A stretch of DNA of 64,000 nt, from NCBI GenBank assembly GCA_951406725.2, contig OX597816.1, positions 128,588,001 through 128,652,000 of the forward strand, given 5' to 3'. The stretch comes from Octopus vulgaris. Its lineage: Eukaryota. Positions within the stretch are counted from its first letter, which is position 1, and each line of letters opens with the position of its first letter. A program made the position numbers and the translations under genes. The notes under the pieces are model-generated. The model made no database searches. It worked only from the letters and a program-made list of their open reading frames with translations, and was not told the origin of the DNA. Shown here in pieces: positions 1-64,000 of the stretch.

Positions 1-622
1 GAAATTAAGCTTTGCTGGATGTGTAATGTCAGTGTGCATCTACAACATAGTGTAAGCTTCTTGAGAGAAAAGTTGAGTATAAGAGGCTTCAGATGTGATG
101 CGCAAGAGAGACAACTGCACTGGTATGGTCATGTGATATATATGGATGGGAACAGCTGTGTAAAGAAGTGCTGATCTCTAACTGGGGAGGGAACCTGTGG
201 AAGATGTAGACCCAGGAAGACATGGGATAAGGTGGTGAAGCATGATCTTTGAACATTGGGCCTCACAGAGGCAATGACAAGTGACTGAGACTTTTGGGGA
301 TATGATGTGCTTGAGAATATTTGTCAAGCCAAGTGAAATCATAATTGGGGCCAATGCCAGTATCACTTAAGTGGCACCTGTGCTGGTGGCACCTAAAAGC
401 ACCCATGCCAGTGACATGTAAAAAGCACCTGTTACATTCTTAGAGTGGCTGGCATTAGGAAATGCATCCAATTAAAGAGACCATACCAAATCAGACTGGA
501 AGTTGGTGCAGCTCACCAGCTTACCAGCTTCAGCCAAACCATCTAACCCATGCCAACATGAAAAGCAGATGGTGAATGATGATAATGATGATGATGATGA
601 TGATGATGATGATGTTGATGAT
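1..622 (+). mobile_element. 3' end of a degraded RTE-clade LINE (RT C-terminal relic, 3' UTR, (TGA)n tail)
   Basis: Relic reading QERQLHWYGHV...GTCGRCRPRKTWDKVVKHDL resembles RTE C-termini; followed by GGCAC/AAAAGCACC repeats and a (TGA)n tail at ~575-622. Confidence 0.75.
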
Positions 623-3600
623 GTATGTGTGTGTATTCATTGGACATTTGAAAATTAGATATAATGACATCTATCTTTAGATGCGACACCAAAACTAGAA
701 TTGTATATCTGGTGCTTTAATATTTTATATAATTCAGATGTTTTCATATGCAATATTTAAGGCACATGACCTGACTAGGATCTATCCCTGCTCACCCATG
801 ACTCATAATGGAGGATTTTCGGTTGCTATTACAAAGTGTTTCTGTTGTTTCTTGGTACCTATTTAAAGATTGGTGGCGCTATGTATCATCATTATTTAAT
901 TATATTTGCAAGCAACATTGCAAAGTACTGAAGAGGAGATATAACAATTGACCCTTTCTACTGCTAAGATAACACACTACCAACTCGACAAACTATAATT
1001 TACGTAGAATCTGTGGTGATATAAAAAAAAATATATTTATATATATATATAATAATAAATCCATCGTCAGAAGTCATCACTTCATTTCAAACATTCAAAT
1101 GGTAAAGATGGGGAAAACAAAATATAATTATTGCTAAAATGGGATATAAGGCTACCAAACGCCAATAAGAGAATCTTTATTGAATGCTATATTATGTTTT
1201 CGTACAAGAATTGAAAACCAGTCTTCAGTTCCTAACAACCATAACCTAATAATATACAGCAGTATGTTTTTTCCTGTGTAATACATACAAAAAGCCTAAC
1301 AGAGAAAATTGAGAAAACTTTGTGATTAGTTGTGTTATGTAAACAGCTTTGTTTATTCCTGTGATAATGTTACCACTTTCTTTGTTTCCAAATATTTTTT
1401 ATTGTAGATTGCCTCCTAGTTATAGATAGAACATAATTTTCACTCCTTTTTATTTAATACTAATAGTTTGCACTCTGTTTCTATTAACTTACTAAGTTAT
1501 GGAAAGTTATAAAAACATTCCATTGTCAATCATAACCATCATCAAACCTGCATCACCTAATACCAAACTGCTGTCATCATTGAAATAGAATAACTTAGTA
1601 TCACCAGCATTTCCTTACAGATAACCAGTACAGTCCCTTTTTTTTTCTCTTTTGTTTTGAAACTAGTAAGAAACACTGAAACACCTAAAAGTTTCTACTT
1701 TCATTTTCATTTTCTGCACCATTATGAATGAAAAGAATTTTGTCTATAGGGTGACACAAAGTTTTATAAATAAAAAAATGATCAATATTTTTTGGAAGAT
1801 TAGTCAATTTCTCTCTTATGATTACATTTACACTCTGATACTGTTTTCACTATTGCATTTAGCTTTTTTTTCTTTTTTGTCATTCCCACTAATTTTGTAC
1901 TGTAATATCCTTTTATATGTTATTTGTTCTATTGTTAAAGTAAATGGACAGACAATAAGCTGCAACAATAAATGTCTTTACTTTTTTAAGGAAATATTTG
2001 GCAATTTATCAACATAGTCCTTGACCATCAGATAGATAATTGGATCTATTGGAAGCTTTAGACCACATAATTTTCAAATACAACAAAGAAAAAAATATTA
2101 ATACTTTTCCAACATGATTTCATATCTAACCTACTTTAGGCTTCACTACATCTAACTTTTATCTCATATTATTCCACAATAAATTGTCAGTTTGAACAAA
2201 TATTGGAAGAAACTATTATTTTTATTGTCAATAGGGTCCTATATTTCCCTGCGTAGCAATTAAGTTAAATGACAGAAGTGAATGAGTATACAACATTTGA
2301 TTGTTGTCTGTTGTACTCTCTCATGATCAACCACATGATTTGTAACTACCAGGAAATGTAGCATGTATGACCGATGTTACTTCACCTGAATTTCTTCCAA
2401 CTGTGTAGGAAATCAAAAGACATGAGCAGAAATTATAAACTCACAAATTTGTCTTAAGAAAGGCTTTATGATAAGAGTGGTAACATAACATTTGAAACTG
2501 GTTAAGTATATCATTATTATTATTATCACTTTAACATTATTTTTCCAGATCAGTGGTGGATCTGCAGTTTTCAGCTTTCTAATTACATTGTATATAATTA
2601 CTTGCCTAAGCTGAATGGATGGCTCTTCAATCAGTTCTAAATGGTACATACTTTTCTTAACCAATGTCTTCTATATATTCAGTAGTCAATCATAAAACTT
2701 CTGTGCATCCATCAATCATAGTCATAAAAGTCTTCTGCTCATATAATTTTCCCAATGATTTCTTCATTGGAAACTTCTTAATTTATCCTTCCAAAACTCA
2801 TTTAAAACTCAACCATGTTTGACATAATTTCTTTCATTTATGATTTACAATTAAGTATAACATTTCTCCTGAGATTTTCTAGTTTAACACATTTTATATT
2901 TCAATTACAGTTTTACTTTCCTTAGAGATTCAAGATATTTTTAATCTAAATTTGTCTACTGTTTTGCAGTAAATGTTTACTTCTTTCAATAAGAAGCCTT
3001 TCACTTCTGTACCTTTTGCTTAAGAGACCTTTCCATCCTTATTATGTCACATATTCAATGCATAACTCACTTGCATCTCCTATCATACCATATATAGTTT
3101 CTAGATTCAATACATGAAAGCATAGCTTAATGCTTAAAAATATATTTTGTCTTTGTGTTTACTGTTGCTGTATGATGCATTTCATTTAGAACAATGTGAC
3201 TGTGTTTCTGTAACCCAGCAGAGCAATGGTAACTAATTAAGAAGCAAACTTGCTGAGTGTTATACATTTGTGTATCTTCAGCTAAATGTAGATGCAGATA
3301 GAGGACATAATGGAAATGAATAAAAAGACTGTGGAAAATTTTATTGTTTTGTGATCAGTTCTAGATTAATAATTGATTAATTAATTACCTAATTGTTTAA
3401 CTTTCTAAACAATATTCCTTATAGAAAAATCATTGGCATCACTAAAAACCTAATATTTACCTAATTTCTGATAGAGTAATCTGATAGTTATCTATACAAG
3501 ATTAAGGCAACTTGGTTTTACATAGTTTTACTTCACCATATTTATAAATTCTTAATGAATGAAATCAAGAAACATGGATAATTTCTAAGTGTTATTGAAT

Positions 3601-4157
3601 GAGTCATTGTTCAAGAGATATGCATGATACATTATATTGTACATGTTGCTTGAAAAGCTTTTGAATAGTAAAAAGGTTTATTCATGTAAAGTTAGGAAAT
3701 ATTTGTTCTAAGACAAATCATGACTTTACTGCTATAAAACAAAATAGCCATGATTCCAACGACAGAATGTATTTTTCATGTCATTGATGTTATAAAAAGT
3801 CAAAAGAGTTTAAAATCATAATGGCATTTAGTTTGACTTTAAAGTAGCTTTACAATTCTTTCTTTTGATATTTGACTTTACTAAAGACAAAAATTAGAAT
3901 TCTTTTAACAGCAACAAACCAGAATAACTTTTTTTGTAGGTCAAAAAGAATAAAAATCTTTGTTTTTGAAATGCTACTTCGAAAAGTCTGTATTCTAAAA
4001 ACCTAGAAAATATTCCATTCTATGGGTGCAAAAGACAACTAAGAGTGAAAGATTTGTTGCATGCAAGAAAAAATTACCATGAACTACATCAAGCAAAAAT
4101 CATTTGGGGATTTCAAAAGGTAATTTAAAAAATTTTTTTATATTCATAACATTGCAG

Positions 4158-4292
4158 AAGAGGAAGACTGGAGAAGATATGAGGAGTGATGAAAGCAGAA
4201 CTCAGAATGCTGAATTTCATGAAACAGATGACAATAGGCTGCAACAAGTTGCAAGATATTGTGCTGAAGATGATGCACCTCACCCATGCTAG
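4158..4292 (+). CDS. possible terminal coding exon of an unidentified host gene
   Basis: T-rich tract plus TTGCAG acceptor ending at 4157; purine-rich open frame KRKTGEDMRSDESRTQNAEFHETDDNRLQQVARYCAEDDAPHPC-stop; no homology recognised. Confidence 0.2.
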   Translation, partial: KRKTGEDMRSDESRTQNAEFHETDDNRLQQVARYCAEDDAPHPC

Positions 4293-4324
4293 CACAAAAA
4301 AATTGATGTAAAATTATGATAGTT

Positions 4325-4780
4325 GCAGGAGTGGCTGTGTTGTAAGTAGCTTGCTTACCAACCACATGGTTCTGGGTTCAGTCCCACTGTGTGGCACTTT
4401 GCACAAGTGTCTTCTACTATAGCCTAGGGCTGACCAAAGCCTTGTGAGTGGATTTGGTAAACGGAAACTGAAAGAAGCCTGTCGTATAAATGTGTGTGCG
4501 TGTTTGTGTGTGTGTGTGTGTGTGTGCGTGAGTGTGTGTGCGTGTGTATGTTTGTGTGAGTATGTGTGTGTGTTTGCCCCACCACCACCACCAACATCAC
4601 TTGACAACCGATGCTGGTGTGTTTACATCCTCGTAACTTCGCAGTTCAGCAAAAGAGGCCAATAGAATAAGTACTAGGCTAACAAAGAATAAGTCCTGAG
4701 GTCAATTTGTTTGACTAAAGGCAGTGCTCCAGCATGACCACAGTCAAATGACTTAAGCAAGTAAAAGAAAAGTAAAAGAA
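4325..4780 (+). mobile_element. tRNA-derived SINE, family A (internal (TG)n/(TA)n, AAAAGA/GT tail)
   Basis: A-box TGGCTGTGTTGTAAG, B-box GGTTCAGTCCC; near-identical copies elsewhere in the window (e.g. 45466-45882). Confidence 0.85.
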
Positions 4781-4879
4781 TAATTCATGAGAAAGTCATT
4801 TAAGTATAATAAAATAAAGTATTAAATACATTACATACTGACTTGCAAGTATATTTTCATCATTAATATTGTCATTACG

Positions 4880-5156
4880 AACCATTAGCACACTGGGAAA
4901 AATGCTTAGCAGCATTTCATTCATTTCTACATTCTGAGTAGTTCGAATTCTGCTGAGATTGACTTTACTCTTTACTCTTTTACTTGTTTCAGTCATTTGA
5001 CTGTGGCCATGCTGGAGCACCGCCTTTAGTCGAGCAAATCGACCCGGGACTTATTCTTTGTAAGCCCAGTACTTGCTGAACCGCTAAGTGACGGGGACGT
5101 AAACACACCAGCATCGGTTGTCAAGCAATGCTAGAGGGACAAACACAGACACACAA

Positions 5157-5191
<35 letters not shown>

Positions 5192-5470
5192 CATATATAC
5201 GACGGGCTTCTTTCAGTTTCCGTCTACCAAATCCACTCACAAGGCATTGGTCGGCCCGGGGCTATAGCAGAAGACACTTGCCCAAGATGCCACGCAGTGG
5301 GACTGAACCCGGAACCATGTGGCTGGTTAGCAAGCTACTTACCACACAGCCTCTTTGCTTTTCATTCTTTTGAGGTTGATAGAATAAATACCAGTTGCAT
5401 AGTGGTGTTTATTTAATTGACTTCGCTCCTCTTCCCAAACAGCAAGCCTCGTGCAAAATTTGAAACCAAT
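4880..5470. mobile_element. family B SINE (+) interrupted by a family A SINE (-, ~4965-5351)
   Basis: Family B head at 4880-4962 resumes as TTTGCTTTTCATTCTTTTGAGGTTGATAG at ~5353; a reverse-complement family A copy lies between. Confidence 0.75.
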
Positions 5471-5597
5471 ATTGTCATTACCAATAAAACTAGTTTAACA
5501 TGATAGTTAATGGAGTCTGTACATTTAAGCTTTTCAGATCTTCTAAAATCAGGATATTTTAATGATGTTGATGCTCCTTCTTTCATTTGTCCACTCC

Positions 5598-5961
5598 CGA
5601 CATGGACGCCAGTCAGATGGTACTGGCATCAGCCACGTCCGGTGGCACGTAAAAAGCACCATCCGTACACAGCTGATGCCAATGCCGCCTGAATGGCGTC
5701 TGTGTTGGTGACATGTAAAAAGCACCATCCAATTGGGGCCGTTTGCCAGCCTCCTCTGGCCCCAGTGCTAGTGGCACGTAAAAAGCACCCACTACACTTT
5801 CGGAGTGATTGGCGTTAGGAAGAGTATCCAGTTGTAGAAACACTGCCAAATCAGATTGGAGCCTGGTGCAGCCTCTTGGCTTCCTAGACCCCGGCTGAAC
5901 CATCCAATCCATGCTAGAATGGGGAACGGACATTAAACAATGATGATGATGATGATGATGA
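5598..5961 (+). mobile_element. RTE-tail-related short repeat with GGCACGTAAAAAGCACC subrepeats and (TGA)n tail
   Basis: Same 3' sequence as 330-622; related copies at ~10427-10670(-), 13447-13660(-), 30730-30874(+), 49470-49827(+), 60990-61262(-). Confidence 0.8.
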
Positions 5962-5984
5962 TATATATATATATATATATATAT

Positions 5985-6080
5985 ACATTTTAAACTTGTG
6001 TGTATGTGCATGTATGTATATGAGTATATATATATATATACTCATATACATACATGCACATACACACAAGTTTAAAATGT
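5985..6080. repeat. perfect 96-bp palindrome centred on (TA)n
   Basis: ACATTTTAAACTTGTG...GAGTA(TA)nTACTC...CACAAGTTTAAAATGT; arms are exact reverse complements. Confidence 0.95.
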
Positions 6081-6596
6081 GACATTGTTTTTGCTACCTA
6101 CATTCTAGTGATGGAGCTTTGTATCTTTTTTTAGAAGCCAGCTCCTTCAGATGAAGATATTTTCAAATGAGTGATCAGAGATAAAAGATAAGTAACATAT
6201 GCATGGGAGACGTTTCAAAAGATAGAAAGGGAGCCTGGGTCTCAGATATGAAACCCAGCATTTGACACTTTGGATTTCAGGAGTGAGTTGCAGTAAGAGT
6301 AATGTAAAAACAAGGGTAGAGTCTTGTGGCTCTATGGTAGAGACTTTTTCAGAAATAATAGACAGATCAGAGAAAACACAGGTCAACAATAGAGGTTAGA
6401 GCGTTGGTAAGGTGAAGATATGTATATCTGGTGAATAATATCATTCACAGATACTGACCAGATTGTACCTATAAATAATATGTACATCATGAGAAAGGAA
6501 TTTTTATTCTGTATAAAAAAAAAACAGGAATTATTTAAAACTGAAGTATTTTTGAAAAGGAAAATCTGTGTTTGTGTGTGTGTATGTATATGTATG

Positions 6597-6635
<39 letters not shown>

Positions 6636-6721
6636 TTATAAGTAATGCTTATCGCCACCTACTTCTCGGCATAAATACTACTTTCATTGCTAATACAGAT
6701 TTTCTTAATGAGCTAGCTTGC

Positions 6722-6777
<56 letters not shown>

Positions 6778-7247
6778 TACAAACACACACATGCACGCAC
6801 ACGCACATACACACCGACATACACATACAACATATTATATATATACACACATATGTGGATCACAATGTCTTTGTTATAGGATGACTTGTATCTATGTATA
6901 TTTAACACCATTCACCATTGCCCTTCTCCTCTGTTAACATTACTCCTTCTCACACAATGTCACTCTTTTTTTGATAACCATACTTTCTTTTACTAACTCT
7001 ATTGCTTTTCCTTATTTAATCTTTCCCAATCAGCCATTTTTTATTACTATTTTTCAATCCTTTATTCTGTCTTTCTCTTATATTATTCCTGTTTCTAACA
7101 TTCATTGTTGACATACATAACTCTTCTTCGTTTTTCATTTCTCCCTCTTATAATTATTCTTTCTTCCTTATCACTCTCTCCTCCCCTATCATAAGAGCTT
7201 TTCCTATTCAGTCTTCTTACCAACAACAATCACGTAGCAGTCTTACA

Positions 7248-7283
<36 letters not shown>

Positions 7284-7471
7284 TCATCCCTCACTTAATT
7301 AACCTTCTACTCCTGTCACTTTGTAATTAGGACTCTTTAGTCTCAGCAAAGATATGATAACTTCTCCAGGGTTAGTGGTAAAATAAATTGCAATCGCTAG
7401 CTTCTTTAAAGAGATTGGTATTTGGAAACACATATATTTATATATACATAACCACATACATAATATATATA

Positions 7472-8200
7472 CGAGGTGGAATCAAAATGTTCCTGGACTA
7501 GTTATATTTAATAAAAAAAACAAACTTATTTACCTAAGTTTTAACATCATCTTCTTCAAAATAGTCACCTTGCATAGCAATACACCAGTACCAGTGTTCT
7601 TGCCACTTTTGGTATACAGCCTGAAAGTTGTTTTCCATAAGCAAGTCGAGGACCTTCTGTGAGTCATTCTGAATTTCAATAATGGTGTTAAAACAACAAC
7701 CTTTGAGCTGCATTTTCATCTTGGAGAAGAGATGGAAGTCTGTGGGTGCTAAATCTGGTGAATAGGACAGGTGTGGAAGTGATACCATGTTGTTTTTGGT
7801 GATAAACTTACAAGTGAGGAGATCTCATTGACAAGGTGCATTATTATCATGAAGAATTCATTTCTTTGCGCTCCACAGGTCTGGTTGCTTTCACCAAATG
7901 TCCTCCCTCAAATGCTTCAAAACATCATAGTAGAACTCTTCATTGATGGTCTGGCTCTGGGGGATAAATCCTTGATGCACAATACCACATTTCTGGGGTT
8001 GACACTCATGGAAAGTCTTCCAGATCATTTATCATCTTCCATGGAAGTTCTTCAGTTTTTGAAACACCCATGCCACTCAAAACATCACATACAGCCCATC
8101 GTCTCATTGCTGTAAGCTTGCTGAAATATATTCAATTTCTCTGTAGCAAACTTTTCAAGTTTAACACAAAATTTCACATTGGCTCTTTATTCCTGTCTAT
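7472..8200 (-). mobile_element. degraded mariner transposon (3' TIR plus transposase relic)
   Basis: HLSYSPDLAPTDFHLF motif in ORF 7534-7788; TA then CGAGGTGGAATCAAAATGTTCCTGGACTAG TIR at 7472, shared with the copy at 27241. Confidence 0.85.
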
Positions 8201-8680
8201 GACAAAATCACAGACATAGAAATCAAATGTGTCGTTCATAACCACTAAGAACTGCATTTTTATATGTAAACTGCAAATAATACTTTCACTGTTGTGTGCA
8301 AAGCTTTGTCAAGCTGGAATTAATCAACTAAAGGCATATTAAGCAGTGTTAATTAGAACTTAAAGCTACATACATTTATATTTAACATGTTCATGTACAC
8401 TAAAATGTGAACAGACCTTCAAGGCAGCAACTGTTTCAGAAGAGAAATTCTCCTTATAGACACTGAGCTAGGCTATGAATAGCATTGGAATATGACCAGT
8501 ATGATACTGGGAAGATCATCCTCATTATTTAGCACCTGCTTTCCATGCTGGCATGAGTGAACCAGATCATAGATCAAATGAGTATTTTATACATGTGTTG
8601 GGTAGAAATATTTATGTTTATTAGCAAAAGGTACTTTAGAGAGGAGAGCTCTTTTGCTCTGTTGTTTTACAGGCGAACTG

Positions 8681-8741
<61 letters not shown>

Positions 8742-9441
8742 TAATAATATATATATATAATACATATATCGTAATTATCACACATATACATATATATTAA
8801 TATGTACTTACATATATGCACACATGCACACAAACACACACAAATTCTCATGTACAAACATGTATATATGTTTGAATGTATATTTGAGTATGCAAGAAAT
8901 CTATAATGTATATACAAATATATTGTAGTTTCCTATAAAGTAGCTGCTAGCCAAAAATCGTGTTTACACTAAAGAGACTAAGCACATGCACATACAGACA
9001 CATATTAATATGGCTTTGTATAATTTTACCTAAACAGGATAATTAGCAGTAGAATACTTTGAGGTCATTTAGTGAAATACCTAGAAGTCACAAACTTATA
9101 ATCTCACATTTCAAATAACGTTTTTAACTCTTGCCATCACAATGGTTTATTTCTCTGAGGCCTTAGCAACTGATATCAGTTAATTCAAGTACCTTCCAGA
9201 AATTAAAAGGAACTGAATAACATCAATATTTATATGAAAACATTTGAATGTCATATAAATCAAATCCGACTGTATGGCTATATTTGCATTTAATTTCATG
9301 AAGAAAATTAATAATAAATAAAATGTCAATTAAAATTTTTTCCTCATAACTTGATATCTGTCATTTTCAGATTCTCACAATAAACTATCATTATATATGT
9401 ATATACTTTATGTGTGTATGTATATAATTTATGTGTGTGTG

Positions 9442-9520
<79 letters not shown>
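9442..9520. repeat. (GATA)n microsatellite
   Basis: Direct reading. Confidence 0.95.
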
Positions 9521-9521
<1 letters not shown>

Positions 9522-10152
9522 TGTATACACACACATTCACACACACACATGCATATGTAAGCATCCTTGTAGGCTTGCATATATGTACATATATTTGCAC
9601 AGATGCATATATGCATGCAAGTATGGTAAATCTAAAAAAAAAATATGTCCAGGTAAATGAATAAAATTCTAATAGAGAAATTTGTTTTTGTTTTTCTTTT
9701 TTTATTTGGCTCATCCATTTTCTATTCATTCTCTATAACCTATATTTGAGTGAGCGTTTAGTTCTACAATATCACCCAAGTAAAAGAATTGCATGTTATT
9801 TTAGGAGAAAATATTCACTAAGCTGGTGCTATTCAATTCTTACTTTCTCTGTATTTTTGAACTATTTCTTCAAGTGCAACAACTGATATTTAATTTTATT
9901 TGCATTGGAGTATTAGATATTCAGTTGAATATTATAGCTGATGGCTAAGCTGAAGCATGTTCTTTCCATTTCAACAACTACTACTATCACAACCACAGCA
10001 GCTTTTCTTGCTGCTGTTGCTGCTGCTAGTGCTGCCTGTGTAACAACTGCCTGCTATCATAGCCAACAATGATAGAGCTATCTTTACTTATGCAAATGCT
10101 ACTATAACTATTACTTCAACAGCTGCATTTGCAGATGCAGAAGAAACAGTTC

Positions 10153-10194
<42 letters not shown>

Positions 10195-10239
10195 GTAGTA
10201 ATAATAATAATGATGATGATGATGATGATACTAATAATC

Positions 10240-10885
10240 CTTTTACTGGAAGCACAAGACCTCAATTTGGGAGAAAGGATTAAGTCGATTACATCAACCC
10301 CAGTGCATAACTGGTACTAATTTTATCGACCGTGAAAGGTTGAAAGGCAAAGTTGACTTTGGCGGAATTTGAACTCAGAACATAACGACGGCTGAAATAC
10401 TGCTAAGCATTTCACCTGGCATGCTGTGAAGCCAGAAGGCTGCATCAGGCCCAGTCTGATCTGGCCGTGTTTTTACGGCTGGATGCCCTTCCTAACGCCA
10501 ACCACTCCGTGAGTGTAGTGGATGCTTTTTACGTGCCACCCGCACAGGTGCCAGACGGAGCTGGCAAACGACCACAGACGGATGGTGCTTTTTACGTGCC
10601 ACCAGCATGGGGGCCAGGCGAGGCTGGCAACGGCCACGAACGGATGGTGCTTTTTACGTGCCACCGGCACAATGATAATAATAATAATAATTCTTTCTAC
10701 TATAGGCACAAGGCATGGAATTTTGAAGGAAGGAGCTTGTCAATTACATTGATCTCAGTGCGTAACTGGTACTTATTTCATCAACCCCAAAAGGAAGAAA
10801 GACAAAGTTGATCTTCGTGGAATTTGAACTCAGAATGTTAAGATGAAGGAAATGTCACAAAGTAATTCTGCCAGCTTGCCGCTCT
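10240..10885 (-). mobile_element. cluster: family B SINE, RTE-tail repeat, family B SINE
   Basis: Reverse complements of GCCTTTCA...GGTCGATAAAATTAGTACCAGT (family B) flank an RTE-tail fragment. Confidence 0.7.
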
Positions 10886-10892
10886 TATAATA

Positions 10893-10925
<33 letters not shown>

Positions 10926-10932
10926 TTAATGA

Positions 10933-11740
10933 TACAGACCATCAAAGCTAATAAACTAAATATTTTTGTGAAAGACCAAAACAATAAAGCCTGTTTATTG
11001 ATTGACATGAGCAAACCCTGTGACCATAATATCTTGGCAAAAGAATTTGATAAGCTCAGAAAATATAAAGATTTGCTAATCGAAATTGAAAAGATGTAGC
11101 ATCTGGAGACATTTACCAGTGATTATAGGAGCACTTGGAATGATCAAAAAAGGAATTGAAAATTATTTAAGAATGATCTCTGGCTTGCCATTCGTGCAGG
11201 GAGTGCATGATTGTCTTAACTGGTACATCATACACATTGAGAAGAGCATTGCTGTGAATTTTCTTTCCTTTTTCCCCTTTATTTTCTTTACTCTTTTTAC
11301 TCTTTTACTTGTTTCAGTAATTTCACTGCGGCAATGCTGGAGCACCGCCTTTAGTCAAGCGAATCGACCCTAGGACTTATTCTTTGTAAGCCTAGTACTT
11401 ATTCTATCAATCTCTTTTGCCGAACCGCTAAGTTACGGGGACCTAAACACACCAGCATCAGTTGTCAAGCAATGTTGGAAGGACAAACACAGACACACAA
11501 ACACACATGCATACATATATATATACATATATACGACGGGCTTCTTTCAGGTTCCGTCTACCAAATCCACTCACAAGGCTTTGATCGGCCCGAGGCTACA
11601 GTAGGGTTAGGGTTATCACATGACTTTGTAAATGAACAGCCTGGTGTGTATATTTTAATGCCTACCAATGTATTCAGTGCATTCCTCTGCCCTAGATGGA
11701 AGACACTTGGCAAGGAAAGGAAAAAGGATTGAGAGAAGAT
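10933..11740 (+). mobile_element. 3' fragment of a Dong/R4 LINE (RLE domain plus 3' UTR) interrupted by a family A SINE (-, ~11280-11603)
   Basis: TIKANKLNIFVKDQNNKACLLIDMSKPCDHNILAKEFDKLRKYKDLLIEIEKM is nearly identical to the C-terminus of ORF 36560-38989; GGAAGACACTTGGCAAG at ~11697 matches that element's 3' UTR. Confidence 0.85.
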
Positions 11741-12879
11741 GATAATGAAAACAATAATGATAATAATAACCCTTTGTATTATAGATACAAGGCCTGAAAT
11801 TTTGGAGGAGGAGTCTAGTTGATTACATTGACCCCAGTGCTGTGCACTACTGGTTTCCTGCTTTTGTTTCTGCATTGACAATGGGGAACAGATCTGGAAT
11901 TACTCTGTGGTTTGGAGGAAAGCGTCTTGTATACTTATAAGTCCATCCTGATACCCTCTAACCCTATGTCATTTCTTACCACTTCAGCTCTCCAGCCTGC
12001 TCACATCGCACTTCAAACATAACAAGACGCCAAATGTCAACATCAAAGTCCTTGGCTGTCATACTTGTTACTGCATAGACCTACGTATTACCTATGTATT
12101 GTGGTATGAGCTGGTAGGTTGTGACACACTAAACCATTCTGTCATCTTACCTTGTCCTCAATGCTGAAAACTAAGCAGACATTGTTCCAGTTGATATAAA
12201 CCATATCTCTTCACCATCAGCCAAAGCTTACAGTGACTATTCTTTTGAAAGGTACTCACAAGCAGCCTTCATTTTTAGCAAAACAAAATCAGGTTACCCT
12301 CCTGTTTGCCTTCTCCATGTTCCTTGGGAAAGTCAGTACTGTCTTCTGTAACATGCTTCTGCATGTTTTCTTTTTTTGAGTCAAACTATGTCCAAACATT
12401 ATGTTTGTCATTTGCTACACCAGTAAAACTCACATTATTGATGTTTTTAACAAATTCATGATAACATTTTCTGTATGTAATGTTTGCTGTCACAGTTTGT
12501 TCAGTGTTGTTAGCTTTCTTTTTTTTTTTTTTAAATCTGTGTTAATATATTTGGAAATACTTGTATTTCAGGTACATATCCGTATATATTAGTACAACTA
12601 CTAGAGCAGGGAAGCACTTCTTTCCACTTTTCCATAAGATGAATTCATCTTGTATTTATAGTAAATACTGCATACAAAATATACAAAAAGGCAAAAAATG
12701 TTCAAAATAAGACCTATTTTTTCCACCCCAGGGTAAACAAGGTGAATATCAAATATTCTACATTTTTCTTATCAGTAAAATATCCCAAAAGAATATTTTT
12801 TTTTCCATCAAGTACAAATGTGGTAACGAAAACCCATAGAGAGAACAAAGTGAATACCTCCACTCATGCCAAAACACAA

Positions 12880-14420
12880 TAACAACAATAAAGAATGATT
12901 TCAAGTTGTATGTTGCAGTTGATAAACAAGTAGAAACACAACTGTGGACAGTATGTGGATTTACCAAGGAAAGTGATATGAGATTCAGATTAGGAGAATG
13001 CTCAAAGGCAATCTTGAACAGAGGAAAATTAATTAGGAACACTAATGTCATGCCAGATAAAGAATTTGAGATAAGAGAATTAAAGCAAACAGACATACAA
13101 ATAGTTAGGAACCAATGAACTAGAGAGTGCACAACATACATAATTGTAAGCAGAGATTAGAAAGGAACAGAGACACTTTAGATGAATACTTAAAACAGCT
13201 AAATGCAAAAAGAACAAAAACAAAGAAACTAAGAAATAGGTATCAATACTCTATCTGTCCCAGTAATAAGTTATAATTATAATTTTCCCAATAAGACACT
13301 GAATGAACTAAGAAGACCAGACTGGAAAATAATGACACATTTAGAATACATCACTCAAATTACTAAATAGGAAGCTGGGGCTTTATGCATTGGAAAAATA
13401 TTATAAAATATCCACTGGGAAACTACAAAAATGTCTAAAGGTGAATAATCATCATCATCATCATTTAACGTCTGCTTTCCATGCTTGCATGGGTAGGACG
13501 ATTTGACTGAGGACTGGCAAACCAGATGGCTGCACCAGGCTCCAATCTGATCTGGCAGAGTTTTTCTACAGCTGGATGCCCTTCCTAACACCAACCACTC
13601 TGAGAGTGTAGTGGGTGCTTTTACATTCCACCGGCACGAGGGTCAGTCTGGCAGTACTGGTTAATGCAAATAGTTATGAAACACAAAGAAAACAAAAAAT
13701 CTGCTTTCTCTCTTTAAAGAAGCAAATATGAAACAAATGCTGAAATGACAGACAGTAATGAAGTGGAAAGCGAAAGAACAGAAATTGTGATAAAACGAAA
13801 ATCTAAACTGAAAATAGAGCCACAATGTGCCATGATAAAGCAATGGCAAGAAAAGTCCCTACATAGTGAACACTTAAAAAGACTAAGCGAGATAGAAGTA
13901 GATGAAGTAAAACATAATAATGGCTAAGATACACAGGACTCAAAGCTGAAACTGAAAGCTTTTGATTGTAGCACAGGATCAAAACTTTCTGACTAGAAAA
14001 CACCAAAGCCTGTAAGAAAGCAAAATGTGGTAGAGATAGAGAAGAAACAATTATACACATAACCTATGGTTGTTCAGTCTTAACCACAGGCATCTACAGG
14101 CATCACAGAGTTGTAACATACATAAGCTGAAAAATATCTGGCACAGTCAAATACCAACGAAAATATGAAAGATATAGACATACATCAGAAAATGTCTCAA
14201 AGAATAAGAAAGTGACCATACCCTGGGATATGCTAATACACACAGACAGAAAGCTTATGATTAATTGACCAGATATTGTTGTGAAGGGCCACCCAGTAAA
14301 ATATTTCCTAAGTGGCATATCATATCCAACAGATTGGCAATATATTTCTCGAAGAAATGAAGGAATTATCCAAATATTAAGATCTGGAAATAGAGATAAC
14401 TTGAATGTGGAACTTTTACA
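12880..14420 (+). pseudogene. old Dong/R4-like RT-RLE relic with an RTE-tail insertion at 13447-13660
   Basis: Fragments MRFRLGECSKAILNRGK, QWQEKSLHSEH, GLKAETE and WDMLIHTDRK..PDIVV are colinear with ORF 36560-38989. Confidence 0.75.
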
Positions 14421-17301
14421 GTTGCAGAGAAAATGGTTTGCATTGTTTAGTTATGAAGCCTTATAATCTGAGTTCAACTGTCATATTCAAAAGTGTTTCC
14501 TGCTTCATGGTTGAAAACACCATTAATTATGTCATCTCTATTAAATGAAATTCAATAAAAGTGCAAAGAGTATGCTTTTCATCTAAGCTATAGGTTACTG
14601 CCCTTGGCCTTTCTCAGAGCCTCCAAGACTGGTGATTCATAGATTATCTTTAAACTGGAAACCAGCTCTAAGTGCTTGGAACAGCCTCAACTCTGCTCAA
14701 AGATCCTAAGAGCCAACTGTAAAACAGATTAATCATTTAATATTTTTCCCTCAAGTCACTCACTTTAAGGGAACCAATGAAATTTAAGCTCTTTTTCATT
14801 CTTGTACACACTCTTGGGCACTCTCCTGATGCTGTTTTTCAATTTCAGTTTGTTTTGTTTTATATTGGGGGTTGTCTACTCTCCTTTTCTTTCAGAGATG
14901 GAGGGCTTTATGGAACTCTTCTTAGCTTAATATCATTTATATTGAACAATTCAAAGAAGAAAACTTACACACGTCATCTGGTCATTATTCAAATCAATAC
15001 CGATTGAGCAGACTTATACAATTAAAGATATTTTAAGTGTGACCATAATATCTTTTATGTATCTAGCAGTACATTATCCATTATATTTTTCTTTTATTAA
15101 TAATTCAGAGGTCTGTCTGCTATTCTGGCAAGTTGAAGTCCATGTGGGAAATCTTTTATTGGTTTATGAAGGCCCTCTGATGGAAAGCCACCATATTTTG
15201 CTGGACATGTTATTTTATTATGTGGGAGAATAATTTGATAAGCCAAGTCAAAAACTTTCTCCCAGGAGAATAGCATACTACTATTTACATTCCCACAATA
15301 ATTAAGGCAGAAGTTCAGGGCTTCTGTTGTGTATAAGTTGAGAAATATGTTCTCAAGAAGAGATTGCTAGGCAGAGTCTTGTGGTGTAATTTAGGGATCT
15401 GCATCAAAACCCTCCAATTATTTCTCTAGTACTCAATATCTACAGAAATTGAAAATCAGTATCCTACCTTGTCATTTAGGAAACATGATTAGAAGTATTC
15501 CAAAATTCTTCCCTCTTTACAAAGTATTTCAAAGAGCAAGCTTCTTTTCCCTTTTCTTTTCCATTCTGTTGTGTGACAATTTTAAAAATTTCTCATATTC
15601 TTTGGTTGTGCTGCTCGTGATGGTGGTGGTGGTGGCATTGAAGACAGACAACAGCAATGGTTCTGGTGGCAGTAGCTCTGGTGGTGTTGGCAGTTGGAGG
15701 AGTTCTGGTGGAATTGGGGGTGATTCTTGTGGTTGTTTTGGTAGTGGCAATTCTAGTGACTTTGATATTTTATTATCACCTTAATTATATTAATTAGTAC
15801 AAGTCCACATATATGTAGAAGTGGATGATTGGTATTTTTATTATCAGTCCCAGAAAGTTGATAAAATAAGTAGCAGACCTGTGCTATAATTAGCTATAGC
15901 CCTCATCACTCTCTTTCAGTATTCACTTAATGGAAGGAATCAATAATGATAACAATGATGTTATTGTTATGAAGCTCCAGGTCAGCCTGATCGAGAGACA
16001 TTTGCAGTTGGTAGGTTGGCAGGAACAACCAGCAAGGCAACGAATTGTTTGCTCAATTGCCCATCACCTCATCAATGTGTATTCACTGTCATGACAGAAT
16101 CCTTTCCTTTCATCACTACATGAAGCATGTAACAGAGCAGAGATCATTCAAAAACAGTCTCCTCTATCTTGCATCAACAGGGTGCCTAGCTGATCTAATC
16201 AAAGGGACACATCATAACTGAACTGAAAGCATGTGCACTTTTGTTTCACGCATAAACATAAGAGAAAGAGTGATGAGGATAATGATAGTGGTGATTTTTT
16301 TCTTGTGGCTTCAGATGAGAATATAACAAGTGAGAAATGCTATGAATTTAAGTAAATGAATGATAACAGAAGTTTCATATAATCATTTCTTTAATTATAC
16401 AATTTTCTCAATTCCATTATTATGAAATAATTTCACAAAGATAGTGAGTTATATCACCTGAATATCACACCCGAATTTCCTCTGTTTATGAATGTTTGTA
16501 ATTTATAGATAGATTAGCAATAGAAGTAATAGAAATGTTAATCTAAAGAATCAGTGGTCAGTTTAGAGATAAGAGGTATCAGGTTAGTGACTACTTAACA
16601 CCAACAGTTGTGCTATTAATATAATCAAAGCAAACATTAAGATGAACAGTCTTCAAAGCGATAAAATTTATGGCTTGAAAAGGAAACTGAAAATTGTAAA
16701 AGGATTTTGGAAAATCAATGTGCGTTAGGTTTACTTACTAAAGAACAATTGGAGATCCTGTAGAGTTGCCTGTTTCATTCTAGTGCGAAGAAAAATGTTA
16801 GTAAATAATAATATTGATGACAATAAGGTGGGAGAGAGTGAAAAAAACCAACAAAATAATAAAATGAGAAGAATGATAAAGAAGAGATACAGTAGACTAG
16901 TGAAGAAAATAGTAGCTTCTTAAGTTGTAGATCATGTTCATTTTGAGTCATAAGCATTACACTGTGTCATTAAGCAAATCAATCTACCTAGTAGGAAATT
17001 AAGTACAAAAATTCTTTGATTTGAATGTGATTTTTCAAGATCAAAGAGACTCTAAAAACATCTTTTGAGAAATGACATAATCACAATCAAAATGTTGAGA
17101 TATGAGATCAGTGAAAAAGTGGGAAGAACTAATTTTTCTTGATGTACAAAGTAGTTTCTTAAATAGACATCATATTTTACTATGAGCCTAATTTTAGGCT
17201 ATGTCACACGACTTAATTTAAGAAAGTATTATTTATAAATCACTAATTCAGATGAGAAATGTCATACCAATCACAGTTACCAGCATATTACCAGTAATAT
17301 T

Positions 17302-17433
17302 AGTTTCAAATTTAGGCACAGGGCCAACAATTTAGTGGAGGAAGTAAGTTGACTATAGTGACCCCAGTGCTCAAATGGTACTTATTTTATCAACCCTGAA
17401 AGGATGAAAGGCAAAGTTAACCACTGCAGAAAT
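17302..17433 (-). mobile_element. 5'-truncated family B SINE with 17-bp TSD
   Basis: ATATTACCAGTAATATT at 17285-17301 and 17434-17450. Confidence 0.8.
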
Positions 17434-19218
17434 ATATTACCAGTAATATTTGCAACCAATATAAGACATTATAAGCAACACTGAAGTGAGTTGGAACATC
17501 TTGCTATGTAGGACGTTAGTAAAATAGCCATTCCTGCTAGTGCTAAGTGATTGAAATTGTCTCATAACGATAAAATATCTACATTTGAAATAGCTGAAAA
17601 AGAGTTATAGTAACTGATTAGAGAAGAGAGGGGGACAAGTATTCTGTGGTATAGCTGATAAAGCAGTTAATTGGCAAGCAACAGAAGCATAGTATTTGTC
17701 CTGCAAGCAGGCTTATTATTTTGTCTTAGATTAGTGCTTATAATAACTTAAAATCTTAGCAGTTAATTCATAATCATTTGAACATTAACTGAAACTACCA
17801 TGCCATATTAGCTGTGGTCATCTACACAGACTTCAATTATAAATGAACAGATTGTCAGCTACCTGACAACTACATAACAAAACAAACAGAGAATGTATTG
17901 GAAATTTAAATAAAAGAAATCACAATAATCTGAAGATCTGCAAGTAGGTAGTGAACCATTTCTCTTCATCCACTTATGAATGCCATCCTTTCTGTGTTTA
18001 CTCCTGTATAATGACAATTCTGTTGTGAAAAATGGAAATTTATTAACCATTCAAAAAAAGTAAAATTGTAAAGCTTAATTTATATTAACCCAGACATATT
18101 AAATATTGATAGTCATTAAAAGAATACAACTAATTGAAACCAATACATAGATCAATAATAACCTACATGGTGCTTAAACAAGGAAAATTATTTCAGAGAA
18201 ATTGAAATGTTGAAATGTCATAAAGTTTATAGTGAATGCAATTCTAGTAAATAAATTGAACATATTCAGTGCAAACATTGTCTATTCACTTTGAGGAGAA
18301 AATATCACACAATCAAAGTCCAACTAAATGCCAGTTAGCTGTAGAAAGAAGGGGCATAAAAGCACATTAAAATCCTTTTATTTCTGTCTATCATTTGTAG
18401 TGAAAGAGAAAGTTGTCCCAAATGATAAAATTTATCAGATAAATTTACTTATATGCACAAATATAGTAATAAAACAAAGGGGGTTTGAATTACACAATTC
18501 ACTCACTATTTAATAATTTGATTAATATAGAAGCCACTTGAGTGACTGTACAACTGAATAATAAAAAAAATTAATCTTTATAAAAGGATTGATTTATGGG
18601 AATATATCTCAGTTTATTATATATTGGTCTATGTTCATATATCATTGTTGCATAACTTTTTGTTTAATGTCATTCAAACACATCCATCTCCTGTGTAAAT
18701 TCCCCTACATTTAAAAACATGTTTTCAACATCAAGACATACTCATAATAGATCAAGTGAGAATGGCTTTTCCCTTCATTAACAATGATATAAGCTAGTAC
18801 TATGTTGACATTTCCTGATGTGTGTGGTTGGTAATATGATTGTTATAGCTGACTAATGTTGAAGAATAAGAGGTAAGACCAATATAAAGTTTGTGAGCTA
18901 GTTTTGGTTCCTGGTTACAGATTTTTCATTTCGTTATTCTACAAAATATCTTTTGTTAATGTATGAATAAGAAATTTTACCTTCCAATTTCTCTGAAGTT
19001 TATTTCTGCTAACACCCATTGATAATTTCTGATGGCCATAAAATCTCAAGCAATAAACTTTATTTACTGCACTAGTAAATATGTAAATAAATATTATTTT
19101 GTTTATGTTATACACAATTATTACTTGATTTTTGGAATTATATATACTTGTGTGTATGTATGTATGTGTGTGTGTGTGTGTGTGTGTGGATAGATAGATG
19201 GATACATACATACATACA

Positions 19219-19250
<32 letters not shown>

Positions 19251-19662
19251 CACACACACATACATGCATACAGACAGACACCGCTAAATTGAGTTTAATT
19301 TTATTAATTGCTATAAAGATATGTGCAATGCTGAAAGTTATGCCAGAGAGGATATTTGGAGGATTTACTTCTTCAGTGCTGCCCATGTCAACTGTCTTCA
19401 GAATCACTGATGACAAAACACTGTTGCTGCTGTAGAGTTTCTACATATATATTTGGTATCTTTGTGAAGAATAATACTTTCATTGCTCACCAAACAGAGA
19501 GATGCAACAGTGGCCCTATGCTTTTTTGCAACTGAATAGAAAACAGAGGGTGCATCTAATTTTTGCAATGGTTCAGTCTTCTTCGGTGTCCCTTTAATTA
19601 TTAATGAAAGACCTCATAAAGCTCTGAAGATAAACGGATGGATGGATGGACGGTTGCAAGCA

Positions 19663-19712
<50 letters not shown>

Positions 19713-19715
<3 letters not shown>

Positions 19716-19933
19716 AAAAAAAAAGTCAAGATAGAAAAAGGTAAAATAATTTTATAAAATCATTTCAGTACCGGTTTCAGTCATTGTGACTTTTTCAACT
19801 GTATCAATTAAACAATTGAATTTAGAAAAAATTTAAAAAAGTTTTTTTGTTGAAAAAGTCACAATGACTGAAACCGGTACTGAAATGTTTTTTATAAAAT
19901 TATTTTAGCATTTTCTATCTTGACTTTTTTCCA
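19713..19933. repeat. fold-back element (~87-bp arms, ~50-bp spacer) between (TA)n tracts, probably a Penelope-like pLTR end
   Basis: Arms 19713-19799 and 19849-19933 are near-perfect reverse complements. Confidence 0.9.
19766..19801 (-). ncRNA. minimal type-I hammerhead-like motif with U3-A8 core
   Basis: cag-UUGAAAA-aguca/caa/ugacu-GAAA-ccgg-UA-cug; palindromic stem III ACCGGU; the opposite arm carries a copy at 19850-19882(+) lacking the stem I 5' strand. Confidence 0.6.
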
Positions 19934-19962
19934 AATATATCAACTTGTGTGTTCCTTTTCAT

Positions 19963-20000
<38 letters not shown>

Positions 20001-20049
20001 CATCTGATATCGATTTCCTAACAATATGGATTTCCTAACAATATGATCT

Positions 20050-20800
20050 GGAAGTACATGAGTCCAGTTGTTAGAGAAAGTGTAAACGCTTGTCTTTTGC
20101 AAACCACCATTCTTTTGGTCAGTGCAGCAATTGTTTGGAAAATGTATTGGAAACTCTTCAGTATCCAACTATGATCTAGATCTTTTCTTACCACCAAGCC
20201 TTATCAATTTCTTATCACAACTACTGATACAGGGCAAATGATTATAAAGGCTGATTTTTTATTGCAGATCAGTGGTGCTGAATTCACCTCCAGGTGCCAG
20301 AACTTTGATGTTCAGTCAATTCATGTAGAACCCATCTATTCAACTTACACTTTTCCAAAGGCAAATGGTAGGAAAAAACATTGAAGATACCATGAAGGCA
20401 CGTGGCTTAGTGGTTAGGGTGTTGAACTCATGATTGTATGGTTGTGGTTTCAATTCCTGGACTGGGTGACGCATTGTGTTCTTCAACAAAACACTTCATT
20501 TCACATTGCTCCCGTCCATTCAGCTGACAAAAATGAGTAATCCTGCAAAGGGCTAGCATCCTGTCTAAGTGGGGAATATATACACCATGAAACAAGGAAA
20601 CCAGCCCTTAAGGGTCAGTATGAATCAAGAAGGTAACTTCGCCTTGACCTATTGAAGATACTGCCAAGTCTGCTCCAAGTTGCCAAAACTGCAGCTCAAA
20701 ACTTTCTTTCCACTAATTCTCTAAACAGGTTTTCTTTCAAGACACATTTCAGGTCTGATCCCCTAATTTAAATCTACTTATGTTCATACACAAATTTACT
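20050..20800 (-). pseudogene. highly degraded mariner transposase interrupted by a SINE
   Basis: Minus-strand KLNRWVLHELTEHQ (WVPHEL-like) and KRSRS*LDTEEFPIHFP relics. Confidence 0.6.
20391..20650 (+). mobile_element. tRNA-derived SINE, family C, with 11-bp TSD
   Basis: TGGCTTAGTGGTTAG A-box; ATTGAAGATAC at 20380-20390 and 20651-20661; related heads at ~51855, 55826 and 50760-50955(-). Confidence 0.8.
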
Positions 20801-21842
20801 AATTGCCCACACAACTACATATATGTAAAGACAATATATGAATTATTGATTAATTTCTCTAGGAATTTAACACTTCTCACTATAGTCAAAACAAGTTCTC
20901 AAATTCCACTTCAAAGTGTCTACAGTACTTTGTTATATAAAGCAGGAAGAGAAACAAGTATCCTATATTGTAGTAAACACAAGTGAAATAAATACTACAA
21001 GCTTTCAAATATGGTATCTAGTGGAAAAGCCCATGTATTAATAGGAAGATATTCTAAAATATTTCTGCTCTGAATTGATGGTTAAAACAATACAATCCTT
21101 ATAATTGTGACTCACTTGTATTTGCAAAGTACACACATTTCCTCTGATCTAGACAATTATGATATTGGTTCTTCAGAAGTTCCAGAGCAATCATTGGTTA
21201 TCAGTATGCTGAAGCATTACTGTAAATCATTTTAAGATCTCTCCACATTTTGACTTTTTATTCATGTTTGTTTTATTTTTATTTTTATTTTTTTTACATG
21301 GTGTCATTTTGTTTTATCAAACTTATTTTTTTCTTGTTTGTTTTCTCTTATGATATTGATTTCTTTTATCTATACACAAAGATAATGGAGGACAGAGTAC
21401 AGTCAATTGAATTTACCCCCAATAATATTACTGGCACTTACTTGATTGATTCGGAAGATAAAAGTTTAAATAAATGACTCACCTTCTTCAAAACAAAAAT
21501 GTTGAAGAAAGAAACTAAATGCAGTGAGTGTCATATACTACTTCACTTTCTGCCAGTCTTAATAGGTGGTTATAATGATTTCATTTCACATTCATCATTA
21601 GTGCTTTCGAAAAACTCTTTTAAGGGTTTTAGAAAAGTTATGAACTTTGTTCCATACTTTCCTATAACCCTTTGTGGTCAGTCAAAACAAATCATTACTA
21701 ATCACTACTAATGATGACACTTTTTATTGTTGGAGTTTGGAGTTTTAATAATCAGAACTAATTAAACAGAGAGAGAGAGAGAGAGAGAGATCACTAGCCA
21801 CTACAAATTCTTTCTTTTCTTTCCCTGTTTCCTTCAGTGTTC

Positions 21843-21878
21843 CTTTCTGTGGAAGAGCGTAGACTGGAAACATTAAAG
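21843..21878 (+). ncRNA. degenerate minimal hammerhead-like motif
   Basis: cuuu-CUGUGGA-agagcguagacug-GAAA-cauu-aaag; stem I intact, A6 and stem II altered; lies in a short element ending at (TA)n. Confidence 0.35.
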
Positions 21879-21964
21879 ACTTTTCACTTCCTAAGCATTA
21901 GACTAATACATCTGTTTGTTGTCTACATCACCTGTCTTCGTCTTTTGTTTTTTTTATGAATTCT

Positions 21965-22049
<85 letters not shown>

Positions 22050-22345
22050 TAATGATAATGATAATAATAATAAAAAAGGGTAAAATTAATTAATTAATAA
22101 TTAATAATTTTACCAAGTAGTTCGGTGTGTTAAAAGAACCATTGTCGGTAAACTTATACAAAAATTTTATAATTATGAGCATAATTATAATTAGGGTTCA
22201 GCAAAATTTGCTTCACCACATACTGAAATTTAGAAATAGCAGTTGAAATACTATTCTGCTACCATAAGATATCTCCCAGAAAGCAATACTCAGTAACTCA
22301 TGCAGGTAAAGAGAAAAAAATAATGAATCCACCCGGCTTTGATTA

Positions 22346-22419
22346 ACTACATATGCATTTCAGGGTTAAAGAGATGTAAAATCATATTTCTACTCACTTA
22401 TTCCCTTCCTCAGTGCAGT
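22346..22419 (-). ncRNA. type-I hammerhead motif (C3-G8), left-arm copy
   Basis: Mirror of 22504-22587. Confidence 0.6.
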
Positions 22420-22503
22420 ATTTCAAGTTTTAAATTTGAGAGCATTGATAATTGACATAAGTACTCATTAATTATCAGTGCTCCCAAATTTAAAACTTGA
22501 AAT

Positions 22504-22587
22504 ACTGCACTGAGGAAGGGAATAAGTGAGTAGAAATATGATTTTACATCTTTTTACATCTCTTTAACCCTGAAATGCATATGTAGT
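22504..22587 (+). ncRNA. type-I hammerhead motif (C3-G8), right-arm copy
   Basis: acugca-CUGAGGA-aggg...cccu-GAAA-ugca-UA-uguagu; 6-bp stem I, palindromic stem III AUGCAU. Confidence 0.65.
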
Positions 22588-22881
22588 TAATCAAAGCCGG
22601 GTGGATTCGTTATTTTTTTCTCTTTACCTGCATGAGTTGTAGAGTGTTGCTGTCTGAGAGATATCTTATGGTAGTAGAATAGTATTTTAACTGCTATTTC
22701 TAAATTTCAGTATGTGGTGAATTAAATTTTGCTGAACCCTAATTATATTTATGCCCATAATTATAAAATTTGTGTGTGTGTATATAAATATATGTATGTA
22801 TGTATGTATAAATAGGTAAATGGATATGTAAGTAAACAGATAGATAAATAGATAGATAGATACATAGGTAATATGGACAGA

Positions 22882-22922
<41 letters not shown>

Positions 22923-23167
22923 ACATACATGTACAAAAGAAGACTGGAATACATAACCATATACACACATGCACACTGACAGACATGCGCACAAAGAAAC
23001 ATACAAAAAGAACGCAGTTCCGATAACAGAATCAATGACTATTGAAGAGGTTGCAAGAAGCAATGATAATATTAGAAAAAATAAATATGTAAATGAGTGG
23101 AAATTGAACCAGTGCGTGTGTTAATTAATAAGGCATTAAAACAGAATGACAATCCCCAGACACAATA

Positions 23168-23207
<40 letters not shown>

Positions 23208-23305
23208 CAATATACAACCTCACAAGTACATTTATGTATTTATATATCTGTATATTTATATATTTTTATATTATATCATGTATATATATGAGTGTACCTG
23301 TGTAT

Positions 23306-23342
23306 GCTGTGAAGTATTCTGATACTTTGAAATATATTAAGC
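23306..23342 (+). ncRNA. degenerate hammerhead-like motif
   Basis: CUG-UG, stem aaguau/ucug/auacuu, then u-GAAA-uaua-UU-aagc; core has a deletion and stem I is weak. Confidence 0.25.
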
Positions 23343-23498
23343 GAATATGAACACTGACCTTTGAAATTTCTTTTCTCTTTCTTGACTTTATATTCCTGAT
23401 GCTCTATTAGAGCACTAATTAGTTGTGCTTTATAAGGGGATAATTATCTTATTTATTTCTTAATTTATATATATATATATATATAATTATATACATAA

Positions 23499-23566
<68 letters not shown>

Positions 23567-23619
23567 ATGTACGTATGTATGTATGTATGTATGTATGTAT
23601 ATGTATGCATGTATTTATA

Positions 23620-24080
23620 TTTATGTGTGGGTGTCTTTGTGTCCGTGTTTGTCCCCACCACCACCATCGCTTGACAACCAGTGTTGGTGTGTTTACAACC
23701 CTGTAACTTAGTAGTTTGGCGAAAGGGACTGATAAAATAAGTACTAGGCATGCAAAGAATAAGTCCTGGGGTTGATTTCTTCAGCTAAAATTACCTTTAA
23801 CCCTTTCGATACCAACCAGGTTGAAACTGCCTCTGGTTCTGTAGTACAAATGTCTTGTTTTCATAAGTTCTGAATTAAAGTCTTCCATCAAACCTTAATC
23901 ACAATTTATGGTCCTAACATTAGCTTAATGATAACTAAGTTATGTTACTAAATTCTTTGTTATATTTAAAATTAATTGAAAGAAACAGAGCATCTCAAAA
24001 TAAATATGGTAACGAAAGGGTTAAGGTGGTGCTTCAGCATGGCTGCAGTCAAATGACTGAAACAAATAAAAGAATAAAAG
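23620..24080 (+). mobile_element. 3' half of a family A SINE hosting a MITE
   Basis: TTTGTCCCCACC...TTGACAACC...AATAAGTCCTGGGG before the MITE; GGTGGTGCTTCAGCATGG...AAAAGA resumes after it. Confidence 0.8.
23801..24020. mobile_element. piggyBac-type MITE (220 bp)
   Basis: TTAA TSDs at 23797-23800 and 24021-24024; TIRs CCCTTTCGATACCA / TGGTAACGAAAGGG. Confidence 0.9.
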
Positions 24081-26164
24081 AACAGGATCTTCATCTCTTT
24101 CAGAATGCTATTTACACTTATCTAGTATAGATTGTAGCTGCTGTACATAATGAACACGGATGATCAACATGCACATTGTCTATGAAGTGTGCCTGTATAC
24201 TGTAATGAGTGTGTTATGGTTACATTTACTATTATGCAGTCATCATCTTGTGGAAATCAAAAATAAAAACAAAAAAATTTCTCAACAACAGATTCTGGCT
24301 GAAACATGTCAAGTGTACATTGTTTTAAAATGAAGGAAGTTAGAGTGATTGTTAACTTGCAATAGATAACATTGATCAGTTCAGATCATGGTTTGCCAAT
24401 AATGCATAAAACTACAATTTTTTTTCTAGTGATAAAATTGTTTAAGCTTGTTAATTAAAACTAAGAGATTAAGAAGTTGTTTCAATGTTTTTAAATTGAG
24501 AAGCAACTTTAATAGGGTTAGAAAAAATAATATATCTTTTGCTTTTATTGCATTTCTATCATAATTCAACAGAATAAAGAAATCGGTAAATTAATCCTTA
24601 GTAGCAATAAATAAATAAATTCAATAAGTAAATAAATAAAATAGATAAGCATGTGCTGCAAGGAATATTTCTAAAATAAATTTTATTTTATTGTATTTTT
24701 TTTTATAAATGTGTATCTTTCTAATAATGATACCAAACATTTTAATGAAAATTTTCTCTTGGTTTTTAATTTTAACTGACTCTATTTACCAATTAAGTTG
24801 GTCTCTATGACCCTTGTCACAAATTGATCCAAAAGGTCTTTGCATCAACAACATAAACCTACAAATATAAATGAATTATTATTGCGGATCTAACTGGTTG
24901 TAGCATTTTTAGAGTAACAGACATTAAAAAAAAGAAAAAGTAAAAGAAATATTTTTTTATAAAGTTATAATGGAATAAATAACTAAAAGAAAATAAAAGT
25001 GATTATTGTGGAACTCAACAGGAAAAATGATACTGAAATTAACATTGCTCGAACCGAATCATTAACTAAAGAGAAAGTACCCAAATAGAACTATAATAAC
25101 AACACAGCAACATAGGAACAAATTGGTAATAACAGTAAAATACACTCAAAATTATAAAAAATTGAAATTTAAAGGAATTTTTTTGAACCACTAAATAAAG
25201 TTGACCTTAACAAAAAACTCATGAACATGAACACTATTTTAATTAAAAACGTTAAATCTTGCATTTCAATATTTTGGTTGCAATTAAAAAATGGATTTAG
25301 AATTTAACAGCGAAACAAATGATTATAACTTTTGCCTGATAAATTATTTAACCCACAATTTGCAAAATAATCATGTTTTAGCCATTTATGGACTGTCACA
25401 TCAGTCAAATTTAAGGGAAAAAATCGACTGTTATTTCAATCTAATTCTCATTATTTTGTAGGGGTTTTCACATTTAAAAGAATATTTCTTTGCTACATTT
25501 TTACTAAACTTAGAATTCTTACAACAATAAAATAATATTTGGTAAAATATGTGATAGTTTTAACATAAGAATTCATAAATATTATTAATTCGAACTGGTA
25601 AGCTCATCAGTAAAACAGTTTATTCATGAATGACTGGTAGAGTGGGAATAATATCAGCTGAATGAAAGGTAAATATCTACAAAATGAAGTTTTGAACAAA
25701 TTAAAATAATTCTATAAACAAAGAGCCTTGACTTCTTAAGCTTGAACTGGACAAAATACAGAGGGTTGATTCATTCAATTTAAATAATGTAATGATAATT
25801 ATTTAAAAATGTTTTTCATAGTAAAGTTAACTAATTGTGCGTAACAAAGATATTTTGTGTTGCTATAAAATAATTGCCATATGCATGAACGAGCTTGTCA
25901 TTATCTTTCTTCCAAATGTTTTCTTCATCTTTAAATCCCCTATTTGCTCTTCTGGTCCTTTTATTCTTCTCCTTGATCAAGTTCAAAAGTGATTTTCTAA
26001 CACTGTTAGTACAGTTCTTTTCAGTTAAATTACATCAGGTTATGCAAAGACTATTTCAAAATATATTATGCAAACCAATTATCTTCTTTCTGGCACAACA
26101 ACAACAGTAAAGCCTATAAGTTGGCTAGCCATGTACAAGGTTTTAAAGCCAATTGTACACCACA

Positions 26165-26352
26165 TACATGAGTGGAGAGTCATTGAGAAATCCATTCCAT
26201 GTGTAAATGGATCTGAGAAATGCAATTTATGCATAGCTGAAAGAGCACATATTCGTTTTAGATCTAAGAATCCCATTGCACTTCTCAATGCCAGACTTGA
26301 AATTTTCAGCAAATGCAACTATATGGATGTATTTCTTTTGGCAAACTGGAGG
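26165..26352 (+). pseudogene. C-terminus of a Penelope-like element GIY-YIG endonuclease region
   Basis: WRVIEKSIPCVNGSEKCNLCIAERAHI...LLNARLEIFSKCNYMDVFLL fits the W..(P)Y..G...CxLC..EK..I...LN.R.E..SKC.H...F.L pattern of invertebrate PLE ORF ends. Confidence 0.7.
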
Positions 26353-27240
26353 ACACTGCCCTCTCCAGATTGGGCAGCTGTTTCACAGACTCTGGATCCT
26401 CTCCATTGAATTTTCTAAAAGAACTAGTTTTATTATCACTTTTATGGTCAAAGGGAACATAACTCTAATTTTCTTTTCTGTTCTTTTCTTTTTCTATTCT
26501 TATTCACACTTCTAATTTTTGCATCAACTTTCTTCTCATTTTTCTCATGATTTCTTATGTACCAGCATTCTGATTTTCAAAGAGAACAGACCATGTACTC
26601 AGAGCCAGAAGTTTGCTTAGAGATACACAGCATGCTTTTTTGAAAACCTACTTTGATGCATGTTTCCACAAAAAAACTTATTTGTAGCTTGTGCCTCAAT
26701 TCTGTGAACATTAAATGATATATACATATGTGTATGTATGTATGTATGCACGTATGTACATATGTATGTATGTATGTTTGCATGTATGTATGTATGTATG
26801 TATGTATGTATGTATGTATGTATGTATATATGTATGTATGTATGTATGTATGTGTGTGTGTATGTATGTAGACAGAAATAATGGGCTATATACATTTATT
26901 TATTATAGGTTTACTGCTGTTTCAAATATGGATTTGAGTATGTTCATGGTTCAATCTCATCAATTGATTGATTGACTGAAAATATAGGGAACTGTATTCA
27001 TGGAGGCAGATTCTGTATAGTAGGATACCCTTCATGTCACCAACATTCACTTGTTTCCAAATAAGATAATATTTCCCCATAGCTGGGCATGCTTTCAAGA
27101 GAAGATGAAAAGAAGGGGCACCGCTTGTAAGCCAGTGATGTTCACTTGCAACAATCATGCAATCTCATGACAAGGAAATACAAATACACACTCGCATACA
27201 CATGGATACATATATACATACATACATACATACATACATA

Positions 27241-27845
27241 CGAGGTGATATCAAAAACTTCCTGGACTAGTTCTGTAGCACACCAACAGATGACAGCACT
27301 CAATTGCCTGTGCAGTGAGAACTTGTAGCGAACTTCATGAAGCAATGTACTGAGTGACATCAGTGTTTGCTTCGCATGTTGAGAAATTTGTGTTTTTGTG
27401 ATCATGTGTTTGCTGTAAACTGTGATTTTGTCATTGAAAGAACAAAGAGCTAACATGAAATTTTGCATTAAACTTGGAAAATCTGCTACAGATTCATTGA
27501 GCATGCTTCAGCAAGCCTACAGTTATGAGGCTATGGAACATACACAAAGCTTCAAGTGGCATAGGCACTTCAAAAGCAGAAGAATGTTCCTGGAAGACAA
27601 TGAGCGATCTGGGAGATTTGCCATGAGCATTATCCTGGAAATGTGGTATTGTGTATTGATAATTCAACCCTTAGGGCCAGACTATCAACTGAGAGTTCTG
27701 TGACATTTTGAAGTGTTTTGAGGGAGGACATTTGGTGAGTGACTGGATCTGTGGAGTGCAAAGAATTGGATTCTTCAGGTCAACAATGCACCCTATTACT
27801 GTGCTCTGCTTACTCATGAGCTTTTCACCAAAAACAACATGGTAA
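27241..27845 (+). mobile_element. 5' part of a mariner (TIR plus transposase N-terminal HTH), internally deleted
   Basis: TA then CGAGGTGATATCAAAAACTTCCTGGACTAG; EQRANMKFCIKLGKSATDSLSMLQQAY; later WILQVNNAP (DNAP-like). Confidence 0.85.
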
Positions 27846-27916
27846 CACAACCCCAGCTGATAATCGTGAACTATAAGATAATTTTTTCTAGCTTATCAAA
27901 CTTCGATATGGAAAAA

Positions 27917-27953
<37 letters not shown>

Positions 27954-27957
<4 letters not shown>

Positions 27958-28439
27958 CGATTCGATTTATTATTGTTATTACTAGTATTGTTGTTATACA
28001 TACATACATACAAGCATATGTAATGATAATAATAAATGGATGTAAACACATGACCAAAATAAGAATAAACAAAAACAACAACAACAAAATCAAAATACAA
28101 ATTACATGAACGTATATAAACAGAAGATACAAATATTACAGACATCCCCCCACATACACACACTAAATAAACATAGGCGCACATAGAGATATAAGCATGC
28201 GCAAATGAAAACATACAATAGAAATACAAAATGGCTGATGGTTAGTAAGGAGAGACACAAATAAGAAAGAAGAAAACAAAGGACCACTGATGCAGTCACA
28301 GGAGTGTGACGAAAGAACTCTGGTCGAAATAAGATTAAGATTAATGTAAAAAATAAATAACACTGAAGCAAAATAACACCAAATATATAGTGCGTGTGTT
28401 TTTATTGGCTAAACTGGCAATATGACCATTCCGAAATAT

Positions 28440-28444
<5 letters not shown>
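27954..28444 (+). mobile_element. ~490-bp non-coding hammerhead-bearing insert bracketed by (TA)n (solo pLTR or retrozyme-like)
   Basis: (TA)n on both sides (27925-27953 and 28445-28492); contains the motif at 28282-28325; CpGs retained. Confidence 0.6.
28282..28325 (+). ncRNA. minimal type-I hammerhead ribozyme with CUGAUGC(A) core variant
   Basis: gacca-CUGAUGC-a-gucaca/ggag/ugugac-GAAA-gaac-UC-ugguc; perfect 5-bp stem I and 6-bp stem II; predicted cleavage after C28320. Confidence 0.75.
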
Positions 28445-28501
<57 letters not shown>

Positions 28502-29189
28502 ATGTATATGTGTATATATATACATTGCCAGATGAGACTGGGCCTGGTGCAGCCTTTTGGCTTCCCAGACCCCATGCTAGCATGGAAATCGGATGCTAAA
28601 TGATGATGATATATGCATGTATGTAGGAATATATGTATGCATATATATATTTCAGGCCACATTTTGTACTATTCTATTTTATTGCTATTTCTTCCTTTAG
28701 TTAAGGATATGCTCCATCGTACCGTACATAGCACTGATCTACAGCATCTGAGACACACTACAGCTAACCCCAGATACATGTTTCAATAACAAGCAAACTC
28801 TCTGAATGAACTGCCTGTGCAAATAAACTAGATAAATATCTACATATTCAACAGAGCTGTGTTACTATTATATGATATAGTAGTTTATTTATCTACTTAT
28901 GCAACGGTACAGATATTCACATATATTATGCAAGTCTGTATGAGTTAGAACATTAATCCGTAATAAAAGCTTTGTAAATATTTAAAATTGTTCAAGCTTA
29001 AAGTAGTTATTATCTCTATCAAAGGAACTAGACTTCAGAGAGTAATCAGAAAAACCAAATAAATAGCATCATAAATTTGTTATAAAGGGAATACTTAAAT
29101 TTGTTGAATTTTGAAGAAAATTAGTGATATAAATAACTTAAATGTGGAATTTTTGTTGAGCTGAGTCAAGATTTAAATAAAATAGTTAA

Positions 29190-30289
29190 GGCATGGCTGC
29201 ATGGTAAGAAGTTAAGGCATGGCTTTGTGGTTCCAAGTTTAATCACACTGTGTGGCAGGTGTCTTCTACTATAGCCTCAGGCCAACTAAAGCCTTGTGAG
29301 TGAATTTGGTAGACAGAAACTGAAAGAAGCCCATCATATATGTGTTTGTGTGTGTTTTAATATGTGTGTGTGCTTTTGTGTGTGTGTCTTTGTGTGTATA
29401 TGTGTCTTTGTGTGTGTTTGTATGTCTGTGTGTGTGTATATCTTTGTGTGTGTGTGTGTATGCATTTGTGTCTGTTTCTGTCTCTCACCTCCACCACTTG
29501 GCAAGTGGTGTTGGTGTGCTTATGTCCCTGTAACTTGGCAGTTTGGCAAAAAAGACTGATAGAGTAAGTACCAGTACTTTAAATAAATAAGTACTGAAGT
29601 TGATTCATTCCACTAAAATTCTTCAGGGCAGTGCCCTGGCAAGGCCACAGTCTAATGACAGGATCAAGTAAAAGAGTAAAAGTAAAAAAAAGAAAAGGAA
29701 GGGAAAAAACAAAAAGTCAGTGCCTCAATGGCTGGGCTATTCTTTTTGGAAAAACCTCATTACATAACTCCTTCTATGAGGTTGAAAATAAGTAGCATTC
29801 TCACAAAGTAGTTAGATGGCTAAGTTTAAACTCTTTACTCTCTTTTACTCTTTTACTTGTTTCAGTCATTTGACTGTGGCCATACTGGAGCATGGCCTTT
29901 AGTCAAGCAAATCGACTCCAGGACTTATTCTTTGTAAGCCTAGTACTAATTCTATTGGTCTCTTTTGCCGAACCGCTAAGTTACGGGGACATAAAAACAC
30001 CAGCATCAGTTGTGAAGCGATGCTGGGGGAGACAAACACAGACACAAAAACACACACACATATATATACATATACATATATACATATACACGATGGGCTT
30101 CTTTCAGTCACACAAACATATATATACATATATACGACAAGCTTCTTTCAGTTTCCGTCTACCAAATCCACTCACAAGGATTTGGTCGGCCTGAAGCTAT
30201 AGTAGACACTTGCCCAAGGTGCCATGCAGTGGGACTGAACCCGGAATCATGTGGTTGGCTACTTACCACACAGCCACTCTTACACCTAT
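29190..30289. mobile_element. two convergent family A SINEs (29190-29682 +, 29830-30289 -)
   Basis: Full head-body-tail match to other family A copies, in opposite orientations. Confidence 0.85.
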
Positions 30290-30686
30290 AGATATTTGTA
30301 CTGTGCTTTAACAAACCTCAATGCAAACATTCAAATGCTCAGTAAGTCTCATATCTGTAACATCAGTCAGATGATGATACGATATAAAATCATCATTATC
30401 ATCATTTAAAATCCACTTTTCTATGCTTGTATGGGTTGGATAGAGTTTGTTAAGGTGGATTTTCTATTGTTGGTTGCCTTTCATGTCACCAATCCTCATC
30501 TGTTTCTAAATAAGGTAATATTTTCCCTTGACCAGACATGTTCTCAGGGAAAATTGGAAATGAGGAGGGACACGATTTTTTGCATGATGGTGACATCCGT
30601 TTACAACTGTCACAAGAAGTCAAAGCAAGGAGACAGTAACACACAAACACACATGCACACACAGACACACACACACACATATATAC

Positions 30687-30721
<35 letters not shown>

Positions 30722-31802
30722 AAATACATCTACACTCTCAGAGTAGTTGGTATTAGGAAGGGCATCCAGCTGTAGAAACTCTACCAGATCAGATTGGAGC
30801 CTGATGCAGCCATCTGGATTGCCAGTCCTCGGTCAAATCGTTCAACCCATGCTATGGACGTTAAATGATGATGATCTCTTATTATAAAAGGCAGATTTTA
30901 TCTGCCTCCCTTTGTCAGTTATAGAAATCTACAATATAGGATTTCTTCAATTACAATTTACCTAGCATTTTTAAGAGTAGAATGCATCGGGTCATGCCAG
31001 GTCCAGTTTTTCAAATTTCAACTCCAATTAAGCAAAATTTACAGAAAACTCACATTCTGGTGTGTATGTCAAATGCTTTTCTTAGTGTGGATTAAAGCAC
31101 ACGCATACGCAAACACACACAAACGGAGTGAACCGTTTCACTGATGCTATCACCCTAATTTCTCCTTTCTCTTTGCAAGTCTACATTACAACACTACTCA
31201 AAAAAAAAGAAAGCAGCAAACAGAAACAAATAAATACATAATGATTTACTCCTCACACAATTTCTTCAATTAGACTTTACCTATGATTTTTCAAAGAACT
31301 TTCATTGGGTCATGCCATACAAAATTTCTTTCAATTTCACCCCCAATTAAGACAAAATTCGAGAAAACTCAATATTTTAACATTTCACTTTGAAGCCTTT
31401 ACTCTGCCTATTACTCCCACTTCCTCTTTAGACACATAGACACGCTAATATATACGACAGTGTCAATTGTTGACAGACATTGTAAGCTAACGTGTGTGTG
31501 TGTGTGTGCGTGTGTGTCTGTGTGTGTGTGTGTGTGCGTGTGTGTGAGGGTGCGTGTGTGTGTGTGTGTGTGTGTGTGACAGGGACGACCCATTCAGACT
31601 GGTCATCCTTTTTGCTAGAAGATCACCTATGCTACACCACTGGTTTTCAGTTCATATTAATCAAATTAATATTCACAAGAAGAAGGACTATTCATTATAA
31701 TACATCAGTTCCATCGGACAACTGCACAAACATTTGCCATTTTACACATGTATGTAAACAAATTCCTTTCTTTTAGAATTTCAATTCATTTATTTTTCAA
31801 TT

Positions 31803-32954
31803 CATACAAAGTTATTTAGGACGAATATAACATCTAAAGTTATCTCTAAGAAGCAGAAAGATCGCCCAAAAGTGTATATAGATATTTAAATGTATTTATA
31901 TATTCATCTATACACACATGTATGTATAACGTGTGTGTATATATTTCCATAGAGGTAACCATTCACTCCGCACAAAGTTTTTTAGGACGAAAATAACATC
32001 TAAAGTTATCTCTAAGTAGCAGTCGCCCAAAAGTGTATATAGACACACACATGTATGTATAATGTGTGTGTATGTATTTCCATAGAGGTAACCATTCACT
32101 CCATACAAAGTTATTTAGGACGAATATAAGATCTGAAGTTATCTCTAAGAAACAGAAAGATCGCCCAAAAGTGTATATAGATATTTAAATGTATTTATAT
32201 TTTCATCTATACACACATGTATGTATAATGTGTGTGTATATATTTCCATAGAGGTAACCATTCACTCCATACAAAGTTATTTAGGACGAATATAAGATCT
32301 AAAGTTATCTCTAAGAAACAGAAAGATCGCCCAAAAGTGTATATAGATATTTAAATGTATTTATATATTCATCTATACACACATGTATGTATAATGTGTG
32401 TGTATATATTTCCATAGAGGTAACCATTCACTCCGCACAAAGTTTTTAGGACGAAAATAACATCTAAAGTTATCTCTAAGAAGCAGAAAGATCGCCCAAA
32501 AGTGTATATAGATATTTAAATGTATTTATATATTCATCTATGCACAGATGTATGTATAACGTGTGTGTATATATTTCCATAGAGGTAACCATTCACTCCG
32601 CACAAAGTTTTTAGGACGAAAATAACATCTAAAGTTATCTCTAAGAAGCAGAAAGATCGCCCAAAAGTGTATATAGATATTTAAATGTATTTATATATTC
32701 ATCTATGCACACATGTATGTATAACGTGTGTGTATATATTTCCATAGAGGTAACCATTCACTCCGCACAAAGTTTTTTAGGACGAAAATAACATCTAAAG
32801 TTATCTCTAAGAAGCAGAAAGATCGTCCAAAAGTGTATATAGATATTTAAATGTATTTATATATTCATCTATACACACATGTATGTATAATGTGCGTGTA
32901 TATATTTCCATAGAGGTAACCATTCACTCCATACAAAGTTTTTTAGGACGAAAA
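31803..32954 (+). repeat. tandem array of 7 units of ~165-166 bp (one 133-bp deleted unit) plus a partial unit
   Basis: CAAAGTT..TAGGACGAA recurs at 31807, 31973, 32106, 32272, 32438, 32603, 32768, 32934. Confidence 0.95.
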
Positions 32955-33153
32955 TCTTTATATATAAAAGAAAGGTTGTGTGTCTGTCTACTCCGATTTA
33001 GATTCCTAACTACTCCCACATTTTGCGATGCAGTTTAACCAAAACCGAGTATCTTATAGTCGTGATTCATATCGAGCCCTTCTGGGTATTAGTGCGCGTC
33101 TACGATGAGTCTACGATTGTACAAATAATTTACCATCATTTTTTCCCATTTTA

Positions 33154-33714
33154 ATGCATTTTTTAAAATTAAGGGAAGTAACTCTCAAACTTCACACCAA
33201 TATGCGTGCTCATATGCGACGTAATATCACATCAGCAGCATTTCCTCACACCCTCATTGCACTTGGCGAAGGCAAAATACCAGGGGATGAAAATGGTAAT
33301 ATTGCCATCGATTCCATTTGTACCATTGTTAAGACGCCTTCTGATGCAGTGTTCCAAGATCTACAAGCTAATTATCAGAATATGGATTGGATTGGCAAAA
33401 AGGCTATACTGGCCCCGAGGAATAAAACTGTTCACCATATTAATGATGAAATGCTAAAACTCATTCCTGGGGAAGTCTATGTATATCAGTCTATCGATAC
33501 AACTCCTGACCCAGAGGACGTCATCAACTATTCAATAGAGGTACTCAATTCCTTTGAGCACCCCGGACTACCACCACACATTCTCAAACTTAAAGTTGGT
33601 GCCCCTATAATGCTCATCAGAAATTTGGTTCCCCCAAAACAATGCAATGGCACACGTTTGATCGTTAAGTCCTTATCTCCCAGCGTAAACTTATATCAAT
33701 ATTTGCCTGAATAA
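33154..33714 (+). pseudogene. Helitron RepHel Pif1-family helicase fragment
   Basis: LHTNMR, KAILAPRNKTVHHIN, LNSFEHPGLPPHILKLKVGAPIMLIRNL..CNGTRLIV are characteristic Helitron Pif1 helicase motifs; truncated at both ends. Confidence 0.9.
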
Positions 33715-33884
33715 TCATCATCATTCAGTGCAATCATTAACAGTACTTTCAAGTAATTCAGCCCCGAGCAACGCCGGGCAATTCTGCTAGTGATGATATA
33801 TATGCATGTATATACACACACATATATATACACACAAACATACATACATACATAAATATATACATACACATATATGTATGTATG

Positions 33885-33916
<32 letters not shown>

Positions 33917-33937
33917 TGTATGTTTGTATGTATGTAG

Positions 33938-33977
<40 letters not shown>

Positions 33978-33994
33978 GTATATGTGTATGCTTG

Positions 33995-34491
33995 TGTGGA
34001 AGAGGTAGATCCAGAAAGATGTTGAATGCAGTGGTGAAATATGGTCTTTGGTCATGATGATAAATGACCAAGACTTCTGGTGACTTGTTGTGCTTGAGAG
34101 GACACATCAATCTAAGTGACATCATGGTCATGCCCAGTGCCAGTGACATGTAAAAGACATCCAGTACACTCTGTAAAGTGGTTGGTATTAAGAAAGGCAT
34201 CCAGCCATAGAAATGAAGCCAAAACAGATGACTAGAGCCTGGTGCAATTCTCCAGTGTGCCAGCTCTGGGTCAAGCCATTTAACCCATGCCAGCATGGAA
34301 AACGGATGTATAATGATGATGATTTATACATATATATATGGTTTTCTTTCAGTTTTTGTCTACCAAATCCACTCACAAGACTTTGGTCAGTCCAAGACTA
34401 TAGTAGAAGACTCTTGACCAAGGTGCTACACAGTGGGACAGAACCCAGAATCATGTATTTGGGAAGCAAATATCTTACCGCTCAGCCATGC
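33995..34491. mobile_element. RTE 3' fragment (+, to ~34322) followed by a family A SINE head (-)
   Basis: TGTGGAAGAGGTAGATCCAGAAAGA matches region 196-220; reverse-complement SINE head at 34330-34491. Confidence 0.7.
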
Positions 34492-34975
34492 TGAAGAAAA
34501 TTAAAGTTAGCACCAGATTCAGTCAAATAATCATAACAGCCAATTTGTTTAAGAGAGATAAAGAAAAATCAAAAGCATCACAAGAGATCTTAGAAGTTAT
34601 AAGCTTGTCCTTTTATCTTGATTGATTCAATTTGTTGTTTGTTTTTGTTTTCTTTCTATCATCATTTGAACTTCTAAAATGTCTGAGAGAAGACATTAGT
34701 ATATTTTTACAATTTTAGCAATGTCCTTGTTCCACAAGTAGGATTTCAAGTAGGAATTGTAGGTAACTGTAGATAATTATTTGATTCATTCAGTAACCAT
34801 CATTAAACAGCTTATTACAAGATCATTTTTAATTGCATTAATGAAGTTAGAATCACAACACATAAAACAAAATAACACCCAGCCCATTCGTTATTCAATT
34901 CATTCAACTCCATCAATTTCATTTATTAGGATTGTTGTTGTTGCTTGACTCTGGATCAGCCCTATTTGTGAAAAC

Positions 34976-34985
34976 CATTATTATT

Positions 34986-35050
<65 letters not shown>

Positions 35051-35063
35051 TGTTATTATTATA

Positions 35064-35118
<55 letters not shown>
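34976..35118. repeat. (TTA)n microsatellite, apparent Dong target
   Basis: Direct reading. Confidence 0.95.
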
Positions 35119-35120
<2 letters not shown>

Positions 35121-36352
35121 GACGTCAAACAGTACACAATATCATGAGGTTGCTGATTGAAGATATTGTGTCTCCCGGGGGGTTTGTACTGTTTGTCAAG
35201 TCACAACAAGGACCTCAGACAGACAGTACTTTATGCAATATGTGTGCAGTTCCAAGTAATGCTGACTTTTGCAATACATCTAGATTGTAGGGTATTTCTA
35301 AGGTTTACAGATGTTTTTTTCAGATTGGGTGGTATTGAACCCAATGACAATAGGGACAACCACTGACAACAGGGATAACCTTTATGTTTGACTCTCATAG
35401 CTGCCACATCTTAGTGATCTTAATTCTCAGGTTTCGATATTTATCAGCCTTTTTCTTTCTTTCATGATGATATGTTGAGTACCAGGAGATGTAGAGTGCC
35501 AGGAGATGTTGATCTCCTGGCTCTGCCATGTCAATTATTAGGCACTCTTGTTTGTTCCTCCTAAAGGTTACTATATCCAGCCTTTGGTGCTCTAATACCT
35601 TGTCTGTCTGGAAGTGAAAGTCCCAGAGGATTTTTGCCTTCCCCTTTTCATCCACTATCTTTTCCGGTGTATGTTAGTACCAAGCACCTGTAACCTCATA
35701 TCCATACTTACGGCTTGGTAGCCAGTGGAGGTTTTGGGCTACCTTGTCGACTCTACACGTGTACTCTTTCTGCACAAGACCTTCACAAGCACTAACAATG
35801 TAAGTGACAATCTGACCATCTTCCCACACATTCTGCAGAGGTCTGTTGCACTTGTTTGGTGTATATTCTTTTACACTGAGTTGATATTCAATGCCTGGTC
35901 CTAGGCAGTGATGATTAGGTTTTCAGTATTCTTTTTTAGGCCACCCTTCTTAAGCCACATTCATGATGCATCCTGGTCTTTTAATTTGTTGGTTTCACTG
36001 TGAAACTGGCCATGTAATTCCATGCAGAGTAGGGTTTCTTCTCTCTCATTGGCTGTTCTTGATCAGAATTCATGAGAACTCTCAAGTCCATTTTTGTTAG
36101 ATACTTCTGCCTTAGCAGCATACTGTAGCAGGTCTTGTTTGCAGTTTACCAAATATTCTACCATGTTTCTTCTCTCACTGTTGATGCACTCCCATATGCT
36201 AATCATCCCACGTACACCTTTACTCCTCTTCATGTAGAGCCTGTGTACATTCCCCTAAGGGTGGAAGGCACCATACATTGTCATTGTTGTTCAGGAAGTG
36301 CAATTGAGTTGGTTAATCTCCACTTGTGTCCATTTTAGGATGGATGCACCCA
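35119..36352 (-). pseudogene. degraded Dong/R4-type LINE 3' part, a different family from its neighbour
   Basis: KILWDFHFQTDKVLEHQRLDIV...CLIIDMAEP...KKADKYRNL (RLE domain); bounded by (TTA)n on both sides. Confidence 0.8.
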
Positions 36353-36387
36353 TTATTATTGTTATTATTATTATTATTATTATTATT

Positions 36388-39272
36388 TCTTTTTTTTTCT
36401 TCTTTCAAATTTGCTTCCATTTCTTGCCGAGTGTCTTCCCGACTCCTTGGGCAAAGAAACTCATAGTATACATTGGTAGGCCATTAAACCAAACTCAATA
36501 GTTCATTCATTTTTTTAATTTTTTTAAGTTAAATTAAAATACATGAGCAGCAACAGTTCTCACATCGACAATGCTCTTCTCAATACGTGTGATGTACCAG
36601 TTAAGACAATCTTTTGCACTTCTTGCAGGGATGGTAAGCCAGGGATCATTCTCATATAATTTTCGGTTCCCTTCTTGATCATTCCTAGTGCTCCTATGAT
36701 CACTGGTATTGTAAACGCCTTGAGATGCCACATTTTCTCAATTTCAATGAGTAGGTCTTTATATTTTCTGAGCTTGTCAAACTCTTTCGCTGAGATATTA
36801 TGATCACAGGGGATGCTCTTGTCGATCAATAAGCAAACTTTATTGTTTTGGTCTTTCACAACAATATCTGGTTTATTGGCCTTGATGGTTCGGTCTGTAT
36901 GTACTGGAAAGTCCCACAGAATGGTTACATTTTCTCCTTCAGTTACAGCCTCAGGGTGGTGATTATACCACTTGTCGGCAGTTTTGATATTGTAATGCCG
37001 ACTTATTAGCCAGTGGAGATATTGGCCAACTCTGTCATGTCTTAATTTATACTCCACTGGTGCTAAGACTTTACATCCAGAGATTAGGTAGTCCACTGTT
37101 TCAATCATGTCGTTGCAGAATCGGCATTTTGAGTCCGCACCATTTTTCATCACATTGGCCTGGTAGTTCCGGGTTAATAGGCTTTGATCTTGAGCAGCCA
37201 GGATGAAACCTTCGCTCTCTGCTTTTAGCCCTGAGCTCCGTAGCCACTGATGGGTTTGCTTCTGGTCAACATCAGCTTGTTTGCTGCGGGTCACATATTT
37301 GCCGTGCAGAGGTTTCTCCTCCCACCTATCAGCCAATTGCTCGTGCGCTTTTTTCATTGCCATCATTTCCACCTTCTTTGCAACAATAGTTGCCGTACTT
37401 CCCTCGGGTTGTTCAGTTTGGGTATCCTGCACGAGATCAATAGCAAATTTTTTGCTTTCCTTTATGATAGAATGAAGCTTCTTTCGTCTCTCGTGATTTT
37501 CCATGAGCTTTAGCATCCAGTCATTCGATATTTTGAGATATTTGGCCAGTCCAATTGTGGTTGTTTTGTAAGCTAGTTCAAATTGGATCAGGCCTCGACC
37601 TCCTTGGGCTCTGGGAAGGTAAAGACGATCTACGTCTACCTTTGGGTGGTGCATCCTATTACAACTCAGCAGCTTGCGTATTTTCCTATCTATATTCTTT
37701 ACTTCACTCATATTCCAGTTCAACACATTGTAGCTATAAGTAACAACTGGAACTGCTAAGGAATTTATAGCTAACACCTTGTTACGTGCATTTAGTTCAG
37801 ATTTCAGGACTGCACGAACTCTCCTATAACATTCCTTCCTGATCTTCTCTTTCATGCTTGCATGCTGAATACCAGAGCCTTCATTTATCCCTAAATATTT
37901 GTATGTTTGTTCTTGCTCAAGCTCTCTTATGACTGTGTCAACATCTAACACGACTGAATTTGTGGTCTTCACTTTCCCTTTCTGGAAAGTGGCCTTAGCA
38001 CACTTCTCAAGTCCAAACTCCATCCCGATGTCATCGCTGAATGCTTTCACGGTGCGCAATAGGCCTTCAAGTTCATTATTGTCTTTACCATAAAGTTTTA
38101 AGTCATCCATATAAAATAGATGGCTTATTTTTTTATTGGCAATTTTATACCCATACCCTGTTCTGTTTAATTCACTTGTAAGGGGTATTAGGGCTATGCA
38201 GAATATTAAAGGTGAAAGTGAGTCACATTGAAAAATTCCACAGTTGATGTTTATATTTTCTGAGGCAAGTACTCCATTAGAGTGGTATAATTGGAGATTC
38301 GTATTCCACAACGACATATTGTGCTTCAGGAAGTTTGAAATCACAGGGGAAATTTTGAAGATGTCCAGCGATCTCAAGATCCATGGATGCGGTATACTGT
38401 CGAAGGCCTTTTTATAGTCAATCCATGCGGTGCTGAAATTTCTGCGCTTGTTGTGACAGTTCTCAAGGATCATACGATTGATTAGCAGTTGATCTTTGCA
38501 TCCGTAAGAGCCTCGGCGGTACCCTTTTTGTTCAATGGGGAAAATATCGTTCTTCTCCATGAATGCATATGTTTTCTCCGCCAGGATAGATGTTAGGATT
38601 TTATACGTGGTGGATAGACAGGTTATAGGCCGATAGTTTTTTGGAAGGTTGGTTTCGTTATTCTTTGGGAGTAGGTAAGTAATGCCACTTGCTAACCATT
38701 CAGGTGTTTTCTTTGGGTCTCTCATAATTCCATTGAGCAGCTGAACTAGCTTACCGTGTGCGCATGGGAGCGATGCGAGCCAGAAATGCGGCACCCTATC
38801 TTTACCGGGGGATTTCCAATTATGGGCCTTCGTGAGTGCCTTTCTTAGGTCTGCTATTGTGATGTCTTCCCATGCTTGTTGTTGTAAATTTTGGTAGGAT
38901 CCTTCAGTTTGTATAATCCAGTCTGCATTTATGTTGTACGTCTTCTTGTCACTCCAAATCCTTTTCCAAAAGTTTTGAACTTCTTCCATGGGAGGGGGTC
39001 TTTAACGGTTACTTTCTCCTTCCCTATTTCTCTGTAGAATTTTTTGGCATTGGATATGAACAGCTTATTTTGCTTGTAAAACTTGTTTCTCTTCTCAAAT
39101 CTTCGTATTCTTTGGGCTTTTGCTTGGACTTTTTGTTTCAGCGTTTCTTTTATAGATATCAGTTCTTCTCTTGGTGAGGATCCAAATTTTCTCTTCATCT
39201 TTCTTCCTGTTCTGGATCTTACATCATTTCTACATATTATTTCATTTAATATTGATATTTCCCCTCTCATAA
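36388..39272 (-). mobile_element. 5'-truncated Dong/R4-clade non-LTR retrotransposon inserted in (TAA)n
   Basis: A-rich 3' end abuts (TTA)n 36353-36387; 5' truncation abuts (TTA)n 39273-39327. Confidence 0.9.
36560..38989 (-). CDS. reverse transcriptase plus CCHC zinc knuckle plus restriction-like endonuclease; N-terminal part in ORF 38929-39270 via one frameshift
   Basis: NYRPITCL, WIDYKKAFDS, GIFQCDSLSP, YMDD, YKYLG, CRFC..ETVDYLISGC, RHD, KPDIVV..CLLID, KYKDL. Confidence 0.92.
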   Translation of the reverse strand: MEEVQNFWKRIWSDKKTYNINADWIIQTEGSYQNLQQQAWEDITIADLRKALTKAHNWKSPGKDRVPHFWLASLPCAHGKLVQLLNGIMRDPKKTPEWLASGITYLLPKNNETNLPKNYRPITCLSTTYKILTSILAEKTYAFMEKNDIFPIEQKGYRRGSYGCKDQLLINRMILENCHNKRRNFSTAWIDYKKAFDSIPHPWILRSLDIFKISPVISNFLKHNMSLWNTNLQLYHSNGVLASENININCGIFQCDSLSPLIFCIALIPLTSELNRTGYGYKIANKKISHLFYMDDLKLYGKDNNELEGLLRTVKAFSDDIGMEFGLEKCAKATFQKGKVKTTNSVVLDVDTVIRELEQEQTYKYLGINEGSGIQHASMKEKIRKECYRRVRAVLKSELNARNKVLAINSLAVPVVTYSYNVLNWNMSEVKNIDRKIRKLLSCNRMHHPKVDVDRLYLPRAQGGRGLIQFELAYKTTTIGLAKYLKISNDWMLKLMENHERRKKLHSIIKESKKFAIDLVQDTQTEQPEGSTATIVAKKVEMMAMKKAHEQLADRWEEKPLHGKYVTRSKQADVDQKQTHQWLRSSGLKAESEGFILAAQDQSLLTRNYQANVMKNGADSKCRFCNDMIETVDYLISGCKVLAPVEYKLRHDRVGQYLHWLISRHYNIKTADKWYNHHPEAVTEGENVTILWDFPVHTDRTIKANKPDIVVKDQNNKVCLLIDKSIPCDHNISAKEFDKLRKYKDLLIEIEKMWHLKAFTIPVIIGALGMIKKGTENYMRMIPGLPSLQEVQKIVLTGTSHVLRRALSM

Positions 39273-39327
<55 letters not shown>

Positions 39328-39442
39328 GAAAGAGATAGAAAATTAATTTTAACTATTTATCTCTCACTCTCACTTTCTCACTATGTTTCTCTTTCTCTCT
39401 TCCTCTCTTTCTCTCTATGACTGACTCTCTTTCTCCCTCTTT

Positions 39443-39480
39443 CTCAGACAAAGAATCATTTAGTCATGAAACATCAGAGT
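39443..39480 (+). ncRNA. very degenerate hammerhead-like relic
   Basis: 3' half GAAA-ca-UC-agag present; 5' core CAGACAA departs from CUGANGA. Confidence 0.15.
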
Positions 39481-40364
39481 TCTCTTATCCATTTTACAGT
39501 GTAATTTTTGCTAATGCAGTATGCTACCAGTTTTTCCAGGCAGTGTTTTTTGTTGTTTTTCATTTTTTTATTTATATATGAGCCACTTGTTTGGAGTTTG
39601 AAATATTAGGGCAAAACTCATCACATTAAACACGTCGACCATGGGAGTAGTAAATAAGAATATATGTTTAGCTCAAAAGTAGTAAATATGCTGGCCATGA
39701 AAATTTAGATACTGAAAATTTGTGGATTTATAATTCAAACATCACTATATAGTCCCTTTTTAATGAGAAATAAAAGAAATTAATGCCAAATTAACTACAA
39801 AACTGAGGTGCAACAGGAAACTAGAGTTGTTTACCATTACAGTGAACTAGACTGATTTATCATTTTCAAATCAAAACCTGCCAAAGATGAACTATGAATA
39901 TCAAACTTATAGCAGACAGTATTATTTCTAGGCAAAATCTTTCTCAAATAAAGGGCATTTTTCAGCAAAATTTTTCTCAAATAAAGGGCAAAATCTTTCT
40001 CAAATAAAGAGCATTTAACACTAAGCTAAAACTTAAGAAACAAACTGACTGTGTTTTGTTCTTGGCAAAAGGCCAATTTTTTAAGAAGGAATGCAATGTA
40101 ATCAATTGCATGACTCCCATATATAATTGATACTTATTTTATTGATTTGGTAAATAAAAATTAAAGTTAGCATTAGTAGGATTCGAACCCAAAAGGAGTA
40201 TTACTCTACTCTTTCATCATCATTGTCATCATCATCGTAGTCATTGTCAATAGTTAGCATCTGTTTTTCATACTGGGTTAGATGGTTTGACTGGAATTTG
40301 TAAGCCAGAGAGCTGCACCAGACTCCAGTCTTTCCTAACACCAACCACTCTCCAGATTATACCA

Positions 40365-41355
40365 GGTGCTTTTAATGTATCACCAGCATGGGTTCCTTTA
40401 ATATGTTACTGGCATGGGTGCCTTTAAAGTGTCACCAGTACAAGTGCCTATTACATGTCACTGACATAGGTGCCTTTAACATGTCACTGGCACAGATGCC
40501 TTCTACATGTCACTGGTGTGCCTTATATATCTCCCTAGCATAGGTGTCTGTAATATGTCACCAACATGGGTGCCTTTTATGTGACACCAGCATGGATGCC
40601 TTTTACATGTCACCATCACAGGTGCCTTTAATATGTCACCAGCACAGGTGCCTTTAACATGTCACCAGCACAGGTGCCTTTTTTGTGTCACTGGCATGGA
40701 TACCTTTTACATGTCCCCAGCAAGGGTGCTGTTTACATGACCCCAACACAGGTCCTTTTAATGTATCACCTGCACAGGTGCATTTATTGTGTCACTGGCA
40801 TAGATGCCTTTATTGTGTCACCAACACAGGTGCTTTTAATGTGTCACCAGCACAGGTGCATTTATTGTGTCATTGACACAGGTGCCTTTATGTGTCACTG
40901 GCATGAACACAGGTGCTTTTAATGTGTCACCAGCACAGGTGCCTTTTTTGTGTCACTGGCATGGATACCTTTTACATGTCCCCAGCAAGGGTGCTGTTTA
41001 CATGACCCCAACACAGGTCCTTTTAATGTATCACCTGCACAGGTGCCTTTATTGTGTCACTGGCATAGATGCCTTTATTGTGTCACCAACACAGGTGCTT
41101 TTAATGTGTCACCAGCACAGGTGCATTTATTGTGTCATTGACACAGGTGCCTTTATGTGTCACTGGCATGAACACAGGTGCTTTTAATGTGTCACCAGTA
41201 CAAGTGCCTTTATTGTGTCACTGGCATAGGTGCCTTTTATGTGTCACTGGCATAGATGCCATTATTGTGTCACCAACACAGGTGCTTTTAATGTCACCAG
41301 CAGAAGTGCCTTTTATGTGTCACTGGCACAGGTGCCCTTTATGTGTCACCAGCAG
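40365..41355. repeat. ~23-bp minisatellite (GTGTCACCAGCACAGGTGCCTTTTA-like) with a 265-bp higher-order duplication, inside a minus-strand RTE-tail repeat starting at ~40215
   Basis: About 40 units; ORFs 40685 and 40950 are near-identical and 265 bp apart. Confidence 0.9.
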
Positions 41356-42124
41356 CTAAAACAATATCAAGGAATAAGGAAAATATTTACAACTACCTTC
41401 TCTCCCCATCCAAAAGTATTTCTTCCCTCTTACAAGTATTTCTATACTAGTGGCCAAAGTTGAGGTCTTGTAATTGGATTGTAATCCTATTGAAGGCTAC
41501 TATAAAATATAGTGTGTTTTAGCATCAGCAAATTAGAGGAAACTTACTTACATGAAAAGAAAGCATAACACAACTAAAGACAAGCAGCAGAGAAAGAAAG
41601 TTAATTAAGGATTTAAACTTACTTAAATGACAACAATGAAACAAATAGTGAACAAAGTTGGACAACAACTAAAGAGTTAATAGAATTAAAACAATCAGAT
41701 TCGGGCAGCTGTGCCAATTTGATTACAATAAAGTATGAACATGTTCGAAATCAGAAGTAAGAATTTCTTTCTAGTCAAGTCAACTAACTCATTCGTTTTT
41801 GAAGATAATTCAATAAATTAACTAAATTTATATTTAAACAAATGAATTAGCTTCTTAATGTTTTGTTGAAATTTGTTGTTTTTATATCTAATTTCTTCTA
41901 CGAAATTTGTAAGTGGTCCAGTTTGACACAACTATTGTCTTGAACCATTCTAATATAACTACTTTCATAGTCTATAGAGATGTAGGTATAGAAAGAATTA
42001 CATCAAAAGAACTGCATCTATTATACAGAATTTGTACCTCTTTATTCACATTGCTAATAACACTGAGAAAGGCATGAACACTACAACATTTCAGTTCTCC
42101 ATTTTTTATAAGACATGCTAATAC

Positions 42125-42715
42125 ACATCATCATTATCATCTTTCAATGTCTGTTCTCCATGCTGGCATAGGCTGGACTGTCTGAAAGGAGTCGGTCAGC
42201 TTGAGGGCTGCCCAGGCTCCATGTGTCAGTTTTGGCATGGTTTCTATGGCTGGATGCCCTTCCTAACACCAACCACTTTACGGAGTGTACTGGGTGCTTT
42301 TACATGGCCCCAGCACAGGCGCTTTTAAGTGGCACCAACATCAGCACTTTACGTAGCACAAACACAGGTGCTTTTACATGGCATCAGCAGCCATGAACAT
42401 GTAAGACTAGAATCTCTTAGCTGAGAGAGGGATGTAGACGACATACCTGTATGCATGGACAGCCACGATTTTACTTAGTTTGGCATGTCTTCTCAAGCAT
42501 AGCAAACTACCAGAAGTTTCCGTCTCTTGTCATCTCTTCAGTGAGGCCCAACATCTTTCTCACCACTTTATGCCATGTCTTACTGGGTTTGCCCCTTCTA
42601 CACATTCTCTCAACAATTAGAGATCGGTACTTTTTGATGCAGCTGTCCTTATCCATATGCATCACATGACCATACCAGTACAGTCTTCTTTCAGTCTACA
42701 CCTGATGCATCTTAT
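42125..42715 (-). mobile_element. RTE LINE 3' fragment
   Basis: Minus strand ERRLYWYGHVMHMDKDSCIKKYRSL..RGKPSKTWHKVV; CAT-repeat tail on the left. Confidence 0.8.
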
Positions 42716-42859
42716 ACCCAATATATATAACGTATATATAAGTCATGATGCATGATTTCAAGTATTCTGGTAGTGCTCATAAAAAAACCTCTTTAGTTTG
42801 TCATAGCACAAACCATATAGAGTATATGGTAATATACATGAGGAAACAATAAGGAGAAT

Positions 42860-42970
42860 ATAAAGATATAAATAGTGGAGAAATATCATTATGAACTTTA
42901 CTTAACAATAGACATTGATGTTTATTGTTAAATAAAGTTCATAACATTTCTCCATCATTTATAGCTTTAT
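42860..42970. repeat. imperfect palindrome (~55-bp arms)
   Basis: ATAAAGATATAAAT..GGAGAAAT..TTATGAACTTTA..AACAATA / TATTGTT..TAAAGTTCATAA..ATTTCTCC..ATTTATAGCTTTAT. Confidence 0.85.
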
Positions 42971-43119
42971 ACATACATATATATATATATAATATATATT
43001 AATTAATAAGGGTGAGAGAATTAGATACTAATTTAATAGTATATTTATTCCACACCAAGTGGCCTAGTGCTACGAGAAACCTGGATTATTATAATATTTT
43101 ATAACATATTATAATAAAA

Positions 43120-43190
43120 TAAATATAAGAGAGTGGTCACTATATTGCTCACTCAGAGTGAGCAATATAGTGACCACTCTCTTATATTTA
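43120..43190. repeat. perfect 71-bp palindrome with 1-nt loop
   Basis: TAAATATAAGAGAGTGGTCACTATATTGCTCACTC-A-GAGTGAGCAATATAGTGACCACTCTCTTATATTTA. Confidence 0.95.
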
Positions 43191-43193
43191 TAA

Positions 43194-43249
<56 letters not shown>

Positions 43250-43288
43250 TTATTTTTAAATTAACGATCTTACCCATATATATATATA

Positions 43289-43801
43289 CTAGCAGTATCG
43301 CCCGGCGTTGCTCGGGTTTGTAAGGGAAATAACTATATAAGCATTTTTAGAGAGTTACTTTCCTTATAGATGCCAATTCGGGCTTTCTTAGCCATTTCTG
43401 TTTTGGTGTCTTCAAGCCATGAAGTCGTTGTTCTAAAAGAACGCTGGTCTCCTTGACAACGCTTTACGACGTTGATTTCCTTACACTCCCTTCCCCACAG
43501 CTTCACGAGGGAGGGAAGAAGGGGGAGAAGCAAACAGGTGCAGGTGTGACCATGGACACCAACTCCGCCACCATCGACACACGAAAAATTATACATTAAA
43601 ATGGAATAAAAAATGATGTTAAATTATTTTTAAAATCGTAGACTCATCGTAGATGCGCGCTAATAGTCAGACGGGCTTGATATGAATCACGACTATAAGA
43701 TACCTGAATTTGGTTAAACTGCACCGCAAAATGTGGGAGTAGTTAGGAATCTAAATCGAAGGGGACAGACACTCACACAACTACAGTTTTATATATATAG
43801 A
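43289..43801 (-). mobile_element. non-autonomous Helitron (513 bp)
   Basis: Minus strand A|TC...CCCGAGCAACGCCGGG hairpin...CTAG|T; first ~190 bp homologous to 32955-33160. Confidence 0.9.
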
Positions 43802-44550
43802 TGTCTTCCACAAATTACCCCCAGTGCTTCTTTAAAGTAAGGTACTTATCCTGTCATTAAGCTACAGGGGATTAAGCAAACTAAAGTTAGTTTTCCAGCT
43901 GGTGGCTGGTGTGTGACACGCACAAACACACACACGTGTGTGTGTAAGTGTGTGTTTGTGTGTGTTTGTGTGTTTGCCCTCACCACCTCTTGACAACTGG
44001 TGTTAGTTTGTTTATGTCCTAGGGTTGGTATGTGTGACTAAGCCCTTCAAGGTGGTGCTCTAGCATAGCTGTGAAAGACAAAAGATATCTGATAAATTGC
44101 AATAAATACTTTACTCTTAAATGTGTAGATTTTACTCCTTTTGCAAATTTAAAAAAAAACATTTTTATATGTGTATCAAAATTCAGCTTCCTCAGGGTGT
44201 CAGTAAACCCCCAGAAATGGTCCTTTATATGAAAAGAGGAGGCAACAACTCTTCATAGGCTGCTCATGCCATCAACAAGTATAAGAAAAAAACACTTCTT
44301 GCTTCAAAATGATTTTCACACATACAGACTCACAAGCACAAAAACACGATACACACATACACTCACACACACACACACACACTGTGCATAACATCATATC
44401 ACATCACCCCAAACACATATAATATACATAGATCATCAAAGATGCATGCTAAGGATTAATTTATAGTCATAGCTTGCTTTCCATCCATCCATTCATCCAT
44501 TCATCCAGCTATTGCAATCATCCACAACCAAATAGTTTTACAAAACAGTT

Positions 44551-44589
<39 letters not shown>

Positions 44590-44693
44590 CACTACTACTA
44601 CTACCACCACCACCACCACCACCACTACTACTAATACTACTGCTTCCATTACTACCAACACCACCACTGTTACTGCTAGTGTTGCAGCTGTTG

Positions 44694-44753
<60 letters not shown>

Positions 44754-44757
44754 ATGA
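44551..44757. repeat. compound (TAC)n/(CAC)n microsatellite
   Basis: Direct reading. Confidence 0.9.
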
Positions 44758-45069
44758 TACTGCTTTCCTGTATGACCCAAACATAGAACTTGCTTCCATG
44801 CCAAAATACACGCATCATCAATTACTTCTCTAAGACTAAACTCTGCTGGATTGACAAGACTGTTTAATAAATTCTGAGGAATACACTCCAATCCACACAC
44901 ACACACACACACACCCACACACTCACTTGCTCACTCACAGAAACATAAAAATACACACATGAACAAAACATACACACACACACACAGGGCTTACATAAAA
45001 GGAGGAAAAGAAAATGCAATATCCCATCCAAAAATCAAAGTATTTAAAAAAAATAAAAAAGTATGAAGA

Positions 45070-46541
45070 TGACTCTGGAACCTGGTATATGCATTCTTCA
45101 CTGTCTCTGGAAAGATCTTCAAGCACTTCCTTGATCTTGGCCTCCACCTCAGCCTTGGTGTTGCCAGTAGAGCATTTGATGTCTTTCTCAACCATGCCAC
45201 ACACATAGTAATCCATGGGATTACAATCAGCAGGGTTAGGAAGCCAGAAACTGAGTCTGGTGAATTCATAGAAATTCTCAAACAACCTTTTCTGACTCTC
45301 TTGAGGTTAGGCAAGGAGCAAATCCTGCTACCACACATATGGCCTTCCAGCTGCAACCCTCTCCAGCCAGTGTTTGACTGTACTCCTCATCAGCTTAGTT
45401 TGAGGTCCTGTTCAAAATTGTCTCGATGAATTCTGATAAGTAGACTGTTATAGAAGAATCCTGAACGCAAGAGTGGCTGTGTGGTAAGTAGCTTGTTTAC
45501 CAACCACATGGTTCCGGGTTCAGTCCCACTGCATGGCACCTTGGGCAAGTGTCTTCTACTATAGCCTCGGGCCGACCAAAGCCTTGTGAGTGGATTTGGT
45601 AGACGGAAACTGAAAGAAGCCCGTCGTATATATGTATATATATATATATATATATGCATCTGTGTGTTTGTGTGTGTGTGTTTGTGTGTCTGTGTTTGTC
45701 CCCCTAGCATTGCTTGACAACCGATGCTGGTGTGTTTATGTCCCCGTTACTTAGCGGTTCGGCAAAAGAGACTGATAGAATAAGTACTGGGCTTACAAAA
45801 GAATAAGTCCCGGGGTCGAGTTGCTCGATTAAAGGCGGTGCTCCAGCATGGCCGCAGTCAAATGACTGAAACAAGTAAAAGAGTATCTCCATGTGACTGA
45901 AGGTGGACTGATTACAATAAATAGGAACTGAGTGAACTGTTGGGTGAGCAGTAATTGACAGTGTTAGTTCAACTGTATTGGTTGATGGTGTTAGTTCAAC
46001 CGTAATGGTTTATGGTGTTAGTTCAATGTGTGTTGGTTTAACAGTCAGTAGTTGAACAGTGAATAATGAGTATTGTACCTACATTCAAGTAATACAGAGT
46101 GCATTCTTTATTAACATATATTTCTGCAATAGCCTATTTTTAGATAACCACAACCAACTATTTATTTGTGTAATACCATTTTACACCAGATGTCATACCA
46201 CAGACACAGTCAGAACACCTGCTGTATCCATTTCTGTGAGCCATGGGTTTGTAGTTTCCATTACAGCTGTCCGTGTCATGTCTCAGCCTTTACAGTGCTC
46301 ACAGAGCATTGAGCAGTTGTCATGATGTCAGCATTTTGATACCCAGTACAAATCTTCATGATACAGGTAACTCTTTCCCAATATTCAGATGGTTCCCAGT
46401 CCTCTACATCGTTTGAGCTTTTCTCAATTACTGCTTTAATATTTATGCTATCCAATGCCATTGACTGTTTATCAACACATTAAGCTGTTCTTGAAAAATG
46501 GAGACATAAAAACATTATCAAATTTAGCCTGAACACTTTGT
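45070..46541 (-). pseudogene. fragmented Tc1/mariner-superfamily transposon interrupted by a family A SINE and a 27-bp trimer (45961-46040)
   Basis: FWLPNPADCNPMDYYVCGMVEK (WPPxSPDxNPxDY-like) and N-terminal HTH-like NADIMTTAQCSVSTVK. Confidence 0.65.
45466..45882 (+). mobile_element. full-length, CpG-rich (young) family A SINE
   Basis: Intact A/B boxes, CACCTTGGGCAAGT core-like block, internal microsatellite, AAAAGAG tail. Confidence 0.9.
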
Positions 46542-47616
46542 ATGTATGTTTATCTTTTATTCTTTTTGTTCTTTTACTTGTTTTAATCATTAGAATGCAG
46601 CCAGGGTGTAAACACACCACCGATTACCAACACTGGTTGGTAATCGGTGGTGAGGAACAAACACAGACACAAAGACAAACATACATAGATATAGTAGAAG
46701 ACACTTACTCAAGATGTCACGCAGTGGATCTGAACCCAGAACTATGTGGTTGAGAAGCAAGCTTCTTACCACACATCCACACTTGTGCCTGCACCTACAA
46801 ATGAAAAAAAATCAATGAGTACTGGAGTTGAGTCATTCAACTAAAAAATTTTCAAGGTAGTGCTCTAGCATGGTTGCAATCTAATGAGTGAAATGAGTAA
46901 GAGCTAAAAGCTAAATGATATACCTATGTAAGAGATCGTTAAAGAAAATTCATTGTTTGAAATATCATGTCTAACACCTTGACATTGTTTCTTATTTCCT
47001 GTGCATGCAAAAAGTTAGTATGGTGGTGACCTTTCAAGCTATCAAATGTCAGAGGTCTTGAAGGAAAAGGGAAAATGACAGGGAAAAGATGGCAGAGGGA
47101 GTGAACAGAAGGAGAAAGATGAAGAGAGAGAAGACAAGCAGAGGAGGAAGAAGAGGAAGAGGTTGTTACTGTTGTATAGACTCAGCATCACATTTTACTT
47201 GTTGCTTCTCTATTCAAGACAGGGTTTATTGTTTGCATCTGGATAGGTTCTGCAATTTTCTTCAGCAATTTTATATAGGATTCTGATGTATATATTTTAA
47301 ACTTTTTATTTATGTATGTATTTATCTGTTTAGTTATTTATTTATTTTATGTGTAAGAATTCTTTTCTGAATGTTTAAAATATGATACAGTCATGTTTTT
47401 AATATGGCATGACTTTAAAAAAAGTTACTTCCCATACACACACAAACACACACATGGATGCACATGCACACACACACACACAGACATGTACATATACAGA
47501 TATAGTAAAAACAGATGTAACTACGATGATGATGATAACGACAACAATGACAATAACATACACCATACAGAAGCTTTAGTTTCCAGCAAAGGAATGAATT
47601 ATACACGTGTGCATAT

Positions 47617-47904
<288 letters not shown>

Positions 47905-49175
47905 TGAGGTCATCTCATAAGTTATATCTGAATTTTGAATAAAGAAAACAAGTGATCAAATGTTATATTTAATTGAAATTTGATCATCAATGCACTTTCC
48001 CTGATTATCTATGACTTTCTTCCATCTATTTACAAGCTTTTTAATCCCATCAATGTAAAACTCTTTTGGTTTCAAAGTGAAGAACTCTGAAATGTCAGTT
48101 TCGACCTTCTCCTGGCTTGCGAAAGCTATGTCCCTCAAATGATTCTGTAAACTATGAAACAAATGGTAGTCTGAAGGAGCAAGGTCAGGAGAATAAGGTG
48201 GATGAGGAATTTTTTCCCAACTAAGCTCTTCGATCTTCTGTGATGTTGTCTTTGCAGTGTGGGGGTCATGCATTGTCCTGATGAAATATCACTCCTTTTC
48301 GATTCACTAAAGCGGGTCTTCTTTTCTTCAAAGCTTGATTCAAATGCTCTAATTGTTGACAGTAGACTTGAACATTGATTGTTGCATTAGGCAGTAACAA
48401 TTCAAAGTGAATTACTCTTTTGCAATCCCACCAGATAGAAAAAAAGAACCTTTTTCCTATGAAGTTCCCTTCTCAGTTGTGTTTGAGCTTCTTCCCTTTT
48501 ACCAAGCCACTGTTTACAACATTTAACATTTTGATACAAGATCCATTTTTCATCACCAGTCACAAGTCGATCCAAAAAGGGTGAAATGAGTTCACAAGAA
48601 TGGAGAGAAGAGCACATGTCAACTCTGACTATTCATGAGGACCCCATTTTCCAAGTTTAGGAACCTTTCCAAGTTGTTGAAGATGACGATGAACAGTTGT
48701 ATGGTTTGAACTAAGCTTTATTGCAAATTCTTCAACTGTTAATGCAGGATTTTCTTCAAATAATGCCTCAAGGAGCTATTCATCAAACTCAACTGAACAT
48801 CCTGTTTGATCTTCATCTTCAAGGCTGAAATCTCCACTTCTGAATTTTGCATACCATCTTCTGCAAGTTCTTTCATTCAAGCATTCTTTCCCATAAACTG
48901 AGTGTATGTTTCAAGTCACTTTGGCTGCAGAGTTTTCTTTTTTGTACTCATAAAGCATTAGGTGCCTCAAATGCTCTTTGGATACTTCCATGTTAGAAGG
49001 GGTTTTAATCAAAGAAATTTTAATTCTATTATTCTGTAAAATAATATTTAATTATTTTAAATGTACACAAATGCATAAAAATAATTTTTAATTCCATTAG
49101 ACATTCTAAAATACTATTAAAATTCATTCAGTTTTAAAAAAGGTAAAATCAGACAGAACTTATAGGATGACCTGA
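47905..49175 (-). mobile_element. full-length (1271 bp) defective mariner with both TIRs and TA TSDs
   Basis: TIRs TGAGGTCATCTCATAAGTTATATCTGA / TCAGACAGAACTTATAGGATGACCTGA; ATG at 48991 (MEVSKEHLRH); WVLMN, LVTGDEKW, QDNA*P, HPPYSPDLAPSDYHLF; stops and frameshifts. Confidence 0.92.
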
Positions 49176-49191
49176 TACATATATATAAATG

Positions 49192-49360
49192 AAAAATGCA
49201 TTAAATACTACAGAGCATACATGTAGGACTGACATAAGGACCCTAATCCTTCAGTTATTGACTCAAAATACTAATACACAGTTTTGGTCAATAACTGAGG
49301 AAGGATTAGGGTCCTTGTGTCTGTCCTATATGTACCTTATGTAGTATTTAATGCATTTTT
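49192..49360. repeat. imperfect fold-back (~75-bp arms)
   Basis: AAAAATGCATTAAATACTACA...AAGGACCCTAATCCTTCAGTTATTGAC / GTCAATAACTGAGGAAGGATTAGGGTCCTT...TGTAGTATTTAATGCATTTTT. Confidence 0.9.
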
Positions 49361-49864
49361 AATTTATGGAATAACTGAACGCCATGCACCCCAACTTTGT
49401 TATACATACATATATGTATGTATGTATGTATGTACATTATATATATATAAAAATCGAAATCGAAATCTTTCAACATCAATGGAAATTGTAGCTGAGATAC
49501 CAGTGCTGGTGGCACGTAAGAGAACTGTCCGAACGTGCCTGTTGCCAGCGCCGCCCCGACTGGCCTCCATGCCAGTAGCATGTAAAAAGCACCATCCGAT
49601 TGTGGCTGTTTGCCAGCCTTGTCTGGCACCTGTGCAGGTGGCACATAAAAAGCACCCACTACACTCTCGGAGTGGTTGGCGTTAGGAAGGGCATCCAGCT
49701 GTAGAAACACTGCCAGATCAGACTGGGCCTGGTGCAGCCTTCTGGCTTCCCAGACCCCAGTTGAACCATCCAACCCATGATAGCATGGAAAACAGACGTT
49801 AAATGATGATGATGATGATGATGATGATATATATATATATACATGTATGTATGTGTGTGTGTGT

Positions 49865-49950
<86 letters not shown>

Positions 49951-50656
49951 ATATACATATATCATCATATTCTCTTCATAATCATCATCATCTGATTTTC
50001 CATGTTGGCATAGATTGTATAAGTCTTCTTGTGGCAGCATTTTACAACCAGATGCCATCCCTGGTGCCTTTCTGTATTTGGCTTATTTTCAGATATGGTT
50101 AACTGCTTAGTAATTTTAGACTACGCTTTATTAGCAATGAGTTTGTTTGAAAAATAACTGGGAGACATATGTACCTGAGGAATTTTGTTCAAGCTCCTAA
50201 TAACTCTAAGTAGAATGCAAAGACAATGTTTACAGGGGCACTACATTTCAACTGAAGGATGTATGAGAGCAAACACTATCCAAATCTCAACAAGTTAAAC
50301 ATCTAATATCAGTCAGCAAACTTTCCTAAAGCTATATGTTGTTTATTTTGTTTAGTCGTCAACTGCTAAGAAGGAGACATTGTAAATTTGTGTTTATTTG
50401 CAAAGGTTTATGAAGAAAAGCAGTGACTTTTCCATCTCACTGTTTTCCATTTGATATCTACCTATACTGTACTGCAGTACAATGTATGTCGATATGAAAT
50501 AGAAAATGAGTTACTGAGAAAATATCTACATACTCATTCACTTTGCAAGAAATTGCTACCTAATCTGCCTCAAATTACAGCCTTTCATCTTAAAAATGAA
50601 CAACAGAGAGATAATGAAGTCTTTGGTCCTAATGGTAGTCTCACAGAGTCAAAAAA

Positions 50657-50732
50657 ATTTTTTGATGAACAATTTTTTGCTGAGCAACTTTTTGCTGAGC
50701 AATTTTTTACTGAACAATTTTTTGCTGAGCAA
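50657..50732. repeat. 15-bp minisatellite (TTTTTTGCTGAGCAA-like) x5
   Basis: Gives the FFAEQ repeats in ORF 50451-50753. Confidence 0.85.
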
Positions 50733-51621
50733 CCTGTAGAAATGATTTGTTAGTAGTGATCAAATGTTTGTGCTGTACATTAGATCATTCCCACCATCAA
50801 TTTCATGTTGCCTGCTACATGTGAGGAGTTGAAGTAACCACAGAGCAATGCAAGATGAAGTGTTTGCTCAAGAATGCAATGCATCACTTGGTCCAAGAAT
50901 TGAAACCACAATCTCATGATAGTGAGTGGAACATCTTAACCACTAGGCCATGTGCACACATAGTATTAAGTATAATGTCTGAGAAAATTAAAATTAGACA
51001 GCAAGAGAATATTTGATAAATAGCTTTTCAGGGATTAAGACAGATTAGGGCTAAATAACAACTGCAGCAGAGATAATATAAATGCATTATACAGAAGCAT
51101 GTCAACCTTTTCTTTCACATGTTGACGAGTTTTCTTGGTGACTCTTGAAGAAGTGGCCTGGCTCTGATGTTCTGATGACACAGAACATCTGATGTTCTGT
51201 CTCATTTTCAGTATGTAGAAGTCTTGTGTCTGTCAAGATGTAATGCACATTATTGATCGATACGATTTCTTTTGGCTGGATGTTGTTGGCAATTTACAAC
51301 ATTAGAGCTCTAAGATGTCTGTGTATCTTCAAAATACACTAGGAATAGTATTGATATAATTTAATATGCCTGTACTATACCAAACATTGCACAGAATAGT
51401 TGAAAGAGAAATTCTCCCTTTGCATTAGTTCCATATCAACTAACAAAAGTTATACATTCTTATGCTGTCAGGTGTTGTTGTTTAGCCCCAAATCAACACC
51501 TGATCAAGCAGATCAATAATCAACACCATTTCAGGCATGGCCATTTGCACCTAATTATAGTGAATTTTGACATTAATATGCATAAGTGTTATTAGCAATA
51601 ACATGTTAATATTTTTGGTAT

Positions 51622-52560
51622 TGTGAGCTGCAAGCTGGCAGAATCATTAACACACCAGTCAAAATGCTTGGTGGCATTTCATCCATCTTTACATTCTGGA
51701 TTCAAATTATGCCAAGGTCAACTTAGACTTTCATCATTTTGGAGGTGCTAAAATAAGTACCAGCTGAGCACTGGGGTTGATATAACTGACTTACACCTGC
51801 CCCTGAGCTTGCTGGCTTTGTGCCAAAATTTGAAATCAATATTTTTGGTATCATGCAGGCACATGTCATAGAGCTCAGAGTGTTGCACTCATAATTGCAA
51901 AATTACAGATTTAATTCCCAGACTGTGTGGTGCATTTTGTTCTTGAGAAAACCACTTCATCTTAAGTTGCTCTATGATCACTTCAACATCTGATGTGTGG
52001 CTCACCATGCACCTATTCAGGCATAGTTGACTTGAATGAGGGAGTGAGATAATGTGTTGCACAAACATGTGATTACTGTCATCTGTGCAGGTTGTTCAGC
52101 AAGAAATTGCAGAACAATCTTTCACAAGCTCTAAGAGATTACCTTGCATATATTCTTGATGTAGAAGGTATACTAGGGGAGCAAGCTGTTAGAATCATTA
52201 CCATGCTGGGCAAAATGCTTACTAGCTTTTCATCCATCTTTATGTTATCACTTCAAATTCCACCAAGGTCAACTTTGCCTTTCATTCTTTTGGGGATTGA
52301 TAGAATAAGTACCATCTGAGCACTAGGGTGAATGTAATCAATAAGCTTCCTCTCTCAAAATTGTTGGTCTTGTGCCAAAGTTTGAAACCATTATGTACAG
52401 GGTGTATTAGAACCAAGGATGCTGGCTTCAGATTTTGGCACAAGGCCAGCAAGTTTGGGGTAGGAATTAAGTTGATTACATCAACCCCAGTGTTCAACTG
52501 GTACTTATTTTATCAACCCCGAAAGGACGAAAGGAAAAGTCAACGTTGGCAGAATTTGAC
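51622..52560. mobile_element. SINE cluster (family B + with AATATTTTTGGTAT TSD, family C +, family B +, family B -)
   Basis: Matches to other copies; TSD at 51608-51621 and 51838-51851. Confidence 0.75.
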
Positions 52561-52679
52561 ATTAGCACTGCATTTCTATCCCTTTGCATCCGCTATGAGA
52601 AAGATAAAGTCATTGTCTAGGCCCACTTTCTACTTTTGTACAGAAATATCATCAATTTATTAATAATAAATATTCATAA

Positions 52680-53081
52680 GGTGGTGAGCTGGCAGAAACG
52701 TTAGCACACCAGGTGAAATGCTTAGCAGTATTTCATCTGTTTTTTTACATTCTGAGTTCAAATTCTGCTAAGGTCGACTTTGCCTTTCATCCTTTTGGGG
52801 TTGATAAATTAAGTACCAGTTTCGCACTTGCGTGGATGTAATCGACTTAATCCATTTGTCTGTCCTTGTTTGTCCCCTCTGTGTGTAGCCACTTGTGGGT
52901 AGTAAAGAAATAGGTATTTCGTCTGTCTTTACATTCTGAGTTTAAATTCTGCTAAGGTCGACTTTGCCTTTCATCATTTCAGGGTCGATAAATTAAGTAC
53001 CAGTTACTTACTGGGGCTGATCTAATCGACTGGCCCCACTCTCCCCACAAAATTTCGGTCCTTGTGCCTAGAGTAGAAAAG
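52680..53081 (+). mobile_element. dimeric family B SINE with 18-bp TSD
   Basis: AATAATAAATATTCATAA at 52662-52679 and 53082-53099; body GTATTTC.TCTG...AAGTACCAGTT occurs twice. Confidence 0.85.
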
Positions 53082-53821
53082 AATAATAAATATTCATAAC
53101 TTTCTTGATTTCTGTAGAGTTATTTGAGATTTCATTGATGATTCATACCAAATAAACTGATTGCCTTAATACATAATGAGAAGCTCTCTAAGGATATTGC
53201 CTTTATTTTACGAATTAATCGGAGGAAGAAATCAGTGTTCATGACTTTTACAGGCCCTCCAGAGTCAGTGAGAATGACAAAACTAATGACTGCATAGCCT
53301 GCTACTCAATGACTGCAAGAAAACCAAGGACTGGATCTGGCATTGTTGTTATGTAGATGAAATTCTCAGAAAACGCATTTAAATTCTGAAGTGGTAATGG
53401 TATTTCTGAGGTTTCCTGTCAATGCCATCACTTTCTAGAAGTTAGAAGCAGAAGTTCTTTGCTACAATGATAACAAAATACTTCTGTTATTTATGTGGCT
53501 CTGCAATGACTTTCTAGTGATTGTGTGATAGTGTTTTGTTGCTTTTTTTAAAAATTTTATTTTTTGTGTGATTAACTTTATAGTATTCATCGTCTGACAG
53601 TCAAAAAACTGGAATATGCATCCAAGATGAATTATGCATAGAAAATCATGAGAGAAGCAGAAGAAATTTAACAAGTAAAATACTTTTATGAAGAATTTTG
53701 GTTATTTTTATGCAACACCACTTTTCAACATATTGTCAGACTGAAGACTACTTTGGTTAGTATAAGAAGAAGCAACATAGATAGCCTAACACGTTATGCA
53801 TTGAGAACATACTGTAAAAAC

Positions 53822-53881
<60 letters not shown>

Positions 53882-54108
53882 TATATATCTATGTAAATAC
53901 ATATATGTACATGTATTCATACATACATACATGTATATATATGTATGTACATATATATATATACACACACACACATATGTATATAAAATATATATAAACA
54001 TATGTATATATATATAGGCATATATATCTATATATATTTATACATACATGTATACATATAAATATACATACAAGCATTTATTTATATATATGCATATAGA
54101 CCCACACA

Positions 54109-54174
<66 letters not shown>

Positions 54175-54999
54175 CATGTGTGTGTGAGCACATGAACATG
54201 CACATGTGCACTTGTGTGTTCTGACAATGTGAATTACATAAGAATATTTTGAACTTTGATATATTTGATATAATCAATACAGAAAAATCTGCAAACGTGT
54301 GTGGCAATTCACAATGCAGACAATCCATTTACTGTTTGTTTTCGATTGGAAACTAAGAGAATAATCTTTCCGGAAGAATTGTAGCTAATGTGTAAAACAC
54401 CAATTTACAAATTGTCAACTATATTTTTGCATATGATGATCTTCTTTATATGACTAGAAGAAATGAATAAGAATTGGTTAAACAGAATATCAGAATATAG
54501 TATGTAATAGATATGAATGTGTGTGTGTGTATGTGTGTATGTGTGTTTTATTTTATTTTATTTTATTTTACTCATGAGTTAATCTATATTTTTGTTTTCT
54601 TTATATGTTAGCAGGTTAGAATTTGAGTGAGTTATCAATGGGGATTTCACGTAAGTCTAGAAGTAAATTAGTTCTGACATTTCATGATAGAGTTACCACT
54701 TGAGATTACTTTAATTTTCTTTTAATGTCATAAATAAATAATACCTTCTTAAAGTAAAATATATAAATTATTGCCAATATAATTTTTCTTTTCTACAGAT
54801 AATCCAGATAGAATTGTCATAAATACAATACTGATTCAGACAATAACATTTTAAGTGTGTATATCATTTCTTTGATTCTATGTTTATATGCATATATATA
54901 TATATATGTATGTATGTGTGTGTGTATGTATGTATGTATGTATGTATGTATGTATGTATGTATGTATGTATGTATGTATGTATGTGTGTATATAGTATT

Positions 55000-55565
55000 A
55001 TGTTATGTCAGGTCACTTTCGAGTGCTACTGGTAACATGTAACCCAATACAACCTGTAGCATGGTCGGGTCATCGGCGACTAAACCGGCAACCTCACCAA
55101 GCTTGCTTGGTGAGGAGGGTGTTAACTGGACACCCTGCGGGATGAAAAACAAAACCCTTCAAAGGGCAGAGGAAGTCTTGAGAGTCAACAGCCATCCAAC
55201 CAATAAATGTCTTAAGGCTGTATCATGTGCGGGGACATAGAAATAATTGGACTGAATACCCGATCGTGCGGTTAAACCATTGGGAGTGAAGGACTCCTAG
55301 CCTTTGTTAGGGCATCGTTCTAGGAGAAGGTAACTCAGGTAACTGGGATAACTCCAACATAAAACCTGCAGCTCAGTGGTTACCGATGATGTTGACTTGT
55401 TCTTCTTTTCGGATTATGGCTGCTGTTGCTTAGTGAGTGAGATTGACTCAGTACACAGCCTTTTCTCACTTTAAAAAAAATCTTCTTGCACAGGCATTGC
55501 ACGATAACAACATTGATTAAGCTTCATGCAATGGCCATACTCGATAACAAGGGGGCAGCCACCAT
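55000..55565 (+). mobile_element. GC-richer interspersed repeat resembling an RTE 5' UTR
   Basis: Blocks such as GGCAACC, AAAAACAAAACC and CTAGGAGAAGGTAACTC; bracketed by (TATG)n; recognised by eye only. Confidence 0.45.
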
Positions 55566-56222
55566 GTGAGTTTGTATGTATGTATGTACGTATGTATATA
55601 CGTATGCAGGCATGTATGTATGTATGTATGTATGTATGTATATGACTGGGTGGCTAACCCTTCCAGGGTTCATTCCTACTGGCTTGGTACTTGGGCAAAT
55701 ATCTTCGAGTGCAGTTTTACTTGCCCAAAAATTTTTTGAAATTAAGCTTGATACAAATTGTGAGTGCTTGTCAAATGTGTGTCTGTATGTGTATACATAC
55801 ACACACACACGCATGCACATATATACGGTGGAGGTGCATAGCTTAGTGGTTAGGTAAGATTATGGTTTTGATTCCTGGACTGGGTGACACAGTCTGTTCT
55901 TGAGCAAAGTACTTCATTTCATGTTGCTCCAGTCCACTCAGCTAGCAAAAATGAGGGAAACATTTTCTCTATGGTAAATGCAGTGAATTTCCGTTTTAGC
56001 AATTGAAATAATGTCACAAACATATTTTAACTAACCTAAACTTTGCTTAAGTCTAAACACTGCTTGATGCTAATATTTTCTTATATATATATATAAAAGA
56101 AATAATTGAGATTCAATTGAATTAGTCATTTAAGTTGAAGCACCAAGCCAGTCCAGTATTATCCACACAGCCCTAAGGAAGGTGAATAAAATCAAAATAA
56201 GTAACAGGATATCAAATAGTGA

Positions 56223-56308
56223 TGTAGTATGACTGTTTCAAGTGGCTCCATTTAATTTAACAATGCAATCATAATATCAATTTAAATGCAGTGCCATCTT
56301 CAGCTGCA
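56223..56308 (-). ncRNA. type-I hammerhead motif (C3-G8) with long AU-rich stem II, partly decayed
   Basis: ugcag-CUGAAGA-uggc..auuuaaauuga..uaaauuaaau..gcca-cuu-GAAA-caguca-UA-cuaca; element ends at (TA)n ~56090. Confidence 0.5.
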
Positions 56309-57134
56309 CAAATAAATGGAATTTTAACAAGTAGGACACATTCATATAATTTTTCTCAAATATTTTAACACACCAAGAAGGTGTTGTTGATATGTTTATA
56401 TATATACAATGAGCTTCTTTCAGCTTCCACTTACCAGATCCACTCACAAGGCTTTGGTTGGCCCAAGGCTATAGTAGAAAAGACTTGCCTCAGATGTCAA
56501 ACTGTGGGACTAAACCCAAAATCATGTGGTTGGAAAGCAAGATTCATACCACTGCCACATATGCAAAAGACATTTGTTTACAACAGTTTCCATCACATAA
56601 AGATAATTGAAATGAGGATGATAGGCTCATACTTAGTAAAGTTATGCACTCATATTTTCTTTTAGATATCACATTTTTGTTGAGAGAAGGCAAGAGCCAT
56701 CTGAAGAAGTCACAATTTGAGAGTGATGGCATGTACACCAGCAATACTGATTTCTGTTGTTCAGCTGAAGGAAGCTTTCAGTTTATGTCTGAATATTTGT
56801 CAGTTACATAACATTTTATTATTGATATGTGTGTTTAGAATGAAGACACAAATCAATGTCAGCTGTAGATATTAAACACATGGCAATAGTGCCATGAATT
56901 TAGCACTTTAATAACTCATACTGAGTTATCATGACTTGGCCAAACATATAATAAAATAGCCATAGAAGAATATGAACTCATATTTCAAGAGAAAATAGAT
57001 TCATATCTTTTCCATTTGCCACTTCACCTCAGAGTTCTCTCCCTCTCTTTTTCTCTCTTTTTCTCTCTCCCCTTCTTTCTCTCTCACTTGCTCTTCTCTT
57101 CTTCTCTTTTCTCTCTCTCACTCTTTCAGATATA

Positions 57135-57186
<52 letters not shown>

Positions 57187-57229
57187 TAGATAGATAGACA
57201 GATAGATCGATATATATATACATATATAT

Positions 57230-57463
57230 ATATTTCTTTACTACCCACAAGGGGCTAAACACAGAGGAGACAAACAAGGATAGACAAACGGATTAAGTCA
57301 ATTACATCGACCCCAGTGCGTAACTGGTACTTAATTTATTGACCCCAGAAGAATGAAAGGCAAAGTCGACCTCGGCGGAATTTGAACACGGAATGTAATG
57401 GCAGACGAAATACGGCAACGCATTTCACCCGGCGTGCTAACGTTCCTGCCAGCTCACCGCCTT
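57230..57463 (-). mobile_element. young family B SINE
   Basis: Reverse complement of GGCGGTGAGCTGGCAGGAACGTTAGCACGCCGGGTGAAATG...; CpGs intact; further copies at ~59320-59512(-) and 62465-62668(+). Confidence 0.85.
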
Positions 57464-57469
57464 GAGATC

Positions 57470-58089
57470 TGGTGCATTATAATCCTGAAAGATTGTTTCC
57501 CTCCGGAAACAGTTCTGCAACCATAGGATGAATTTGATCAGATAAAATGCTTAAATAGACTTGACTATTAATTCTGCCATGAAGGGAAACCATTGCGCTG
57601 GTGGATTTCCAAGACATAGCCCTCACCCCAGATCATCACAGATCCTCCTCCATGTTTAACAGTTGGAAGAAGCCAGTATGGGTCAAATTCTTCTTTTGGC
57701 TGTCTCCTCATGTATACTTGGCCAGTGGTTGCGAAGCATTTAGAGTTGGGTAAAAACCTATAGAATTGGTCCCTAGAGCAGTGGAAGAATGTTATTTTCT
57801 TGGATGAGTCATCCTTTACCTTATTTCCAACCACCGGCCAAGTATACATGAGGAGACAGCCAAAAGAAGAATTTGACCCATACTGGCTTCTTCCAACTGT
57901 TAAACATGGAGGAGGATCTGTGATGATCTGGGGTGAGGGCTATGTCTTGGAAATCCACCAGCGCAATGGTTTCCCTTCATGGCAGAATTAATAGTCAAGT
58001 CTATTTAAGCATTTTATCTGATCAAATTCATCCTATGGTTGCAGAACTGTTTCCGGAGGGAAACAATCTTTCAGGATGATAATGCACCA
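57470..58089. repeat. inverted duplication of Tc1 transposase sequence (~262-bp arms, ~96-bp spacer)
   Basis: 57470-57731 is the reverse complement of 57828-58089 with about 2 mismatches seen; ORFs 57568(-) and 57800(+) share an identical peptide. Confidence 0.95.
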
Positions 58090-58435
58090 ATTCACACAAC
58101 TAAAGTTGTTACTGGATGGCACGAGGAATATTCTTGTGAAGTTGAATATCTTATCTGGCCACCACAGTCCCCAGATCTCAATATTATTGAACATTTATGG
58201 TGCATTTTAGAAAAACATGTAAGGAGTCGATATACTCTACCATCATCACTACAAGAACTGGAGGTTGTTTTAGCTGAAGAATGGACAAAAATTCCTTTGG
58301 AAACAATTCAAACTTTGTACGAGTCCATACCTCATAGAATTCAAGCTGTAATTACTGCCAAAGGTGGTCCTACCCTATATTGAAATAAATTTGTTTAAAA
58401 TTTTAAGGGGTTTCCATTATTTTGTCCAACCCTTG
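57732..58435 (+). mobile_element. 3' half of a defective Tc1-like transposon
   Basis: WKNVIFLDES, TVKHGGGSVMIWG, FQDDNAPIH, WPPQSPDLNIIEHLW, AKGGPT; 3' TIR TTCCATTATTTTGTCCAACCCTTG then TA. Confidence 0.9.
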
Positions 58436-60454
58436 TATATATATATATATCAATACATATGCCAACCCATGTTCCCATGGAAGATGGAAGTTAAATGATG
58501 AAGAGGATGTTGATTAATATACATACATTAGATTATAACTTAGTTTTCCAACAACAGCATTGTTAAAGATGGATCGACACTGATTCTCACCTGACTTTTG
58601 GCCCCAAGACCATTGTCAGCCACACCTTGGTAATTGTTTCTGTTTGTAGGCTACACTTAGTGAGGGACTGAATGCTAGGCATCGACAAACATTTCTAAGG
58701 CTCATTGAAATGTCATAATAGACAAACAAACAAGTATATATATACAAATATATGCATATATACAAATATACAGATATATACATGTATATGTATATATACC
58801 CTCGCATAGTTGCCCAAGGCAGGGCATAGGAAAAAAAACACATTCAGTATAAAGTGACAGAGTAGGTATGTTATTAATACAGCATTATAAGCTAAGCATT
58901 GTAAAGAGGCAAAATTTTACCTGATGGTTTCATATGAAATTAGGTTTGCCTAAAAGTAAAGAATAATTTGATAATAATCAGGCCTGTACTGGCTTGGATT
59001 TTTGGCACTGAAATGTCAAAAGAAAACATCTGGTTAATAAATCAAGGAAACCTTGTCATATACACTTATATCTTTATTCACAAGCAAGAAGTTCATTTGA
59101 CCAAACAACTGAATCCTCATCACTGAATGATGGAAATCTACTACCAACACATCTAAATGTGTGTGTGTGTGTGTGCATGTGTGTGTGTGCACGCACACAC
59201 ACACATGCATATGAACATGAATGACTGTGTAGTTAAGAAATTTTCTCTGCAAACACAAGATCTTAAGTTCAGTCCCACAGAGCAACACATTGGACACTTG
59301 CCTGCTACTACTGATTTCAATATTTTGGCACAAGGCCAGCAATTTCAGAGAAGGAGTACATTGATTACATCGGCTATAGTATGCAGCTGGTACTTATTTC
59401 ATCGACTCTGAAAAGATGAAGGGCAAAGTTGACTTCAGCAGAATTTGAACACAGAACGTAAAGATGGAGAAAATGCTGTCCAGTGTGCTAATGATTCTGC
59501 CAGCTCACTGCCTGAATTATATTCTACTATTGCCAAAAGCCATCCAATGCTTTGTGGATGAAATTAGTAGAAGGAAAGTGCAAGGAATCTTGTGTATGAA
59601 TGTGTCTTTGTATGTATGTGTGAGTGTATGTGTGTTTGTGCATGAAAGCTAATATTTCTGTTCTTTCATGACTGTCTGAGGGGAAGAAAACAGTGTTGCC
59701 ATGCTTACATTTCTGGTAAACCTTACGTTCCACAGGTCTGCATTTTAAAGTGGTGAAATGATATCTCCATGACATGTAAAACATAAAAAGGTTATTGACC
59801 AGAATAGCATCAAGGTGTAAAAATACTGCCTCAGATAAATTTCTACTGAACCAATGCCATCATACAAAGAAAATGAATATAGAACTTTTTATTGTGACCA
59901 CATATATTTAATTCAGACATGATGTTGGGGTTCTTATTTAGATATAAAGATGCTTCACTTCAGATATTTAGGACTGAACTCTTATTACACATATATTTAG
60001 TCGAGACTAAAACCAATAAAATGGCATCCAACTGATAGCCTTCCTTTACTAACATGATAGCAACTAGCTTTCTTACCCTTTGTATTTTCATGGGCAAAAA
60101 ATTGGTGAAATTATCATAGCATTGGATAGAATGCTTTGTGATGTACATTTTTGGTTTTCCATTCAAATTTGAACTCCAGTTCAAGTCATGCTGAGATCAT
60201 TTTTGCCTTTGATCCATTGATCTTTTCATACTTGCTAAATACAATACCATTCCAAGGTAATATTGTATTTGGCAAGTCTGAGATGTAGAATTGTTAAGGG
60301 TTCAAATAAAATACCTTGTAGAATCTTTTCTGGCACTTTCACTATATATATAGTACGGAATTTTGTATATATATATATATTTATATATATAAAATATAAA
60401 TTAGAGATAAAATTAGATATATATATATATACATATATATAAGCAGCATGGAAT

Positions 60455-60505
60455 TTTGTCAGTGAACAGGTCACAGTCTAAAAGGGACGAAAATATTTTG
60501 GCAAA
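60455..60505 (+). ncRNA. hammerhead-like motif with G3-C8 core, copy A (stem II partly decayed)
   Basis: uuuguca-GUGAACA-g-gucac..gggac-GAAA-auau-UU-uggcaaa. Confidence 0.55.
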
Positions 60506-60618
60506 TTAAATTTAAATGTTGAAGTGTGTTTTTAAATGGCTTATAATTCCACGCTGCAATTGTTTTTGTTTAAGCACACAATCTCAGATAAGGTCACTTG
60601 CTATGCAAGTACATCTCC

Positions 60619-60649
<31 letters not shown>

Positions 60650-60746
60650 TACGGAGATGTACTCGCATAGCAAGTGATTTGATCTGAGATCGTGTGTGCT
60701 GAAACGAAAACAATTGCAGCGTGGAAGGTGTTTGTAAGCACGGAAT

Positions 60747-60796
60747 TTTGTCAGTGAACAGGTCGCGGATTTTAGCGACGAAAATATTTTGACAAA
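60747..60796 (+). ncRNA. hammerhead-like motif with G3-C8 core, copy B (intact)
   Basis: uuuguca-GUGAACA-g-gucgc/ggauuuua/gcgac-GAAA-auau-UU-ugacaaa; 7-bp stem I, 5-bp stem II, palindromic stem III AAUAUU. Confidence 0.72.
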
Positions 60797-62667
60797 TTAA
60801 ACTTAAATGTTGAAGTGAATCGAACGGCTTTTGGGTGTTTCTTAAATGGCTTACAAACACCTTCCAAGCTGCAATTGTATATACATATATATATCTTCAC
60901 TGTATCTTCAATTTTACTACAAACACTCCTGTAATTGGAACCAAAAGCAGTAAATATGACAAATGAAGATAGCAATATGAGTTTAACCAAATCATCATCA
61001 TCATCATCATCATTATCATTATCATCATCATCATCATCCTTTAACGTCCATTTCCCATGCTAGCATGGATTGGATAGTTTGACCAGAGTTGGCAAGCTGG
61101 GAAACTGCTTCCAGTTCCGGTCTGATTTGGTTTGGTTTATACACCTGGATGCTCTTCCTAAAGCCAACCACTTTACAGCATGTGTTGGGTACTTTTAACA
61201 TGACACCAGCATGAGTGCTTTCATCTGGTGTTGGCACAAGTGCTTTTTACTTCACACCAGGAGGAATGAAAATTGATGGCAAGAAGTTAGCATTAATAAA
61301 AGGTGTCCAACATATATTGAAGTCTCCTTTTTTTCATTTTCTGAGATCCAAATTGAAAAGTGAGGATAAAATCCTTGCACATTTAGATTTATTGACGTTG
61401 GTTTGAGTCTGTATTTTTTAGGTTTTAACATCCTTAAAAATAAAAAACTATATGTATTATGATTTAGTATTTTTTTTTAGGGATCTTTGAAAATATCAAA
61501 ATTTGAAAATATTCTACTTTACGCATTGTTTACTTCACAATAATATTTACATTAAATTATTCTAATTTTATTTTTCATTTTACTTTGATACATACAAAAT
61601 ATAGTAACTTCTTTAGACTCCCTTCTTATATCAAAGTTCCTTCATGTTTTACATCATTTTGTACAAAAGATTTTTTGAAAAATATCCACACTGATTCACA
61701 CTATTCACTAGAAAACGACATTAGTTTATTATTTATTTTGTATTAAAGAATTATGCTTCATTTAAAACTAAAAATAAAAGTAAACATTTCAATCTTCAGA
61801 AGGTTTTATATATTTCTATGAATTGCAAGTAGATCAACTGAATGTAAACTGATTAGTAGACATTGTTACGTATTTTAAATCTTATTTACACACAGTTTCA
61901 CCCAAAAGGTCTTGGGATATGTTAGTAGTATCTGACCTGTTTATAGTATAGTGTAGTAATACAGCTCTGTCTGAAAATGATGTCATTCACAGTCAGTCAT
62001 TTTGCAGACAGAAAATAAATAGTTTATGTTTAGATTTTGTCTGTGGATGAACAATGCATTTGTGTTTGAACAAGCAGATAAAAACTAATAAAAGCTTATA
62101 AACATCACCATTCAAAATATCACATTCCTTTATTTTTGTGATACTTCCATGAGTCTGAAATGATGTTTTTAGCCTTTGTGTCTTCCCTTGTTAATTTTCT
62201 TCATTTCCCACAACCCTCATGAGTGAACTAACTTGTTTACATGTGTCTTCTAGATCTGATCTTTGACTCCTGACTCTATTCTAATCCTTATTTACTATTA
62301 TATAACTGTTCATCTCTCAGTTCTCAACGGCCATTTGCTTTCCCCATTCATAACTGTACCTCTGAAGCTTGCACATCTCCTTCTTTTACTGCCCCTGTCA
62401 TTTCCTTTCTCCCTCTGTATGTTTGCTCATCATCATCATCATCATAAATATATCATTATTATTATGAGCTGGCTGAATCGTTAGCCTGCCAAGCAAAATG
62501 CTAAGCAACTTTTCCATCCAGCTGCACATTCTGAGTTCAAATTCTGCCAAGATCAACTTTGTCTTAAGACTTTGTCTTAAAATAAGCATCAGTTTTGCAC
62601 TGGGGTCGATGTAATCAACTAGCCCCTCAACCCCAAATTTTCAGACCTTGAACCTTTAGAAGAAAGG

Positions 62668-62724
<57 letters not shown>

Positions 62725-62755
62725 TTTATTATTTATTTATTATTTATTATTATTA

Positions 62756-62821
<66 letters not shown>

Positions 62822-62822
62822 T
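62668..62822. repeat. (TTA)n microsatellite (SINE tail expansion)
   Basis: Direct reading. Confidence 0.9.
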
Positions 62823-62985
62823 TATAACAGTTTGATTTGGTTCCATACAACTTACAAGCCTGTCCCTTTCAGGCCTTAGATTACCAAATGGAGAGATACT
62901 GAGCATCATGGAACCAAATAAAACTGTTTTAAATAATACATATAACTCCTAATAAACGAGCTGAGTGCCTTTTTTTTTCATTTGT

Positions 62986-63059
<74 letters not shown>

Positions 63060-63103
63060 GAAACAATGGATTCAGAAGATAGGGTGTACTGGAAACTTTA
63101 GTT

Positions 63104-63203
63104 ATCACAACGTTTGTTTCAACACATCCTGCACCTCATAGGTGGGAAACTATATAATGAATTACAATGCACCCCACAGAGTGCAAGCATTTCTTCAGGT
63201 GAT
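63104..63203 (-). ncRNA. type-I hammerhead motif (C3-G8) with long stem II
   Basis: aucac-CUGAAGA-aaugcuugcacuc..gugggg/cccac..gaggugcaggauguguu-GAAA-caaacg-UU-gugau; perfect 5-bp stem I; element ends at (TA)n ~63055. Confidence 0.6.
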
Positions 63204-64000
63204 GCAACTCAGTTTCTCACTACATAAGTAATGTTTCGTGAAGTATTACTTCACAAAAGTTTTCAGTATACTCTATCTTCTGTAATAATTGTTTCTAGTA
63301 TACTCAATGTGTACTTAGGAATCCCTAATGTAGATCCAACGACGATTGTGTTATTATCATGGATGATGCTAGGTAGCCATAGGCAGTAAATGTGCTTTGT
63401 TGGCATACTAATAGGGACATACCCAAAGCTTAGATTAAGTTTTGAATTTAAATCTAAATGTTAATTTTAACTTATATATATGTGTGTGTGTGTATGTACA
63501 CACACACACTCACACACACATATATCTATACACATGCATGCAGACATATATATAGATATATATACATATACATACACACACACACACATATCATCATGAT
63601 CAAAATAAGACAAAAGAAAAGAAATAGATGATTTTAAGTAAATGAAGATGCAATAAACTTGTTATATTTTTAAAAATAGATATGAAATGTAGTAGTTAAG
63701 AATATGAAATTATCAGAGACAGTGCAATAGAGTCCATTTCGTAAATCAATCCAAAGATAAGATAAAGAATGGCAATTCTTGTTTTCCAAGATTGAAAGAT
63801 ATATATGAGTCATAAACTTTGAATAAATATGAAGATACCAGAAGAAGTTATAAATGTGTAGCATCTCAGCAGCCAAAGTATAATCAGAGGGCATGGCCAT
63901 TATTTGAAAAAACGTTACAAAATTATTTTTTGTGACAGGAAACAACACCAATTTTCTAGAGAAAAGGAATATAGATTACTCCCCTGGAAGAATGAAACAC

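What the first reader, a model, noticed from the sequence alone, without database searches (positions are those of the whole stretch)
27954..28444. Young ~490-bp (TA)n-embedded element with a near-perfect hammerhead bearing C at position 9
Seen: perfect stems I and II, CpGs retained, core CUGAUG-C-A, a 2-bp stem III with a 2-nt loop and a CUC triplet; no ORF; (TA)n on both sides. Established: A9 normally forms a sheared pair with G12. Inference: either C is a bulged insertion and the next A acts as A9, or this is an A9C variant. The size fits a retrozyme-like monomer or solo pLTR. It is the best candidate here for bench testing.
Basis: partly seen in the sequence, partly recalled or inferred. 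Interest (0 to 1): 0.75.

Follow-up and report, generated by a model that had tools for sequence, protein, structure and literature searches.

The report
Penelope transposon stump, mutated hammerhead core
This stretch is the leftover end of a very common jumping gene whose built-in self-cutting RNA carries an inherited change at a normally fixed core position; the change likely weakens cutting, yet the lineage kept multiplying, which offers a natural series for testing whether these elements need their ribozyme.

Summary
The hammerhead is real, but the element is not a retrozyme. It is a solo pseudo-LTR plus the first 8 codons of a Neptune/Nematis-type Penelope-like retrotransposon; a full copy with a 1,309-aa RT/GIY-YIG ORF exists. 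The motif has 3,666 exact genomic matches. The register is settled: 253 sibling copies have A in the C column, and the next base is G in most copies, so this is A9C plus the extra 9/10.1 nucleotide usual in Penelope hammerheads. This copy's 'C-A' (126 of 3,666) is likely CpG decay, and its perfect stem I rests on a rare change, so it is a poor bench representative. Subfamilies run A9, then C9, then C9 plus C17U, oldest to youngest; the youngest has intact ORFs. Best reading: a likely weakened ribozyme that copying does not need. Selection after A9C is unresolved (p=0.13), and copy ends show no sharp peak at the cut site (11 of 76, p=0.22). Cleavage is untested. Interest 0.4.

The parts
27925..27954 (.). 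(TA)n at the 5' junction; either target microsatellite or the remnant of the (TA)n/(T)n tract that lies inside the element's own 3' UTR
   Evidence: the same tract lies between ORF stop and this segment in the full copy L091
27954..28444 (+). Solo, 5'-truncated pseudo-LTR of a Neptune/Nematis-type Penelope-like element, 'mid' (C9/C17) subfamily
   Evidence: 92% identical to both pLTRs of full copy L091
28281..28326 (+). Type I hammerhead of the Penelope minimal kind, with short stem III
   Evidence: layout matches PMC4209133
28293..28293 (+). Core position 9 = C (A in older subfamilies and sister family)
28294..28294 (+). Extra nucleotide between 9 and 10.1; A here, G in most copies (likely CpG decay in this copy)
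   Evidence: 126 of 3,666 matches have C-A
28314..28319 (+). Stem III/loop hexamer AGAACU; not self-complementary, so dimer pairing is predicted weak
   Evidence: self-duplex +1.4 kcal/mol against 0.0 for the sister family's AGAUUU
28320..28321 (+). Predicted cleavage site after C17 (U17 in the youngest subfamily)
   Evidence: hammerhead geometry
28324..28324 (+). Copy-level C>T change that makes stem I look perfect
   Evidence: T in 1 of 29 closest copies; C in at least 99% of summed contig depth in 4 of 4 runs
28422..28445 (+). First eight codons of the retrotransposon ORF (MTIPKYNN); the copy stops at the shorter of two common 3' ends
28444..28522 (.). (TA)n target microsatellite at the 3' junction
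   Evidence: 114 of 212 copy ends are followed by (TA)5 within 20 nt

Best explanation
The 491-bp element is the truncated end (solo pseudo-LTR plus eight codons) of a high-copy Penelope-like retrotransposon, and its hammerhead carries an inherited A9C change that likely weakens self-cleavage without stopping transposition. Shown: family membership, register, subfamily order, two preferred 3' ends inside the ORF start, TA-rich targets. Inferred: the element's RT/GIY-YIG protein nicked a (TA)n tract, primed cDNA about 25 nt into the ORF on a pLTR-ORF transcript, copied through the ribozyme and stopped at the internal (TA)n tract. Inferred: because the priming site lies about 125 nt downstream of the cut site, any copy that contains the ribozyme came from uncut (or re-ligated) RNA, so a slower ribozyme costs little and may help. 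A9C spread in the source lineage, C17U followed, and this copy later picked up two further changes and is likely inert.
For: Full copy L091: pLTR, 1,309-aa ORF, pLTR, both with C9. RT and GIY-YIG motifs, CX4CXXC linker and CCHH residues invariant in 51 relatives. 3' ends at +22..+26 in 103 of 212 and +76..+85 in 72 of 212, the 'tail' pattern of PMC11167929. 17 of 31 close copies that reach the 5' edge continue into UTR/ORF; 20 of 30 truncated copies in the unbiased set have an inverted partner. Divergence within subfamilies: oldest A9 5.8%, old A9 3.2%, mid C9 2.7%, young C9/U17 0.9% (means; 2.3/1.55/0.11% on a shorter segment). Sister family keeps A9 and a self-pairing stem III. Two of the three source-lineage changes in the ribozyme hit core positions 9 and 17. 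PMC11167929: catalytic mutants did not affect insertion in vitro and uncut RNA was the main template. PMC8557442: Naiads without canonical hammerheads proliferate. PMC3088659: core changes usually cut activity sharply.
Against: No cleavage assay exists for this RNA and no paper measuring A9C was found. Stems I and II, CUGAUG and GAAA stayed unchanged in the source lineage: oldest to young 3 of 46 sites against 14 of 58 four-fold sites (p=0.017); after A9C 1 of 46 against 7 of 63 (p=0.13), a trend toward continued constraint, though the rest of the pLTR is equally conserved (20 of 324, p=1.0). 5' ends are about 4.5 times denser in 28319-28327 than in 28309-28317, which could hide some cleavage. 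U17 still fits the NUH rule. Pfam RT and GIY-YIG matches are below curated cut-offs, and the whole ORF gave no Pfam match. Higher C9 copy numbers partly reflect exact-match searches missing older, decayed A9 copies.
Confidence: 0.68

Rival explanations
1. Same element, but C9 is a working, selected variant: the ribozyme still cuts at a useful rate in vivo, helped by the element's protein or by dimer formation, and its fold is kept by selection.
For: No stem or other core change on the C9 branch apart from C17U; trend to constraint (p=0.077 one-sided); the anole Poseidon ribozyme cleaves only with its protein; truncations are dense just downstream of the core; C9 dominates in four coded organisms (A9 share of summed contig depth 16, 13, 11 and 2%).
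Against: No sharp peak at 28321 (11 of 76, p=0.22); 12 assigned copies starting at 28319-28320 carry their own subfamily's base at position 17 (8 young T, 4 mid C; 1 old copy does not), so they ran through the cut site; stem III is not self-complementary; a C.G sheared pair is not a known substitute for A9.G12 (recalled, no call).
Confidence: 0.2
2. The fold is kept for a non-catalytic job (promoter, protein binding, RT pausing), and catalysis was already irrelevant in the A9 subfamilies.
For: The whole pLTR is about as conserved as the ribozyme; AGAACU is already non-palindromic in the A9 subfamilies; few 5' ends fall inside the fold (1 of 30 in 28250-28318).
Against: A9 and the core persist between this family and a sister family whose ORF is only 45-57% identical, which argues for earlier selection on the core.
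Confidence: 0.1
3. One reading: a retrozyme-like 490-nt monomer, or C as a bulge with the next A acting as A9.
For: Size, (TA)n flanks and, in this copy alone, an A after the C; 14 of 31 close copies are also solos; one A9-type head-to-tail trimer exists (L098).
Against: The ribozyme lies inside the unit and the ends map to the ORF start and the internal microsatellite; no C9 tandem pair in the loci scanned; the base after C is G in most copies.
Confidence: 0.02

Closest known systems
Minimal type I hammerheads in pLTRs of metazoan Penelope-like elements (Cervera and De la Pena 2014, PMC4209133; read: abstract, Results, Discussion, part 2 of 3 of supplementary file 2; file 1 not searchable)
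   Same: Located in the pLTR; extra nucleotide between 9 and 10.1; G10.1-C11.1 pair; short stem I; 1-2 bp stem III; mostly solo truncated copies and opposite-strand pairs.
   Different: C at position 9 (all 44 rows in the part of Fig. S3 that I read have A9, but that search required it); extra nucleotide G (consensus H, one G row); stem III/loop not palindromic.
Neptune/Nematis clades of EN+ Penelope-like elements (Craig et al. 2021, PMC8557442; passages read)
   Same: RT followed by CX2-5CXXC linker and C-terminal GIY-YIG with CCHH; microsatellite targeting; inverted 5'-truncated partners; optional tail.
   Different: Clade not placed by a tree with reference elements; long low-complexity N-terminal region; tail about 55-60 nt against 30-40 bp.
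Poseidon element PAc of Anolis (Frangieh et al. 2024, PMC11167929; parts 1-2 of 4 read)
   Same: Two internal RT start sites inside the ORF start; AT-rich targets; hammerhead in the pLTR region.
   Different: Different clade; canonical core; there the ribozyme overlaps the start codon, here the cut site is 101 nt upstream of it.
Metazoan non-LTR retrozymes (PMC7229834, search listing only; bioRxiv 10.64898/2026.07.22.740005, part 1 of 5 and passages read)
   Same: Non-coding, type I hammerhead, related to pLTRs.
   Different: Retrozymes are head-to-tail tandem units; this is a dispersed stump of a coding element.
Natural hammerhead core variants (Perreault et al. 2011, PMC3088659; section 8 and passages read)
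   Same: Natural departures from the core consensus, several with low activity.
   Different: The text read names U3/A8, A6C, A6a, U13a, U15.1-A16.1, U4C and others, not A9C; the figures were not visible.

Membership tests
EN+ Penelope-like element | Single ORF with RT and GIY-YIG endonuclease | tested here: met
   1,309-aa ORF in L091; RT motifs and VVY/YVG motifs visible; Pfam RVT_1 E=0.0016 and GIY-YIG E=0.0025, both below cut-off; profile hits two bacterial RTs in PDB
EN+ Penelope-like element | Pseudo-LTRs flanking the ORF, inverted truncated partners, optional tail | tested here: met
EN+ Penelope-like element | RT groups with PLE/telomerase RTs in a tree | not tested
   no named PLE references at hand; no telomerase hit
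Neptune/Nematis clade | CX2-5CXXC linker between RT and C-terminal EN; CCHH in EN | tested here: met
   C670, C675, C678, C697, H724, H740, H745 invariant in 51 sequences; definition
Neptune/Nematis clade | Neptune versus Nematis by RT phylogeny | not tested
   no reference set; (TA)n bias points to Neptune
PLE minimal hammerhead | Extra nucleotide at 9/10.1, G10.1-C11.1, short stems I and III, NUH triplet | tested here: met
PLE minimal hammerhead | Core CUGANGA with A9 | tested here: not met
   C9 here and in most of the family; A9 in 253 of 3,666 matches
PLE minimal hammerhead | Palindromic stem III/loop for dimer cleavage | tested here: not met
   AGAACU self-duplex +1.4 kcal/mol
PLE minimal hammerhead | Self-cleavage at NUH | not testable with these tools
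   indirect copy-end test inconclusive
Non-LTR retrozyme | Head-to-tail tandem units each with a hammerhead | tested here: not met
   one copy in the window; the only same-strand close pairs in the loci scanned are in the A9-type trimer L098
Non-LTR retrozyme | Circular RNA of unit length | not testable with these tools
   only assembled contigs were available

The most novel reading that the evidence does not exclude
An active retrotransposon lineage stepwise retuned its own ribozyme (A9C, then C17U) while keeping the fold, and C9 with the following G is a functional, slower or protein-gated hammerhead core that standard searches miss; the slower ribozyme raised transposition because RT must copy through the cut site.
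Probability: 0.25. Interest if true: 0.68.

Novelty: new variant of a known kind. Interest (0 to 1): 0.4.

Why it matters
Why Penelope-like elements keep hammerheads is an open question. This family offers a natural, ordered series in one genome (sister family A9 with pairing stem III; A9; C9; C9 plus U17) with intact full-length copies of the last state, so cleavage rate can be set against transposition success. If C9 is dead, it shows a lineage thriving after losing catalysis; if active, it widens the hammerhead core consensus and means descriptor searches requiring A9 miss thousands of motifs per genome. The single window copy is an ordinary stump.

Tried and rejected
Rfam: no hammerhead hit. 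Bulged-C register and retrozyme monomer rejected. Independent repeated origin of C9 considered because 43 C9 matches have the oldest loop II (against 300 A9); by eye about half of the 30 fetched are mid-subfamily copies with a loop change, the rest fit a transitional subfamily, back mutation or recombination, so repeat origin is not claimed. The 222-bp tree is midpoint-rooted and poorly resolved; order rests on divergence and the sister family. Cleavage imprint in copy ends: 333 hits for starts at 28319-28327, 99 of the first 100 examined, 23 dropped as indel variants, 76 counted; control 77 hits, 30 examined, 8 dropped; no sharp peak. A planned downstream control was mis-registered and returned intact copies; its first 30 loci served as an unbiased sample, in which starts are also dense at 28208-28245 (11 of 30), so the 28319-28327 density is not unique. 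Same test on the A9 sister family: 55 hits (control 6), 30 examined, 14 dropped, 6 of 16 start at 1.1 with C or T allowed: too few and too decayed. Expression: no RNA holder listed; four guessed-RNA runs held contigs only, not used as evidence. C9:G12 Watson-Crick trapping is predicted minor (P 0.04-0.08). Papers not held: Lunse et al. 2017 on Penelope hammerhead variants and two mechanistic reviews; PMC9901934 (passages and file list) gave no number for position 9; PMC11014351, PMC6155905 and PMC6765202 (passages) gave nothing on A9C.

Full report
Observation. The motif is at the stated place: stem I 28282-28286/28321-28325, CUGAUG-C-A at 28287-28294, stem II, GAAA, a 2-bp stem III and CUC, between two (TA)n tracts. 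It folds as expected. Rfam does not detect it.

What the element is. The 491 bp have 2,277 candidate matches in a 2.8-Gb genome; of 40 scored, the near-full-length ones are 94-97% identical. Many continue upstream into an RT/GIY-YIG reading frame. Locus L091 holds a full copy: pLTR, a 1,309-aa ORF, pLTR. The ORF begins MTIPKYNN, which is window 28422-28445, 101 nt after the predicted cut. The C-terminal 796 aa are 99% identical over 717 residues to a protein labelled Octopus vulgaris. A CX4CXXC linker and the CCHH residues are invariant in 51 relatives, the marks of Neptune/Nematis elements (PMC8557442). Pfam matches are weak and absent for the whole ORF. Copy 3' ends fall at +22..+26 (103 of 212) or +76..+85 (72 of 212) from the ATG, and 114 of 212 are followed by (TA)5. 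This is the tail pattern that PMC11167929 traced to two internal RT start sites. The full element has its own (TA)n/(T)n tract just upstream of the 491-bp segment, which explains the 5' edge: of 31 close copies reaching it, 17 continue into UTR/ORF and 14 are solos. In an unbiased set, 20 of 30 truncated copies have an inverted partner. The unit length is therefore not set by the ribozyme; it is not a retrozyme monomer.

Register of the C. A pattern leaving positions 7 to 9+1 free has 3,666 exact matches, 0 in the control; 27 of the first 30 fetched read C-G; 253 have A in the C column; 126 have C-A like the window. So C is position 9 and the next base is the extra nucleotide that PMC4209133 describes as conserved in these ribozymes. 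The window's A is likely CpG decay; 2 of 11 family CpGs are lost in this copy, and its perfect stem I rests on T28324, found in 1 of 29 closest copies.

History. Diagnostic sites outside the core split copies into subfamilies: oldest (loop AGAAGU, mostly A9; 300 A9 and 43 C9 matches), old (mostly A9), mid (C9; the window) and young (C9, mostly U17), with mean divergence 5.8, 3.2, 2.7 and 0.9% (groups of 46, 46, 90 and 29 copies, 2 unassigned; the sample is enriched by design for A9, C-A and C9-with-old-loop copies). A sister family, 45-57% identical in the ORF, keeps A9 and a self-pairing AGAUUU. A9 is thus ancestral (inference from divergence and outgroup). Long intact frames were seen mostly in young C9/U17 copies (loci picked for paired ribozymes, not at random). 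C9 dominates in four coded organisms (summed contig depth, not copy number), so it likely predates their split.

Is it still a ribozyme? Not shown. A9 belongs to the consensus core and core changes usually reduce activity sharply (PMC3088659); the sheared A9.G12 pair is recalled knowledge, and three searches found no measurement of A9C. Stem III cannot pair well as a dimer even in A9 subfamilies. Across the source lineage the ribozyme changed at 3 of 46 sites against 14 of 58 four-fold sites (p=0.017), but no less than the rest of the pLTR (p=1.0); after A9C, 1 of 46 against 7 of 63 (p=0.13). Copy 5' ends are about 4.5 times denser in 28319-28327 than in 28309-28317, yet spread out: 17, 2, 11, 9, 4, 4, 14, 7, 8 of 76, with no significant peak at 28321 (p=0.22). 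Twelve assigned copies starting at 28319-28320 carry their subfamily's base at position 17 (one old copy does not), so they were copied through the site, and several junctions use GC-rich microhomology or the GGCC palindrome. RT pausing at stem I or microhomology explains this as well as cleavage does.

Mechanism. Shown: family, register, order, end patterns. Inferred: target-primed reverse transcription into (TA)n from an internal start downstream of the ribozyme, on uncut or re-ligated RNA. In the one PLE tested, dead ribozymes did not impair insertion in vitro, and elements lacking canonical hammerheads thrive. I put 0.68 on a weakened, dispensable ribozyme, 0.2 on a working selected variant and 0.1 on a purely structural role.

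Novelty. The element is a new member of a known class and this copy is an ordinary stump. A family-wide A9C in an ORF-intact lineage was not found in the texts I could read (and the searches above), but Lunse et al. 2017, the most relevant survey, and supplementary file 1 of PMC4209133 were not available, so it may already be catalogued. The scan's index holds no note on this sequence; it lists a different core variant (G3:C8) in another Penelope family of this genome (not checked here). Verdict: new variant of a known kind, interest 0.4.

Noticed in passing
L098:1656-2388 (G000:C6, about 28.67 Mb): Head-to-tail trimer of a 248-bp A9-type pLTR piece, each unit with a hammerhead: a retrozyme-like array born from this family.
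   Followed up: partly
window 28208-28245 (family coordinates): 11 of 30 unbiased non-young copies start here, 40-80 nt upstream of the ribozyme core; may mark the transcription start in the pLTR.
   Followed up: partly
window 28319-28327 (family coordinates): 5' truncation and fold-back junctions are dense on the 3' strand of stem I, including perfect palindromes centred on GGCC (L224, L310, L318).
   Followed up: partly
window 28261-28266 (young subfamily, e.g. L091): The youngest subfamily gained a GTAAGT splice-donor-like motif about 20 nt upstream of the ribozyme; motif identity recalled.
   Followed up: no
L131-L150 (sister family): Older sister Penelope family with A9, the same stem II and a self-pairing stem III; natural outgroup and control.
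   Followed up: partly
L156-L159 (G000:C1, 76.7-77.0 Mb): A local cluster of A9 copies with a shortened stem III region, ending in (ATT)n instead of (TA)n.
   Followed up: no
L076:910 and opposite strand: An unrelated U3-A8 minimal hammerhead as an inverted pair.
   Followed up: no
window 27400-27920: The insertion follows a decayed mariner-like transposase fragment (translation; family name recalled).
   Followed up: partly
window 28522-28610: Short repeat shared with other loci, SINE-like by recall.
   Followed up: no
window 31912-32955 and onward: Tandem array with 133- and 166-bp units, up to 97% matched.
   Followed up: no
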